Translations under genes and position numbers: made by a program
Assembly (NCBI GenBank): GCA_000182565.2
Contig: KQ257450.1
Strand: one strand, 5' to 3'
Length of the DNA stretch: 64,000 nt
Source of the DNA: Spizellomyces punctatus DAOM BR117
Taxonomy: Eukaryota
Shown: piece after piece, positions 1-64,000 of the stretch
Layout: the number at the start of each line of letters is the position of its first letter
How positions within the stretch are numbered: the first letter of the stretch is position 1
The notes under the pieces: generated by a model
Told to the model about the DNA's origin: nothing
Database searches by the model: none
The model's input: the letters and a program-made list of their open reading frames with translations, nothing else

Positions 1-2823
1 CTCTGACGCACTTCGGGACTGGGATCCTGAAATAGCCAAAGATGAGTGTGTCGACGCGTCCTCACCTGTTGAGCCATATTACATACCTTCATGCAGATGG
101 GCAGTAAAGACAGCACAGGTGGTTGCAATTGCGGTACAAGCGGCTCAACTAGCGTGTTCATTCCCTGAGCCACTCCGCTCAGCAGATCCAATGAGACTAC
201 AATGAAGTCCTTATCTGGTGCTTCAATTGCATCAGGGTGTTGAGCGTGACTCTGTCCACAGAAAACGGTTTCGTCAAAACCCAGCCAATGGACGGCAATA
301 ACTTAAGAGTGATCAGCACCTGAAGTAGCTGAAGAGTGGCTTGAATGATTCGCAAGCATCGCTGCCACACCTCGGTTGCAAATGGCGCGAACTTGCCCCC
401 GAGCGCGGTGGCAACGGAAGACATACATTCAAAGAGGGGGAATATTCCTCGATCCATGTCATCAATCAATTGCCACTTGCGAACAAGAGGTTGCATGAGA
501 ACGTTGATGTATCGATCCTCGCTCAACGCTGATCCGACTGAGTCTGCTAGGGTTCCCACTGCATCGTACAAGATGAGCAGATTCTTGTGCTGGTTGATCG
601 TCGAGTACAGTAAATTGTTTCAGTCCATTGGCGCACTTGGTTTTGATGGTGACCTACACCTACCTGGTATTTTTGGAATGCCAAAGCTAGTGTCGAAAGG
701 ACCGGCTCTAGATATGGAATCAACTCCATCATGGCCTCTTCCTCCACGGTGGCTAGCGCACTATTCATAAGATTAATTAATTACCAAGTCTAACAAAGAT
801 GAGCTCACCCCCGTGCACACCTGCACGCGGCTTCCTGTACACGCTTGTTATTATCCAGCACCGTTTGAAGAAGCTGTGCAATTCATTAGCAAATTCATTA
901 CTTGCGGAATACATATACATGCCAGTCATACCGTTAGAACCAATGGCCGAAAGTAGTTTTCCCTGTGCAGCTGCAACTGCGCTTCCGTGCCGCAATACTG
1001 ACGAGCCCACACTGCTGGAGGATGTACTGTCCAACCTGCGTAACGACCCAAAGTCCAGCATGTGATTGCACGCACGAGTGGCTGGATGGAAAGCACGTCC
1101 CTGATTAAGACCATGTAATTCAAGCATCAAGTCATTCTGGATGCATACTAACCTGTGCGTCCGACAAGCAAATGATCATATGCGGAACCAACTGTGGCAA
1201 GTGTTGCATCATACCCGGAAGACATCCTATACCGTAACCGTCATACGAAAGCTCGCGTTCACAAATTGTTTGCATAGCAGACGCACCTTCAGCAATCGCG
1301 CCCAGCGCCAAAATGCCACACTCCCGATGCTCCCAATCGGGGTGAAACAATTCTTCTTTCAATCGGGGCAGTAAGTGGACAAGAAGATCGTTCTCAAACA
1401 CTGTGGCCATAACATCCATAGCTGCAGCGGAGCATTTTCGGAGATTCCATTCGGTATACACGTCGTCCTCATCATCAAAGTCGCTTTCATCCTCATCGTC
1501 CGAGTCCTCATTCCCAGCCGATTGAGCTTGCCCTGCACCAGGAGTTCCCTCATGATCCAACGCGTGGGTCCGAGCTTTGTGATGGCGCGGTTTTATGTCC
1601 TGCGCACTATCAGGGACAGCAGCATCTTCGCCCTCATCTGCAAGTATAGCGATATCTTCCTCTGAATATACCATGCCCTTCAACAGCACAGGAACAATTC
1701 TGGGGGTAAACGCAACGCGGGTCAACCGATCGTCCACGAAATTAGTATCATGATGACATTATGTACCTTGGCAAGAAGGGTTCTAGATGATCCTTCATCC
1801 GATCCTGCTCTGCAAAGGAAAGCCAGAACTCGCACGCTTCTAATGCCACTTCGTCGTCTTCCCCTTGTGTACAATATAACATAAAGTTCACCACGTCCTC
1901 TAGCTGGGGGACGAGCGCTTCGGGGTATACTTCAAGTATCATCACGAGTGCCTGACATACATGTTTACGGACGGTGGGGTGGGGGTCGCTTGCACGGGCA
2001 TAAAGTCCTTGGACGTAGGGTTCCATGTTGACAATCAACCCTTGCGAGTGCATCAGTACAAACTGATTCACACACTGGATGGCGGAAGCGCGCACTTTGG
2101 GATTCGGATTAGCAAAATGCTGAATAAATTTTTGTATCATAAAGCTCAACGCTTGCGATTGGAATTCTTCCAACTGCTGTGCAGAGTCCTCGCATATTTT
2201 TTGGAGCGCACCAAATGCTCCCTACAAAGCAGAACGTGACCGAATTCAGTATTGTGATCACATTTATCCATTTACCCATTCCGGCATCCCATACCTCCAC
2301 TACATGAGGCTCCGGCCGATCGATTAACTCCATAAGGACCTGGAGCACTTCAGGCCATCTACGCAAATCTTGGGATAAGACTGTTGTAATGATAGATCCA
2401 GCCGCAGCCCGAACAGGTTCCTGCGGGTCAGAAACCACTCGGATCACACATTCCTTCATGTACGCCACACTTTGCGGTTGCATTATTTCAATGTGTAATC
2501 GAACATAGTTTTTCAACGTAAGGCCAGCAATGGCTCTCGTCGAAGGTTCCAGCTCGGACATGGCCATGATGCAGGCAAGGTAATTAGGATATTCGGGAAC
2601 TCTCGTAAACGATTCTAGTTTCTTTAGAAAATAATCAGTTGTGGAGTACGGATCATTGTAAGTGATTTTGGCAACGAGTTATATAATTCTGTTTTGGAGT
2701 TTCAAATTTCTGCCAGTTCCTCACCTGCCGGACGTCGCGCTGCACTACATTATCGCTAGCAGTCGAGTCCTTTAACAGCTGCACAAGTATATGCAGGTCC
2801 TCCGCGCGCGGTTGCCAGGTCAT
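1..2823 (-). CDS. KAP104: Transportin-1 / importin beta-2 (multi-exon, 3' part runs off the window start)
   Basis: First exon reads [21 protein letters not shown]. Later exons give [19 protein letters not shown], acidic loop DIKPRHHK...[43 protein letters not shown] and [19 protein letters not shown] introns lie between the ORF pieces. Confidence 0.93.
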
Positions 2824-3195
2824 CGTATCTACTTTCTACTAGGCAAATGCTATCCAACTCGGGGTCGTAAGGGGGAGCTGTGTACGCACCGTGGCGTAAA
2901 TTCGGTGGAGCGATACACTCGGCACAGATGCTTTGATGCGATCGTGAATAGTCCGTGAGCCGATGACGGCTGCTGCCCAGCCTTGACGACAAGAAAGCCA
3001 TGATAATGTGGCACAGGCTGCACGTGATCGTAGAACGATGCTTACGCGCGTTGTTTATCACACATTTTGGCCAAACAGCGGAACCTCCGCATCTTCCACG
3101 CGTTCTGACATTTTCTTCTACTCCTGGGCTTTATAAAAAGGTAGGGCTTCCTCATTTTTCCCCCTACTTTTTTAGCACGAAATTCAGCGAAAAAA

Positions 3196-4223
3196 ATGAA
3201 ATTGGGTCTTCCTATTGCACTGTCGCTTGGCTTCCTCGCCGCGCCATCATTGGCCGTGTCCATCTTGCCTGCGAACCCTTGCGTACCCCAAGGTACATCC
3301 TTCTCATGCCCCAGTGTCTATAGTGGCGCCATCGGCGCGTCCGCGTCGCCGAGTCCCGCTACCGCGGCCGGCATCCAATCCCTTTGGGCGTTGCGCGATA
3401 ACATGCATCAACGCTGGCAGGCTCTGGACGCGGCCTGCGATCCAGATGCCGTGTTTGCGGTAAGACCCCATATTGGCATATGCACATGCTTGGAATTACT
3501 TAATAAAAATGCATCATGGGTTATAGCTTACTTATTTGTTTATGACCGACTCTGTTGCATCTCACGTTGCCAACAATTACTTTGATTTCAATGAGGACAT
3601 GGTCACATTTACTCGTACTTTTGCGAATTACTACCTCACCGCCATTGATAACTGGCACAATGGGAACCGCAGTCAAGTTCCTCAGGCGTGGAAGACTGCC
3701 TTCAGCAATGCCGAAGCTCAGAAGACCCTTGCGGAGCAAGATCTGTTTCTTGGCATGAATGCCCACATCAATCGCGATCTTGCGTATGTCGTGAACGACT
3801 TGAAAATGAAGAACGACCACAAACCCGACTACAACCGAATTAACGACATTCTGCAGGAAACTGCAGAGCCCGTAAACACGCAGATTGTGTGTCGTTACTC
3901 TGGCAACCCGCTCCAGACCAACCCCATCCTCGGAGCCGCCCTCCTGGAATTGATCACCGGCTGGCGCGAAAATGCTTGGCAGAATGGCAAGCGTAAGTAG
4001 CATGCAACCCTACAATGGTCACAATCTATATTGATTAACACCCCCAATTCTTCTTGAAGTGATGCAATTCAATCCTCTCCAGAAGATTGTTGTTGACACT
4101 GCGGCAGCCGCCATTGCCAATTTGTTTGCTGTTAACCTTGGCACGAATGGTCAACGTGTCCAATACTGTCAGTCGCAACAAGCGGCCAACGCCTGCCCTC
4201 CCCTTCAGTTGACCAACCACTAG
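3196..4223 (+). CDS. Secreted protein resembling the bacterial DUF5995 family (3 exons)
   Basis: N-terminal hydrophobic signal (MKLGLPIALSLGFLAAPSLA). Motifs FA..YL, VPQAWKTAF, LFLGMNAHINRDL and DYNRINDIL. GT-AG introns at ~3460-3525 and ~3994-4059; stop TAG 4221-4223. Confidence 0.65.
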
Positions 4224-4524
4224 ATTGTCTCCTTTGACTATTTTTATGCTTAAAAAGTAATCTTAGATTAGCGTTTTTTAATTCGTTACTTTAGTATTCA
4301 CTTTTTATTCTCTTTACGAGAGCCATATCCTACAACGAATAGATTAATCTGCTCAACATTTGATGCTTAAAGTCCGTGCTGAACAAATATCTTCCCGCCA
4401 TTTTGATCTGACCTCTGATCGACGAGTTTATGCACGTGATCAGGTCTCGCTCCCCTTGAATTTTTTTTGGTTTCCACCACCATAAGGATAAACTCCGCTG
4501 AAAGCCAACCCATCTACACACAAC

Positions 4525-7509
4525 ATGGGTGTCAAACTTCAGTTTGACGGGCCCTTTGACCCTCTCCGCATCTCCACAATTGAGGACGACGACGAGGTCC
4601 CTGTGGTAGACGAAGAAGAAGATGAAGAGGATTTCGCCCCGCATGGAGCAGAGATCACCAAATATAAGGCAGATAACCCTGGACAAAAGCAAACCGCTCA
4701 GGTAGGCAAGTATCTGTAGTGTGGACTATCCCACTATATCGATAGTAACGGTTAAACTCACGATGATGGTGATGGCAGACGGCGAAACCAGGTAAAAAGG
4801 AGAAAAAGGCGAAAAAGACAAAGTCAAAAGAGAATGACGCACCAACGACCACCCAACCTCCACCAAAGTCTCAGCAATCCACCGACAAGAAGCCGGATGA
4901 CTTGGAATTGAATCCTGATTTCTCTTTTGACGCCGATGGTGGACTGAATCTTGTAGGACCATCACATCCTTGGGATTTCACCTCTGTCAAAGCTGCCATC
5001 AAGCAGCAAATGAAGGTTGGACTTTGCTGCTTTGCATGTCAGTGAGATGATAGCTGATTGACGCATTTGTGTTTGAATAGGATACAATTTCAACCACTGT
5101 TGATGAAAAGATTGAACGAAGACGGGCGAAAGTGAACCGTGCCGCTGATACTAAGAAGAAGCTTTTGGCGGACGGTGAGAGCCAAGGTTGGACCACACTT
5201 ATTATTGATAACACACAAGTGGGCTGCGAAGACTAAGCTTATCCATGTTTAGAAGAGGCGGATAATGACTTCATGGATGACGGGTCAGACGACGAAGAGG
5301 TTGCTGACGATGAGGAAGGAGTGATTGCCAGCGACTCGCTAGATGACGACTCAGTAGACGAGAACGCAGAAGGAGAGGAGATGTTTGATGATGGTACTGA
5401 TGACGATGAGAGTGAGGGAGAGCAGGACGACGAAGTTGTCACCACCCAACATCGGCATCGCGACAGTGACGATGAAGAGGATGATGATGACGAGCCCGAC
5501 GACATTGTACAGGAAAAGAAAAAGGCAGAATACTTTGCACCCGCTCCTGAAGCTGAGGAATCGACTACTGAGGCCTTTACGAGCATGCGACTCTCCCGGC
5601 CCATTCTCAAAGGCATCGCCGCCATGGGATTTGTCAAGCCCACAGCCATTCAAGCCCGTACCATTCCTATTGCTCTGCAAGGCAAAGATATCTGCGGTTC
5701 AGCCGTAACAGGATCTGGAAAGACTGCAGCGTTCATTATTCCCGTCTTGGAACGTCTTTTGTTCCGTCCGAAAAACGTTGCCACGACCCGCGTCCTCATT
5801 CTAGTTCCAACGCGTGAATTGGGTGTACAATGTCACTCTGTCGCGGTCAACCTAGCGAAATTTTCTGATATTCAGTTTTGTCTTTGTGTGGGTGGTTTGT
5901 CAACCAAGACCCAGGAGGTGGAACTGAGGGCGCGACCTGACGTGGTGATTGCGACGCCCGGTCGACTCATTGACCACATCCGCAACTCGCGGTCATTTAA
6001 TCTGGACAGTGTCGAGATTTTGATCATGGATGAAGCCGACCGGATGCTTGAAGATGGTTTTGCAGATGAGTTGAACGAGATTATCAAGAATACCCCCAAG
6101 AGCCGACAAACTATGTTGTTCTCTGCGACCATGACGGACAATGTTGATGATTTGATCAAGTTGTCTCTCAACCGACCTGTAAGACTCTTTGTAGATAGCA
6201 CCACGTCCATTGCAAATCGTCTCGTGCAAGAATTTATTCGTGTGCGTGCACACCGTGAAGAGAGTCGACCTGCCATTCTTGCCGCCCTCTGTATACGAAC
6301 ATATACATCAGAAACCATTGTCTTTTTCCGTAGCAAAGCGGCAGCCCATCACATGAAAATCGTGTTTGGGCTGCTAGGACTGAAGGCCGCCGAACTCCAC
6401 GGTAACTTGACGCAACTGCAGCGTCTGGAAGCTTTGGAGCAATTCCGTGACAAGCAGGTCGACTTTTTACTTGCGACAGATCTGGCGTCTCGTGGTCTCG
6501 ATATTGCCGGTATCAAAACTGTCATCAACTACGACATGCCAAGAAACTATGCCCAGTACGTTCACCGTATTGGACGAACAGCCCGTGGCGGCGCAGGCGG
6601 TCGAGCCGTCAGTCTTGTCGGAGAAGCCGACAGAAACGTCCTTAAAATGGCCGTTAAAAACTCTCGAGATGAAGTCAAGCACCGCATCGTCCCATCTCAA
6701 GTTGTCCAAAAATACGAGCGACGCATTGAGAAATTCAAAGACACCGTAAAAGAAATCTACGCGGAAGAGAAAGAAGAAAAAGAGATGCGTAAAGCCGAGA
6801 TGGAAATTTCCAAAGCGCAGAATATTATGGAGCATGAAGCGGAGATCAAGAGTCGACCTGCTCGAACGTGGTTCCAGACTGAAAAAGAAAAGGCGCAAGC
6901 AAAGGAGCTTGGCCTTGCGAAACATCATGCAGATTTTGGAATCGACAGCGAGGAACCTGTCAGTAAAAAACGAAAAGCCGCTTCACAATTTGATGATGAT
7001 GCGGTGAGTTTGCCTGTCCCTTGTGTGTGTGTTCAATGATGATCACCAAAGACCTCCGACCAACATCATGTCGGAAAAAAAAGACAATTTACACCTTGGA
7101 GATCTGAGAACTCTTTCAACACAACCCCAATATACTAACATACAACTCCTCACAGCCAAAACGAACCTCCCTCTCCGGTCTCTCCCGCAAAAAGAAACGC
7201 ACCAAACTCGCCCGCGAAGAAGACGCAAAACAACTCGCAACGCAAGCCCGTGTCGCCCGCTCCGTCAAAAAACAAGCCCGCCCCCAGAAATTGGCTGCTG
7301 TTCCTGAACCTCGCACTTTTGTGCCTAAACCCTCTACTAAACGACGGGAAGGAGGGTTTGACAGTGAGATGGGAGTAAGTAAAAAGAAAACTCCCAAAAA
7401 GACTGTGACGAAACAGGAACCTGTTCAAAAGAAGAAGGAACCAAAGAAATTGGGAAAAGTGAGATCTGTCAAGGCGTTTAAATCGAAATCGAAATTCAAG
7501 AGACGCTAG
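4525..7509 (+). CDS. DRS1: DEAD-box RNA helicase DRS1/DDX27 (60S biogenesis)
   Basis: Q motif GFVKPTAIQ, AVTGSGKT, PTRELG, TPGRLIDH, DEAD, SAT, RGLD, HRIGRTAR. Acidic N-terminus, SRPARTWFQTEKEK, and C-terminal FKSKSKFKRR. Confidence 0.93.
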
Positions 7510-7880
7510 TGAGGGGGATTCTTTTTTTGTATGTATTTTTGTGAGTTTTTTCTAGTATGGTTTTTATAGCGATGGCATTGTGTGGAGGTGGAATTAAATG
7601 TGTGTAGAAACGGGTGCTCGGAATTAACATACTCAATGTTGGTGTATTACTTACCGCACAAAATAGTGCCTAGGGTTTGACTTGGAATTTCACAAGAATG
7701 AATTGTACACGTAGACATTATAATCAAGGTCAAAAACATTATGAAGTGCAAACATTGGAAAGAGACAGTAGAGATACACGATACACATGATATATTTGCA
7801 AAAGACAGATACCTATGTAAATCTATCTACAACCGCAGAGGGGCGATACTGCCCACTCAAGCCAATGACAACAATACAAA

Positions 7881-7983
7881 ATCAGCAAAGGTTCATTCCT
7901 CCCGCAAGGTAAAACAAGACAAAAAAATGCAAAATATGCCAAAAACACCTATCAGATCAGCAAAGGTTCATTCCTCCCGCAAG
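7881..7983. repeat. Two exact 28-bp direct repeats in the Argonaute 3' flank
   Basis: ATCAGCAAAGGTTCATTCCTCCCGCAAG at 7881-7908 and 7956-7983. Confidence 0.85.
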
Positions 7984-8059
7984 ATAAAAACAAACAAGCA
8001 AACATGCCACAAAAAAACCCCGATGCAAAAACAACTGCAAAAAATGCCAACCCCAGATC

Positions 8060-11000
8060 TCACATATAGTACATGACCTGCTTCAAGTCATCCCTCACCC
8101 TAGCAAACCGTTCATCCCAAGCCCTAGCCGCCTCACTCCCGGCCGTCCCACTACTCTCCTCACTCCACTCCATCCCCTTGAAATGGAACCTGGCCCTCGC
8201 AGCAACGAGATCCGCGTAATAAATGGGTGGACAGACCGAGACGGCGCGTGTGCTGCGTGCGTAGAGGTAACAGAGTTTGTAGGTCATTTGGTGGAGTGTG
8301 TCTGGTGAGAGTTTGTTTTCGTCGTGGAGGACGTGGTAGTGAGCTGAGCGGGAGGTGCCTTGGAGCCCCGGGTGGGAGTTGAGCAAAAAGTCTACAATGA
8401 ATAATCAGTTAGTAAAGTATCATAAACAAAAAAACAATGAATACGAAAACATACCATAGTCACTCGGATGGGTAATGGTCTTATCCACCACCGTGCCGGG
8501 TCTACAATTCCCAGACCGATCCGCATCTTCACCGCGTTTAGGAAAGAACCTCGTATGATGCCGCTTGGTGACAACAATAAAGCTAATGGGCGGGTTATAC
8601 TCTTTCCCACTTCCAGAGAGTTTTTCGATATCGGTACAGGCACGCTTGACAGCCGCAATCTCCGTTTGACGAATCTCGTTGAATTGACCTTCTGAGGCGC
8701 CGTCGCGGTAAAAGACGATGCGAGCGGGTTTGCGGTTCGTGGTGCGGTAAAAGGCGCGCAAGAGTTCTGTGGTCATACCGTAGACGTCTTGGATAATGTC
8801 GTTACGGCGGGTACCCGCTGGAGAACGTTGGATGCGGAGCGTCGCAGCGAAACGGGAGCATTGGGCGTCGAGGGAGCCTACCATGGCGGCAATCGAGGGC
8901 CTTGATTCACCTTCACCAGGTCCGGGATGAGTTATCTGAAAAAAAACAACCAGTTACTAAAGGTCCAAAAGGAAGTGTACAAACAACGGAAAAGCATATA
9001 CTCACATCAGCACCAATGACAATCGTCTCCGTCTCGGAAATAAAGTTGAGCTGCTTTGCAGAAAGGAAGGAATTGAAGCCGCCGAGTTTCACGTTCATTT
9101 TGAGGCAGAGGTTGGCGCAATATTGAACGTTTGCCTTGAACACATCTAATAATAAACAAAGCAACGGTTAGAAACACAAAAGACAAGGATAAAACAGCAA
9201 CAACAAAGCACATACGTCGAGACTGAACACACTGGGTAATAATACCAATGACCGTATCCGACACTCTCTTGATCTCTGCGTACCGACGAGGATTGGTATC
9301 CGGCAACACGACCAAAATCATCTGTGGCTTCTTCCTGCATCCTTGACCCGCATCCATGAACGCCGCTTTGAGGTTATTTTCAATATTGTTGTCAGATCCG
9401 TATCGGAGGGGCGGTTTTTCTTCGGTGATCTGAAGCCCCGTGTTCTTGCATGTTGAGACGAGTTGACGAACAAATTTATCGACAGCGTCGTTGCGAACTC
9501 GTTCGGAGGGAGCGAAAACGAGGACCGCCCAGGAAGAAAGAGTCTTGCCGAACGCAACCATCTTGTCACGAAGGTTCCAGGTGCCGTCGCGGGGTGTGAC
9601 TTCCTTCTCGCGGGACTTGGGGTGGTAGGAGATGGTGGGTGTGTCGAGGAGGCGGGCTTGAAGGATGCTAGGTTGGCGGCCTACGCGAAGATCAAAAGCA
9701 CGGAGGTATTCATTGTCCCGGTAGTCAGTTCCTTCGCGCACGGTTCCGACGAGCTGATTGATCGCGTCGGAGGTCCTGTTCAGACGATCCGTAGGGCGCT
9801 GCTGCGCGATGCTGATCATTCGAGACTAGATATAAAGAGAAGTGTGAGTCCATGATATCAATGAAAAACACCAAGTGAAAAGAACGTACCGTCTGTTTCT
9901 CATCCAACTTCCTGATGATCCTCTGACCCGGCGGAATCTCACAAACCTCCATCGGCAAGTAGATTCTCCTGTCCCGCTGCCCCGTTACGACGCACGGAAG
10001 ATGCGGGTATCGAAGACGAATCCCATACACCTGTTCAAAATATCCTTGAACGCTAATCTTGCGACGGGTGCCTTCGCCTTCATAGTCGAACATGGTGCGT
10101 GAGGCCGGCGTGATGGAGATCTCGGAGATACGGTACTTTTTGCGACCAGTCGCGCGGTGTGTGGTTTTGACTTGGAAGTTCCTGAGAGAGCGTTGGAGGC
10201 GACGGATATCTCCTTCATGGAGTTCGCGTTGGAAGGTTTGATCGGTCGTTTCGAGGATACGCTTGGAGACTTCAATGAGCGGACCTGCGAATAGAAGAGT
10301 GAGTAACAAAACGATGAGATGATAATACAACATACGAGATGGGCTTACCAGGTGCCAAAAAGGCCGTCGTACTGAGGTCCGCATTCAAGAACATTTTTTG
10401 CTGTCCGGGCCGCATCGAGAGCTTGCATCCGTTCCATGCTTCCGCGCCGCCGCCGAGGTAGCGATCTTGAGGGCTCCGAGAAAAGAGGTTCTGGAGGTAC
10501 CACCTACAGTAAACAAATGCCTATGAGTGATCTCGTTGCAATATTAAAGAAAGCCAATCGACTACATACCCGCGTCCAGAAGGTACACATCCCGGAATCT
10601 TTGAGGCATGGTGACGAAGAATCACATCAAACACGCTGCAATCAAAATAGAAAGGTGAGATACCGTCGTAAAAAAAATGAAAAGGTACGAGTGTCACTTT
10701 ACTTGAGAGCATCCTGCGGCGTTTGAATGGACGGAACTCTGCCTTCAAGGAAATTAACGAGTCGTGTCATGTCGACCGTCACCGCAAACTTGATGGCCAC
10801 TGTAAACTTGCTGTAAAGAAAAGTCAATACAAGCAAAGTAAAAAGTAAAGCAGAACTGACGTGGAACTCACCTTTCACGCGGAGGGGGGCCTTCTTCCCT
10901 AGGCGCTCGCGGAGGGGGACTGGTACGACGTTCAGGACCATTGTCTTCTTCTGGGAGAATTGTCGAGAGCATGACGGCTTCAGCGGTCCCGAGGTTGAGC

Positions 11001-11393
11001 TTCTCCGGTGCGTAGGCAATCTTTCTACCGTCAAAAACCTTGAACAAAAAAAGAAGGAAAGGAAGAAGCGGTCAGTATCCTAATCCATAAATGAAATGAA
11101 TAACTACAAGAACTTACAATCATACGAGACCTGGGAGTAAAGTACTCTCGGTTCTCCTCAGCCGCAACCACCAAGTTGAACACTTTGCGGTTAATGAGAA
11201 TGCTGGCCGCAGGCTTGATCTCGACGTCATACTGGTAGACAGGCTTCGTAGGCGTCGAGAGGGTAGGCCAGTGGTTGGCAATGATGGAGATGGGCTTGCC
11301 GACGGAACCAAACCCGGGACGCTTGGGGAAGGCGACGGTGGTGATGGGCGCACCGGTAGGTGGACGTGCAGTGGAGGGCGGACGGGCTGTCAT
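8060..11393 (-). CDS. Argonaute (N, PAZ, MID, PIWI), multi-exon
   Basis: KRPGFGSVGKPISIIANHW; PAZ ISVQGYFEQVYGIRLRYPHLPCV..YLPMEVC; MID YAEIKRVSDTVIGIITQCV and NLCLKMNVKLGG; PIWI IGADV, YRDGASEGQF, VTKRHHTRFF, QGTSRSAHYHVL, YYADLVAARAR. Confidence 0.96.
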
Positions 11394-12277
11394 GACAAGC
11401 GATGTGGTAAATGGGGTTCACAACAAAAAAAAGGAATGTGTGTTGAGTAAAAGTGGAGAGTTGGTTGAACAAAGAGTGTGAAAGACCAAAAAGAACAAAA
11501 AAATCCATATACGAGCACAAGGAAAAAAGCGGGGGGGATCGAAAAGGTCCCCTCCTTTTATAATCCGTCAAAATAAGCTTTTGACAATTCGGAGCATAAC
11601 TTCAAATGACTCATGGGGTGGCTTAAACGATCAGTCTGAGACCTCCTTTTTGCGTTTCTTTTCGATGGACCTGAGACCATTGGCTTTTTTGTTCTTCAAT
11701 ATGCCTTTTTGGTGGGCTTTTTCAGGGCTTTTTACGATCGGTCTGAAACCATACTTTTCTTATGATCAATTATGAGTATCTTGGAAGCAATGCCCTACTC
11801 GGCACGCGCTCAACAGACAAGCTGTCAAAAACGCGGTCGTGCACACAAGAAAAAGTGTTCTAAATGTTGCTGTTGCCCTACAGCAGTACGCTGACCGCCA
11901 TCTCAGCAGTACTCTTCGACCACCCATTTACGATGGAATGCCCTCTTACTTGACCATTGTGCTCACAAGAACAAACCCACTTTTGCCATCTCTTTGGAAT
12001 GGGTTGACATGACCAAACGACACCAAAGCTGTCAAATCCACGATCGGCAGCTAAGCCACATGTGGTTACGTAACCCCTAATTCAACGTGTTGCGAGCAAA
12101 CTACTAGCTGCACATGATTGCCTGCATTAGACGAGGCATATTTTAGTTGGTAGCAATAAAAGTGTAAGAATAACAGCATGCGGATGTGAATTCCTGATTC
12201 ATCAATTTAGAAACTACAATTATTCCAGTCATAATTCTATGAGGCGCTGACTTTGTTGATTCTGATCTACTGCAAGA

Positions 12278-12769
12278 CTATTCAAGAGGAATAATGGTAC
12301 CATTTCCAGCAAGGGTCTTCTTCCGGGGAGCAATCCCGCCACAGTTAATCCAGAAACCGCTATCATCAACCCATTCCGTATAACCTACAACAGCCCAGTT
12401 GGCATATCCGCCCTCCCCCCATTTGCGAAGACTTCCGACATGATATCCCTGGCAAGGGAATACATACACGTTGTAATCGTGATAGTTGTTGAATAACGAT
12501 CCGCAGTCGTAGCCGACACGCTTTACAGTGTACTGCCCGGTTGCAAGTTGCTTCAACCCCATATTAATGACTGCTACGGTCATCCCAGTTTCGTCAGAGA
12601 GACGCAAGGCCAAGGATTTGGTGAATTGTTCACGTTGGCTATTAACTGGTTTGAAATGCCGGCGGCAATGGCGTTAGCAGCGTTAGTTATCTTCTCGCCA
12701 ATGTCACTATGGACAAAAGAAGCGCAGCTCAAAAGCGACTATAATGTAAGCGAGAGAGAAAAACTTCAT
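12278..12769 (-). pseudogene. Frameshifted small secreted-protein gene (REQFTK...YNVYVF...GEGGYANWA type)
   Basis: ATG at 12769 gives MKFFSLAYIIVA. A +1 shift continues LSCASFVHSDIGEKITNAANAIAAGIS, and returning to the original frame gives QREQFTKSLALRLS...KWGEGGYANWAVVG. The unshifted frame has stops between these segments. Confidence 0.5.
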
Positions 12770-13121
12770 GATGCTGGTACTTTCTGATTTACGTCCGGGT
12801 TGAGTGATTACTACAACAAAAAAAACAACAGTGTAAGACAACAAGAATTTTCGAAAAGCACAAGTGGAATTCGGCTAACCTGCTTCGTGTATATCCTGGA
12901 CAAATCAAAAGAAAGAGCCAGAGGTCAACGACACAGGGAAAAGAACCCAGAGAGTCCACGGCTTTATATATGCTCAGGAATGCCTCACAACGGGCGTCAG
13001 GCAGCAAATGAAGGAATTGGGAGCAGCTCAGGGTGCAATAGTACGATGGAAAAGCGTCAGATAAAAAACACCTCATTTGATGATGAAATAAAAGGCATAC
13101 GATAGTTCCGACTGGGGTTCG

Positions 13122-13386
13122 TTATGCTAAACTGGGGATGTTGAGCAAGGCCGGCAACTGCTTCCGATAACTGTTGTGATCAGGAGGCTTTCATTGAATG
13201 GCAAACCGACGGAGGCACGATGCCTGCTGTCAGAGAAAGGAAAACCAAGACTGTTGAATAACGGAAGCTCCACACTTGTCGGTGAACTCCTTCATGCTCA
13301 AATGGGCATGTTGAATGTGGCCGGCAGCTGCTTCCGATAACTGCTGAGATCGTGGAAAGTTGCATTGAACGGTAAAACGACGGAGC
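13122..13386. repeat. Diverged direct duplication, ~170-bp period
   Basis: GGCCGGCAACTGCTTCCGATAACTGTTGTGATC (13149-13181) versus GGCCGGCAGCTGCTTCCGATAACTGCTGAGATC (13319-13351), with similar flanks. Confidence 0.7.
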
Positions 13387-14531
13387 CAGAGAACCCCGCC
13401 CATGGTATACATCTGTTAGCGGTCCGATCCAGAGCTGAACAAGTTGCATTCTTGCTAAAATAGCACGATCGAAAGCGGACAACGCGGTTGCGGAGTGTAT
13501 GTTGAATGAAGATAAAAAAAGTTCCAATCGGAACCAGGAGCAAAAGTTTAACAACTCTAATTGCATATCTTTGTACGACCACCTTGGCAAAGTCACGCGA
13601 GGGCAACCACCGCGCTTCTCAGCCGCGAGCTTTGCACAAGTCGGCATTTTAGCCCTTTTATGATATACAAGGGAGACGGGGATGAACACCGACGTTGACA
13701 GCCAGCGAAACCAAATTCACCTTCCGGACCAAACATGCAGATTTGACGTTGGAAATCATGACCTTGGGTATATTATAAAAGGCGTCTGACATCCTTTAGC
13801 CTGCCCATTACTTCTCGACCTCTGTATCATACTCTTTACCTGAAGCAATCCCATTGAACTCTCTCAATATGGGTAACAAGCCTTCAAAGACTGACGGAAA
13901 CCTACGAGAGTTAGAAAGAGAAACTGACTGGAACCGATAAGAAGTGGAAGCCTACACCCACCTGGAGCTTGAGAGAGTTCCAGCACGTGGCCGGATTCGA
14001 GTCTCAGGGGAGCAAGACTTATGAGATTTTGGCGAAAGCGGCAGAAAAGGATTTGAAATCGCCAGTAACGGCGGAAAAAGATGCTAAAAAGTAATCGGCG
14101 GTCCGTACCCAGTGTATTCAGGCGTCAAGACGCATATTCTCGGTAGCATAGGGTTACTGGCGTGTATATAAATGTACATTTTAGAAACAGGATTGTTGTG
14201 GGGAGGGAATGGCTTTGGGATGTATTAAGTTGAGCATTCCCGTAGGAATTTGACGTACTGGTAGTTGAAAAGATTTGACCGTTCCTCATTGATAAATATA
14301 AAAGCCACAAAAGGGCCATCCAAAGTCGTCAGAGTGTGTCGATTAAATCATGGTCATATGGAAGGTGTCATAGCACCAGCAGCGCCGCTTCGGCTGTCAC
14401 TGGCGGAACCTCCAAAAAAAGGTCATTGATCAGGGATAGATATCCCACAAAAGGATCTAAACCTCCGTTTAGGGTTGCAAGGCCATGTAGAAAAATGAAC
14501 TAGACAAAAAGCATAGCGGGGTGATTGTAGA

Positions 14532-14603
14532 TAGCACCACCTGGTTTCGATCCAGGGGCCTCAGGGTTATGAGCCCTGCGCGCTTCCTCTGCGCTATGGT
14601 GCT
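14532..14603 (-). tRNA. Initiator tRNA-Met (CAT)
   Basis: AGCACCATAGCGCAGAGGAAGCGCGCAGGGCTCATAACCCTGAGGCCCCTGGATCGAAACCAGGTGGTGCTA: A1-U72 pair, three G-C pairs in the anticodon stem, and GATCGAAAC T-loop, all eukaryotic initiator hallmarks. Confidence 0.96.
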
Positions 14604-15180
14604 GTGCTAACAATCCAATGTGCATTAGTTACTCTATCACTAGCAAGGGACACGTGCGTGATGGCAAAATCCAAGTGTTTCTATAAAGAACAAATCAGTT
14701 GTAGAAATGAATATGTCAGCAAGAATAAAGAATAAAAGTAGTAAATGATTTTGCGGCTTAAAAACTTGCCATATTGAGAGAGCCGTTTGTAGTGGACATT
14801 ATAGAGTAGGAGGATAAGCAACTTGATCAGGAAGAGTAGAGAGACGATACAGACAAGAGAGAGAGAGAAGAGAGTAGATTAGTAATAAGTCCAATAATAA
14901 TAAAAATATCTCTCACATATCCCCTCTATTTACCCTCATTCCCCCCATTCACACAACACTACTAGTTACTCTCTCCCACTCTCTCCACGGAAATAGAACG
15001 CGCTCTGTTTTTGAATGGAATCCGGATAAATTTGGAACACTCGGACATTTCCCCAGTCTTTCACAGTCACACAATCTAAAAAGGGTCGGAGTCCCGATAT
15101 TCCCACTTGTTTTTATTGATTTTCTCATATATAAACGATTGCTTCTTTTTCACATTCACACGCATTGCTCTCGCGCAACG

Positions 15181-18100
15181 ATGGCAGATCATCCATCATC
15201 ATCACAACTGCCAGAAATGGTACAAGTCAACAAGGTGGAGGATCCACCTGTAGAGGTTGCTGGCAACAACACAAATGACAGTTACAAGGTGGTGGAAGAC
15301 GATCGCAAGTCTACTCGCTCTCGCAAATCATCATTGCATGAATCCCTTCCCGTCATTCCTTCCATCTCTGCTACGCCTGCTCCCGCTGCATCCGGCCCCA
15401 AAGACCTCGTAGAGACCGCAGAAACATATGCACTTGTCAAATCAGAGAAACCGCCCGCCCCTCCCGCCTCCAAACCCGCTCCTGTCAAGCGCATCTCTTA
15501 CATGGCCCTCTTGATGCGTTACTCGACCAATCTGGAGCGTCTCTTGATGGTCATTGGTCTCATTGCTGCTTGCGGTGCTGGGGCCGTACTGCCGCTCATG
15601 ACCATCATCTTTGGTGACTTGACAAACACTTTTGGCGCCGTGCAAAACACAGACATGTCAGCGTTGACTCCCATCCAACGATCCGCCATCCAGGACGCCA
15701 TGCAAGACACCATCAATGAGAAATCCCTCATTTTTGTCTACCTCGGCATTGCCATGTTCTTTGCTACCTACATTTACATGGCCACTTGGCTCTTTACCGG
15801 GGAAAACATTTCCCATCGCATCCGTGAAGGCTACCTCCAAGCCATCCTCCGTCAAAACATTGCCTATTTTGACTCGACTGGTGGAGGCCAAGTCTCCACC
15901 CGCATCATCACCGATACCCAAATGGTTCAGGATGGCATTAGTGAAAAAGTACCCATGTTTTTCATGAACTTTGCCACCTTTGTCGCTGGTTTCGCCGTCG
16001 CCTTTTCCCACAGCTGGAAACTCACCCTCGTCCTCTTGTGCTGCGTTCCCGCCATTGGCATCACCGCTGCCTTTTTGGGACGCTTTGTCGGCAAGTATAC
16101 CCGTGAAGGACTCAACTCGTACGCGTCCGCCGGTGATGTCGCTGAAGAAACCTTTTCCTCGATTCGCACCGTCACCTCGTTCATGTCCCAAGAAAAAATG
16201 GCCAAAGTCTACTATTCCTTGCTCGGCAAGGCCGAGGTCTTTGGCATCAAAAAGCAAATCGTGACGGGAATGGGATGGGGCTGCATCCAGTTTGTCATTT
16301 TTTCGACATATGCCTTGGCCTTTTGGTACGGCTCCAAAATGCTCGTGGACAAGGAAGTCCTGCCCGGAGACATTATGACATGCTTCTTTTCCGTTCTCAT
16401 TGGTGCCTTTGCCCTCGCTGGTACTTCGAGTGAAGTCACTGCCTTTTCTTTTGCTATTGGTGCGGGGACAACCTTGTTTGAAGCCATTGACCGCCTGCCC
16501 GAGATTGACTCGGCAGCCCCAGGCGGTTACCGCCCTAACGAGGTCCATGGCCGCATTGTCGTCAAGGACGTGAAATTCCGATACCCCTCGCGTCCCGAAG
16601 TCGTTGTCCTCCACGGCATGACCTTGACCATTGAACCGGGAACGACTTGTGCGTTGGTGGGAAGTTCAGGTTCAGGAAAGTCGACCATTATTCAGCTCCT
16701 CGAACGTTTCTATGACCCAGAATCGGGCACTATTCATCTCGACGGTGTTGACATTACCACCCTCAATGTCAAATGGCTCCGTCAGCAAATTGGTTATGTG
16801 ACCCAGGAACCCGTCCTGTTCAAAGGGACCTTGTGGGAGAATGTCGCGCACGGTCTCGTTGGCACAGCCGACGAACAACTGCCAAAAGAGAAGAAAATGG
16901 ACAAGATTATCGAGGCATGCAAGTTTGCCAATGCCCACAACTTTATCATGGCCCTACCCCAAAAGTACGAAACCCGCATTGGTGAGCGCGGTCTGCTCCT
17001 CTCGGGTGGTCAAAAGCAGCGTATCGCCATTGCGCGAGCCATTGTTAAGAACCCACCGATTCTCTTGCTCGACGAGGCCACGTCCGCCCTCGACACCGAG
17101 TCTGAAAAACTGGTCCAAGAAGCGCTTGACCGCGCCGCGCAAGGCCGTACGACCATTGTCATTGCCCACCGACTCTCCACCATTCGGAACGCAGATAATA
17201 TCATTGTCATGGACCAAGGCAGAATCATTGAGACGGGTACTCACCATTCCTTGGTGGCAAAAGAAGGCGGGTTTTACCGTAAGTTGGTGGAAGCACAGCA
17301 GATTAGCGCCAAAAAGGAAGCAGAAGCAGAAAAGGCGAAACCCAAGGTGGACCCTGACGCCGTTGCCCTTGAGGATGAGCAAGAACCAGCAAAGGGTCTT
17401 GTCAGAGCCAACTCTGTGCACTCGACCCATAGCACCCGTTCGGGTAAAAGCATACCAGACGTGTCAACACCTGGCAAGACACCTCAACCTTCGACTCTCG
17501 ACACCCTCCGGATTTTTAACAAGATTATGAAGCTGAACCGTGCGGAAGCCCACTACATTGCGCTCGGTCTCCTCGGTTCCATTGTCAATGGCATCACCCA
17601 ACCCGTGTTTGCTATCCTCTTTGGACACTTTATCAACGTCTTTTTCATCGTGAATGACGATGCCAAATTACGGCACGATGCAGATTTTTGGGCGCTCATG
17701 TTTTTGGTGATTGGGATTGCCAATTTGTTTGCGAGTTTTATAAAGTTTACCATGTTTGGAATTTCGGGAGAAAAGTTGACCACTCGGTACGTTTTTTTTG
17801 GTTTTTTTTTTTAATTATATGGGACATTGAGCTGACGCTTTTTTAATTTATAGCCTGCGTGACAAGTCGTTCCGGACCATGATGCGTCAAGATATTGCGT
17901 GGTTTGACGTGGAAGAACACTCTGTCGGAGCTCTCACGTCCAACCTTTCCAACGACGCCCAAAATGTGCAAAACATGTCTGGCCAAATTGCTGGTAACCT
18001 CCTCGAACTCACCACGTCAATTCTCGGCGGTGCTATTGTAGCCGTCGCGACGGGATGGAAGCTCGGTCTGGTTGTCTTGTCGACCCTCCCACTCATGGTC

Positions 18101-19345
18101 GCCGCCAACAAACTCCGGATGGATTTGATTCGAAAGGGGAACCAAGCCACAAAGATTTACTATGAGCGGTCAGCTCAAGTTGCTTGTGAAGCCGTGGCAG
18201 CCATGCGCACCGTTGCGGCCCTCAGTCGTGAAGAGGATGTGGCTCAGGTCTACCACCACGACTTGGAAGAGCCTCTACGAATCGGTCGCCGAAATGCCAT
18301 TGGGAATACCGCCATTTACGCCTTCTCTCAAACCGTCACGTTCTTGATCAACGCCCTTGGGTTCTGGTACGGTGGTAAACTCATTGTCACGGGAGAATAT
18401 GGGGGCTCGGACGGTGTGCGCACCTTTTTCACAACGTTTATGGCCATTGTCTTTGCCTCCCAAGCCGCGGGCCGTGTCTTTTCGCTCATGCCCGATGTTG
18501 GTAAAGCGCACGATTCCGCTAAATACATGTTGGACCTCTTTGAGCGCAAACCCCCGATTGACAACTGGGACCCCTCTGGCACGAGCTTGGACAAGGCTAC
18601 CACCCAAGGCAAAGTTGAATTCAAAAACGTCCACTTTGTCTACCCCAACCGGCCATCCATCAAGGTCCTCCGTGGCCTCGACCTTGTTGTCAAACCAGGC
18701 CAATTCGTTGCCTTGGTTGGCCCTTCGGGTTGCGGCAAATCCACCACCATTGGCCTCATGGAACGATTTTACGACACTGTTTCTGGCACCATTACCATTG
18801 ACAACCAACCCATCAATTCCCTGTCCATTTCCAACCTCCGCGAGATTGTATCTCTGGTAGGCCAAGAGCCCAACCTCTACAACCTAACCATCAAGGAAAA
18901 CATTTGCTACGGCCTCCCTTCCATGCCCTCTGACGAAACCATTATCCAAGCCGCCAAAGACGCCAACATTCACGATTTCATCACATCCTTACCTGATGGG
19001 TACGATACCTCTCTAGGCGGAAAGGGCACCCAACTCTCTGGCGGCCAAAAACAACGCGTGGCCATTGCCCGTGCTTTAATCCGTAACCCCAAAATCCTCT
19101 TGCTCGACGAAGCGACATCCGCCCTAGACGCCACCTCTGAAAAAGTCGTCCAAGCCGCCCTTGATAAAGCTTCCCGGGGCCGTACGACCATTGCTATTGC
19201 ACATCGGTTGAGTAGTATCAAGGATGCTGATGTGATTTATGTATTCAAGGATGGTGTTGTTGCAGAGTCGGGGACTCATCAGAGTTTGATTGCCGAACGG
19301 GGACTGTATTATCAGTTGGTTGTTCAGCAGGATTTGAGTGGGTAG
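15181..19345 (+). CDS. Full-length ABCB (MDR/P-glycoprotein) transporter, one intron 17787-17853
   Basis: TMD-NBD-TMD-NBD layout. Walker A GSSGSGKST and GPSGCGKST, LSGGQKQR twice, ILLLDEATSALD twice. Intron GTACGT...TAG joins the two ORFs. Confidence 0.96.
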
Positions 19346-19461
19346 ACAGTTTGGGAATGGGGTTTTTTTGGTGTGTTGTATTTTTTTTGTTCTTTTTAGA
19401 TTTTAATACATGCCCTTGAAAAGAATACTGAATGGGACAATGTTTTTTCAAGAATGAACCA

Positions 19462-19491
19462 TAGTGCGGAGCCGGTGGGTATTGGCACTAG
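19462..19491 (+). repeat. Left terminal inverted repeat
   Basis: TAGTGCGGAGCCGGTGGGTATTGGCACTAG is the exact reverse complement of 21702-21731. Confidence 0.97.
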
Positions 19492-19577
19492 TACAGTGAT
19501 TCCAACCAATTGAATCATAATTTTACTCGATTTAGACTCATGAACTATGATTTGATAATGGTTCGATGCACAAACGA

Positions 19578-19756
19578 TGCTCCACCATTAAAAACGGGTC
19601 CAATATGTGCGGCAATGAACGGATTGAATATTCTGCAGTTGCTCCACCATTGAAAAACGGGTCCAATGCGCAGTTGTCATATCTCTATATAAACCCGCCT
19701 TCTCTGCCCATTTCCCAGGTTTTCATCATTCTCTTCCCATTTCCCAGGCTTTCATC
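19578..19756 (+). promoter_or_regulatory. Subterminal direct repeats and TATA-like box upstream of Fanzor
   Basis: TGCTCCACCATT(G)AAAAACGGGTCCAAT at 19578-19604 and 19640-19667; TATATAAA at 19686-19693; CCCATTTCCCAGG(T/C)TTTCATC at 19707-19727 and 19736-19756. Confidence 0.55.
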
Positions 19757-19777
19757 CATTTTTCTATTCCAATCATC

Positions 19778-21643
19778 ATGCCACCAAAGAAGAAGCAAAA
19801 ACTCGACAATCGACCTACCTGTCTGCATTCATGCAACAAGACTTCCTTTGCAAAGGCTTTCTTACCTAATGGGACCTACCGGCAGCGTCTTCTAGATTAC
19901 ATCGCCATCATCCATCAACTCGCCGACCACGCTTCCCACGCTCTCAAATTCTACATCCTATCTGCACCAACCTTCACCGTGAACGAGGAGACCATCGAAG
20001 CAATTCTCTATCTTCTCAACAAGGGGGAGGCTTGGCATCCAAGAAAGGAAGCAAAGAAGGCATGGCGGGATTGTTTGCTGCCATATGTTCAACGGTACTG
20101 CCAAATCGTCGGCTTCGTTCACCCAAATCTACGAGGCGAGCAGCAATCAGTCAATTACCTGACAGCGAGTATGATGGCGAACCTGAAAGTCAACGTTCAA
20201 GAACATTTCATGCAGATGCTCCTTCGGTATATCAATCTGCGGCTCGACGTGAAGGGACACAAGCAGCGACTGCCACTGAAAAGCGATGCGCGGCAAGCTT
20301 TCTTTACTCGGCTATGCTACTTGAAGTCAATTTTCCTTTTTGATATTGTGCCCGAGTCACTCGATGACTTGACCGCTGAAGAGAGTGAGCTTCTAGAAGA
20401 GATGTGGTCCTTCATTCCCCTTTCCGACCAGCCGCTCACATATTCAGTTGCTGTAGACCCTCTCGCCTTCTTCCCTGCCTACTGTCGGTTGTCAAGCCTA
20501 TATGAAAAGCATGGATTTCGACGGTTCAGTGCAATCCCACTTCGCCGCTCCCTCATCCAAAGCCATGTGCGGATCGACACCGTCATCCTCTACTCTCATA
20601 TCCTTTGCATCACGCGGCGAGATGCAGAAGCCGTAGCGAAGGTCGATTTATGGATGCGCATCTGCAATCTGCGTACCAAGGCTTTTCGGTCTCGCCACGA
20701 TATGCAGTTTGAAGGCTCAATCACAACGGACGGTACCTCAGTGTCTGTATACCTAAAGCACCCAGAAGCTGACAAGTACGGAAAGCGCGGAGCGAGAAAG
20801 TCAGCAAAGGCTCTAGCAGCTGAGGTGAAGGTGCTGTATGTGGAAAACAACTTATCTGCTTGTCAAGAGAACATTGTCGTTATCGATCCAAACAAGCGCG
20901 ACATTCTCTACTGCCAAGACAACAAGGGCACCATCTTCCGTTACACCGCCAATCAATGCTGCAAGGAGACTGGAAGCCGTCGATTTGCAAAAGAACGGCA
21001 GCGGATGAAAGCTGGCAGTATTGACCTCATAGAATCACGTATCCCAAGCCACAAGACGATGAACCTCATAGACTTCATGCGTTACCTTCTCGTTCGCTGC
21101 GCTGATTGGGATCGTCGAAAGGACTTCTATTCGCATCCTGCCCACACGCGGTGGAAGTGGCATGCATTTATAAACCGTCAGAAGAGTGAATCGAACCTCA
21201 TATCCAACTTATGCAACAAGTACGGTGAAAACTTTACCATTGTGATGGGAGATTGGAGCGATGCCGGTCGAACTGCAAGATTTCAGACCTCATCAAAGAC
21301 GAAAGGTTGGCGCACCCTCTTTAAGTGCAACAGGATCAACTGCTTCCTTCTCAACGAGTATAAAACCTCATCTGTCTGCCCTCACTGTTCATCCGATGAC
21401 TTCCTTGAAAAAGGTTTCAAAACACGACCTCATTCAAGACCTTGGCGACGACGAGAAGGCAAGATTGAAAAAGTCCATGGATTGCTGGGTTGTACCAACC
21501 CTAACTGTCAGCAAGCCTGGACGATGCGCTACTGGAATCGAGATACGCTGAGCACCTGCAATATGCTGATAATCGTGCAATCAATGTTGGATGGACACAG
21601 TAGACCAGAAGTGTTCAGCAGGAGTGTTCCAGCCGTAGCTTAG
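19778..21643 (+). CDS. Fanzor1 RNA-guided endonuclease (TnpB/Cas12-like, SpuFz1-like), 621 aa
   Basis: N-terminal NLS-like PPKKKQK; ITTDGTSVSV; RuvC-I VVIDPNKRD (D370); MGDWS; RuvC-II NEYKTS (E527); zinc finger CPHC...CTNPNC; RuvC-III WNRD (D589). Strongly resembles the recalled S. punctatus Fanzor1 sequence. Confidence 0.95.
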   Translation: MPPKKKQKLDNRPTCLHSCNKTSFAKAFLPNGTYRQRLLDYIAIIHQLADHASHALKFYILSAPTFTVNEETIEAILYLLNKGEAWHPRKEAKKAWRDCLLPYVQRYCQIVGFVHPNLRGEQQSVNYLTASMMANLKVNVQEHFMQMLLRYINLRLDVKGHKQRLPLKSDARQAFFTRLCYLKSIFLFDIVPESLDDLTAEESELLEEMWSFIPLSDQPLTYSVAVDPLAFFPAYCRLSSLYEKHGFRRFSAIPLRRSLIQSHVRIDTVILYSHILCITRRDAEAVAKVDLWMRICNLRTKAFRSRHDMQFEGSITTDGTSVSVYLKHPEADKYGKRGARKSAKALAAEVKVLYVENNLSACQENIVVIDPNKRDILYCQDNKGTIFRYTANQCCKETGSRRFAKERQRMKAGSIDLIESRIPSHKTMNLIDFMRYLLVRCADWDRRKDFYSHPAHTRWKWHAFINRQKSESNLISNLCNKYGENFTIVMGDWSDAGRTARFQTSSKTKGWRTLFKCNRINCFLLNEYKTSSVCPHCSSDDFLEKGFKTRPHSRPWRRREGKIEKVHGLLGCTNPNCQQAWTMRYWNRDTLSTCNMLIIVQSMLDGHSRPEVFSRSVPAVA

Positions 21644-21657
21644 ATTGGTTAGATTAG

Positions 21658-21746
21658 GTTTTCCGAGCCGGTTGTCGCCGGTTCAATCCCTGGTGCGGGT
21701 GCTAGTGCCAATACCCACCGGCTCCGCACTAAGAATAAACTAGGGT
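21658..21746 (+). ncRNA. Predicted Fanzor omegaRNA: ~74-nt scaffold (21658-21731) plus ~15-nt guide from flanking DNA
   Basis: Begins just after the stop codon and overlaps the right TIR. GAGCCGGT (21665-21672) pairs with ACCGGCTC (21717-21724); TGGTGCGG (21691-21698) can pair with CCGCACTA (21724-21731) as a pseudoknot. Ends are inferred by analogy to the SpuFz1 omegaRNA. Confidence 0.85.
21702..21731 (-). repeat. Right terminal inverted repeat (also the 3' part of the omegaRNA scaffold)
   Basis: CTAGTGCCAATACCCACCGGCTCCGCACTA on the + strand. Confidence 0.97.
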
Positions 21747-22637
21747 TTGGACAAGTGGGAAATTCCCATAGTGATGCAAAAGTATTCGGTCATTAAACGT
21801 CCAATCTACTCTTTATGTAATGTACCCAGTTGGTACTTCAGATAAGATCGTCTACAAATGTGGGGATAAACTAGGACAACTTTTATCCTAAAATGTCTCC
21901 CCATCCCCCACAATGATTACGTGATGCATATCAGGATAAGTTTTTTTTCATTCATTTCTTCGGGTGTTGATGTCAAAAGTGTGTACGCGGCGAGCAATGC
22001 GGATGACTCTATCCACCGTCCTCGCCGTATGAGGCTATGTACGTTGTCGAGTATTTTATCGTTGAGAGTTGGAAGAGTCACATGGCAAGGGGGGAGTGTG
22101 CATAGCCAATCTACCACAGTCTTCTTTTCCCCACATGCCAACAATTTACTGCGTTTGTATGTCATGTTGCATGGTTTGTCGTATTTTTGGTGAAAACTCC
22201 GTGAACACAAATGCATTGTCTCTTTTTGACTCTTTATGCAAAAGGGTTTTTTATTCATGACATCAGATTCGCTCTGAAGTGTTCTTTGCGTGTTTTCTTT
22301 GCGTGCGTGCGTGGGTGAGCGGAAATCTATTTCTTTTGGCATAGTTTTTTTTTTTTTTTCCTTTTTGACGTTGAGGTGTTATTGCTGGATGTGGCCATGC
22401 CCTCTTTTTAACTATTTTGACGCCATGTGAGATACATGGTTATGCAAATGAAAACTCCATGCTAGTGCGAGCAAAAAAGGAACAAGGCAAAAAAAATGGA
22501 TTTTTGCATAGCGTTGCGCACGTTACGGGCCAAAAGTGTATTATATAAAGGCAACCATTACAGCCGTTTCCCCACATCAAACAAAATACTTGAACATTTT
22601 AAACACACACACATTTTGTTTTTCTTGCTCTTTTACA

Positions 22638-23253
22638 ATGCTCAAAGCTCTCCTCTTCAGTCTTCTCCTCACCCTCGCAAGCAGCACACCATGTCGCCGC
22701 ACCAACACCCCAACCCCCCAAAAAGCTACATCCTACCTCCAACCTGACCCATCAGCCTCAACAAAGATAAACGGCACCGTGGACATCACCCAAACCAAAA
22801 CCGGTCTGCACCTCAAACTCTACATTCAAGGTCTTTCACCGGGTGAACACGGGTTCCATGTTCACGCCTTTGGATCCATTTTTCCCAATTGCACTGCAGC
22901 GGGTGATCACTTCAATCCTGACAACACTACCCATGGTGCTCCGACCGATTCTGTACGGCATGCCGGTGATTTGGGTAATATCGTTGCAAATGAGTTTGGA
23001 GTTGTTGATACTGAGATTGTGGATTCGGTTATTGCTTTGGATGGACGGTATAATATCATTGGGTAACGTAACAAGTGGTGATTTTTATCGGTTTTTTTTT
23101 TGTTGATGGTTTTTTTTGGGGTGTTATAGGAGGTCGTTTGTCGTTCATGCCAATCGAGATGATTTGGGTCGTGGGAATGCGCCGACGTCGAAAACGAATG
23201 GGAATTCGGGAGCGAGGGTTGCCTGTGGCGTTATTGGGATTGCTAAATCATAA
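22638..23253 (+). CDS. Secreted Cu/Zn superoxide dismutase (2 exons)
   Basis: Signal peptide [40 protein letters not shown]; second exon [13 protein letters not shown]...[13 protein letters not shown]. Confidence 0.92.
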
Positions 23254-23963
23254 TTGTTACTTTTTGTAGTTTGTAGGGATTTTTTTGTCAACCTTAATTG
23301 TCTTTGAAATGTATGATCAACATGTACTTTTATTGTTTTTATTCGTTTGTATAGCTCCCATGGAATGGTGGATGCCCGTCCAACTTGTTGTGGAGATCCA
23401 TTGCTGGAACAGCTCCATATGCAATGTGGAATCCATATGCCCCATTCTCCCCCTTCACAAACAAAAAAAAGCACATTCATGCATAAACAAAGGAAACCTG
23501 TTCATGGCCCAAGTGGGTATAGCTCCATATAGTTCCGTTTTGCAGATCAGCTCGTGAAAGTCCGAACGAAAACCAAATGATTACCTCATCGTCCTCAGCC
23601 ACGTGGATTGTTCATTGGAGTCTCTTTCGCCACTTTTGAATTTCTTGTGTTGGGGGGCTCTGCTACAAGGGTTTGTTCATCTTGTCCCCAATTTCTTTTG
23701 ATTTTGGGCTCATTGGAACAAACGGTCCGGGTTTTCTTTACCCATTCTAAACTTGACACTCGTCTTGTCGTGTTTCTGCATTTGTCAGGATACATAAACA
23801 CATTTAGACAGTGTCATTGTTTTTTCTCACCTTGTTCCGTCGGCACCCCGCAATCCTTTCTCTTTATTCACCTCATCCACACTTTACCGTGTGCTTTTAT
23901 ATCCAACCTCTCGCTCCTCCGTACTTGCAAAATCAAACCTTTAAAATGTCGTCCTTTTGAACA

Positions 23964-24635
23964 ATGTCCATCCACCCAGACCTCCCAATGAAGCGCTCCT
24001 ACTCGCATCAAACAACGGTGGCATCCCTCCTATCCTTCCTGGGGTTTTCGCACGCGGATTCCGTGTCAACGTTTCCACCATGCGGGTTAGAGCGCCATGA
24101 AGACGACGAGAATAGTATTGGGAGGCGAAAACGGCGACGAGGGGTGGGTGAGCGTTTACGACATGTCGTTGGGAAATTCATGCGGTCCCGACAAGATGAT
24201 GATGCTGTCCTGTGCGATACCATCCCAACGGATCCCGACCCAAAACACGATCCACTGTCCACCATCTCCTCTGATCAACTCACTGCCCGTGAATTCGCTT
24301 CCTTGGCGCACATCAAAGTCCTCGTCATGTCCGACACGGAAGAAGAAGATTTAACCACGTTTTCGAGTTCAGCTCTGTCACTTTCGACTCCCACCACCAC
24401 GATTCTGGATCCAACCTTTTTTCATCCACCTACGCTTCACACGGAACACCGCACTGCTATTACCAAAGTCGGACGGTTTACGGTTATTGTTGAATCCAAT
24501 AGTCCGTCACAACCCCCCATGCGCACATCGAATGAATCGCGGAATAGTACCAGCGGGCCTTCGAGGGATGTTATGGAAGAGTTTCCGGAATTGAGGAGGT
24601 TTAGAGCTCAGTCCCAACCTCAAGCTGTTTCTTAA
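23964..24635 (+). CDS. Hypothetical protein, low complexity
   Basis: 223-aa ATG ORF flanked by T-rich UTR-like DNA; no recognised domain. Confidence 0.55.
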   Translation: MSIHPDLPMKRSYSHQTTVASLLSFLGFSHADSVSTFPPCGLERHEDDENSIGRRKRRRGVGERLRHVVGKFMRSRQDDDAVLCDTIPTDPDPKHDPLSTISSDQLTAREFASLAHIKVLVMSDTEEEDLTTFSSSALSLSTPTTTILDPTFFHPPTLHTEHRTAITKVGRFTVIVESNSPSQPPMRTSNESRNSTSGPSRDVMEEFPELRRFRAQSQPQAVS

Positions 24636-25168
24636 AGTTTTTTTTATGACCTTGAGATATGAAAGATGGGATTACGATTCTGTGTTCTTTTTGTTGTTCT
24701 TTTTATGCGATACCCCACCGCGTTCCCAACCTTTATAGTACCTCATAGAACAAACTCGTAGAGTTTGTTGGGTTATTTCCTGCTTCCAAACATTCTTTTA
24801 TTGCTGTTTTCTTTTGTATTTTATATGGAACCTGGCTAGTATTTTTCAGTCTTTTTCTGATATATACATTTTTTTTCTCTTGCGTTTTGCGTTAACGTTG
24901 ATTCGTTATTTTTTCTGGGGTGTGTGTGTTGGGTGTTGGGTGGGATTGTAGAGCGTGGGAGGGTATATCGGATGGTGGATGGTAGAGATGAAAGACAAGG
25001 GGACATTCAGAAGGTCGTTCAAAGCAACTTGTTTCTTTGAGATTTGTAGGCAAAATGATATCCAAGTGATTTTCATATTGATATTCTGTGTTTCTTTTAT
25101 TTCGTTACTATCAAATCCATTAAAAAAAAAAAAAAAGAAAGACTAGATACAAAAAAAAGTAATGGCTT

Positions 25169-28100
25169 TTACCCAACGACCCGATTCCACCCCACACCCC
25201 CAACATCCTCATTCTCATCACCCCGTTTCCAACTCACATGCCTCAACAAATCCTTTTTAGTCACAATCCCAACGAGTCGGCCATCCTGCACAACAAGCAC
25301 ATAGCGTAACCCCATTTTCTTGAATAATTCCATGACGAGTTCCATGGGGAATTTGGGGGAGATGGTCATGGGGGTTTGGTCTGTCCAGGGGCGGAAATCT
25401 AGAAAGGGGTCTTCGGTGTCTTGTTGGAGGTCTGTAAAGATGCAGAGTGTTGTCGGTGGACACCTGTTTTGATGGGCTTGATCTAAAACCAAAGAGTTAC
25501 ATTAAACACACAAAGAAACAAAAAAAAAAAACATAAATATAAAAATAACTCACCAATGGCATACCTCAACTCGGCACTCCCAGCATACCCAACCAAAACC
25601 ATCCCATCCAACCCCGCTACAACCGGGTACCCCTTAAACCCCGTCGTCTGTACCAACTCACTCAAAGCCTCCAACGTACACCCACTCCCACAAATGACTT
25701 CAAGATCCTCGACGCGGGTCATGACGGATCCCACTGTGGTGCTGTATGTGTACTCTTCTTTGGCGTCTAGGAAGGGGTAGCCGTTTAATTCGATGAGTGC
25801 GTCGTAGATGGATGCTTTGCCTAGGGCGTCTCCGACCCATTTGGAGACCATGACGGTTAACATGATTGGGAGGACTGTCAAAAAGGTGGGTATTTAGTTT
25901 TGTTGAACATTGGGGAATGGGTAATCAGTTTTTGAAACGTAACTGTATGTCAAGGCCCCAGTCAGCTCAAACATGATGACAGTCAAGGACACTGTCATGC
26001 GCGTCACGCCTCCCAACGCCGCGGCTGCTCCCACCACTAAAAAAAAAATAAAAAAAAAATCCATATGAATAAAAGCTGAAATGTTGTTGCATACTTTGAA
26101 AGGCCCACTCACTTGCGTAGGTCCCAGGTGTCACGCACTGCTCATGCGGTTTACACGAACTGAACATCCACATGTTGGGATACGCCATCTGCCAAAGCTG
26201 CATCCCGATACCCAGGGCCCGCCCCACACAGGCTCCCACAGCCATGGACGGAATGCTAAAAAGAATACAATAAGTCCACGTAACAACTACACCAAAACAA
26301 GTCCAAATACGCACAAAATCCCGGCTGGAACACGTATCCCAAACGTAAAGATTGTGAAAAAGATTTTGATTCCCGCCGCTAGGAACAGGTATTTCACCAC
26401 GGATGCCAAAGCATTCTCGTGGTCACTGTACAAAAGCGTCAAAACCACACCAGATAAACAAAGAGCACCTCGTTTGTAAATCTCCCACCTGCACAGCCCG
26501 TAAAAATCTGTTTCATTGTCAATACACTCTTTAAACAAGTTTGCAACGAGCTCCACAGTGCTAACCCTAACCATCCAAATGATCAATATTTACGAATTTG
26601 AATCTGTTATTAAACCAGTTTGCAAATACCTCAAAAAAGGATGCGCAAAACTCAAGAGCGCGGTAAGGATGGCCACCACTCCGACCTCGGCAATCACCCA
26701 ATGTCGTAACCACGATGATTTACGGTAGGCAGCTACCCGAATGTTCTGGTATTCAAACATTTAGATAAATATCGTAAACAACACGCACAAAGAACACAAC
26801 CCTACGCACCATTCGAATAAAAAATGACCCATACAATCCCTAATTGTCCATAAAATGAGCGAGGACAGATAGCGCAAAAGTTTTTGGCGGGGACACTTAC
26901 CCCAAGAATACCCAGCAAGACAAAAAACGGAAGCTCGAACCCGTGCCACGCTCTTTTATATTCCACCGCAAACAACACCTAAGCCGCGAACATACCATTG
27001 ACCCGAAAATCAATGACAACGAGAAATATCATCTGTACGACTATAACGGTACGTACCAACTTGCCCGTCCGAAACGGGTTCACTAATTGCAATGAGATCG
27101 CCGCAACCATGGCACAGAAAAATGATCTCCACATGGTTTTATATGGGAAGTAGTAGGAAACTTCCTGTATGGACGTAACAGCATTAGCCTCGCGTCTTTG
27201 GTCATATAGGGTACATAGCATACCCACCTCCAAGGAAAACAGCACACCACCAATCGGGGCGCCGAAAGCAACTGACACGCCAGCTGCACTGGAAGCACTC
27301 TACACAACCAGAAACTGTCAACATTTGTTTGCACATTCGACTAGAAAAAGCCACTCACCAATATCTCCCTCTTCTTGGCTTCATTCTTTGCATACTTGTC
27401 AAAAATCCTCGGGAAAATATTTCCTACACAGCATGCCACGTGGACGAGTGGACCTTCTTTGCCCAACGATAACCCTGATGCTACCGATAGACAAAGACCA
27501 ATGCATTTAATCTGAAATTACTCAATTTTAGGAACGAGATTGAGTTCGTTTGTTGTAACTAGTGAGACATACCAGTAACGTCCAGCCTCCAAGAAACTTT
27601 CGAATGACAAAGCCGCCTAGGATGGTCTTGACTTCTGGGATACCCGACCCAGCCGCATACCTAACAAACAAACTCAGAATTATGGCCGTAGTAAGGATGC
27701 CAATTCATGTGCTTACGGAGCGTAAACTTTGACTAGTACAGCACTTGCGAGAGCAAATGCCGTTCCGAATACAGTGAACATGAAATATTCCGCGCCCCAC
27801 ATTGCTGCGCCGGATTGCGCATTAAAAGTCATACTCCACGTTGCCCACTCTGTACATTCCTCATTGGCTAGAAGAAAAAGGAGAATGAAATGAGAACATG
27901 TACGCTGTTATCACACAAACCGAAACGCCGTGATATCCTACCTTCCACATGCCAACAACAGAATTTTCTGTTCAGGTAGAACCCCTCTTTACAATACCCT
28001 TCTTTCAGATCGCTTGCCCATTCCGACGCTACATCAATGTACGCTGCCAGCCATCCTGTAATCGCACCTAACATTTTTTTTACTAGATGAGATGCTCGCC

Positions 28101-29082
28101 AACATGCCGCATCATGAATTTCCGAGTCCTCACCAACTATGAATACTAGAATCCATGCTTGGCATGCATCGTAAGCTTTTCGCAGAGTTCCCCGTACGCC
28201 TCTGAGGTTCTGAAGATTACGTATTCGGACGCGCTCTAAAATGAGATGCTGCTTATTAGCCATTTGCTTTATCCGGTACACGACGTGACGATTTCACCTT
28301 TGGAGAAATCGTGAATCCAGTCTACAACGACCAAGAGTGAAGATATTGATATGTCAGCCCATGTCGATTCCCATAATGTATGTGATGACAACATTACCGA
28401 TAGTCGTAAAATCATCATACACAACTCTACGCCCTGTCCCTTCCATCGCCCATTCAAGAGAACTTGGATCATATTCATCAATCTGCAACGTACACTTAGA
28501 ATTCGGAATAAAACCATGCAACGCATGGTATCTCAACCTACTTTATTCGCATTCGAAGGCCCATGATAAACACCCGGAGAAGTGGGCATAAAACTTGACC
28601 CATCTCTTGTATGAGAAGATCTGGAACTGGATGACCTCCATGATGCGGCTAGTCCACCCAAGAACCGCTGTGCGCTGCTGCTGCTACTCCCAGTTGGTGT
28701 CCCCATCCCAGACGTGCGTCGAGAACTTGTTTTGCGCTTAAATGAAGAAAATGACGCTGGATCGGATCTAGGGCAACATGTTCCCTAATTAGAACCCTCT
28801 TCATAGTTCATGATGTGTATATTTCACATTGACCATTCTTGGCACAGTCCAGAATAGTTCGACTACATACCCCACACCTTCCTCCACATTATTCAACAAT
28901 CTCGCAGCGTCGGGTCGCCCACTCAGCCGTATTCCAGCTGCCGCTGCTGCAGCCTGCATATCAGCCTCATCGCCTTCCAAGTCCGTCAATGATTCTGCCG
29001 CTGTATCAATGCTCGACCGTTGAAGGAGTGGTGCAGTTGATGCCGCAGAGGGAGAAACCGATCGCGTTCGGTAAGCTGTCAT
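25169..29082 (-). CDS. CLC voltage-gated chloride channel/antiporter (GEF1/ClC-3-like) with CBS domains, many introns
   Basis: [65 protein letters not shown], and C-terminal [21 protein letters not shown]. Confidence 0.94.
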
Positions 29083-30804
29083 GAGCAGACTAATTCACTA
29101 TGCAACCCCGTAGCAATAGATGTGAGGTTAAAAGGTCGAGCGTCCGTTAGGGTATACGTTCTCGTTGCGTCTATTTTCGTTTATTTTTTTGGATGTCGCT
29201 TGCTTTCGTGTTGTGGCCCACCGGCCAAACTCTAAAACCAAACCTTGCGCGCTCAGCTCCTACCAGAACGCTAAAGTGATGGTAGGAGCATATCAGAGCC
29301 ACGAAGATGTCACTGTATCCAAAGCCAATGAGAGATCGGTGCAGGTTGGGGGTGGCAGGCATGCATAGTTCGATGATGACGCTACGACACTCGAACCACA
29401 TTCCAATTCTGGGTCGTATTTGCGCGTCGGACTGTTTTAAAGCTCTTGATGCAGTTCCTTGATGTGGCTTCACTAGCTCCGTTGATCGCTCTCCATACGG
29501 ATGCTCTCATCTTTTCTCTCTTTGTATATTTTGTGTGTTGAATCATGTCATTGATTAAAGGAAGCATGAGCCGGAATCAGCAAGAGTGGGAGCGGTTTCG
29601 TTTCAAATTGCCTTCGTCAGAGGGCGAGATATTGCAAAACTCAGTAAGCCAGACGAGGAGACACAGAATTGTACCAAGCAATGACAGAATTACAGGTCCA
29701 TTTACGCTGCCGTGTTGGTTAGGAATGCGCGAATATGGTAACAGCTTGGTCAATGGATCCGCCCAAGTTGAAATATTCTGCCAAGACTGTCAGTGTTCTC
29801 TAACTCGCCTGAATACTCCAAATCCTCAACACTTGCATCCATGAGAGGGTAAATGCATGCGCAAGCATATGCCTGTGAAGACAGTAATAATCACGATAGG
29901 TGTCGTCGGATGTGAGAAAGCGCATGAATGGAAAAATACCCAACCCAAGAACCTAGCGACAAAACAACTCCCTTGTAAACCTCTTCCTCAAGTTGAGGAT
30001 ATTGCCTAGCACCCGACTCTACATTGCGACAAATCTTGATAGAACCTTTCAACAAATCCGCGACATGACCGACCCGAAAGGAAACACAACACAACACAAA
30101 AATGCAAACCAAATTATCCCCGAAATCGATGAGCGGTTGCCGGGCTGCCGACGGACATGCAGGCTCCTACAGAAATACATCAATACCCATAGCTACATCC
30201 GCAGCTTTTGGATGCTGAGTTAGAGTATGACTGATGATTGGATTTCTGACGATAGATACTGTACTTTCGCACAGTCTGGAGATATCCCATTCTACGGTTC
30301 GCATGCACGGCCTAATGATGGCGTCCTGATCTCGATCGTGTTCTGATGCGCGTGGCTAAGCAGGCGCGACACACGCAATTCGGAGCGCGCGGACAGCCGC
30401 CACACCATGCGGCACGGATATCGATATGAAGGACTTGTTATCAAAATTCCATCATTCCCGGTATTCCAACTGAAATGCAAACCAGAGACTTCATGGAATA
30501 CTTGGTTAACGATGAATGCCATATCATGGATGCAAATCAATAAATTGCAAATGCATCTTGCATTAAGCAATCATCTTCCAATACCACCGTAGAGTCAAGG
30601 CTCATGAAACTCTTGAGTATTTGCCAATGTTTACATGCAGGAGAGAATAGATGGATACTTGTCCAGGAAACGGTGGACAGATTGGTGGACTGTGGCTAAA
30701 CAGATCACGTGCCATCGATTGCTGGATGTTGTCATCAACGCATTCCCTTTCCAGCTTCCTTTCTTTATGTCCCAACCAAAGACCCAAAAACTGGGTTTCT
30801 CGAC

Positions 30805-32004
30805 ATGAAAGCACCAGAACTACCGATTCGTGTTGCCCTTCTCGGCGCCGGGATCTTTGCTCGAAACGCCCACCTTCCGACTCTTGTAGCCCATCCAAGC
30901 GTGTTTAAACTACAAGCGATCTACAGTCGATCCGAGGCGTCCGCCAGCAAAGTTGCTGAATTGGTTCCAAATGATTACTTGCACGGCGCCCCCAAAGTTT
31001 ATTTTGATCAAGGAGAGAATGTAGATGGAGAAAGGACTCTGGATGCTCTCCTATCGCGGGAGGATGTGGATGCTGTTGTGATTTGCTTGCCAAGTGCCAC
31101 ACAGATTAAAGTTATCCAAATGGCGTTGAAGCATGGCAAGCATGTCCTAAGCGAAAAGCCCGTTGCTACCGGGGTGCAAGAAGGCTTACAGTTGGTGAAA
31201 GATTATGAAAACGTGCTCAAAACTCGTGACGGCGGCCATCTGATATGGCAAGTGGCCGAAAATTGGCGGTGCGAACCAGCTGTAATTTGGGCATCCCAGT
31301 TGTTCTCGACGCTCGGAAATGGACGAGTACGAACGTTTGCGCTCACATGTTACCTTGAAACGAAAAAGGATAATCAGTATGTAAAAACAGGCTGGAGGAC
31401 GGGCGACGGCGCAACGCTTCCTGGTGGCTTTTTGATGGATGGGGGCGTGCATTGGATTGCTGTTTTAAGGGCAGTGGTTGCATCAGCAGGATGGAGAGTT
31501 GATAGAGCCTGCGCTTTTGGAGGACTGTGGTTAGATTACTGCGCCCCGATGGATTTTATCAGTGGCATTTTGCGATTGCGACAAGGAGACGGATCCCAAA
31601 GTGAAACTTTGCCAAGTGGGACAGTTAACATGTGCTTTGCAGCGTCGGGCAAACCATTCGAAATATCCTTGACGGTGGTATGCGAAAGCGGTACGCTCTA
31701 CTTTCAGGTAAAACCCGATCCAATTGACGGGACTCGAAAATACTTTGTGTGGTGGGTCGCCGAAGGTGGCGAAAAGGTCGTAGAAAAAACTTTCGGGTTC
31801 AATGGTATCGAAGAAGAATTTAGGACGTTTGCCAAAGCCATTCTTCGGGTTCCAGAGCTGCCGAACGTCCGAAACAATGAGTATGGGCAAGGAGATCTAT
31901 CACCGCGAGAAGCATTGATGGACGTTACCGTAATTGAGGCCTTGTTAGATAGTGCCGGAGTTGATGGCAAACCCATGGACGTACCAAATATGTTAGTTTT
32001 GTAA
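30805..32004 (+). CDS. Gfo/Idh/MocA family NAD(P)-dependent oxidoreductase
   Basis: RVALLGAGIFA, VDAVVICLP, GKHVLSEKPVA, VAENWR, GGFLMDGGVH. Confidence 0.9.
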   Translation: MKAPELPIRVALLGAGIFARNAHLPTLVAHPSVFKLQAIYSRSEASASKVAELVPNDYLHGAPKVYFDQGENVDGERTLDALLSREDVDAVVICLPSATQIKVIQMALKHGKHVLSEKPVATGVQEGLQLVKDYENVLKTRDGGHLIWQVAENWRCEPAVIWASQLFSTLGNGRVRTFALTCYLETKKDNQYVKTGWRTGDGATLPGGFLMDGGVHWIAVLRAVVASAGWRVDRACAFGGLWLDYCAPMDFISGILRLRQGDGSQSETLPSGTVNMCFAASGKPFEISLTVVCESGTLYFQVKPDPIDGTRKYFVWWVAEGGEKVVEKTFGFNGIEEEFRTFAKAILRVPELPNVRNNEYGQGDLSPREALMDVTVIEALLDSAGVDGKPMDVPNMLVL

Positions 32005-32070
32005 CAGAAGCTGGTAAGACTTTGGGCAAACAAGTGAAAAATAGGTGATTCAAATAGAGACTAATAGGAG

Positions 32071-32910
32071 TCAGAAACACAAGTTATCATCTACATCTAC
32101 ATCCACTTCATATACTTCCGCTGGGATAGCAGACATCGGCACACCCTCATCATCATTTGAGAGAGGAAAATCAATGTCCCAGTCAGCCGGAAACGCTCCA
32201 AATTCGTTTACCTCTCTATGTTCACTGGAACTTCGACGATCTCCTTGCCCTCGTCTTTGACTTCGGCTACTCTTCCGTTTTCCAGGCGCATTCTCATTGT
32301 TTGGTTTTCGTGGTGTATCCTCATTCTTGGGTTCTTGACTCTGCATACGATCATCATCTCTATCCGCATCAGATGGAGCATTGACGAAATGATACCGAGC
32401 TTTCGCCAGCCCGTGTACTGTAAATACGGCAGCATTGATACGCTCAAGGGTATCTCTGGTAACGCCGTTCCGCAGCAATGTGTAATCTAAATCGAGATGC
32501 CCTTCATGAAAGGTCATTATCCGTCCGAGATAAAGCCATAACTTCTTGTTGGGATCCGACGACATGGGATTGATTGTGGTGACAGGGTAGGGATAGATCT
32601 CTTCAGGTTCTGTGGCTGGATGAATGGGCATATAGAGATGTCGTGCGTCTTCAAGAATTAACCGATCTGACCGACTTGTAACGATGATGAAAAGAGAATG
32701 TCTAGTGCCTTTTGGACTTGAAGGGCACAAATAGACATGATCCGTCAGAGTGGCATCATTGAGACGTTCCAACGAATCTCGGGGCGATGTCAACGCACTG
32801 GTATGCGGAGAGCTAGCAGTTGAAGATGTGGGGGTTGCTCCAGTGGATGCACTCAAAATGATGTTACTAAACCAATACAGTCTTCCAGGGTAGAACCTTG
32901 GCTTCGACAT
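32071..32910 (-). CDS. Hypothetical protein
   Basis: 279-aa ATG ORF convergent with the oxidoreductase; acidic C-terminus; no recognised domain. Confidence 0.55.
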   Translation of the reverse strand: MSKPRFYPGRLYWFSNIILSASTGATPTSSTASSPHTSALTSPRDSLERLNDATLTDHVYLCPSSPKGTRHSLFIIVTSRSDRLILEDARHLYMPIHPATEPEEIYPYPVTTINPMSSDPNKKLWLYLGRIMTFHEGHLDLDYTLLRNGVTRDTLERINAAVFTVHGLAKARYHFVNAPSDADRDDDRMQSQEPKNEDTPRKPNNENAPGKRKSSRSQRRGQGDRRSSSEHREVNEFGAFPADWDIDFPLSNDDEGVPMSAIPAEVYEVDVDVDDNLCF

Positions 32911-33295
32911 GTCTGGAATGCGGGATTAGCATGGTTTTGGACCGGGGGATGCTGATATGGGTATCGTCAATGGGTGGATCTAGTAGATTATGTGACTTGG
33001 CAACGACAGCACCCAAAGGAAAAGAAAACATTGTCACACCGTGGAGCGGAGTTTCATCTCATAACACGTGACTATCGTTCATTACATAATCAAAATAACG
33101 CGTGGAAGACGACGCGCAGAACAAAAGATCTGGATAGTTAAAGTTTCATTCGCGCTCTTGAAAACGGTACATGTGCAAGGAATCCGGCGAATTTAGCGGA
33201 ACACACTGCGGAGCTCATGTGTACATAGAGTGTCACTCGTTTGCCTTTTGCAGTTTCTGTGCAGTAGATTTAGCAACCGTTTGGGGAAAACGGGC

Positions 33296-34935
33296 ATGGC
33301 CACGACGATACCGCTTCTCAGCTATCTCCTTGGTGTCATCCTTTTCGCAACGCTGCCGTATGCATCCGGCCTAGTTTACCCCACAGATGCTTCCGGAAAG
33401 CCCCTCCCAAACTCTATTCAAACATACTACATAGATGCCTTGAATCTCTGGCGAAACCGGGACCTCTACCAATCGGGTCTAGATGATCTGAATCCAGCTG
33501 TCAAGCGCGTGGCACGTCTCGGCAATGCTTCCGTAGACGATCAAACTGTGTACACTGTGACGGCCAAGAATAAAAGTCAGTTGGCGCCTTCCAACAACCC
33601 GCACGATTATTACTCTCTTGCACGATATTTTTGGCCAAATAATCTGACCGTGAACGGACTCCCATATGTGCGAATAGATGGACGGCTAAACCCCGAGTCG
33701 ACGCAGGTGGCAGATGAGGCGTGGTTGTCCAAGGTTGTAGAGGATGTCTGGAATGCAGGATTAGCTTGGTTTTGGACGGGGGATGTGAGATATGCTGATG
33801 TGGGAGTGAAGAGGCTTCGTCAATGGTTTCTGGACGACGCCACGAGAATGAATCCGACCTTGGAGTTTGCTGAGGTAGTGAAAGGCAGAACGGCTCCGCA
33901 GACGGTGACCATCCCTAGCAACATTCCGCCCGGCTGGCCAGGAACAACAACAGATGATGTGTGGGATCATATTCCTGTTGGGTGGCCAGGGCGCCCTGCA
34001 GGAGTAGCCAGAATAAAGCGCCAGGTTCCTGCTACGTCGATCACGTTCGCGCCCTATAATGGCAGTCTTATGGGTAAAGTATACTGGGAAATCTTGCGCT
34101 CCTAGCTAAAGTTAATAGCCAAGCTGACTGGATTTATTTATTTCTGCTTCTTTTCATCTTTGTAGCCATGTCAACGTTCTATGAATTAATCGACGGTGTC
34201 AGTCTCTTGCGTACTTCCCCGTCTTTAACATCTAAAGACCTTGCCTCCTTCACAAACTGGACGACCGCATACCTACAATGGCTACAAACTTCTCCACGGG
34301 GACAGTACGAGTCCTCGCGCACCGATTACCGCGGCGTCTGGTACGATGTCCAAGAAGTCAGCCTGCTTCTTTATTTAAATCGCACAAACGATGCATCTCA
34401 AGTTTTACGGAACCGGTCGTCATACCGGATTGCTACTGCTATTTCACCAAACGGGAATATCCCAGTCGAACTGGCCAAAACTTCCAGTTGGGAATCATCT
34501 GTTACCTTTGTTCAAGGTTTATTTGCATTAGGAACGCTATCTCAAAACGGAGGGTTAGAGGTGGACCTCTTTACCGTCAGCACCAGCGACGGACGAAACA
34601 TACAGCGTGCACTGGACTTCTTGTACCCCTTTGCCCTCGTAAATGGAAGTGGATGGCCAGTGCCTTCCAACCGGGCTTTTCAAAATGGTGAAGCGATAAC
34701 ACAGCTATGTAAAGAAGCCTGGGTGGTGTACGGTGACCAGAAATACCAGCGAGCCGTGCAAACATTGCAAGGTGGAAACCCTGAAACGTGGAACCCGAGT
34801 AGGTTGTGGGCACCTTATCTGGCATTTGATGCGGCTGTTGAGGCGGCCGCGTGGAAAGGAGCTGTCGCCAATTGGCGACTGGTTCTCGGGATGATGGTAC
34901 TGAGCATAGTAGGGATTGGATTTTCAACGGCGTAG
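33296..34935 (+). CDS. Secreted, membrane-anchored alginate-lyase-fold protein (PL5/PL38-like), 2 exons
   Basis: Signal peptide; APSNNPHDYYSLARYFWP...GLPYVRIDGRLNPE; LRQWFLDDATRMNPTLEFA; GVWYDVQ; C-terminal hydrophobic tail. Confidence 0.82.
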
Positions 34936-35189
34936 GAAAAATGTGCACTGGACTGTGTTTTATCTGTAAATTGTATAGCAGCTACAAGGCTCATGTAATT
35001 TAATGCGTACATGTAAACTTAAAAATGTGTGTCAATATATATCAATCGGTACTGGCAAAAAGGATATCGTGGGCAGTTCCAAACGAGTGCGCAGTGAAAT
35101 TGATACTTTTTGAATAAATACAAAATGCAATTTGACAAATGCCCGTCCACTCCCATTTATATTCCCATTCATTCTACCGTCGGCTTCGT

Positions 35190-37403
35190 TCATGCAGCGG
35201 GATACTTTATCATCTTCTCGTCAGGCGGCAGATAATTCCCCTTTGCGCGTTCGATTTGAAGGAATTTTGGAAAGCAGTTCAAATACTAAAAGTAAAATAC
35301 TACTAGTCAGACCCTGCATGGTACGTCATCAGGCGCTTAATACTTACCAGATTTTTCACCACCTCGTCTTTGACTCTGTCAAACATACCCACTACCAATT
35401 CCTTTCGTTCAATCTTGCCCACGACGGATTGTAATACCTCATGCGAGACATTGACAGCCATCGGAGCATCATGTTTTACAAACATTTGGAAAAACCCAAC
35501 GAACAATGGTCGAAGTTCCTTTGGGACAGGGGAAACAGCGACCAAGTCATCCAAAGATGCAGGCATGGCCGATCCATCTAATGCAGCTCTTCTTTTTGGT
35601 GAGTGTCTGCTTACATTTGACATGCTTCGGACGTGTTTGCGGATGGATGCGGATAAGCGGATGGAACCCGTAAGGGATGCAGGGGATGTGGATGACATGG
35701 AACGACTGCCTGCGTCGTCGGGTTGGGATATAGTGGAATTTGGCGGTAACGAGGCAGGGTTGGCCATTCCTATAGCTTGCTCTGCATCTTCTACATCTTC
35801 CGGTGTTTGTTGCATAAAGTTGCTGAGGCGTCGGATGAATCCCGAAAGTGGGTGCAGAACATTATCGGTAGTCATATTAGCCGCTCCATCACCACTCTGG
35901 GGGATGTGACTGAGAAGAATGGCTCGAGCTTGACGCTGTAGATTTTGATATTCTTGATAAAAGATTATGAGCTCTACGCACGAGTCTGAAAAGTGGATTT
36001 TCGTACAAGAATTTAGCACCGCACAGAACTGTTGCATCAATGTTGGTTATCCACCTACCAGCAATGGTAAACGCCCTGAACTCATAGGACAAGACTGGAT
36101 CATCCAGAACCATGATAAAGTGCTCCAGGTTCATCAACAACTTTCTTCGTCGTTTTCGCTTCTCATCCATAACTGCCTTCCATAGCGGCATAACGATCGA
36201 CGATACATGCCCTGTAATCGCCACCATCATCAAGAAAACATTGCCGGCCGAAAAGGCGTTGGGAAACTTGGGATCTATAAATACCCACCAGACGAGGCCA
36301 AGTACGGAAAAGGGTAGCCCAACGACGACGCACAAGTAAACGTCCACCTGTACGAGGTGTGGATCTTTTGTTGCGCGGAGCTTCCAGAGGAGGATGGGAC
36401 ACACCACAAAAAAGAATACCACACCAAAAGTCCATGCTGGGAGAAATTCCCATCCCATGGGGCAGGTATGGGTCCATGCAATTGTCGGCCATATCCGATG
36501 TGTCTTTGTCGTCACTTGTATGATCATAGTCACAACAAAAACAAAGGCCACTGACAGTCCAAAGTTCCTCGCCATCCATTGATCGATCGCTGCCGCCCGT
36601 TGACGGAGATACCAATTGACCTCAATCTGCCGGTGCGCATTCTCTTTCGTCACAGAAAACAGTGTAAAATCATTGTACAGAGGGGATGGTGGTGGCGGGA
36701 CATTATCCAATGCAGCCGGCTGCTCAGCGTATCCCTGTGTGCCTGTAGCGGACTTGCTCTCGGCATATGAATTTGATTTTGGTAGTTGATCGTCACGGAG
36801 GGCCTCTGAGGACCTCAAGCCCGCCATCTTTCGCCAAATCGACTGAGCTTGAGTCTTTTCAGAGAATTCGGGTCCGCATCTACTTAGAATCTCCAATTTT
36901 CGAGCGAACATTTCATTCTCCTGTTTCAATCGTAATCTGTAGCGACTTTTTAACATTCATTGCCAAAAAGAGGTTTCCAGTGGGCGATCAGAGTGTACTT
37001 ACGAGCGACATATTACGCACATGTACCAGAGGGACGTGATAAAGTTGTTTCCCCATACCGTTATGAAGCACGGTATATGGGGAATGGCGCTTTGAGCAAA
37101 GTTTTGAACGAAATACATTAAGCTGAGGACGGCTTGTATCAAGGTTACGTATGGACTATTGGAAGAACAAGAAAGAAACAGTCGGAGGAAAAAAACGGGA
37201 TGATTAGAAGATGGCATGCGGGAAAGAGCGCAACTCTGCAGCAGGCGACGCAGAACACAATACCTTCGATTCCAAATAGCTGGCGATCGCCATTTGAACA
37301 GCCACCATATCGTCGTAACGAGGTGGAACACCACCACTGCAGTTCCAGCGACTCCAAATCCGATCCCAACCTCCCACGACCAAGAATCGTCCGGGGCGGT
37401 CAT
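35190..37403 (-). CDS. Multi-pass membrane (7TM-like) protein fused to an RGS domain
   Basis: Several TM helices followed by RGS motifs VLDDPVLSYEFRAF..CVELIIFYQEY, FVKHDAPMAVNVS, MFDRVKDEVVKNL, and last exon YLNCFPKFLQ. Confidence 0.75.
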
Positions 37404-38693
37404 CAGGTTTATACTCTCTCAGGGTATCCAAATGCGGGTAGCAATACGTGCTTCAAAAGTACCGTTTCGAAAGCGGCCACCTTTACATTCAAACTCAGTG
37501 CGGTCCTGCGGGATGTTCGGCTTTTTTTTTTTGGTGTAGAAGGGGGAGCCCGGGTTGGAAAAGTTCACAACAAGGCGAAAACCACAACAGCAAAAACAGT
37601 TCCCGCAGGCCAACCAAGGAACGAATGTGATAATGCACCCAAATCTGTCTTGAGCGGAAAACCAAGAGTGTTCAAAATCCTTTCTCTCAAGGGCCAGCAC
37701 CCCACATTAAGCTGGGACCCAACAGCAAGCTCAATAGACACAGCGTCTCTAAATCCAAATGTCACGCCAGTATATCAAAGCAAACAAGCTTGTTTTTAAC
37801 CAGGGTGCTATAATTGGATTCGTCGGTAACAGAATCCTATGCTTGTGTGTCTAAAATTAGATATGGTTGAACCTTGACGGGTTTGTTGGGGATTGGTGCC
37901 CTCAAAAAAGGTCGAATCATCATGAGATGCGAGCGTGTCACCTCCAAACTGGCTGAAGAGCAAGTCGCCGCGCGCACAAAACAATTATGTGTGTAGCTTG
38001 CACTTGCGCTCCCCCAAAATGCTGAAAATGGGCTTGTTTCTTTTGTCTTTATCACCACGGACATGGAAATTTCCCCGGAGGTTTTCTAATACTCTGTTGT
38101 GATGTTGCTCTCTCTTCTTGTTGAATGGCAAAACAATGGATATAAGGTTGATTCCAAATCCTTGAATGGGTATGGGTCTCGGCCAAGCGCCAAAACAAAG
38201 ACAATAATAGCGAAATCGGTGATCTCTCAGTTATATAACGTCATCAAGGGATCTACATCTTGCATCAGGTAACAAACTCAAACTTTAATAAGCCCATAGC
38301 CCATTACAAGAAAAATATCAGAGGAGAGGAATAAAAAAATAAAAGTGTTTTCTATATAATGACAATCTCAAAGCACAGTTGCTCGAGACCACGCCGAATT
38401 TTGCTCTACATTGATTACTCTATAAATACGCCGTGCACGAATCTCTACAAAAGGGTCCCACAACAACAACGAACAAGTGATTGCGAGGTCGCGATAGGTT
38501 AAAAAGCAGCAGAGGTAAAAGCATACATCCCGCAGTCTAAATCAGCTCCCCATATTAATGCATGTGCAAACTCCGCTTGAAAGTTTCGTTCTCCTGCCCA
38601 ATATCGCCCCCATAATCTCCATATCTATCTCGATGACGCGTGGATCAGTTCTTGCTTGCCTTGAACTTTCTCCTTGCTGGCCACTACCTGACA

Positions 38694-40045
38694 CTAGCCC
38701 TTCTCCTCTTCGAGTTCTTCTTCATCTTCTCCACCAGCTTCACTTGTTGCAGCAGAGGATAAGCGTCTCCTTCTTGTTTTGCGACGGACCGGAATCTTTA
38801 TCCCTTGATGTGAAAAGTGCCTTGATAGATCCGATGTCTCTGGATATCCAGTAGCAAAAGCAACGGTGGTTGACCTAGTGTGGGCAATGTGGACAATGAT
38901 ACGCAAAAGTCTCACAGTCTAACCTTGTAATCCAGGGAAAAACCTTGCGTTGTATGAGATGAAGGCATCCGAGAAGACCGTCGCCATGACTGTGGCTACA
39001 CCTCGACTCTTGATGCTAGATTGCAATTTGAAATAAAAGAATAAATATGGGGGCTGCGTGGATAGTACCAAGCGCGGGAAGAATAAATAGCACGCGCTTC
39101 CCCTGGACAGGGCTGTTATGGGAGACAATTCGGATATGGCGGCTGCTAGCTTCCCCAATTGCACTGTGTCCGCCATTCTATAAAGCAATAGCGTCCTCTG
39201 TATTACCGACGCTTTAGGCCAAGCAACGCGCATCCGAGTCCGCCAAGAGGCCGTAGAGCCCACTTTATTGCTTGCTAACTAAGAACTCACCTCGCCAAGT
39301 TACTCAATATAATCTTCAACTTGAAGGTCCCTTCAACTCTGATGCAGAGCTCTGGGAATACGAAATACGCTCCCTTCGTACCGCTGAGATCCGTTAGAAA
39401 ATGACACTGACTCACAAGGGAGCCAAAAAGCGTTCCAACGTAAGGTTTGGAATCAGCAGGTGATTGGCCGTAGGGGACAGGTAGGTCTTCTCCGCCGATT
39501 GAGACAAACTGTGAAGACGGGATGGGTAGATGTTGTGAATGGGGATGGATGACAATGTTGCGGTCTTGGATTCCGGTTTCGTCCCACAAGGTTGCGTGGG
39601 CCACAAACATGGTGACATCTTTAAGTACTTCCAATCTGCAAGTGGATAGAACAACAGACAAAATACATTTAGCCTAGGTTTGAAGGTTGGTTGATGATTT
39701 CATTTGGCTTCACCTCGAATCCAATTCATTGTCATCCCTAAGATATGCTAGCTGGACTATGCAGCACGGGTCAATGGGTCGCCTATTTATTTTCTCTCCG
39801 AAACCACAGGATCTCCCCCGCTGTGGCTGCTGTATGATTATTAGTTGATATCTAGAAACAAAAGCACAGTTGGGAATGAAGAATGATCAATGTCAGATAA
39901 GTAGCCTCGGTGAAGAATCAGACGAGTACAACCTTGACGATGTATCCACCTCTTCGCCGCGCTCTACGCTGTGCAGCTCCAAAGATGTAGGCACGGCCGA
40001 TGAGAATTCATTGACCTCCTTTGACGAGGATCCCTGATCTGACAT
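38694..40045 (-). CDS. Velvet-domain transcription factor
   Basis: YQLIIIQQPQRGRSCGFGEKINRRPIDPCCIVQL; TLFGSLVS; GAYFVFPELCIRVEGTFKLK; VFSDAFISYNARFFPGL; TSDLSRHFSHQGIKIPVR. Confidence 0.9.
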
Positions 40046-43000
40046 GACGGCATCTGTTCTTTGGCGTCAAACCAAGGGCGAGAAAGTTTACACGGGCAGT
40101 GTAGGAAGCAGAAGTCGGTATCTGGCAATCTCGTCTATAAACAAGACGGAAAGTATTCACAAAAGGAATTGGAAATTAAGTTCCTTAAAAGCTGAATTTA
40201 CATCAAATGTCACTTAACGTAGATGCGGACTTTACCTGTGACTACAGGAATAATTTCTAATAAGCAAGGTTGAGTGCTGAGTTGGAATTGGAACTTCACT
40301 GATGTAGCCTGAGCAGTAAAAGTTGGAAAGCTTCGGAGGTGTCAGTTTATAAAACCTGCTGTATACTGGAGAGCTTACCTCGGCTTCGAGAGACGCGTAG
40401 AATGATTGATAGCAAACGGCGGTTGATGGATCGTAAGGGTCTTGTACTTTGTGTTGATTGGATGGTTTAACTTGAATAACAGCGTGGAACTACGGACGAA
40501 GCAGACTGTCAGTGCGGGATACAGTTCGGAAGCTCCGAGAAGAGTAAACAAGTAAAAACTCAATCGAAACCAGAACAATACCCTTTGTTTAATCGAGTTT
40601 GTTTAAGGGCGATCCAAAAGTGAATGAAGAAAAATGGAGAGATACTTGTTTGCTTTACGGGTTTGATGATTAGCCTATTCCATCTGCGCTTGCAAAGGAT
40701 GAGTGAAATTAGAGCTGGAAAGACATGTCTGTTCTTTTGAATGAGTCCATCCGTTTTGATGTGAAGGGTTTCCAGCGGATGGCCTGTGACAACGGGGCAA
40801 GGACCTACCGGGAACAGTAGCTGGTAGCCTTTGCAAACTCGATAAGAAAGACAATGTAAAGTCTGGTCAAAACACAACCCGACGACGACGGCGGGAAAGT
40901 GAGGCCTCTGAACGGGGAGGAAACTAAAGAAGCCGGGAGTTTTGGACAAGAGGATTTTTGGATTTGTGGGCGTTTGGGATCCATGGATACTGGATCCGTA
41001 TAACTGGAACACTTGGTAAATGTGGTCCTTGAGACAGGGAACTGGACCGACTGCACTCTCGGGAGTACCTTGTCTACCGCGGTTGCAACCCTTGCTGGGA
41101 GACCGTCTATTTTTACCCGGTTTTTGTTTCTGGTAGGGGATGTTGGAAACTACGCCAAAGCCTCCACCCGAGCCACACAGATAATGGCCATTCTTACTCC
41201 TTGCAAACAAAAGCTAACGTGATTTGCTCACCAGATCCAGGGACAATGCAAACCATTCGTAAAAAAGTTACAAATTGTCGAAACGCCCTTGTTCGCTTTG
41301 TTGCCTTGTTTTATATTTGACAATGGTTTTGTAGAAGCTGTGTGTGCTTTGGCTGTGCACTTTGCTCGACGGTTTCAGAACCGCTGAGCAAAAAAAAGAA
41401 AAACAAAACCAAAACGATCGAAGGGCGATGGTAGGCTCAGCGGCCCACCCGTCCAGCTTCCTCTGTGGTACGCGAAAAAGGGAGTTTTCCTCCAAAGAAC
41501 GAGCTCGACTGCCAATCAACCCGTAACCCACGCGTCCACACGCTTGGATTTCGAGGCGTTCGAGATTAGCAAATCACATGATTGAGTCATCCTGTACGAC
41601 GTATCATAAAGACGATCTGAATAGTCACGTGCGTGATTCATTTTAGGGAGGTTCGGAGCGCCAATCGAGATTGCACGTTGCCATGTGTCAAAGGGGAACA
41701 ATGCAAGGAAAGCCCATTACCAGGATATTGTTCATCTGATGCGAAACCTATTTTCCCATTGGTTCGCTACTGCTGGGCCATTGGGGTCTTTTGTTTGAAG
41801 TTCGCCCTTCAATTTCCACGCTATAATCTCTGGGAGATGCAAAAGACACTTTTACAAACGCTAATATTGGATAAATATCAAGTTTTTTTGCCAGTGTCTT
41901 GTCCCTGAATCATCCAAGTGATCCGACGGGCAACACTTTTTTGCCCGACTGACTGCGCTTTCTACTTTATTGACTTGGTTCATGGATGGCAGTCGCTGGG
42001 AGCTTTGTTTCAGCCTATGACAGCCTGTGGCAGGAAGGGAAGGGAGGAGAGAGGCGAGACGCCCAGATGAAAAGAGATACAAGATCTTGGACAAGGGTGA
42101 TTCATTTTCGAAAAGGATTTTTGCCACGCCACATCCTACTTTTCGCCTGCATCATGTTTAGGTTTTACAATTGCCGTTACGGCGCGATGTATTGCGTGTC
42201 TGTTGAGGCAGTGTATCGGTAATATTTCATTCAAAAAAAATAAAAGAATTCCGGGATTCCGGGACGAATTCCCTTGTCCTTTTGCAGGCGGGGGGAATGC
42301 AGGTGGATCAAAACCTGCAGTGCTGTTTCTAGAACGTTGAATGACTTGTCTTGACGCATTGTGTAACTTTGGAGATCAGTGATAGCGTGGAAGATTGTCG
42401 CTAGAGTATAACACCCTGCTATTTTCAAAGTGTATCAACCTGCAAAAGATATGCTGCTCGTTTTTTAGATGCAGTTGGACGTTGGCGAGCGAGACCCGTG
42501 ATTGCACGTGATGTATTGGCTGTGTCATTTCAACTGTCACGTGCAAAAGTGTCAGCGATCTGTCTACCAGGACAACCAAAAATGAAATGACTCCAAAAGA
42601 TAAAGAGTATTTGTTGATATCTACTATCTCAAAGGTACGTGGATACAGATGATTACTTGCATTTATAGAACTACCACTCCTACACCGTTGACACCCAATA
42701 TGTTGGTTATAGTGCATCAACTCAATTTAAATGCACGCAGTCACTGCCCACATCACGTTAATAATCTCGGTTGGAGTGTTCCAAAAAAGGTTAACCCATT
42801 GGTTAAGTGTAGGTCCGAGTGCCCCCCGACGCAACTTGACAAAAGACCTGACAAATAGCAGAAGAAGCAGTGTGTTTTTATTTATTGCCTACGGAAGCAC
42901 TTTTCCATACACTGAATTATCTGTACATCCCAGTAAAAAGTCTTTATTATCGCATCATTTAGAAAGTATTTTCAAACCACAATAACGCCAGAAGTTGTGA

Positions 43001-43376
43001 TAAAGTCGATAGTTAAAATACTTTTGATGGCAAATGATTACCGCCAGACTTTGCATCTCCTATCGACCGATGGTTCTTTGCCCTTCTAAATTCGGAAGCT
43101 CATGTCCCTCCGCACAAACAACTGATCCGCTTTGAATGTGTCATGCAGGAAGCATCCACCGACGGTAATGTCACTGGCGGCTCGTTCATAGATGACATAT
43201 CACAAGATGAAGATATCAACAGATAATAAGCACGACCTTATTATACTAAACATAAGTTACTCCAAAAGCCTGGTCAGCCATTCATATACACCTAAACCGC
43301 ATTCACCCAATGCGATAAATCTCTGGTCATCCAGACCCGAATCGTGTCTATCGACACGTTCCCCTGTCCAAGTTGC

Positions 43377-44583
43377 TCATGCAAAGAGGTAATCAAAAAA
43401 TGACTTGCACGGGCGCAACTTGTCAAAGGCAGACGACCCAGGAGGATGAATGTAAGTAAAGCGCTTGCCATCCACGGTATCCTCACCTGGAGATTCACAG
43501 TCAGTATGCAAATCAGAGTATTATTGGGACGTTAAACTTACTGTGAGAAGGAAGTAAATAATAACGGCACATGGCGTGAACAAGTAAGCGGAGAAAACTA
43601 TCCCTAATCTCTAGGCAGATGGGCCCGGGATCTGGCGAGCTTGCATTTTTTACAGCAAACTCCGTTTCCACTACTTCTGCGGCATCAAGTCGAACCCATC
43701 CATCTTCGTCCTGGTCATCCTTCTCAGCGACAAAAGCATGCTTGAGGACAACCTGTTCAAACTTTTTGATGGATTCCTGAGCACATCCGGTACGACGAAT
43801 GTGCTGCCTCAACCGACGATCATTTTTCGTGAGATTCGATTCACCCGCTACAATCTTTCTTGGGGCCATTCGGTTCCCACGAGTCGAAGCGTAATGAATG
43901 ATGTGAATCCGATGGGGTTGGTCCGTCGATGCGTTTATCATAGCGTGATAAAGTTCATTTTTGGAAATTTCAGAAAAAGCACAGGGAGGTCGGGGTATGT
44001 GGTATCCAGGGTTCATGTCTTGCGGACTGTGGAAATCAGGATCGTGCTTTGACGTGGCAACAATAGGATGATCTGTGAAATGATCTGCAGAGGAAAGGGT
44101 GTCGTCAGTTACGGTTTGGAGTCAGGTTGCAATATTATCTCTCTGATCCACTGATGTATAGCATCCAGACTTACTGTTGTCGTGACGACGCCTCCGTCGA
44201 GATCCAACCTTCCCAATGCGTAACCGCTTAGCAAGAGAATCCCTGCACGCAACCCATCGCTTCTTTTTGGGTGAGGGTGTGTGCAATGCAACCGGCAAAG
44301 AGTCGTTGCACGGCGCAGCAGCTTCCAGGTGAACCACTGGCAACCGGGGAGGCGTTTCGACCACCACACCTGTCAAGGTCGAAACCGCAGGAGCTCCCAG
44401 AGTCGTTCCACCAACAGTGGACCTACGGCAAAGGCGACCCATTTTTAGAGGGATTTATTACGCCCTACCGCGCGACCAGCTACTGCCGCAGTTCTCAGCT
44501 GCAGGTTTGCGCCTCTTCCACCAAAGTCCTCTCACATACCTCCGCTCACGGCCTGGCCGGGGCGTAGCCGTATCAACAGCCAT
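43377..44583 (-). CDS. R3H-domain protein (R3HDM4-like)
   Basis: GSRRRRRHDN R3H-associated motif and DSFLRLLVHAMCRYYLLPSHS (RxxxH). Confidence 0.75.
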
Positions 44584-45254
44584 AGTATTTCTTTTGTAAT
44601 CAAACGTAGCGAATATAGATAAGGGGAACTTTCCAGTGGCCGTAGGTAAAGACAACTTCGTCCTTTGAGTCTGGCTAGGCAGTTGACAACGTAGATGCGG
44701 CCGCTAAGAAGTCGTAGAAGCCCGCAGTAAAGAGCTTCAAGTCAAACCCACTGGGGGAAAAGAAAAACGAACGCTGCGGGGAAGTTTTATAAAGTCAATG
44801 TACGTAGCTTTTCCACGAGGGGCGAGCGCTGCAGCGGATTGGGAGGAGATTTGGGATCGGAGGGCCAAGCCACACCCTAGAAGTGCATCATCATTCGCGT
44901 ACGCGTGACTTGTTCACTTTCCGCTTGGCAAACAAGTCTCATGAACGGCCCCAACAACCGAAATCACAATGAACGCAGTCAGATGTCATGCCGTCAATGA
45001 CCAAAGAAGGCGCTTCACATTCCGTTAATTGCATGCCTAGAATCCAATTGAATTAGATGAAGCAGAAGAACAGATTTCGGATATCATCCATTAATGATTG
45101 AATCAAGCAATAGAGAGTATTTTGAACAGGTGCCTGTCCGCCTGCTGCCAAAACCAACGTCAACTACATGGCTGAGCACGGCGACGGCATGTCGGCTGAA
45201 TGCGTGAATGTTGGATTAGGGTTATAATAGACAAAATCTCTTTGAGCTCTCTAT

Positions 45255-45337
45255 GGGTGTTTGGCCGAGTTGGTCTAAGGCGCTACGTTCAGGTCGTAGT
45301 CTCTCCGGAGGCGTGAGTTCGAATCTCACAGCACCCA
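45255..45337 (+). tRNA. tRNA-Leu (CAG)
   Basis: GGGTGTT/AGCACCC acceptor stem, CTACG-TTCAGGT-CGTAG anticodon arm, long variable arm, GTTCGAATC T-loop. Confidence 0.95.
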
Positions 45338-45505
45338 TACCGCAGATACCGTGTTGCTTTTTGTCGTTTAGGCCACTGAATCCTCCTCCAGCACAGACTC
45401 GGCACCTAATATTTACGGCATGCACAGAAGAGGTTCATAAGAGCATCCTTCCTGAACAAAGTTGCTCAGCAAGTTGTCGGCGTCCCTTCTGCGCGCGTGG
45501 CACTC

Positions 45506-46463
45506 ATGCAAAGCATTTCGACCACTGTGCCCATTCGCCGCACGATAACATCTTCTGGTCCATGGCGAAGAAACTTGCAAGCAAGGGCACTAAAGACAGT
45601 AGTGAATGCAAGGCCACCCATTCGCGAGTACTTTTACTACATTGATGTCCATGGGCAGGTTGGTTGATGCATGTCTGTCTGCATACCTTGGTAATGTAAT
45701 CACCATGGGCATAGTGAAGCTTCTGGTAATAACGCCGTTCGTTTTACCTTTGTGCAGCTGTTTTTGCATGATACTGTTCCTCGAAACTTTACAACATGTA
45801 TGTTTACAAGCTACATAACATGTGTTGCGGTGTTTACTGTTACTTTTTTTCGAAAGGTGTTCTAAATATCAAACTTGCTACAGGCTTCAAGGATAAACGG
45901 TTTCTCGATTTCTTCTTTTCACGACTCCGTTTGAATGACTTGCAGCAAGCTCACGCCCGAGATGGCTATCGATATGTGAGCCCGTGCGGACGGGAGATGA
46001 ATTATGTCCAGGCGGAGGATGGTGAGTACGTTCCGCATCTAGGTTTTTTGTTGAGCATGCGGACAGTGGGACGATTGTCTTATGCATTGCTGGAGTAGCT
46101 CCGATTGTGTTTCAAGATTTAACGCCAGATGGTCAGTTTGTGCTGTTTTTTGTCAACGATAAAATATGGAGCCTAATGTGTGGCAATGTAGGCTCTCAGC
46201 TCACGTACGCAGGTTCACATGTCCACCCCTTCTCGCCCTCCTCCCTCTACATGTCCGCCACATCTGGTCGTCTTTATCATCCCCTCCCTTCTGCCCTGAA
46301 TCTATCGCCAACGTGGATGCTGGACGACAGGCGAACGTCGATACCACCACTAGGTCTCCTTCGGTCTTCTCTAGTGCTAGCAAAACTATTTGATAAACTT
46401 AATGTGGAGAATGGGAGTGTGCAGTGGAATGGACGGGAATTCCCCCTTCATGTAATTGATTAG
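45506..46463 (+). CDS. UPF0598/C8orf82-like (DUF4505) protein, multi-exon
   Basis: REYFYYIDVHGQ, FKDKRFLDFFFSRLRLN, YVSPCGREMNYVQAED, PIVFQDL, SGRLYHP. Confidence 0.82.
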
Positions 46464-46767
46464 ATGAGTCTTGGGAGGATGTTTGTCATTGTCATAGTAC
46501 TTGTGGATCTCTCGTGCTGTACATCAGGTCGCTGGATGACTTAGAGCGATGATATGAATATGTTATTATCCGTTTCTTTGTCTTCTGCTTTACCAGCACC
46601 AAAAACTGATATTTTGAGATTGACTTTAGTATTTTTGACTTAAGGTTTTTGCACAGAATTTCGAATGTTCTATTTCGTAAGCGCGGAATAATTAGAGTTT
46701 ATGACGCTTGCGATTGTGAATTGCCTCTTCCAACCAGCCCATCTTGCTTGTTTGGTGTGAAGGGGCC

Positions 46768-49163
46768 ATGCCTTCAATGAAACGACAACATGATTCAGAA
46801 AGCGGTGCTCAGGAACCCAACAGAAAGCGGATCGCTCGGACGAAAAGTGATCTGTCAAGCGACCATTTCGAGGTGTTCCAGGACGACGACGAGTCTACAT
46901 TCAACGACGCCGAGGGAGACGAGGGAGAAGACAAGGATATTGGGAGCGCCAAGCAAGACTCGCTAGTTGAGGAGGAGGATTCATCGGCAAGTCGCTTGAA
47001 GACTTTTGGCGCAAAACTCCGCGAGTCTTTTGCATATCAAGGTACGATCAATTCGTGAGATACGAATAGCGGGCCGGTAGTTTGAGTAAGCTGCTACATG
47101 CTAGGTTCAGCTCCTTCATTTACTCGTAGCACGAGAAGGACACGATCAAGTGAAGCGGCATCCTCTGCTCGAGCTGCACCGCCCACCGTTCCGGCTTCGC
47201 GCACAAGAAAAGGAAAGGAAAAAGCAACTGAATCCGCACATACTCCATCTATTCAATCCAAATCTACCTTTTCTCAACCGATTGAACATTCTGTTCGATC
47301 CATCAACGACGTAACGACCCCCACCATTTTCAACCCGTTCCGACCATATCGGCACACCCTTCATCCATCAGCCTACCTCCTCAGCCCATTGGGAACAATC
47401 ACCCCTCTGCACACGTCTCACATTCTCGCATCCTGGTCGCTTCCAACCTATGCCGCGCGTATACGTCAACTGCGTGTCTCGCGTACCGCAGCCTACTTTG
47501 ATCGCCGGGTGACATGTATCGAGTGGCATCCAGACACGAGATTTCCCGCGGTGTTGGCAATGGGGTCTAAAGGAGGTGATCTGGTCTGGTGGGATTACGA
47601 GAAGAATGCAAGACATGCAGGATATGTTGAGGAGGATGGAGATGATGGCACGAATGATGGGGAAAGTGTTCCGTACTTGTATGGGAGGGGGCCGGGTGGC
47701 TCTATTACAGCGGTACGTATTGACCACGTTAATTGTCTGAGTGTTGCTACTTTGCTTAAAACGAGCGGCTGCACAATTTAGATGCGATTCCACCCAACAG
47801 AAGCTAACATGGTATATGCCCAAACATCATCTTCAAACGATATGTCATCCGCTGATCATCCATACATTTTTGTTTTCACTATTTCGCAAAGATCTACACC
47901 ACATCCATCGACGGCACTGTCCGCAAACAAGATTTCGAAGGTCGACACGGTCGAGTATTCCTTGACACCCTCCACCGAGAAAAATGGTATACAGCTCTCG
48001 ACATTTCTCCCCGTCTGCAGATGTTGATGGTGGGCAGTAATACCGGGTATGCGACGCTGGCAGATATGGATGGATGTGAAATTTGGAGTGGACGGCTGCA
48101 TAAAGCCAAGTGCCATGATGTCGAATTTCATCCTGTGGAAGAAAATGTTGTTTGTACGGCTGGAAATGATAGAGTAGGTTAGCTTATTTTTTGTCTACAT
48201 GGGTGAGCATGGTATACTGATGCATTAACTTGTAGGTAGTTAAACTCTGGGATCTTCGTATGATGAAAAAGGACTGGAAGGAAGGCGACATTGGTGTACC
48301 GTTAAACACATTAGAACATGAAGGCGTCGTTACGGCAGGTAAGATAGTCACCGTTCTTTAATCCGTATCACTCAACTGGAAGGTGAGTCTGACCCAATGT
48401 TTTTACAGCCACATTTTCAACATTTGCGCCGTATACTCTCTTAACAACCTCTCAGGATAGTGTAAGCGCTCCATTTCGTTCCCTATTTTGCAATCCCCGC
48501 TGACTATGTCTGCAATTAGCAATGTCGTCTGTATGATACTCCACTCACACATTCCACCCCATCCTACATCATGTCACATCCGCACCGACCGTTCCAGCAT
48601 TTAACCGCCATCCGCGCAACATGGTCCCCCGTGCACCCTGACTTGTTTGTGATTGGGCGATACCCGGACACCACCACGGATCGACGGACGGTGGATGTGT
48701 TTCGATTTTGTCCGGGCTTGACGGGTGTGGAGTGTGTTGCGCGGATTGCAGATCCTCGAGTGGGTGGGATCCAATGTGTGAGTGGTTGGCAGGATGTGAG
48801 GTCTACTCTTAGTAGATGATATTGACTGTTTTGCATTTGTGACAGCTCGCAAAGTTCAACAGAATGGGAGACGTGCTTGCCACATGTTCAGGTATGTTGA
48901 AAACTGGCAAAAGCATGGTGTGGACTCGCCGTCGTCTAATATTATCTGTCGCATCAGGGTTCACGACGTATGTCTGGACGGTCCCTTCCGACACCGACGA
49001 GGATCACAATGGTAACGGGCCAAAAGACCGACCAGGAGGAGGTGGACCCAGTGGGGGACACAAGCCGAACATGTACGGACGGGGAGATGGAAAGGGCAAG
49101 AAACGTAATGAAGCCAACAACGAGAAAGGTGTAAAAGGAAAACGAGGAATAAGAGGTGAATAG
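46768..49163 (+). CDS. DDB2: DDB2 (XPE)-like WD40 UV-damage DNA-binding protein
   Basis: FDRRVTCIEWHP, AMGSKGGDL, GPGGSIT, HPHRPFQHLTAIRATWSP and VIGRYPD..RTVDVF match recalled animal DDB2 motifs. Confidence 0.8.
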
Positions 49164-49283
49164 GAAGATCCTCCGACTTGAGCAATAAGGATATTCGAAT
49201 GCACAATCCTATGTTACATTGCTCTCTAAATGAAGCTAAACATGATGCTCAAATAATGAGCGCTATATAAATCCCCTTGTCCT

Positions 49284-50764
49284 TCACACACCATACACAT
49301 CCACCAAAGCAATCTTCTCGCCAAGTGCATTGCACTCTTTAAACTCCCTAGCAAACTCAATAGATACGCCATCACAACCTACAATCCGTAACACCCTCAG
49401 CCTCGGCAACGCACGCGCGAGCACCTCCACATGGACATGCGTCAAGTCCAACCCCGAGACATCCAAGCTCTCTAGACGCGATAAACGGGCGAGCTCGGGA
49501 GTAAGGAGGGTATCGGCATGAATGCCCACGCAATGTTTCACAGAGAGATGTACTAGCTGGTTTGCACAATGGGCGTTGACTATTGCGTTGAATGTTGTGG
49601 AGGTGATATTCGTGCTTTTAAAATGTAGGTCAGTTAAGAGTGGGCTGTGGTGGAGGAGGGTGATGATGGGCGCATCGGTAAGCAGCATGCATCCGTCCAC
49701 TTTGAAAGACAAAAGGTACGGAAGATCGCGCACAAGAGGTTCCAGATCCGCATCCGTAACGTTCGAGCAGAAACTTAGGTTGAGTGATTGGAGGGTTGAA
49801 CGGCATGTTTTGAGACTGGCGAGTGTTGACGGTGGGAACTTGGTTTGAGCAAGGTTAACCGACACCAGTTTGGTACACCACTCTCCCAATCTCGCCAGAC
49901 AAGGCAAACTCTCCTGTTTCGTTAAACACAGTTCACGTAACCTTCCACACCGCAATACCTTCTCCAACCCATCATTACACATTGGTATCCTCGCGACAGA
50001 AAGAGTGGTAAGCGCCATTTCATCCAAAACAATCTTCCCGCATACCCAATCAACACCACTATCCACACAAAACACCTCCAATGTCCTCCGACTCCCCCGC
50101 ACCGCATCTCCAACCGCTCTACAATTCTCAAAGATAACCCCGAGAATCAGCGTACGAAGTCGTGTACACTCTCCAATGTGCTTGATGGCGGTGTCGGATA
50201 ACCCCGACCATCCAGAGACGTTCAGATGCACCAGATACGGACTAGAGGAGATGAGATGAATGAACGCAGTGTCGTTGACTAGATAGCAATCGGATAGATC
50301 CAGCCAGACGAGGTGAGTAATTGAGCCATCAAAGGATAAGCAGCGTGTAAAGTCATTGACAAAGGTATTGTCGATCCGGCTCTTGAATCCTTTTAGGGGG
50401 CCTAGGCGGAGGGTCTTGACGTGATGCCCTGGGTAACAGGAGAGGATATCTTCACCGACGACGCCCTGTTTGGAGCACATGGGTTTGCAATGTTAATGAT
50501 AGGAATGTTTGCACATTTGGACCATGCATGTTTGGAACGTGCCTTTTTCGATTCTGCATCTCTTGAGCGTGCGTCGATTCGCCATTGACGGGATCGACGG
50601 AGGGTGGACAGAAGACGGTCAAGACGCCAAGGGTCGGGGTCTTTGAAGAGGAGGGTGGTCGTCACTTGGTACCAATCCCGCGTCGCCACTCGACAGTTGA
50701 GGAGGTCACCTAGTTCGAGTTGCGCAAAAATGTTGAATTGGAGTTCGTGTGGGAGGCTGCGCAT
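49284..50764 (-). CDS. F-box / leucine-rich-repeat protein
   Basis: F-box LPHELQFNIFAQLELGDLLNCRVATRDW followed by AMN1-type LRRs (LxxLxLSxCxxVTD). The two ORFs join through a probable GC-AG intron at 50466-50542. Confidence 0.85.
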
Positions 50765-50894
50765 CCCACGCAGGTCTCCTTCCTTTCAGAGTGGACAACT
50801 TGCGCAGAGCGCCATGGACGCAAAAAAAGGGCACGCAAAGGAGGACACCTAATTGCGTAACAGCCAAAAAAAAACCAAGCTGCCCGCGATGCAG

Positions 50895-50966
50895 TAGCAC
50901 CACCTGGTTTCGATCCAGGGGCCTCAGGGTTATGAGCCCTGCGCGCTTCCTCTGCGCTATGGTGCT
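50895..50966 (-). tRNA. Initiator tRNA-Met (CAT), second identical copy
   Basis: Identical 72-nt sequence to 14532-14603. Confidence 0.96.
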
Positions 50967-51598
50967 GTCTTGAAATATTGGGAGGAAATTAACTCGTGAA
51001 CACTAAAAGCACAATCCAACGTATAAGCGCAACAGTGTTGTTCAAGCGAAAATACGTGGCTCCCCCTCATCCATCTTAGCTAATGCAGACTTTCTTTCAC
51101 CTCACCCTACATTAGCACGCACTGAACCCCTCTGCCCAACGACAATATCCGCACACTGGTCTTTTATTCAAGACGAATATAACGTCTTTCTAACATGCCA
51201 TATCCTGCCAACGCTGCCTTCCAACTTGGATGCTTCTAGCACGCCACCTATAATATCTGTCATTTCCCCAATTAAACAAACCACACTAAACTCTTTCTCT
51301 ACAAACAGCGATCAACAAATAAACAATTCACGCTTACCTAAACTGACTCACGTTGACGCGTCCATTCCTCCGGGTGCATCGATCATGATTCACTCTCTGC
51401 CTTTGCAATGGCTGATTCCTATGCAGGGTATCGACCTGCTATGAACCGGGGAATTCCGATATGGGTTATATAAAGAAGAGGTGAGTATAGCAATCGTTCA
51501 TTCGTACCAGAGCATAACCAAAGCACGAGCACGGCAAAGCAAACACAAAACACAAAGCAAAACCAAAGTCAACTCAAGGCAAACTCGACCACAACACA

Positions 51599-51884
51599 AT
51601 GTCGTTTAAATCACTTCCATCGGAATGCTACCCCCTCTTTGGGATGCTCGCAACAGGGCTCGGATGTACGTATTCAACATCATTTTCTCCTTTTCCAGTA
51701 GCCTAACTCGTTATTCTATGCAGTCGGCGTATACGTTGCCTCCAAACATCTTCTCAAAGACCAGGAGCTGAGACTACGGCCACGACCGGTCGGAAGTCTC
51801 AAGAGTTCGTGGGAGGAGCGTGTGACTGAGTTTGAGGGATTGGGTGAGCGGCAGGAAGGGGAACGGGTGTGGGCACGCAAGTAG
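51599..51884 (+). CDS. Small B12D/NDUFA4-like membrane protein (2 exons, absent from the ORF track)
   Basis: MSFKSLPSECYPLFGMLATGLG + FGVYVASKHLLKDQELRLRPR after splicing GTACGT...CAG; TATATAAA at ~51467. Confidence 0.65.
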
Positions 51885-52232
51885 GATATCACTAGATTTG
51901 GGTTTTTGGGTTGTTAGTGGTGTATGGACAGTTTATTTACCATTTAATTCTATGGGTGTAATTTGCAATATATTTTCGTAAGAGTGTATTATTCGACTTG
52001 CTGTATTCTTTTGCGCGCCCTTATGGTTGTTGGGGAAGAGCACATGGACTTTTCAGGATATCGCAAGGGATAGAGACTTTCAAGTTCCGAAATAAGCGCT
52101 GAACGCAATCGCTTCCTGATCCTTCTTTCTGTTCACCTTCCCTGGAACGGAGAGCAAGCGCGAGCTCAAAACAGATACACATCTATATCACATTAAGCCC
52201 ATTTATTGCGTTTATATAAATATATACAATCG

Positions 52233-54369
52233 CTATGTCTTTGCTAGCAACCTAGCACTCTTGCGTACACATAACGGAGGCGGAGAATCGACATCTGGTT
52301 TCCCTGCTACAATCGATGTCAACGTGTTTCGGGGTTTGACGGTCTTGAGCGTACAAGTAATGGGTAGTTGCTGCGTGACAGCCGGTTTTTTCTTTGCAGG
52401 GGGCTTTTTTGCCGCTGGTTTCTTCCGTGGTTGTCGGGGTGGTTTTGTTTTGGGAGGCACCGTTAGGAGGATGGGTGGCATACATGTTTCTTCATCTGCA
52501 ACCGATTCTTCTCGGATAAGGGGTGGAACGGACGAATCTTCTTCTTCAACCTCTACGACCATCTTTTGCTTCTTGCTTGGACTCCCCGGTGCAGATTTGG
52601 CGCCTCGTTTGCTGGGGCTTTGAGGTGGGGAGGTAGACTCTCTGCCTGTGGGAGTGGTGGAACGGTCTCGGTTGGCGGACGCGTCGCATCGGCCGCGAGG
52701 AGGGTCGAGTGTGACGGATTTGTTGTCGGTACACCCTTGGGGTTTTTTGACTTGCATAAATGACAGAATGTCTGGGCAGGCGGCCTTGGTTTTGCCGGAG
52801 GATGATGATTCTTTGCCTTTTGCGGTCTTGGGCGTTGCTCTGGTCTTTGTTGGTTTGCTGGGTTTGCGTGAGGATTTCCCTAGTGTGGCTTTAGAGGACG
52901 CTGACTGCGATGGTTTACTCATGAGGGCCCCGGCAGACAGGTCGGTGGTGCCAACTTCTACGAGGCGATCTACACCTACACCCACCCGCAGTGAGAAAAA
53001 GAATGAAAACGACAAAACTGAAAAGGAGCCTACCTGATTCATTGTTGGCCATTATTGGTAGCTGAAGGTCCCGGGTAGGATCCCTCTCTACAAAACTCGC
53101 CAGTTCTTTCTGCTCTCGCGCTCTCGCCAACTTTTGCGCTCTCAGCTGGGCGATCACATCCAACCTTTTCATTTCCTGCTCCAACTCAGCGACAACGTCA
53201 TCCGTTTTGCCTAAAATATGGTAATCAAAGACGTCGTCCCATTCCTTATGTCCAATTTCCGTGTTGTTGATGAATACTACTTGGCCGTTTCGCAGCTCAT
53301 GCACAGATTTAGCGAGATCTTTGACGAGGCGCTTGATGCCTACTACTTTAAGTGATGTTCCCATGACGATGAGCATATCAGGGCGTTTCTTGACGTCGTA
53401 AGCAGTCATGTCGGCGATTTGATCGCCTTAAAAGGAACGGAAGCAAGTCAGTGCCGTGCGTATAAATTCAAATGATCATATAAGCTCACCTCGCGAGTGA
53501 TGCTCATTATACAAAACAATGTTGGGTCTCAAAGTCCCAATAGGTAAAGGCCGCTTGCCAGCTGCAATCCTCACTCCCTCCATCTCAACACAGGTCGGAC
53601 AAGACGGAGGCCCGCCTTCTTTGAAATCATCTCGAAAGGTATCGCTAAAGTCAAACATGGCCTGACAGATTGTACACACAACATGGTCTAAATCCCCATG
53701 CAGTTGCACAATCCTCGCGCTCTGCTTATTGCTCAAATCGCACGACATTTGCAATCTTAGCTCCAAACAATCAATGTTTTGCGTATAACAGCGAAGGAGC
53801 TGTCCTCGTTCGTCAAGATCCTTGACAAAGTGGTGTGTAGGAGTCGTGTTGGCTTGGTTAATGACTTGCTTGAGTTCCGCCATAAATGTGTAAAAGAGGG
53901 ATGTGGACACTGGGTCTTTGAAAAGCGTGGCGTCAAACAGATCTTTGCCTTTGACAATAGCGTTGGGATATTTCTCTTTTACAAGATTGTAGAGACCGTC
54001 GGCGGACCGAAAGTCCTGTGTACGGGAATATGAAAAGAAGCCAATTGTTAGCATGGCGTGCCAAATGTCTCCTTCCATGACCGTGGTCCCCATTCCAGAA
54101 TGCCAATGCCCATCCTAGACCCATTCCACACCACATCTGCCCCCATCTCGTATTGAAAACGACCCAATCTTCCCACAACTCATGTTTTTCTTCTCATGCA
54201 ATCATGACAATCTCAAAACCCAGGAAAAGCACTCACTCACCGGTATGCCCCCAGAAACCGAAATCCCAGCACCCGTAACAACAACACACCGCTTACTACG
54301 CCATAAGGCTGTAGCAACCTTTGAGAAATGCTCTCGCCCCTCCTCTTCGATCTGGAATCGAATCGTCAT
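52233..54369 (-). CDS. Sirtuin NAD-dependent deacetylase (Hst3/Hst4-like)
   Basis: TGAGISVSGGIP/DFRSADGLY, KGKDLFDA, RCYTQNIDCLE, VQLHG, CxxC..CxxC, LRPNIVLYNE, IVMGTSLKV; basic C-terminal tail. Confidence 0.92.
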
Positions 54370-55921
54370 TGTGGAGTTGGGTATATTTTTATCCCCAGAA
54401 TGGGAAAAGATGCCGAAACGGAAGAAACAAGCTGAACGGCCACCGTACTTCTTAACAGTAGAGTAGATGCGAGGGACGGAGAATACAAGTGAGGACAAGG
54501 GACCTATGATTTGCCCCTTTCACAGGCAACGGCGTTCAAAGCGCAGAACCAACAAGTGTCCGGAGAAGGTGGGTAGGGATAGCGTGACGTTGGCAAACGA
54601 CGAGAAACGTTTGTATAATGCAAAATCTAGTTATTGACCAGGTAGAGACTGTTCATATGTTGGATAGCGGTAGGTAGGATGTGCACATGTGCTGATGATG
54701 GGTGTCCAAAATGTAAAGTACAAAATGGACAAAAAGGTCCGAAATGGATTGGGCGTGTCGGGGCGGAGAGTCCTCGCAACACGGGGGGGGGCGTACCGCG
54801 CGATTTCCCTTCATGTTTCTGTTTTCAGTTTTTGTGGGCGACGCAACACACGTGTGGTGACTTTTTCCTTTACGTTTGTTCTTTATCTGTTATTAGCATT
54901 GGTCGTCCTTTGAGCAATTTGTTGCTGATGCTGCTGCTGAACGAGGAGAGGATTGATGACCATTACGATCTGCTCATCCTTACGAGTTGGTTTGCCGGCG
55001 GGCCCTTCCTTGCATGATCCGCATCGACGGTTTTGGTTCACAGTTCTAAACGAAATAGATCTACGGGGTCCCTGCAATGGATTGCCTGCTCTTCAATCCC
55101 ACCATTGGCCAAGATGCTGGACATCAAAGTAGAGATCCAAACCCATGCAGTCATCCGTGAAATAATTTGAATATAGTACATCGCAGACATGATAAAAAAG
55201 ACAAGAAGTTCTATCTTATTGGTGCGAAACTCGAGTACACATATCTTATATCCTAATGTGATGAACACAGTGCTCATGCTGTTGCATCAGAGTAGGACCT
55301 AGGACTGCATAAAGAGTCGCCATATGGACCAATCGTCCTCGTTCCATGTCAGTGCATCTGGTATACTCCTTTTACCACTTGACCATACCAAACTTGCGTA
55401 TGTCTGCGTTCCGACTCGTGCCGTATCATGTCGTATCCTACAACCCGTGAACGAAAAATAAGATGAGCAAATCCGATCAAAAGCATTATTAAACTATGTC
55501 AAAATCCCTCCAAACACTCATCAGCCCCCTCAAAAGAATCAGTCACGGGCAAAATTGTAACCACGAGATAGGTCTTCAAGACTAATCGTTGTTTCGTGAA
55601 AGCATCATCTCTCTTTTGCTGAGTGAGGGCTTGCTTTCCGGGTGTTTGTGGGGATGTACAAAGTACTTACCATTAAGAACATATTTGCCTAGGAGCTGAG
55701 TATCTCCGCAATTTTCTAGCCTTCAAACGATGCCGTTTGAAGGAGAAAAACGACAGCAAGGTCGACGCCACACTGCGCCATGTCAAGCCTCTCGTTTACC
55801 TAATGTCATTTTCGACCTGTTACTATTTTTCATATTCCAACTCTATAAATAGATAATACCTAATGTCGACTTGGAGCATATATTCCAGGTTGGATTGAGA
55901 TGATTTCCAACAGCAGCAAGA

Positions 55922-56446
55922 GTGTTGATGAGGCGAGCGACTTGGATAGGGTCCTTGTTAAAATCAGTCGGTCATGTTCCACGTGTCGGGCAACACCCGA
56001 GGATCCCGACGGGTGGAAATGCATCTCATCGCCATAGCCTGGTAGGCTCCCAGGTTATTCCAATCAGTATCTGCTCTTCTGCACTCCTCACTACCCAATA
56101 CATGTCGCACATTCCACCTGTCGAAGCGCTGATTTATCCACTGTGCGGATACACGGTGACGTACGTATGCTATGTCGTAGCGTCTCGCCCCCGCGTCATT
56201 ACAAGCATCTTTGGTGGTACATTGATTGTGTGCGGGATGGTGGCGTGTGGAATGGGTATAATTGGGTGGATTGCGGGGAGGGTAGAGGATGGAGGAGTGT
56301 TGCTGAGGGGCCCAACGCGGGTATGGAGAGAGGGTTGGTGGATGGTTGATGAAAAGCGGGGAATAAGGGATGGCAAGCAAGTCAGGGTTGTGGGGAGGGT
56401 CCCTGCATGGGGAATATGGAAGCAGCCTCAGATTACGACCTATTAA
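55922..56446 (+). CDS. Possible membrane protein (last exon or fragment)
   Basis: 174-aa open frame with hydrophobic segments; no clear start codon. Confidence 0.35.
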   Translation: MLMRRATWIGSLLKSVGHVPRVGQHPRIPTGGNASHRHSLVGSQVIPISICSSALLTTQYMSHIPPVEALIYPLCGYTVTYVCYVVASRPRVITSIFGGTLIVCGMVACGMGIIGWIAGRVEDGGVLLRGPTRVWREGWWMVDEKRGIRDGKQVRVVGRVPAWGIWKQPQITTY

Positions 56447-57565
56447 TGTGTGGGGCGTACGAGTTCCTTTTACATGTGTACAAGTATGATGACTTTACTG
56501 GACCAAATGCAGAAACGTTGGAGTCGATCTTTTGCCATATTTCCCTTGGCGTCTACACACTAAATCAATGAAATGCAGTCTTTCCTAAGGTCCAGCAATC
56601 GCTGAGCAATGGCACTGGTTGCGCACATGATCGCAATCCCGGACTTGCCAATGTGATGACGGCGCACATGAACCCATCGATGTAATGCTTTGAATGATGG
56701 TTGTGTGATCCTTGGATTCCCTTTATTCTCGGCACCTTCACTGGATCACTTGTTCTCTCGCATTAGTGCAGTTGAATTCTGGTGCTGGGTACTGCAACAT
56801 TGTGATTCAACGCCTCGGTTTACAGGGACGAACCTGGTGACCTCATCCGGCATACAAGTATATCTCTCTGACGTCGTCTCACGTACATGTCGATGTGCAG
56901 TTCGCTGGAAGCCCTGCTTGGCACTCTTCATGCAGGTTAGAAACATGAATTCAAGCATCCAACGTAGGCATGCCAGAGCATTGTAATGGGCAGAAATATC
57001 TAAATCCATAATGCCCAAACACAATGCACACTGACTTGACACCTTCTCCAAACTTTAAGCCTAATCACGTGCATATATAATTCACATGACAGTTGCTGAC
57101 ACAATCGCGCGTTTGTGACGTCACCAAACGTCGCGTGATAGGATTGCATATGAATGGAATGCGTTTGAGTGCATTCCATTAATACACATTGAGGGTGGAA
57201 CGTGATTGGAGTGCACTGTAGTGTGAATAATGATTAGAATGCAGTAGAAGGCCACAGAAATGACTTGGACTTGCTTTAGAGTTTCGTTCGCCCGTTTGTG
57301 TCCTTTTTGTTTCCCCTTTGCCTACTGGCAGCAAAACCAAAACGCTTTTTAGAGTAGGAAATTGCAAGCAAACGCTGGCGTATGTTTCTTAATTATTTCT
57401 GTGGTATGTTATTGTGTATGTTGAATTTTGTGATGGGAGTAAGCGACGAGGGAAAGCGAACGGAAAGAGTGACATGTGTGTTCTGTTCTTTGCAGGTTTA
57501 CAAGTTAAATTGCAAAAGTCGCGCTCTCAGCAGCCTTTTTTCAAAAACAAATCGCCAGTATCAAC

Positions 57566-60098
57566 ATGGCCAACCTGCTCAACATTAACACGCACCATCA
57601 CCGGCGAGAGAGTAGCTCTCCAAAGTGGGTGGATACCTCGGCGCCCGTTCTCTCACCTCGCCGTAAGCTCTCGGTCATGGACGTGGCCACATCTCCCCTC
57701 GCTGTCAACTTTCACACCTGGAGGATTAATGCTCTCACCAACAATGCTCTGAGGCATGTCCAGTTTTTGGAACGGGCCCAACAGGCATTTGATCACGTTG
57801 ATGACAAAGTCGCAAAGAAAGCCCTCAGAGTCCTCAAGGACTTGGGCATCTCAGTTGACACAAAAAGTCACCCAGAGTGGTCTCCCCTTTATGCGGGATT
57901 CATTGAACTCCTCAAGGCCCAATGTTCCATCGTATCTGATACCGACTGGTTGGTGGCCATCAGGACGTTCTTGACTGATTATGCCGACTTGTTTGAAGAC
58001 TTTAAAGATGCTTTTGGAATACGTGAAGAAGAGATTGCTACAGAATCTGTCGCAGGCGATACGTCCTTTGCTGCCGCTGCGGCCGAGGGCGGCAAACTCT
58101 CGAGGAGGTCTAGCAGCAAAGTCACCTTTTCGCCACCTCCCGAAGTGGCAGAAGGCGGACATCCGTACTTTCCTCCAACGCCCGCACCTCTTCACCTTGA
58201 CATCTCTCCGTTCGATACGAAATTGCAAATCAAGTCCCCGTCGCCCATGAGCTCTACCCCTGCCAGCCCCATGCAAGCCGACCCTGACCCGGAGCCCACC
58301 GAAGTTTGTCTTAATGGCCATTACATTGCATATGATCTTCACGTTGCCATGATGGACCGCCCGAATGAAATGCGGGACCTTTTCGCCCGCAATCCAGACA
58401 TTTTCGAAAACATTCGCAAAAGCTGCTGTCCAAGTGAAACAGACTGGGAGAACCTCCAAGAACTATTTTACATTCCCCGTGATCATATGGACGATTTAAC
58501 CTGGATGCGGTCCATTGGGGCTAAGATGCAGGACGGACCGAGCCTTTTGGCGATTCTGAAAGAGTTGGTTGGGTATGATATGTATGAAGAGGTGTTAGAG
58601 GGTTCTGACGATGAAGGAAGTGATCGCAGTTTCGAGGACGAATACGAGGCGATACACAAGGAGGATAATGCTGTGGAGGAACCAAAAAAGGTTGAGTGGC
58701 TGGATTCGATTGTCAAGATGAGAGAGTTTCCGGAAATGATGGCTAGGCTGGAAAGTGACTGTATGTAATGTATTTTGTTTACGTTTCGCAAGCACCTCCG
58801 AACTAACGTTTTACGTAGATCCCCAATTTTTTGCCAACGTCAAAAAGGCCCTCACGCCGCACCATCATCACCCCCATACGCACGATCACCCTACGCACGA
58901 TCACGAGCACACCCCGACATCTCCGACGCCCTCCGAGTATGAGCGCTTCCTCACACTCTTTTTCAGCGCCCCGGCGGACGTGACGGACCAAGAGTGGGCC
59001 GCAGGGGTGCAAAAGTATATGAGGTCGAGTCAACTGTTGGAGCAATTACGAGAGATTGCTGTTTATGAATTGGACATTGATGAGGCCAAGCTGTCGAGTT
59101 CGGCATTACCTCTCGGCGAAGTACAAGAAGAGGACGCAATTCCGTCCGACCAAGACACCTCTGGCCTAGTCGTGGTCAAAGTCCGCTCTGACCCTGCGAA
59201 CCTCCGCAACCTGGAAACCGAGCACCCCCTTTTCTTTAACCTTCTTCAAAAACACCTCACATCGCATGATGACTACAACCGGTTCATTCGCGCACTGTAC
59301 GCCCCACGCTCCGCCATCCCCGACGACAAATGGGAAGCACTCATTACGCACCGGTTTCTGTCGTCTTCTAAACGGTTACGCCAAATGTTTCGCGAGGTCG
59401 TTGAGGCGGTTGTGCTCTCCACATCTGAAATTATGGATTCCGATGATGAAGAGTGGACGGGGCGGTTTCGTGTTCCCATCCGAGGCGCTGAGGACGGTCC
59501 TTTGAAACTGCTTCGGTTGGAAGTCGTCCACCCTGAACTGTTTGGAAGGATCAAGAAGAGGGTTGGAGATGCCTATGGGAGGTTTCGTTCTCTGTTGGCT
59601 TTACCCCGCGATGATGTTCCAGATGATGTCTGGGCAGAACGGGTGGAAGGGTTCTTGGACGCAGATGTGAAATTGCTTCAAGAATTTGCGAGCGTCGCTG
59701 GGATTCAACAGATTCCCAAATCCGAATCTGAATCCGAACCACAACCTGACACTTCCGTCCAAGCCCCTCCTCAGCCACCCTCTCCAACTCCCTCAACAAG
59801 TACATCCACCCAATACGCCATCAGAGATCAACTCCCCTCTCTCCTCGCCAGTCTCCATACGTACCTTTCCCTTAAACAAACTATTCAGGACGAAAGATTG
59901 TTTGGGAAACTCGTTCATGCGTCTATTGAGCAGCGCGAGAGCGTAAAGTTGGCGGCTCGAGAAGGTGAAGCGGATCAGAATGAGGGGGAGATGAAAAAAG
60001 TTTTGGCTGATGTCGTCAATGAGGTTGTGGGGTTGGAGAGTGATGTTGGCAAAAAGTTTGTGGGATGGATAGGTGCAGTTGATGAGTCGATGTGGTGA
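57566..60098 (+). CDS. Uncharacterised protein with ~5 helical repeats (PAH-like), 2 coding exons
   Basis: Two long ORFs joined by an intron at ~58760-58819; repeated pattern F..(I/V)K....Y.RF..LL..PR..V.D..W...I..FL....LL..F. Confidence 0.75.
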
Positions 60099-60270
60099 AT
60101 GTTATAATGTGGTTCTTTTTGTGTATTTTATTTTGTTTTTGAAACCACAGCTTTGTTTATTGAATTGTTGCGAATTTTTGGGGCTAGGATACCACCTGTC
60201 TATCCTTCTTTTCTTGGACTTTATCGAGAACGTGGCCAATTGCGTCCTAATGCTGCTACCCTACATAGAC

Positions 60271-61472
60271 TTAGATCTTGGACCTGACGTCGACAAGATC
60301 CCACCAAGGGTAAAAGTCTGGCAGATCCTTTGTGACTGTCCCTGCAAACTTTGGCTGCCTCTTTTCCAAAAAGCTCTTGACACCCTCTTTCCCATCTGCG
60401 CCATTCCCAGTCGCGTACATGGCCTTTGAATCCAACAGATGCTGTTCCTCTGGGGACGCCTTTGGTCTCCAAACCAGAGCTTTGGCAAACGCTGCACTGA
60501 CTGCGCTCGTCTTTCCTGCAATTTCCTTTGCGAGCTCCAGAGCAGCGGGCAAAACTTGGTCCGGTGTGTCGATGAGCGATGAAAAGAGGAGACTAAGAAG
60601 GGGAGAGTGGGCGGGGTACACCTTGCCGGTTAGGAATAGGGTCATGGTACGTGAGTGGCCTATAAGGCGGGGGAGAAGGTAGGTGGATGTGGCTTCCGGG
60701 ACGATACCCCGGCGGACAAAGACAAAACTAGAATATGCAGTTTGAGCGTACGGTATAGACCTTGGGACATTGTACAATTCTCTTACCCAATCTTTGCATC
60801 CTTGTACGCAATTCGGATGTCCATTCCCAAAGTCTATCCAACATGCAAATGATTTGTGTAAGCCACATACTCGTTTCTCCTAAACAACAGACAAGAAAAA
60901 CGTACAATGGTGATCCCAACGCCTACCGCCGGCCCATTGATAGCCGCAATCACCACCTTGCGGCATCGCTGAATGACCAGCGAGGCTTGACCTCCTCCAT
61001 CACGATGGTCTATTGTCAAAAAAAAAAAAAAACCATTGGTTACGAGTGAACGAGTGTACGAGTGCTGCGTATGAAGGCTCACCGTTGATGGTAATGGGTT
61101 GGTATCGTCCGTCTGTAGAGAAATCGCCTTTTCTCAAATCAGCCTAAAAAACAAACTGGTTTACACACGACATCAACATTGTCAAGCCTTTCTTTTAGAA
61201 CGTACACCAGCACAAAACGCTCCACCCGTTCCCGTCACAATGACAACCCGAACTCGGTCATCCAGATCAAATTGCTCAAAGGCGTGAATGACTTCCTTGT
61301 TCATTTCTTCCGTCCATGCATTTTGACTGGATATTTATTTAGATATTTCTTTTTGTTAAACCTGGGGAAATTTTGAAAGTACATACTACTTGGGCCGGTT
61401 GAATGTCAATATGGCGACAGGCCCGTCAAGCGCGACGAGAATGTCCTTGTAATTGTCATAGGTAAATGGCAT
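60271..61472 (-). CDS. Enoyl-CoA hydratase/isomerase (crotonase) family protein
   Basis: [87 protein letters not shown]. Confidence 0.92.
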
Positions 61473-61509
61473 TGCTGTTTATCGTTGGCAGTGGTTAAAA
61501 CAAAATAAT

Positions 61510-61510
<1 letters not shown>

Positions 61511-61543
<33 letters not shown>
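61511..61543. repeat. (CGA)11 microsatellite
   Basis: Eleven tandem CGA units just upstream of the enoyl-CoA hydratase start. Confidence 0.9.
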
Positions 61544-62441
61544 TGGGGGCCGAGTGGTCTTTTAAATGTTGCAACAAGGGCGGATGAATTTGGCAGCCGA
61601 GTCATGAACTGTGCGAGCGTGACACGTCCTTTTGTTTCTTTGGGTTTTGGGTATTTTGAGTTATTGGATGAAACCACAAGCATCAATAAACGATATATTG
61701 CATAAAACCTATGGATGTATTCTCAATCCTGAACGATAAACTACAACCGCGGTTGAAAGGCCATGATGCATTTCACACTTTTTTAGCACACTTACAGCGT
61801 GAAATACAATAGAAAATGTTAGATTTGGGCGTTCAAGTAATAATAAATGTCCCATTTTGCATCCGATCGTTTGGAATTGTCTCCCTCCTTTAATCTCCTT
61901 TGGCCCTTTTGATCCAACTGTTGGACTTGTAGTAGCGTTGTATGTCCTTTGGATTTCCCTTTGTTTATACGCATTTTATGACTACAGATGTTATCCTCCC
62001 GTTCTCCTTCCTCCCTCCTTCCCTTCCTTCTCGTCCTCCTAGGAGTAAGCGCATGGACAAGTTGCATAGGAACAGCAGCTTCACCCCATGCGATTCCCAT
62101 CAAAAAGTGTCCCCAAATGTTGTTTTGCGCCGCGGATTCGGCACTCAATATAAGTCACGTGACACAATTCGTTCAATTCAACTCCTCAGCAGACCCCCTC
62201 CTCCTCCTCCTCCTCAACCTTATGAAAAAACCACCTCCGTCCATTGTTCGTTGTTGATTTTCATTTTGGGTTTTCATTTGTCTTGCTGGTGGATGTTTTG
62301 GTGAGTATTTCCTCACATACGAACACCTATACGCCAATTGCGTAGTTTTTCTTCCCACCCATTTTGTGGTAGGTTCGTGCTGTCAGTTTGGGTGTCTACA
62401 GTCTGGTTCACCATTTATTTTTTTTTCTCCGAATTTTAGCA

Positions 62442-64000
62442 ATGCGCAATAGCTCTGCCTGCCTCTTGGGCAATGTAGAGTCCGTACTCGCTTGCATCAA
62501 TGCAGGAGAATGGGACAGTGCATCCACTCTCGTCGAGAGTCTTACAGACCTTTCCTCTCCCAATGCCTCACTTTCGAGTCTGACGGACCCACCTCTGGCG
62601 AAGGCGCACTCTAATATTCCGGCCAAACCCGTGCGGTCAAAGTCGATCACGGCCAAAATTGGAACGTTCATTTTTGGGCCTCAAACTGTTGCACAGACGA
62701 TGCCGGCTGATGTGGACGAGAATGGAATTGATGATCAGGCACAGAGGATGCAGGAGATGTTGAGGATGCTGTTGCAGTCGCATCAAGCTTTGCGGGAAGA
62801 GCTAGCAGAGAGTAAGTGTCGTGTGTGCATGGCGCTGATTTTTTTTTTTGTGTTGGTGTTACTCTGGTGGCATGAGATGTGAGGCGCCAATCTCTTGATT
62901 TTCTCAACTCACACATGGCAAACACGCAGACACTGCCCAAGCGAAAAAGGATTTGCGCCTCGAGCCGAACCCCATGGACTTGTACCGACATACTGCCAGC
63001 CTACCAACTCCGCCTGGTCCATATACCCCGGCTTCCATGGATAATGGCCCAATCGATGGCCCCGCAGCTCCGCTCCTCTCTAACGGAAATAGCGACGAGG
63101 TTGTCAACGAATGCATACGCGTGGTGAATGCTATTGGAAATGGTGACTTTTCCCAACGTGTTTCCCTCTCTGGGGCCTCTCCCCTGCACGCCGCGCTTTC
63201 CGTTAGCATCAACTCTACCGTCGAACGTTTGGACACAGTCATCACACCCATGAACAAAGTGTTGAATGATATTGGTACTGAAGGCAAATTGGGTGCTCAG
63301 GTGGAGGTAGGGGAATCCACAGGCGCCTGGGCCGATCTGGTGACGGGCGTCAACAATGTCACCGGAACCCACAGCGATCGCATCAAGGAGATTGTTGAAG
63401 TATGCAAAGCTGTTGCTGCGGGTGACCTGACCAGGGAGATTCGGGTAGATCTCAAGGGTGATGCGCTCATTTTGAAAGACACGATTAACATGATGGTCAC
63501 CACACTGAGCTCGTTTGCTACTGAGGTAACACATTCTAACCTTTCGTTATGTGTGCTTGAACAAGTGATATTAAAGCATTTGGTATTATGTAGGTCACAA
63601 AGGTGGCGCATCTGGTCGGAACGGAAGGGCAGTTGGGCGTCCAGGCTCAGGTTCACGGTGTCAGTGGAACCTGGGCTGTTCTTACTGACAATGTAAACAG
63701 AATGGCTGCCAATCTAACGGGTGAGTATTTCCTCCATTGTTAAGCGTCGCATGCTCATCTAACGCCTGTACCCTGTTTTAGATCAAGTGCGAGACATTGC
63801 TAATGTGACCAAAGCGATTGCACGAGGTGATTTGAGCAAAAAGGTCCGCGTGGATGGTCGCGGTGAAATTTTGGAGCTCAAGGAGACTGTGAACAGTTTG
63901 GTGGATCAGTTGATAACATTTGCAGCAGAGGTATGCTCGTCCATCATACATACGTGTTCTTGGTAGTGTGTATTTACGGTGAGGTGTAGGTGACTCGAGT
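62442..64000 (+). CDS. Poly-HAMP (group III, NIK1/Os-1-like) hybrid histidine kinase, 5' part only
   Basis: Tandem HAMP repeats: [72 protein letters not shown]. The kinase domain lies beyond the window, and the start codon is uncertain. Confidence 0.85.

Follow-up and report, generated by a model that had tools for sequence, protein, structure and literature searches.

We analysed a 64-kb stretch of Spizellomyces punctatus DNA, referred to below as the window. It contains a 2.27-kb element at 19462-21731 on the + strand (2270 bp counting both TAs), bounded by terminal inverted repeats at 19462-19494 and 21699-21731. The repeats are 33 nt long and 97% complementary with one mismatch, and their outermost 30 nt, TA included, are perfectly matched. 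A 28-nt piece of the repeat occurred exactly twice in the window and was matched 0 times in 100 shuffles. A single long ORF spans 19778-21643, and outside it the interval between the repeats comprises only 283 bp (19495-19777) and 55 bp (21644-21698); no DDE/DDD transposase is encoded inside the element. The longer of these two non-coding parts holds two pairs of direct repeats (19578-19604 with 19640-19667, and 19700-19727 with 19729-19756). Within the 64-kb window we found no further copies: two pattern searches recovered only the two repeat arms, and blastn of the element against the window returned only the element itself and its own arms. The element is inserted at a TA in an intergenic spacer, flanked by an ABC-transporter gene on the + strand and a Cu/Zn superoxide dismutase gene.

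The left junction reads gaacCATA followed by GTGCGG, with CATA at 19460-19463. The right junction reads CCGCAC, TA (21730-21731) and then the 15-mer AGAATAAACTAGGGT (21732-21746). A TA is present at both ends of the element and a CA precedes the left one, and both junctions were re-read exactly as the first-pass annotation had given them. The features of the locus are collected in Table 1.

Table 1. Features of the element and its flanks, with window positions and the evidence for each
Feature	Position	Strand	Evidence
Flanking CA, left; with the left TA makes the TAM 5'-CATA	19460..19461	+	Junction sequence; CA conservation in PMC10432273
Left TA; putative target-site duplication, last two TAM bases	19462..19463	+	Junction sequence; 'putative TA TSDs' in PMC3627910; duplication inferred
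Left terminal inverted repeat	19464..19494	+	Repeat pair I1 (33 nt including TA, 97%); shuffle test
5' non-coding part with two direct-repeat pairs, possibly promoter region	19495..19777	+	Repeat families D1, D5, D6
Fanzor1 gene, 621 aa, intact, SpuFz1 paralogue	19778..21643	+	ORF; 8gkh chain alignment
Omega-RNA scaffold, including right inverted repeat and right TA	21658..21731	+	Predicted fold; named-nucleotide match; pooled RNA peak
Right terminal inverted repeat	21699..21729	+	Repeat pair; shuffle test
Right TA (scaffold nucleotides 74-75); putative target-site duplication	21730..21731	+	A75 = 21731; predicted pairing
Predicted 15-nt guide = protospacer of the rebuilt empty site, AGAATAAACTAGGGT	21732..21746	+	Register: guide nucleotide 76 = 21732

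The Fanzor1 protein, the omega-RNA and its guide

The 621-aa product aligned with the SpuFz1 chain of PDB 8gkh over query residues 2-621 (E = 0, 1181 bits), at an identity of about 85% by a rough count on the printed alignment. Functional residues were taken from PMC10432273 (section 10) and counted by hand along the 8gkh alignment, in which the chain number equals the SpuFz1 residue plus 394. By this count, all four RuvC active-site residues (D383, N385, E541 and D606) are identical to those of SpuFz1, as are all six residues that read CATA (R96, Q129, Q130, N133, R291 and Y345); the conservation of these six TAM contacts bears out the 5'-CATA TAM assigned in the first-pass annotation. The protein also carries a C4 zinc ribbon (CPHC ... 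CTNPNC) and an N-terminal PPKKKQK motif. A Pfam search returned no OrfB_Zn_ribbon or TnpB-type match and yielded DUF7537 alone, under the cut-off (E = 0.071). We read this miss as a limit of sensitivity and not as a contradiction, because the close paralogue in 8gkh was deposited under the name OrfB_Zn_ribbon domain-containing protein.

The right end of the element resembles the reference omega-RNA scaffold. When reference nucleotide i is placed at window position 21656+i, the named scaffold nucleotides from A29 to A75 fit in nine cases out of nine, and in offset scoring this result was unique on the + strand of the 64-kb window. In this register the scaffold ends with A75 at 21731, and the guide begins one base later, at 21732. 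Across all named nucleotides (PMC10432273 section 10), 17 of 18 match if a one-base shift is allowed; G22 is mismatched, and between nucleotides 20 and 29 the present scaffold lacks one base relative to the reference. Because the named SpuFz1 nucleotides set the scaffold end at 21731, AGAATAAACTAGGGT represents the guide in its correct register, and the earlier proposal that the guide derives from the right flank is thereby upheld. In the published system, the first guide pair is nucleotide 76, adjoining the TAM, and the guide is 14-15 nt long (PMC10432273).

The centroid fold predicts two stems joined by a linker, stem 1 spanning 21665-21684 and stem 2 spanning 21691-21731. Stem 2 has an 8-nt loop, CCAAUACC, and an 8-nt loop is also described for the canonical omega-RNA in the literature. 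The terminal UA is predicted to pair within stem 2, with the UG at 21691-21692; the 3' target-site duplication has been located in the scaffold before (PMC13565253 section 6.2; preprint 10.1101/2023.08.09.552727). A tRNA-like origin of the scaffold, prompted by a GGTTCAATCC motif, was considered and rejected, as ARAGORN reported 0 genes and Rfam, with E values up to 10 allowed, returned nothing beyond a weak snoRNA match elsewhere.

Pooled RNA peaked over this region, with a depth of 4340 in the bin 21571-21721 and first mates on the + strand, and dropped to a depth of 15 in the bin that contains the guide. Most reads of the peak derive from other copies of the element, and their direction is that of the reads over the neighbouring + strand ABC gene. 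Among the 24 of 412 loose ends listed, 6022 and 4915 reads fell before 21650 and 21654, and 5089 reads fell behind 21695. The sequencing runs examined were X1, X8, X10 and X22, and among the runs listed none is recorded as RNA; no places at which reads begin or end at the locus were reported from these four runs.

TAM, rebuilt empty site and self-avoidance

Deleting 19464-21731 in silico yields AAGAATGAACCATA followed directly by AGAATAAACTAGGG, in agreement with the claim that removing the element and one TA rebuilds CATA next to the target. An empty allele that kept a single TA would read CATA plus the guide target, as in GAACCATAAGAATAAAC; since the left TA stands behind the host CA, CATA would lie directly before that target. 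A TA was presumably duplicated upon insertion.

In the occupied locus, the four bases preceding the 15-mer are ACTA. The occupied allele should be spared, as its target stands behind ACTA, which differs from CATA at two positions. Such self-avoidance, already proposed in the first-pass annotation, is consistent with the published SpuFz1 assay, in which mutating any base of the TAM abolished cleavage.

A CATA at one locus is weak evidence when taken alone, because CA precedes TA in 410 of the 5594 TA dinucleotides of the 64-kb window (7.3%, both strands). It gains weight because a CA is reported to be conserved ahead of the 5' inverted repeat across Fz and ghost loci (PMC10432273 section 7) and, modestly, because of other copies of the element: at least three X1 contigs from such copies begin their exact fit to the window at 19460, among the 24 of 664 contig pieces listed.

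We consider it probable that the element at 19462-21731 is SPu-1 (Spu-1), present as a full-length and apparently intact copy, and that its junctions fit a TAM-plus-guide model, with the empty allele as the RNP substrate and the occupied allele spared. SPu-1 is a non-autonomous transposon of S. punctatus with terminal inverted repeats, carrying the Fanzor1 nuclease SpuFz1. The right end of the element would encode the omega-RNA, whose scaffold would end at the A of the right TA, and the next 15 host bases would serve as the guide. The RNP would then cut the element-free allele, CATA plus target, about 16-21 bases into the target, the distance found in published SpuFz1 biochemistry, and the occupied allele, with ACTA before the target, would escape. 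A cut empty allele might finally have the element copied back into it, by homing or restoration. The present analysis supplies the anatomy of the element, the residue conservation and the register of the guide; the identity of the TAM, its strict requirement and the length of the guide are taken from the papers. The RNP of the present copy is presumably made and active.

The homing or restoration favoured in the first-pass annotation did not gain support. No empty allele was found in the listed contig pieces of runs X1 and X8 or in metagenome scans, where an exact-pattern scan with the repeat gave 0 stretches and a protein-seeded scan matched 156 stretches with 0 relatives by tblastn. Because no empty allele was found, homing can only be inferred. 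A partner transposase is not known for elements of this kind, and the authors of PMC10432273 give the role of Fanzors in biology as unknown.

Rival readings and the retention of the element

The rival reading that survives best, though we think it rather unlikely, treats the locus as a fossil: the sequence is intact, yet the element is immobile for want of a transposase, an empty allele never arises and the fit of the junctions is a relic, or else the omega-RNAs act in trans. It draws on the report that no transposase flanked by these repeats was found and on 134 ghost loci that encode the RNA without the protein, for which action in trans was raised (PMC10432273). We also saw no presence/absence difference in the three DNA runs X1, X8 and X10, in which none of the listed contig pieces skips 19464-21731 (X10 is without depth at either junction). 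A relic is harder to reconcile with a 621-codon ORF that is still open, with every checked functional residue kept, and with repeats that are perfect across 30 nt. Paralogues about 82% identical that retain their catalytic sites were also reported, and this was read as recent duplication or selection (PMC10432273). As for action in trans, the 64-kb window offers no second CATA-preceded site with fewer than four mismatches to the guide: the nearest look-alike has three mismatches, and the sole one behind a CATA, at 4485, has four.

We find it improbable that CATA is a mere insertion preference of the transposase, or chance at this locus, with no bearing on whether the nuclease helps to retain the element. 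A CA before the TA does have a 7.3% chance at a single locus, and co-evolved transposase target and TAM preferences are described in published reviews (PMC13565253). The conserved CA, however, is reported at the left end only (PMC10432273). The site is also non-palindromic, CA-TA-AG and not CA-TA-TG, an asymmetry seen here at one locus. A symmetric transposase alone would not always put CA at the left end.

Least probable, and in our view very unlikely, is that the TAs belong to the element and that nothing was duplicated, in which case the empty site would read GAACCA followed by AGAATAAAC, lack CATA and stay uncut by the RNP; the flanks (CA versus AG) would then be without any duplication. 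Elements with terminal inverted repeats but no flanking duplication are unusual. The TA does lie within the perfect 30-nt inverted repeat, PMC10432273 seems to count it in its own 30-nt repeat (to judge from CA, not TA, being named upstream), the duplication is merely 'putative' in Bao and Jurka (PMC3627910), and the empty site was not found in runs X1 and X8 or in the metagenome scans; yet the TAM has TA as its last two bases and adjoins the guide (PMC10432273), the system would be left without a natural target, and TA duplications are the rule in mariner-type Fanzor1 elements (PMC3627910).

Within the TAM-plus-guide reading, which we prefer, a CA found solely on the left of a non-palindromic site (CA-TA-AG) might, if this holds genome-wide, be the footprint of nuclease-dependent retention; we offer this tentatively, as a possibility. 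The transposase would require TA alone and insert in either orientation, and only copies with CA before the left end would possess an omega-RNA/TAM pair capable of cutting the matching empty site, which would allow them to be copied back. If true, this would be natural evidence for restorative homing of a cut-and-paste element by a Fanzor in a eukaryote. Whether Fanzors, in the hosts they come from, really restore such elements or help them to spread is a question left by the authors of the earlier work. The locus could provide a convenient test case, with unique flanks, an intact ORF and an empty site predicted to the base.

Relation to published systems

The novelty implied by the first-pass annotation does not hold, as its logic is already in print (PMC3627910, PMC10432273, PMC13565253, 10.1101/2023.08.09.552727). 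SPu-1, its terminal inverted repeats and a putative TA duplication were described in 2013 (Bao and Jurka, PMC3627910); the CATA TAM, a CA preceding the left repeat and a guide located past the right end followed in 2023 (Saito et al., PMC10432273, with 19 full-length loci); and a 2026 review assigns the 5' duplication to the TAM and its 3' counterpart to the scaffold (PMC13565253). The family, the TAM, the position of the guide and the duplication-as-TAM logic are thus all published, and the locus adds little biologically.

The present copy shares with SPu-1/SpuFz1 (PMC3627910, PMC10432273, 8gkh) a length of about 2.1-2.3 kb, one ORF, 30-33-nt terminal inverted repeats, TA ends, the left CA, a two-stem scaffold with an 8-nt loop, a guide that begins straight behind the terminal TA, and identical residues at the TAM-contact and catalytic positions. 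It differs from the SpuFz1 reference in protein length (621 versus 638 aa) as well as in sequence and in the shortened scaffold described above.

The resemblance extends to the TnpB/omega-RNA systems of IS200/IS605 and IS607 (PMC13565253, PMC10432273), in which the TAM also lies left of the element and the guide right of it, and the filled site is protected by the right end of the element replacing the TAM; the same filled-site argument was made for ISXfa1 (preprint 10.1101/2023.08.09.552727). Those elements, however, leave no scar when HUH or serine enzymes excise them, and they create no duplication, whereas the present element combines terminal inverted repeats with a putative TA duplication, as is typical of DDE cut-and-paste elements. 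The duplication itself supplies half of the TAM, and no partner transposase is known.

In giant viruses and other eukaryotes, Fanzor1 genes residing in Tc1/mariner-type elements (PMC3627910) likewise occur with a right-end guide RNA, terminal inverted repeats and TA flanks. Some of these elements encode, or rely on, an identified mariner or IS630-type transposase, in contrast to the present one.

A further point, which the first-pass annotation left aside, is that an element departing by cut and paste already produces a break, frequently with a footprint, instead of a clean CATA followed by AGAAT. DDE-type excision usually leaves a footprint rather than a clean junction. That such excision already leaves a break was raised in the 2026 review (PMC13565253).

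Element boundaries and the encoded nuclease

At its left end, the element, a full-length SPu-1 copy on the + strand, is bounded by gaacCATA (CATA at 19460-19463) followed by GTGCGGAGCC. At its right end, GGCTCCGCAC is followed by a TA at 21730-21731 and then by the 15-mer AGAATAAACTAGGGT at 21732-21746. The terminal inverted repeats show no mismatch from the TA through nucleotide 30 and are far beyond chance: one 28-nt segment of the repeat is present at two sites in the window, both of them element ends, and gave 0 matches in 100 shuffles. Together with the printed sequence at both ends and the ORF, these repeats bear out the junctions proposed in the first-pass annotation.

Features of the element and its flanks (window coordinates)
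Feature	Position	Strand	Details
ABC-transporter gene end	17879-19345 (stop codon ends 19345)	+	PF00664, PF00005
Terminal inverted repeats	19462-19494 vs 21699-21731		33 nt, one mismatch
Direct repeat pair, 5′ non-coding part	19578-19667		~27 nt, spacing 62-63
Direct repeat pair, 5′ non-coding part, directly upstream of ATG	19700-19756		28 nt, tandem
Sole long ORF between the repeats	19778-21643	+	621 aa, N-terminus MPPKKKQK
Cu/Zn superoxide dismutase ORF	from about 22536, to 23066		PF00080

Read on the bottom strand, the right-end repeat is preceded by CTTA, which makes the CA one-sided and the insertion site non-palindromic. Within the window, CA precedes 410 of 5594 TA dinucleotides (7.3%), and CATA at a single locus is not beyond chance. 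The motif matters because PMC10432273 (Saito et al. 2023), in its available text, reports it family-wide, with 30-nt repeats whose 5′ member is preceded by a conserved CA. We compared the window over 18400-22900, at 80% likeness, with contigs of the sequencing runs X1 (of no recorded kind), X8 and X10 (both guessed to be DNA) and with the raw RNA reads of X22. Three X1 contigs with other copies fit the window from exactly 19460 and are unlike it upstream (consensus agreement 0.56); this start speaks less strongly for the motif, since a local alignment can gain one or two bases by chance.

Over query residues 2-621, the ORF product matched the SpuFz1 chain in PDB 8gkh (E = 0, 1181 bits), which is an MBP fusion and carries the name Spizellomyces punctatus Fanzor. 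Identity was ~85% by a rough count on the printed alignment; the available text of PMC10432273 gives ~82% among paralogues. A second, distant match was Parasitella parasitica Fanzor 1 (E = 7.7e-43), and Pfam left the protein unrecognised, returning DUF7537 only (E = 0.071, below its cut-off). We then mapped the residues named in section 10 of PMC10432273 onto the 8gkh alignment (chain number = SpuFz1 residue + 394, letter-checked at each residue). All TAM-reading residues (R96, Q129, Q130, N133, R291, and Y345) and metal-binding residues (D383, N385, E541, and D606) are identical in the ORF product, and the zinc-ribbon cysteines are kept. Overall, the element has the same anatomy as SPu-1, described in PMC3627910 with terminal inverted repeats and a putative TA target-site duplication (TSD). 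On this basis, the most probable source of the window is S. punctatus or a very near relative. In X10, which carries another organism label, contigs of diverged Fz copies skip 72, 74, and 78 bases at 20092-20165, 20322-20397, and 21331-21410; the skips lack GT..AG ends and represent deletions, or variant copies, in a relative.

The ABC stop codon lies 116 nt upstream of the element, and the superoxide dismutase ORF ~800 nt downstream. RNA reads of the ABC gene extend as far as the left junction, where bin 19306-19456 has a depth of 28, and the insertion may thus sit within the 3′ UTR of this gene. The direct repeats in the 5′ non-coding part may be promoter elements.

Guide register, scaffold, and RNA reads

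The reconstruction of the empty site depends on the start of the guide, because a guide beginning at the TA would mismatch the rebuilt site. Section 10 of PMC10432273 gives a scaffold of 75 nt and a guide of 15 nt and names 18 scaffold nucleotides; the first RNA-DNA pair is nucleotide 76, directly adjoining the TAM. The nine named nucleotides from the linker on (A29, C32, C34, U35, G37, C40, G70, A72, and A75) all matched with reference position i at window 21656+i, and no other + strand offset in the window scored nine (five scored eight). A75 is therefore 21731, the A of the right TA, and nucleotide 76 is 21732, placing the guide proposed earlier, AGAATAAACTAGGGT, in the published register. 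The nucleotides from U5 to G20 matched (8/8) one base further on, at 21657+i, and the scaffold thus lacks one base relative to the reference, between nucleotides 20 and 29 (window 21677-21685); G22 matched in neither register.

The centroid fold of the predicted scaffold comprises two stems, the first with a UGUC loop and the second with an 8-nt loop in common with the canonical omega-RNA in the available text of PMC10432273. The terminal UA pairs with UG at 21691-21692. Taken alone, the fold energy (z-score -1.77) is unremarkable. GGTTCAATCC at 21680-21689, shared between stem 1 and the linker, resembles the B box consensus of RNA polymerase III promoters; ARAGORN and Rfam found no tRNA-like gene there.

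Over the ABC gene, which lies on the + strand, first mates of X22 fell on + at a depth of 51 against 0.09 (bin 19155-19305), and + in X22 therefore represents RNA of the + strand. Bin 21571-21721 reached a depth of 4340 on + against 15 on -. Reads of this peak diverge from the window before 21650 (6022 reads) or 21654 (4915) and behind 21695 (5089), and 6050 of 6184 carry a C at 21653. Most of them derive from other copies, and the diverging copies are probably the ghost-type scaffold of PMC10432273. The bin containing the guide had a depth of 15. Pooled over copies, the scaffold family is abundantly expressed. Over 19608-20060, in the 5′ portion of the Fz ORF, first mates fell on - (22-53, against 0.7-7 on +), opposite to the neighbouring ABC gene; this suggests antisense RNA across the 5′ portion of SPu-1, with reads pooled from every copy at 80% likeness or higher.

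The rebuilt empty site and its predicted cleavage

Deleting 19464-21731 joins GAACCATA to AGAATAAACTAGGG. On paper, the junction is the published TAM CATA followed by the guide target, as the first-pass annotation had predicted. In the filled allele, the target is preceded by ACTA, whose two departures from CATA fall on the positions that R96 and Q129 read. The self-avoidance proposed from this difference agrees with the available text of PMC10432273, in which mutating any TAM base completely abolished cleavage. Elsewhere in the window, the nearest guide match is at 28549 on the minus strand, with three mismatches and no CATA in front; a single look-alike, at 4485, does follow CATA and has four mismatches. 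The rebuilt site (19451-19463 joined to 21732-21744) also forms an imperfect tandem 13-mer, AGAATGAACCATA / AGAATAAACTAGG, 9/13 alike in register. This may be chance: once the element is removed, 158 of the window's 61692 positions (0.26%) have an equal or higher period-13 score, and ~1% score as high when periods 8-16 at 77% are allowed.

No joint skipping the element was found in X1, X8, X10, or X22 over 18400-22900, but X10 has no depth at either junction and is uninformative here. One 939-nt contig of X1 starts at 21703, continues without a difference into the right flank, and represents the filled allele. No second copy was found within the 64-kb window, and metagenome scans for the empty allele and other copies were blank.

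The element anatomy, the conserved residues, and the guide register are observed; the steps that follow are conditional. The element would have inserted at a TA with duplication, its copy at 19462-21731 would supply an active RNP, and the element-free allele would be cut and then copied from the filled allele. PMC10432273, in its available text, names no known transposase for SPu-1 elements, and reports that the RNP cuts dsDNA carrying CATA and a guide match, on the non-target strand after bases 16-17 and on the target strand after 20-21. In the rebuilt empty site, the cut would be expected at about window 21747-21752. DDE-type excision often leaves a footprint between both TAs, and the CATA/AGAAT junction would then be lost. 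Such excision itself leaves a double-strand break, the reason given in a 2026 review (PMC13565253) for the rarity of OMEGA systems with DDE transposases. Given this break and the frequent footprint, the natural substrate would therefore be an allele that was never occupied or was restored precisely, requiring a sister chromatid, homologue, or mating partner.

Relation to published systems

Every part of the model in the first-pass annotation is already in print. The available text of PMC10432273 counts 42 loci with Fz genes (19 full-length) and 134 ghost loci, draws the TAM regions in its locus scheme (Extended Data Fig. 3a), gives CATA as the TAM with a 14-15-nt guide lying past the right end, and proposes a TnpB-like cut-and-copy idea for Fanzors. 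CATA is likewise the TAM throughout the available parts of PMC11423790 and PMC13434818. Section 6.2 of PMC13565253 states that recognition of the TAM takes in the 5′ TSD and that the scaffold includes the 3′ TSD. Similarly, the available text of preprint 10.1101/2023.08.09.552727 reports TSDs incorporated into Fanzor1 scaffolds and shows self-avoidance through a non-TAM right end for ISXfa1. The earlier interpretation is right in structure and not new, and its functional side is predicted from sequence. In the literature reviewed, the meaning of a one-sided CA at a non-palindromic site is not spelled out; a reading of it as a footprint of nuclease-dependent retention, if the pattern held genome-wide, would be new and has a modest probability.

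What the first reader, a model, noticed from the sequence alone, without database searches (positions are those of the whole stretch)
19462..21746. Complete eukaryotic RNA-guided nuclease cassette: Fanzor1 plus omegaRNA inside a TIR-bounded element
Seen in the sequence: an intronless 621-aa ORF in an intron-rich genome, with an NLS-like N-terminus, RuvC-type D370/E527/D589 and a CxxC...CxxxxC finger. It sits between perfect 30-bp inverted repeats and is followed by a self-complementary ~74-nt tract. Established: Fanzors are eukaryotic TnpB/Cas12 relatives that cut DNA using an omegaRNA transcribed across the element's right end, and SpuFz1 from Spizellomyces punctatus is the characterised prototype. 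Inference: this is a complete, possibly active programmable nuclease locus, probably a distinct paralog (it looks somewhat shorter than the recalled SpuFz1). The family is known; this variant's activity is not shown here.
Basis: partly seen in the sequence, partly recalled or inferred. Interest (0 to 1): 0.95.

Follow-up and report, generated by a model that had tools for sequence, protein, structure and literature searches.

The report
Known Fanzor1 transposon copy in Spizellomyces
This is a real, intact-looking copy of the SPu-1 transposon that encodes the RNA-guided nuclease Fanzor1 and its guide RNA, but it belongs to the very family and organism in which Fanzor was first found and characterised, so it is already known.

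Summary
There is a 621-aa ORF at 19778-21643(+). It sits between perfect 30-bp inverted repeats (33 bp at 97%) at 19462-19494 and 21699-21731, and a 74-nt structured tract at 21658-21731 follows it.

The protein matches the solved SpuFz1 structure end to end (8GKH, E=0, 85% identity). It keeps the RuvC residues D370/N372/E527/D589, the CCCC zinc finger and all six TAM-reading residues. CA+TA at the left end spells SpuFz1's CATA TAM. The 3' tract folds into the published omegaRNA shape: stem-loop 1, a 6-nt linker, and stem 2 with an 8-nt loop.

The window is Spizellomyces punctatus DAOM BR117. The locus is the public gene SPPG_00452, identical over aa 1-510. This is the SPu-1 family described by Bao & Jurka 2013 and Saito et al. 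2023, who report 42 loci, 19 of them full-length.

What this work adds:
- The public gene model appears to skip 28 nt and so loses the catalytic C-terminus.
- This copy alone carries R394C and R517C at published nucleic-acid contacts, and its scaffold is one nucleotide shorter than the published one.
- Expression of this particular copy could not be settled.
- Its activity is untested.

The parts
19460..19463 (+). CATA: two flanking bases (CA) plus the first two bases (TA) of the left IR. This equals the TAM of SpuFz1. The TA may be a target-site duplication.
   Evidence: Sequence read. Saito 2023 passages give a 5'-CATA TAM and a conserved CA upstream of the left IR. Bao & Jurka 2013 propose putative TA TSDs.
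19462..19494 (+). Left-end inverted repeat (33 nt; the first 30 are perfect against the right end)
   Evidence: pair I1; 2 matches in the window, 0 in 100 shuffles.
19495..19777 (+). 5' non-coding part of the element, the presumed promoter and 5' UTR. It holds a TATATAAA at 19686-19693, about 85 nt before the ATG, and two pairs of direct repeats (19578-19604/19640-19667 and 19700-19727/19729-19756).
   Evidence: repeats D1, D6, D7; blastn self-hits. The promoter role is an inference only.
19778..21643 (+). Fanzor1 ORF, 621 aa, uninterrupted. It is a paralog of SpuFz1.
   Evidence: 8gkh_P, E=0, 1181 bits, query 2-621; 85% identity to P0003; catalytic, zinc-finger and TAM-reading residues are kept.
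21306..21333 (+). 28 nt (GT...AG) that the public gene model SPPG_00452 appears to splice out. This shifts the frame and removes E527, the zinc finger and D589. It is probably an annotation artefact.
   Evidence: identical over aa 1-510, then divergent; the model's tail maps to the +1 frame from 21333/21334. The paralog alignment supports the unspliced frame. The intron boundaries are my inference.
21658..21731 (+). omegaRNA scaffold, 74 nt: stem-loop 1 (nt 8-27), a 6-nt linker (28-33), and stem 2 with an 8-nt loop (34-74). It overlaps the right IR.
   Evidence: Fold. Nucleotides named in Saito 2023 fit: U5 C6 C7, U16-G20, a 6-nt linker, U35, G37, C40-G70, A72, A75. They match with offset 0 up to nt 20 and offset -1 from the linker on.
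21699..21731 (-). Right-end inverted repeat
21732..21746 (+). Flanking 15 nt, the presumed guide of this locus's omegaRNA. Here the DNA before it reads ACTA, not CATA.
   Evidence: Saito 2023, section 7 read whole: transcripts extend 14-15 nt beyond the scaffold. The stretch is unique in the window. Its role as a guide is an inference.

Best explanation
The region 19462-21731 is one full-length copy of the non-autonomous DNA transposon SPu-1 of Spizellomyces punctatus DAOM BR117. Its only gene encodes a Fanzor1 protein, a close paralog of the characterised SpuFz1.

By homology, the proposed mechanism is as follows. The element is transcribed from its own 5' region. The protein enters the nucleus through its basic N-terminus. 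It binds an RNA of about 89 nt made from the 3' end of the element: a 74-nt scaffold (21658-21731) plus about 15 nt of flanking sequence (21732-21746) that serves as guide. The complex cuts double-stranded DNA that carries CATA followed by the guide match, using the RuvC site D370/E527/D589.

The left end supplies CA+TA. An empty insertion site would therefore read CATA followed directly by the guide-matching flank, so this locus's RNA is aimed at its own empty site. That is TnpB-like homing or retention. The occupied site reads ACTA before the match and should be spared.

Shown here: the anatomy, the homology and the conserved residues. Inferred: expression, RNA binding and cleavage by this particular copy.
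For: Identity of organism and locus:
- The public protein SPPG_00452 of S. punctatus DAOM BR117 is identical over aa 1-510.
- In one search, 16 of the 20 best hits are S. punctatus proteins. Their BLASTP identity over the aligned part is 73-96%.

Protein:
- phmmer against PDB gives SpuFz1 (8gkh) at E=0 over residues 2-621, and Parasitella Fanzor1 at 7.7e-43.
- A profile of 11 sequences also finds Guillardia Fanzor1 at 4.1e-9.
- Of the 31 SpuFz1 residues I took from the paper and mapped, the catalytic D383/N385/E541/D606 and the TAM readers R96/Q129/Q130/N133/R291/Y345 are all identical. The zinc-finger cysteines are kept.

Element:
- 30-nt perfect IRs with CA upstream of the left IR, as Saito 2023 describes.
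- 33-bp TIRs and flanking TA, as Bao & Jurka 2013 describe.

RNA:
- The fold has two stems, a 6-nt linker and an 8-nt loop, at -32.7 kcal/mol and z = -3.9. This matches the published 'canonical' omegaRNA, not the 'ghost' form.

TAM logic:
- CATA at 19460-19463. The guide flank is unique in the window. Any TAM mutation abolishes SpuFz1 cleavage.

Transcription:
- In one raw RNA run, reads in the sense orientation cover 21424-21625 at 10-17x. They also cover the flank outside the element, 21727-21827, at 11.6x.
Against: No experiment bears on this copy.

Two arginines that Saito 2023 names as nucleic-acid contacts are cysteine here. R407 (target-strand backbone) is C394. R531 (U76 at the scaffold-guide junction) is C517. 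No other copy among the 16 S. punctatus sequences aligned has cysteine at either site. D526N lies next to the catalytic E527.

The scaffold is 74 nt rather than 75. It seems to lack the nucleotide numbered G22 in the paper. This is inferred from the paper's numbering and from reads of other copies that carry one extra G before 21679 (11 reads and 1 contig).

Most reads over the scaffold come from other loci: 1344 reads diverge from this locus upstream of 21654. omegaRNA expression from this locus is therefore not shown.

Sense depth over the body of the ORF is about 0 in that run. The run looks 3'-biased, though: the neighbouring ABC gene is covered only in its last ~300 nt. This says little either way.

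Pfam and NCBIfam give no TnpB or OrfB hit.

No transposase lies within the IRs. How the element moves is unknown, and the paper says the same.
Confidence: 0.9

Rival explanations
1. The copy is structurally complete but functionally weakened or silenced. It would be an ageing transposon copy whose open ORF is kept by youth rather than by selection. Its RNA end might still be used in trans by other Fanzor copies, as is proposed for ghost elements.
For: There are 12 private substitutions against 10 relatives. Nine have codons compatible with single CpG transitions: four R-to-C as TGC, one R-to-H as CAC, one A-to-V as GTG, and D-to-N and two G-to-S each after a C. Two of the changes hit published nucleic-acid contacts (R407, R531).

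In S. punctatus, 5mC is confined to transposons (passages of PMC12695648).

Antisense-oriented reads cover 19505-20110 at 10-26x.
Against: Against 16 S. punctatus copies this one has 7 private changes. That is inside the family range of 4-13, and SpuFz1 itself has 6.

CpG observed/expected in the element is 0.92, equal to the window median, so there is no bulk decay.

The ORF, the IRs (30 of 30), the catalytic residues and the TAM readers are all intact.

Ancestral codons could not be checked because no paralog DNA was available.
Confidence: 0.3
2. The omegaRNA is its own RNA polymerase III transcription unit, driven by tRNA-gene-like internal A and B boxes. These would run from the stop codon into stem-loop 1 and the linker. 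On this view the RNA is not cut out of the Fanzor mRNA.
For: A composite of an A-box-like and a B-box-like motif lies at 21636-21690, with 44 nt from start to start, the spacing found in tRNA genes. It occurs once in the window. In 200 shuffles the mean count was 0.01. Consensus motifs and spacing are recalled textbook knowledge.
Against: I wrote the pattern after seeing the sequence.

ARAGORN finds no tRNA at default or 90% thresholds. The call at 80% (21630-21702) is noise: 30 calls in the real window against 29.6 per shuffled window, and 27 hits in 400 shuffles of the region. Rfam gives no tRNA match even at E<=10 on 161 nt.

Saito 2023 obtained the same RNA in yeast from a single Pol II-driven ORF-plus-IR construct.

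The B-box-like bases are also protein-contacting scaffold bases, so their conservation needs no promoter role.
Confidence: 0.06
3. The gene is a domesticated host gene rather than part of a mobile element.
For: No transposase lies inside the IRs (Saito 2023 discussion).
Against: The terminal IRs are perfect. TA flanks both ends. Dozens of near-identical copies exist in the same genome. The insertion lies 117 nt after a neighbouring gene's stop codon.
Confidence: 0.02

Closest known systems
SpuFz1 (SPPG_07727; PDB 8GKH, 9CEU-9CEZ), the characterised Fanzor1 of S. punctatus
   Same: Same genome and same SPu-1 family. 85% amino-acid identity over the full length. The RuvC D/N/E/D residues, CCCC zinc finger, six TAM-reading residues, MPPKKKQKL N-terminus, 30-nt IRs, CA+TA left end and two-stem omegaRNA architecture all match.
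   Different: 621 against 638 aa, through small deletions in the N-terminal, REC and C-terminal regions. R407C, R531C and D540N equivalents are present. It carries Arg where SpuFz1 has C310; C310R is one of the paper's activity-raising mutations. The scaffold is 74 nt, not 75. Activity is untested.
SPu-1 element / SPu-1-1p (Bao & Jurka 2013), the founding Fanzor element
   Same: About 2.1-2.3 kb, a single ORF, 33-bp TIRs, putative TA duplication, many copies in S. punctatus (passages only).
   Different: Their consensus protein is 633 aa. I could not see their sequence files, so the identity of this copy with one of their 17 copies is assumed, not checked.
Bacterial IS200/IS605 TnpB with omegaRNA (e.g. 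ISDra2)
   Same: Works alike: a RuvC nuclease guided by an RNA that spans the right end and reads the flank. The TAM equals the left-end target motif, so the RNA is aimed at the empty site.
   Different: No detectable sequence match here. The REC domain is larger. There is no pseudoknot in the RNA (paper legend). There is no TnpA partner. The element has TIRs and TA flanks instead of sub-terminal hairpins.

Membership tests
Fanzor1 (SpuFz1 / SPu-1 family) | Full-length sequence homology to a characterised Fanzor1 | tested here: met
   8gkh_P at E=0, 1181 bits, query 2-621; the profile also hits the Parasitella and Guillardia Fanzor1 structures.
Fanzor1 (SpuFz1 / SPu-1 family) | Split RuvC catalytic residues (SpuFz1 D383, N385, E541, D606) | tested here: met
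   D370, N372, E527 and D589 align with them.
Fanzor1 (SpuFz1 / SPu-1 family) | CCCC zinc finger in the NUC/TNB domain | tested here: met
   C534, C537, C572 and C577 are conserved in the paralogs that cover the region. The motif is named in a paper legend.
Fanzor1 (SpuFz1 / SPu-1 family) | 30-nt terminal IRs with CA upstream of the left IR (CATA TAM) | tested here: met
   against the description.
Fanzor1 (SpuFz1 / SPu-1 family) | [quoted passage not shown] | tested here: met
   Fold. Positions of the named nucleotides agree, apart from a 1-nt shorter stem-loop 1.
Fanzor1 (SpuFz1 / SPu-1 family) | The omegaRNA is expressed from this locus | tested here: inconclusive
   459x over 21626-21726, but 1344 reads belong to other copies. 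Only 11.6x lies in the flank outside the element. The run is not a small-RNA library. No RNA holder was indexed.
Fanzor1 (SpuFz1 / SPu-1 family) | RNA-guided, TAM-dependent dsDNA cleavage | not testable with these tools
   Needs biochemistry. It is shown for SpuFz1 only.
Bacterial TnpB (Pfam OrfB_IS605 / OrfB_Zn_ribbon) | Match to the family's sequence models | tested here: not met
   Pfam gives only a sub-threshold DUF7537 hit at E=0.071. NCBIfam gives none. The PDB profile finds Fanzor1 chains only. The relationship rests on published structure comparison and on about 15% identity reported.
Tc1/mariner-type autonomous transposon (TA target, TIRs) | A DDE/D transposase encoded between the TIRs | tested here: not met
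   Only the Fanzor ORF and short ORFs that overlap it lie between the IRs. Saito 2023 also found no transposase in SPu-1 elements.

The most novel reading that the evidence does not exclude
The 3' end of SPu-1 may carry a tRNA-gene-like internal Pol III promoter: an A-box-like motif across the stop codon and a B-box-like motif in stem-loop 1 and the linker, 44 nt apart. The eukaryotic omegaRNA would then be made as its own nuclear Pol III transcript rather than processed from the mRNA. That would be a eukaryote-specific solution to separating guide production from mRNA export.
Probability: 0.06. Interest if true: 0.5.

Novelty: already known. Interest (0 to 1): 0.15.

Why it matters
Fanzor is the eukaryotic counterpart of TnpB/Cas12 and a compact genome-editing scaffold, so a complete locus is a valid thing to flag. 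This one, however, is a catalogued copy of the prototype family in the prototype strain, and it opens no new question.

Three practical points remain:
- The public gene model for this copy (SPPG_00452) appears truncated by a false 28-nt intron. Protein-based surveys would therefore score it as catalytically dead.
- The copy is a natural variant. It has two lost contact arginines, and it carries Arg at the position where C310R raised SpuFz1 activity. It could serve as a cheap natural structure-function data point.
- The locus shows plainly that its own guide is aimed at its own empty site, with the correct TAM.

Tried and rejected
- **Own genome:** none is held. Copy number, empty sites and paralog DNA could not be examined. 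The search of earlier findings returned nothing for this genome.
- **tRNA or Rfam identity of the 3' tract:** ARAGORN at default found none. Rfam found none at E<=1 on 2.6 kb. At E<=10 on 161 nt the only hit was a sub-threshold group II intron D5 model (12.5 bits against a gathering score of 65.5, E=4.4), which I take as chance. The ARAGORN call at an 80% threshold is at noise level.
- **Bulk CpG decay of the element:** rejected. Observed/expected is 0.92, equal to the window median.
- **'This copy is unusually mutated':** rejected. It has 7 private changes against a family range of 4-13.
- **Bacterial promoter/terminator scan:** irrelevant for a eukaryote. It found 4 sites against 3.0 expected.
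- **Other SPu-1 or ghost copies in the window:** none, by blastn with word size 7 or by IR search with up to 3 mismatches.
- **RNA runs:** no RNA holder was listed for the stretch. Run X9 laid nothing. X1 and X2 are of unknown kind, with short contigs that cover mainly the repeated element, so I did not use them as evidence.
- **Joints:** no joint at the public model's putative intron was seen, but sense depth there is at most 1.4, so this is no test.
- **Papers:** the Cell 2024 paper (PMC11423790, passages only) does not mention R407 or R531. Supplementary Data 1-2 of Saito 2023 and the additional files of Bao & Jurka 2013 were not seen. These list the loci and could show whether this copy is among those with a detected small RNA.
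Full report
**What is in the sequence**

The window has an uninterrupted 621-aa ORF at 19778-21643 on the + strand. It lies between inverted repeats at 19462-19494 and 21699-21731. These are 33 nt long at 97% complementarity, and the outer 30 nt are perfect. The 28-nt core of the repeat occurs exactly twice in the 64-kb window and never in 100 shuffles. No further copy or fragment of the element is in the window (blastn).

The left repeat is preceded by CA and begins with TA. The right repeat ends with TA. The element therefore spans 19462-21731 (2270 bp).

**What the protein is**

phmmer against all PDB chains gives the cryo-EM structure of Spizellomyces punctatus Fanzor1 (8gkh and six further entries) at E=0 and 1181 bits, covering query residues 2-621. 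Parasitella parasitica Fanzor1 follows at 7.7e-43. A profile of 11 family members adds Guillardia theta Fanzor1 at 4.1e-9 and nothing else.

The large protein search returned 50 hits. Sixteen of the best 20 are proteins of S. punctatus DAOM BR117. One of them, SPPG_00452 (581 aa), is identical to the ORF over residues 1-510 and then diverges. The window is therefore that strain's genome, and this locus is that gene. P0003 (SPPG_07727, 638 aa) matches the PDB chain's sequence as printed, so it is SpuFz1 proper. The ORF here is 85% identical to it.

**Functional residues**

I mapped 31 SpuFz1 residues taken from Saito et al. 2023 (PMC10432273; passages, section 7 read whole).
- The metal ligands D383/N385/E541/D606 correspond to D370/N372/E527/D589.
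- The TAM readers R96, Q129, Q130, N133, R291 and Y345 are all identical.
- The four zinc-finger cysteines (C534, C537, C572, C577) are kept.
- Two named contacts are lost. R407 (target-strand backbone) is C394. R531 (contacts U76 at the scaffold-guide junction) is C517.

Among 16 other S. punctatus copies aligned, none has cysteine at either position. D526N lies next to the catalytic Glu. This copy has Arg where SpuFz1 has C310; C310R was one of the paper's activity-raising mutations.

**The RNA end**

The 74 nt at 21658-21731 fold into a hairpin (nt 8-27), a 6-nt linker, and a long second stem with an 8-nt loop. The energy is -32.7 kcal/mol, z = -3.9, and 0 of 200 shuffles fold as well. With 14 nt of upstream sequence and the 15-nt flank added, the z-score drops to -1.77.

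The paper describes a 75-nt scaffold of two stems and a 6-nt linker, an 8-nt hairpin loop in canonical (not ghost) omegaRNAs, and a 14-15-nt variable guide beyond the repeat. Counting from 21658, the nucleotides the paper names fit exactly up to position 20 (U5, C6, C7, U16-G20). From the linker onward they fit with an offset of one (A29-C34, U35, G37, C40, G70, A72, A75). This copy is therefore one nucleotide shorter inside stem-loop 1.

Reads and one contig from other copies carry one extra G just before 21679 (11 reads and 1 contig). That would be the paper's G22. This last point is an inference from fragments.

**How it most likely works**

SpuFz1 needs a 5'-CATA TAM, and any change to the TAM abolishes cleavage. 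Here CA (flank) plus TA (first bases of the repeat, or a TA duplication as Bao & Jurka 2013 proposed) spell CATA at 19460-19463.

An empty site would read CATA followed at once by the 15 nt now at 21732-21746, which is the guide this locus's RNA would carry. The occupied site reads ACTA before the same 15 nt. The locus is thus wired to cut its own empty site and spare itself, as in the TnpB homing or retention model that the paper discusses. The guide stretch is unique in the window.

No transposase is encoded between the repeats, as the paper also reports for all SPu-1 elements. The 5' non-coding 283 nt hold a TATATAAA about 85 nt before the ATG and two pairs of direct repeats. A promoter role for these is only an inference.

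**Expression**

No indexed RNA run holds the stretch. I laid one raw RNA run of the same species label (about 6% of it read, reads up to 60 nt, at least 98% alike), two small runs of unknown kind, and one guessed RNA run.

In the raw run the neighbouring + strand ABC-transporter gene is covered only over its last ~300 nt, at 24-50x with the first mate on +. The library therefore looks 3'-biased, and '+' means sense.
- Sense depth is about 0 over 19707-21322 and 1.4x over 21323-21423.
- It is 10-17x over 21424-21625.
- It is 459x over 21626-21726.
- It is 11.6x over the flank 21727-21827.

However, 1344 reads part from this locus upstream of 21654, and others part at 21683-21695 or at 21731. 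The peak therefore belongs mainly to other loci that share the scaffold. Only the flank reads are specific to this locus. They show some read-through transcription but not a mature omegaRNA.

Reads in the opposite orientation cover 19505-20110 at 10-26x. Several carry paralog variants. There is thus antisense transcription over the 5' part of SPu-1 copies, though not necessarily of this one.

**Is this copy decaying?**

Against 10 relatives it has 12 private substitutions. Nine have codons that fit single CpG transitions. In S. punctatus, 5mC is reported to be confined to transposons (PMC12695648, passages).

On the other hand, against 16 S. punctatus copies it has 7 private changes, inside the family range of 4-13; SpuFz1 itself has 6. 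The element's CpG observed/expected of 0.92 equals the window median. I conclude that it is an ordinary member of the family. Two substitutions deserve a test, but it is not a visibly degenerate copy.

**Annotation problem**

The tail of the public model maps to the +1 frame from 21333/21334. The only GT...AG solution is a 28-nt 'intron' at 21306-21333. This would remove E527, the zinc finger and D589. All paralogs support the unspliced frame. The read data cannot test it, because there were no joints and almost no sense depth there.

**A lead that did not hold up**

The stretch from the stop codon into stem-loop 1 resembles tRNA-gene A and B boxes, 44 nt apart. The composite pattern is unique in the window against 0.01 expected, but I wrote it after seeing the sequence.

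ARAGORN finds nothing at default or 90% thresholds, and its 80% call is at noise level. Rfam finds no tRNA. The paper made the RNA in yeast from one Pol II construct. I keep a Pol III unit only as a low-probability novel reading.

**Comparison and verdict**

The locus meets every sequence-testable criterion of the SpuFz1/SPu-1 Fanzor1 family. It does not match bacterial TnpB models directly; that link is structural and comes from the literature.

The family was discovered in this organism (Bao & Jurka 2013: 17 full-length copies, nine with intact ORFs). It was characterised in depth there (Saito 2023: 42 loci, 19 full-length, 134 ghosts). Further structures appeared in 2024 (PMC11423790, passages).

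The finding is real and correctly interpreted, but already known. I could not see the papers' supplementary locus lists, so whether this exact copy was among those with a detected small RNA remains open.

Noticed in passing
window 21306-21333: The public gene model SPPG_00452 (581 aa) equals this ORF for aa 1-510 and then continues in the +1 frame. This implies a 28-nt GT...AG intron that deletes the RuvC Glu, the zinc finger and the last Asp. It is probably a mis-annotation. Several paralog models also look shortened in the same region (e.g. P0007).
   Followed up: partly
window 19505-20110: In the raw RNA run, reads oriented antisense to the Fanzor gene cover the 5' end of the element at 10-26x. 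Some carry paralog variants. This suggests antisense transcripts over SPu-1 5' regions.
   Followed up: no
window 21654-21695: There is very high read depth (459x) over the scaffold's stem-loop 1. It comes mostly from other loci: 1344 reads diverge upstream of 21654, and 52, 11 and 14 reads diverge after 21683, 21685 and 21695. Related scaffolds, perhaps the published 'ghost' elements, are abundantly transcribed.
   Followed up: no
window 19578-19667 and 19700-19756: Two pairs of direct repeats (27-28 nt) and a TATATAAA at 19686-19693 lie in the element's 5' non-coding region. They may be promoter elements.
   Followed up: no
window 21636-21690: A-box-like and B-box-like motifs lie at tRNA-gene spacing, across the stop codon and stem-loop 1. 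The statistical support is weak and post hoc.
   Followed up: yes
window 17879-19345 and 22638-23066: The element sits between the 3' end of an ABC-transporter-like ORF (stop codon 117 nt before the left IR) and an ORF that looks by eye like a Cu/Zn superoxide dismutase. Neither was searched; the names come from motifs I recognise in the translations.
   Followed up: no
window 14532-14603, 45254-45338, 50894-50966: ARAGORN at default thresholds calls three tRNA genes: Met-CAT twice and Leu-CAG.
   Followed up: no
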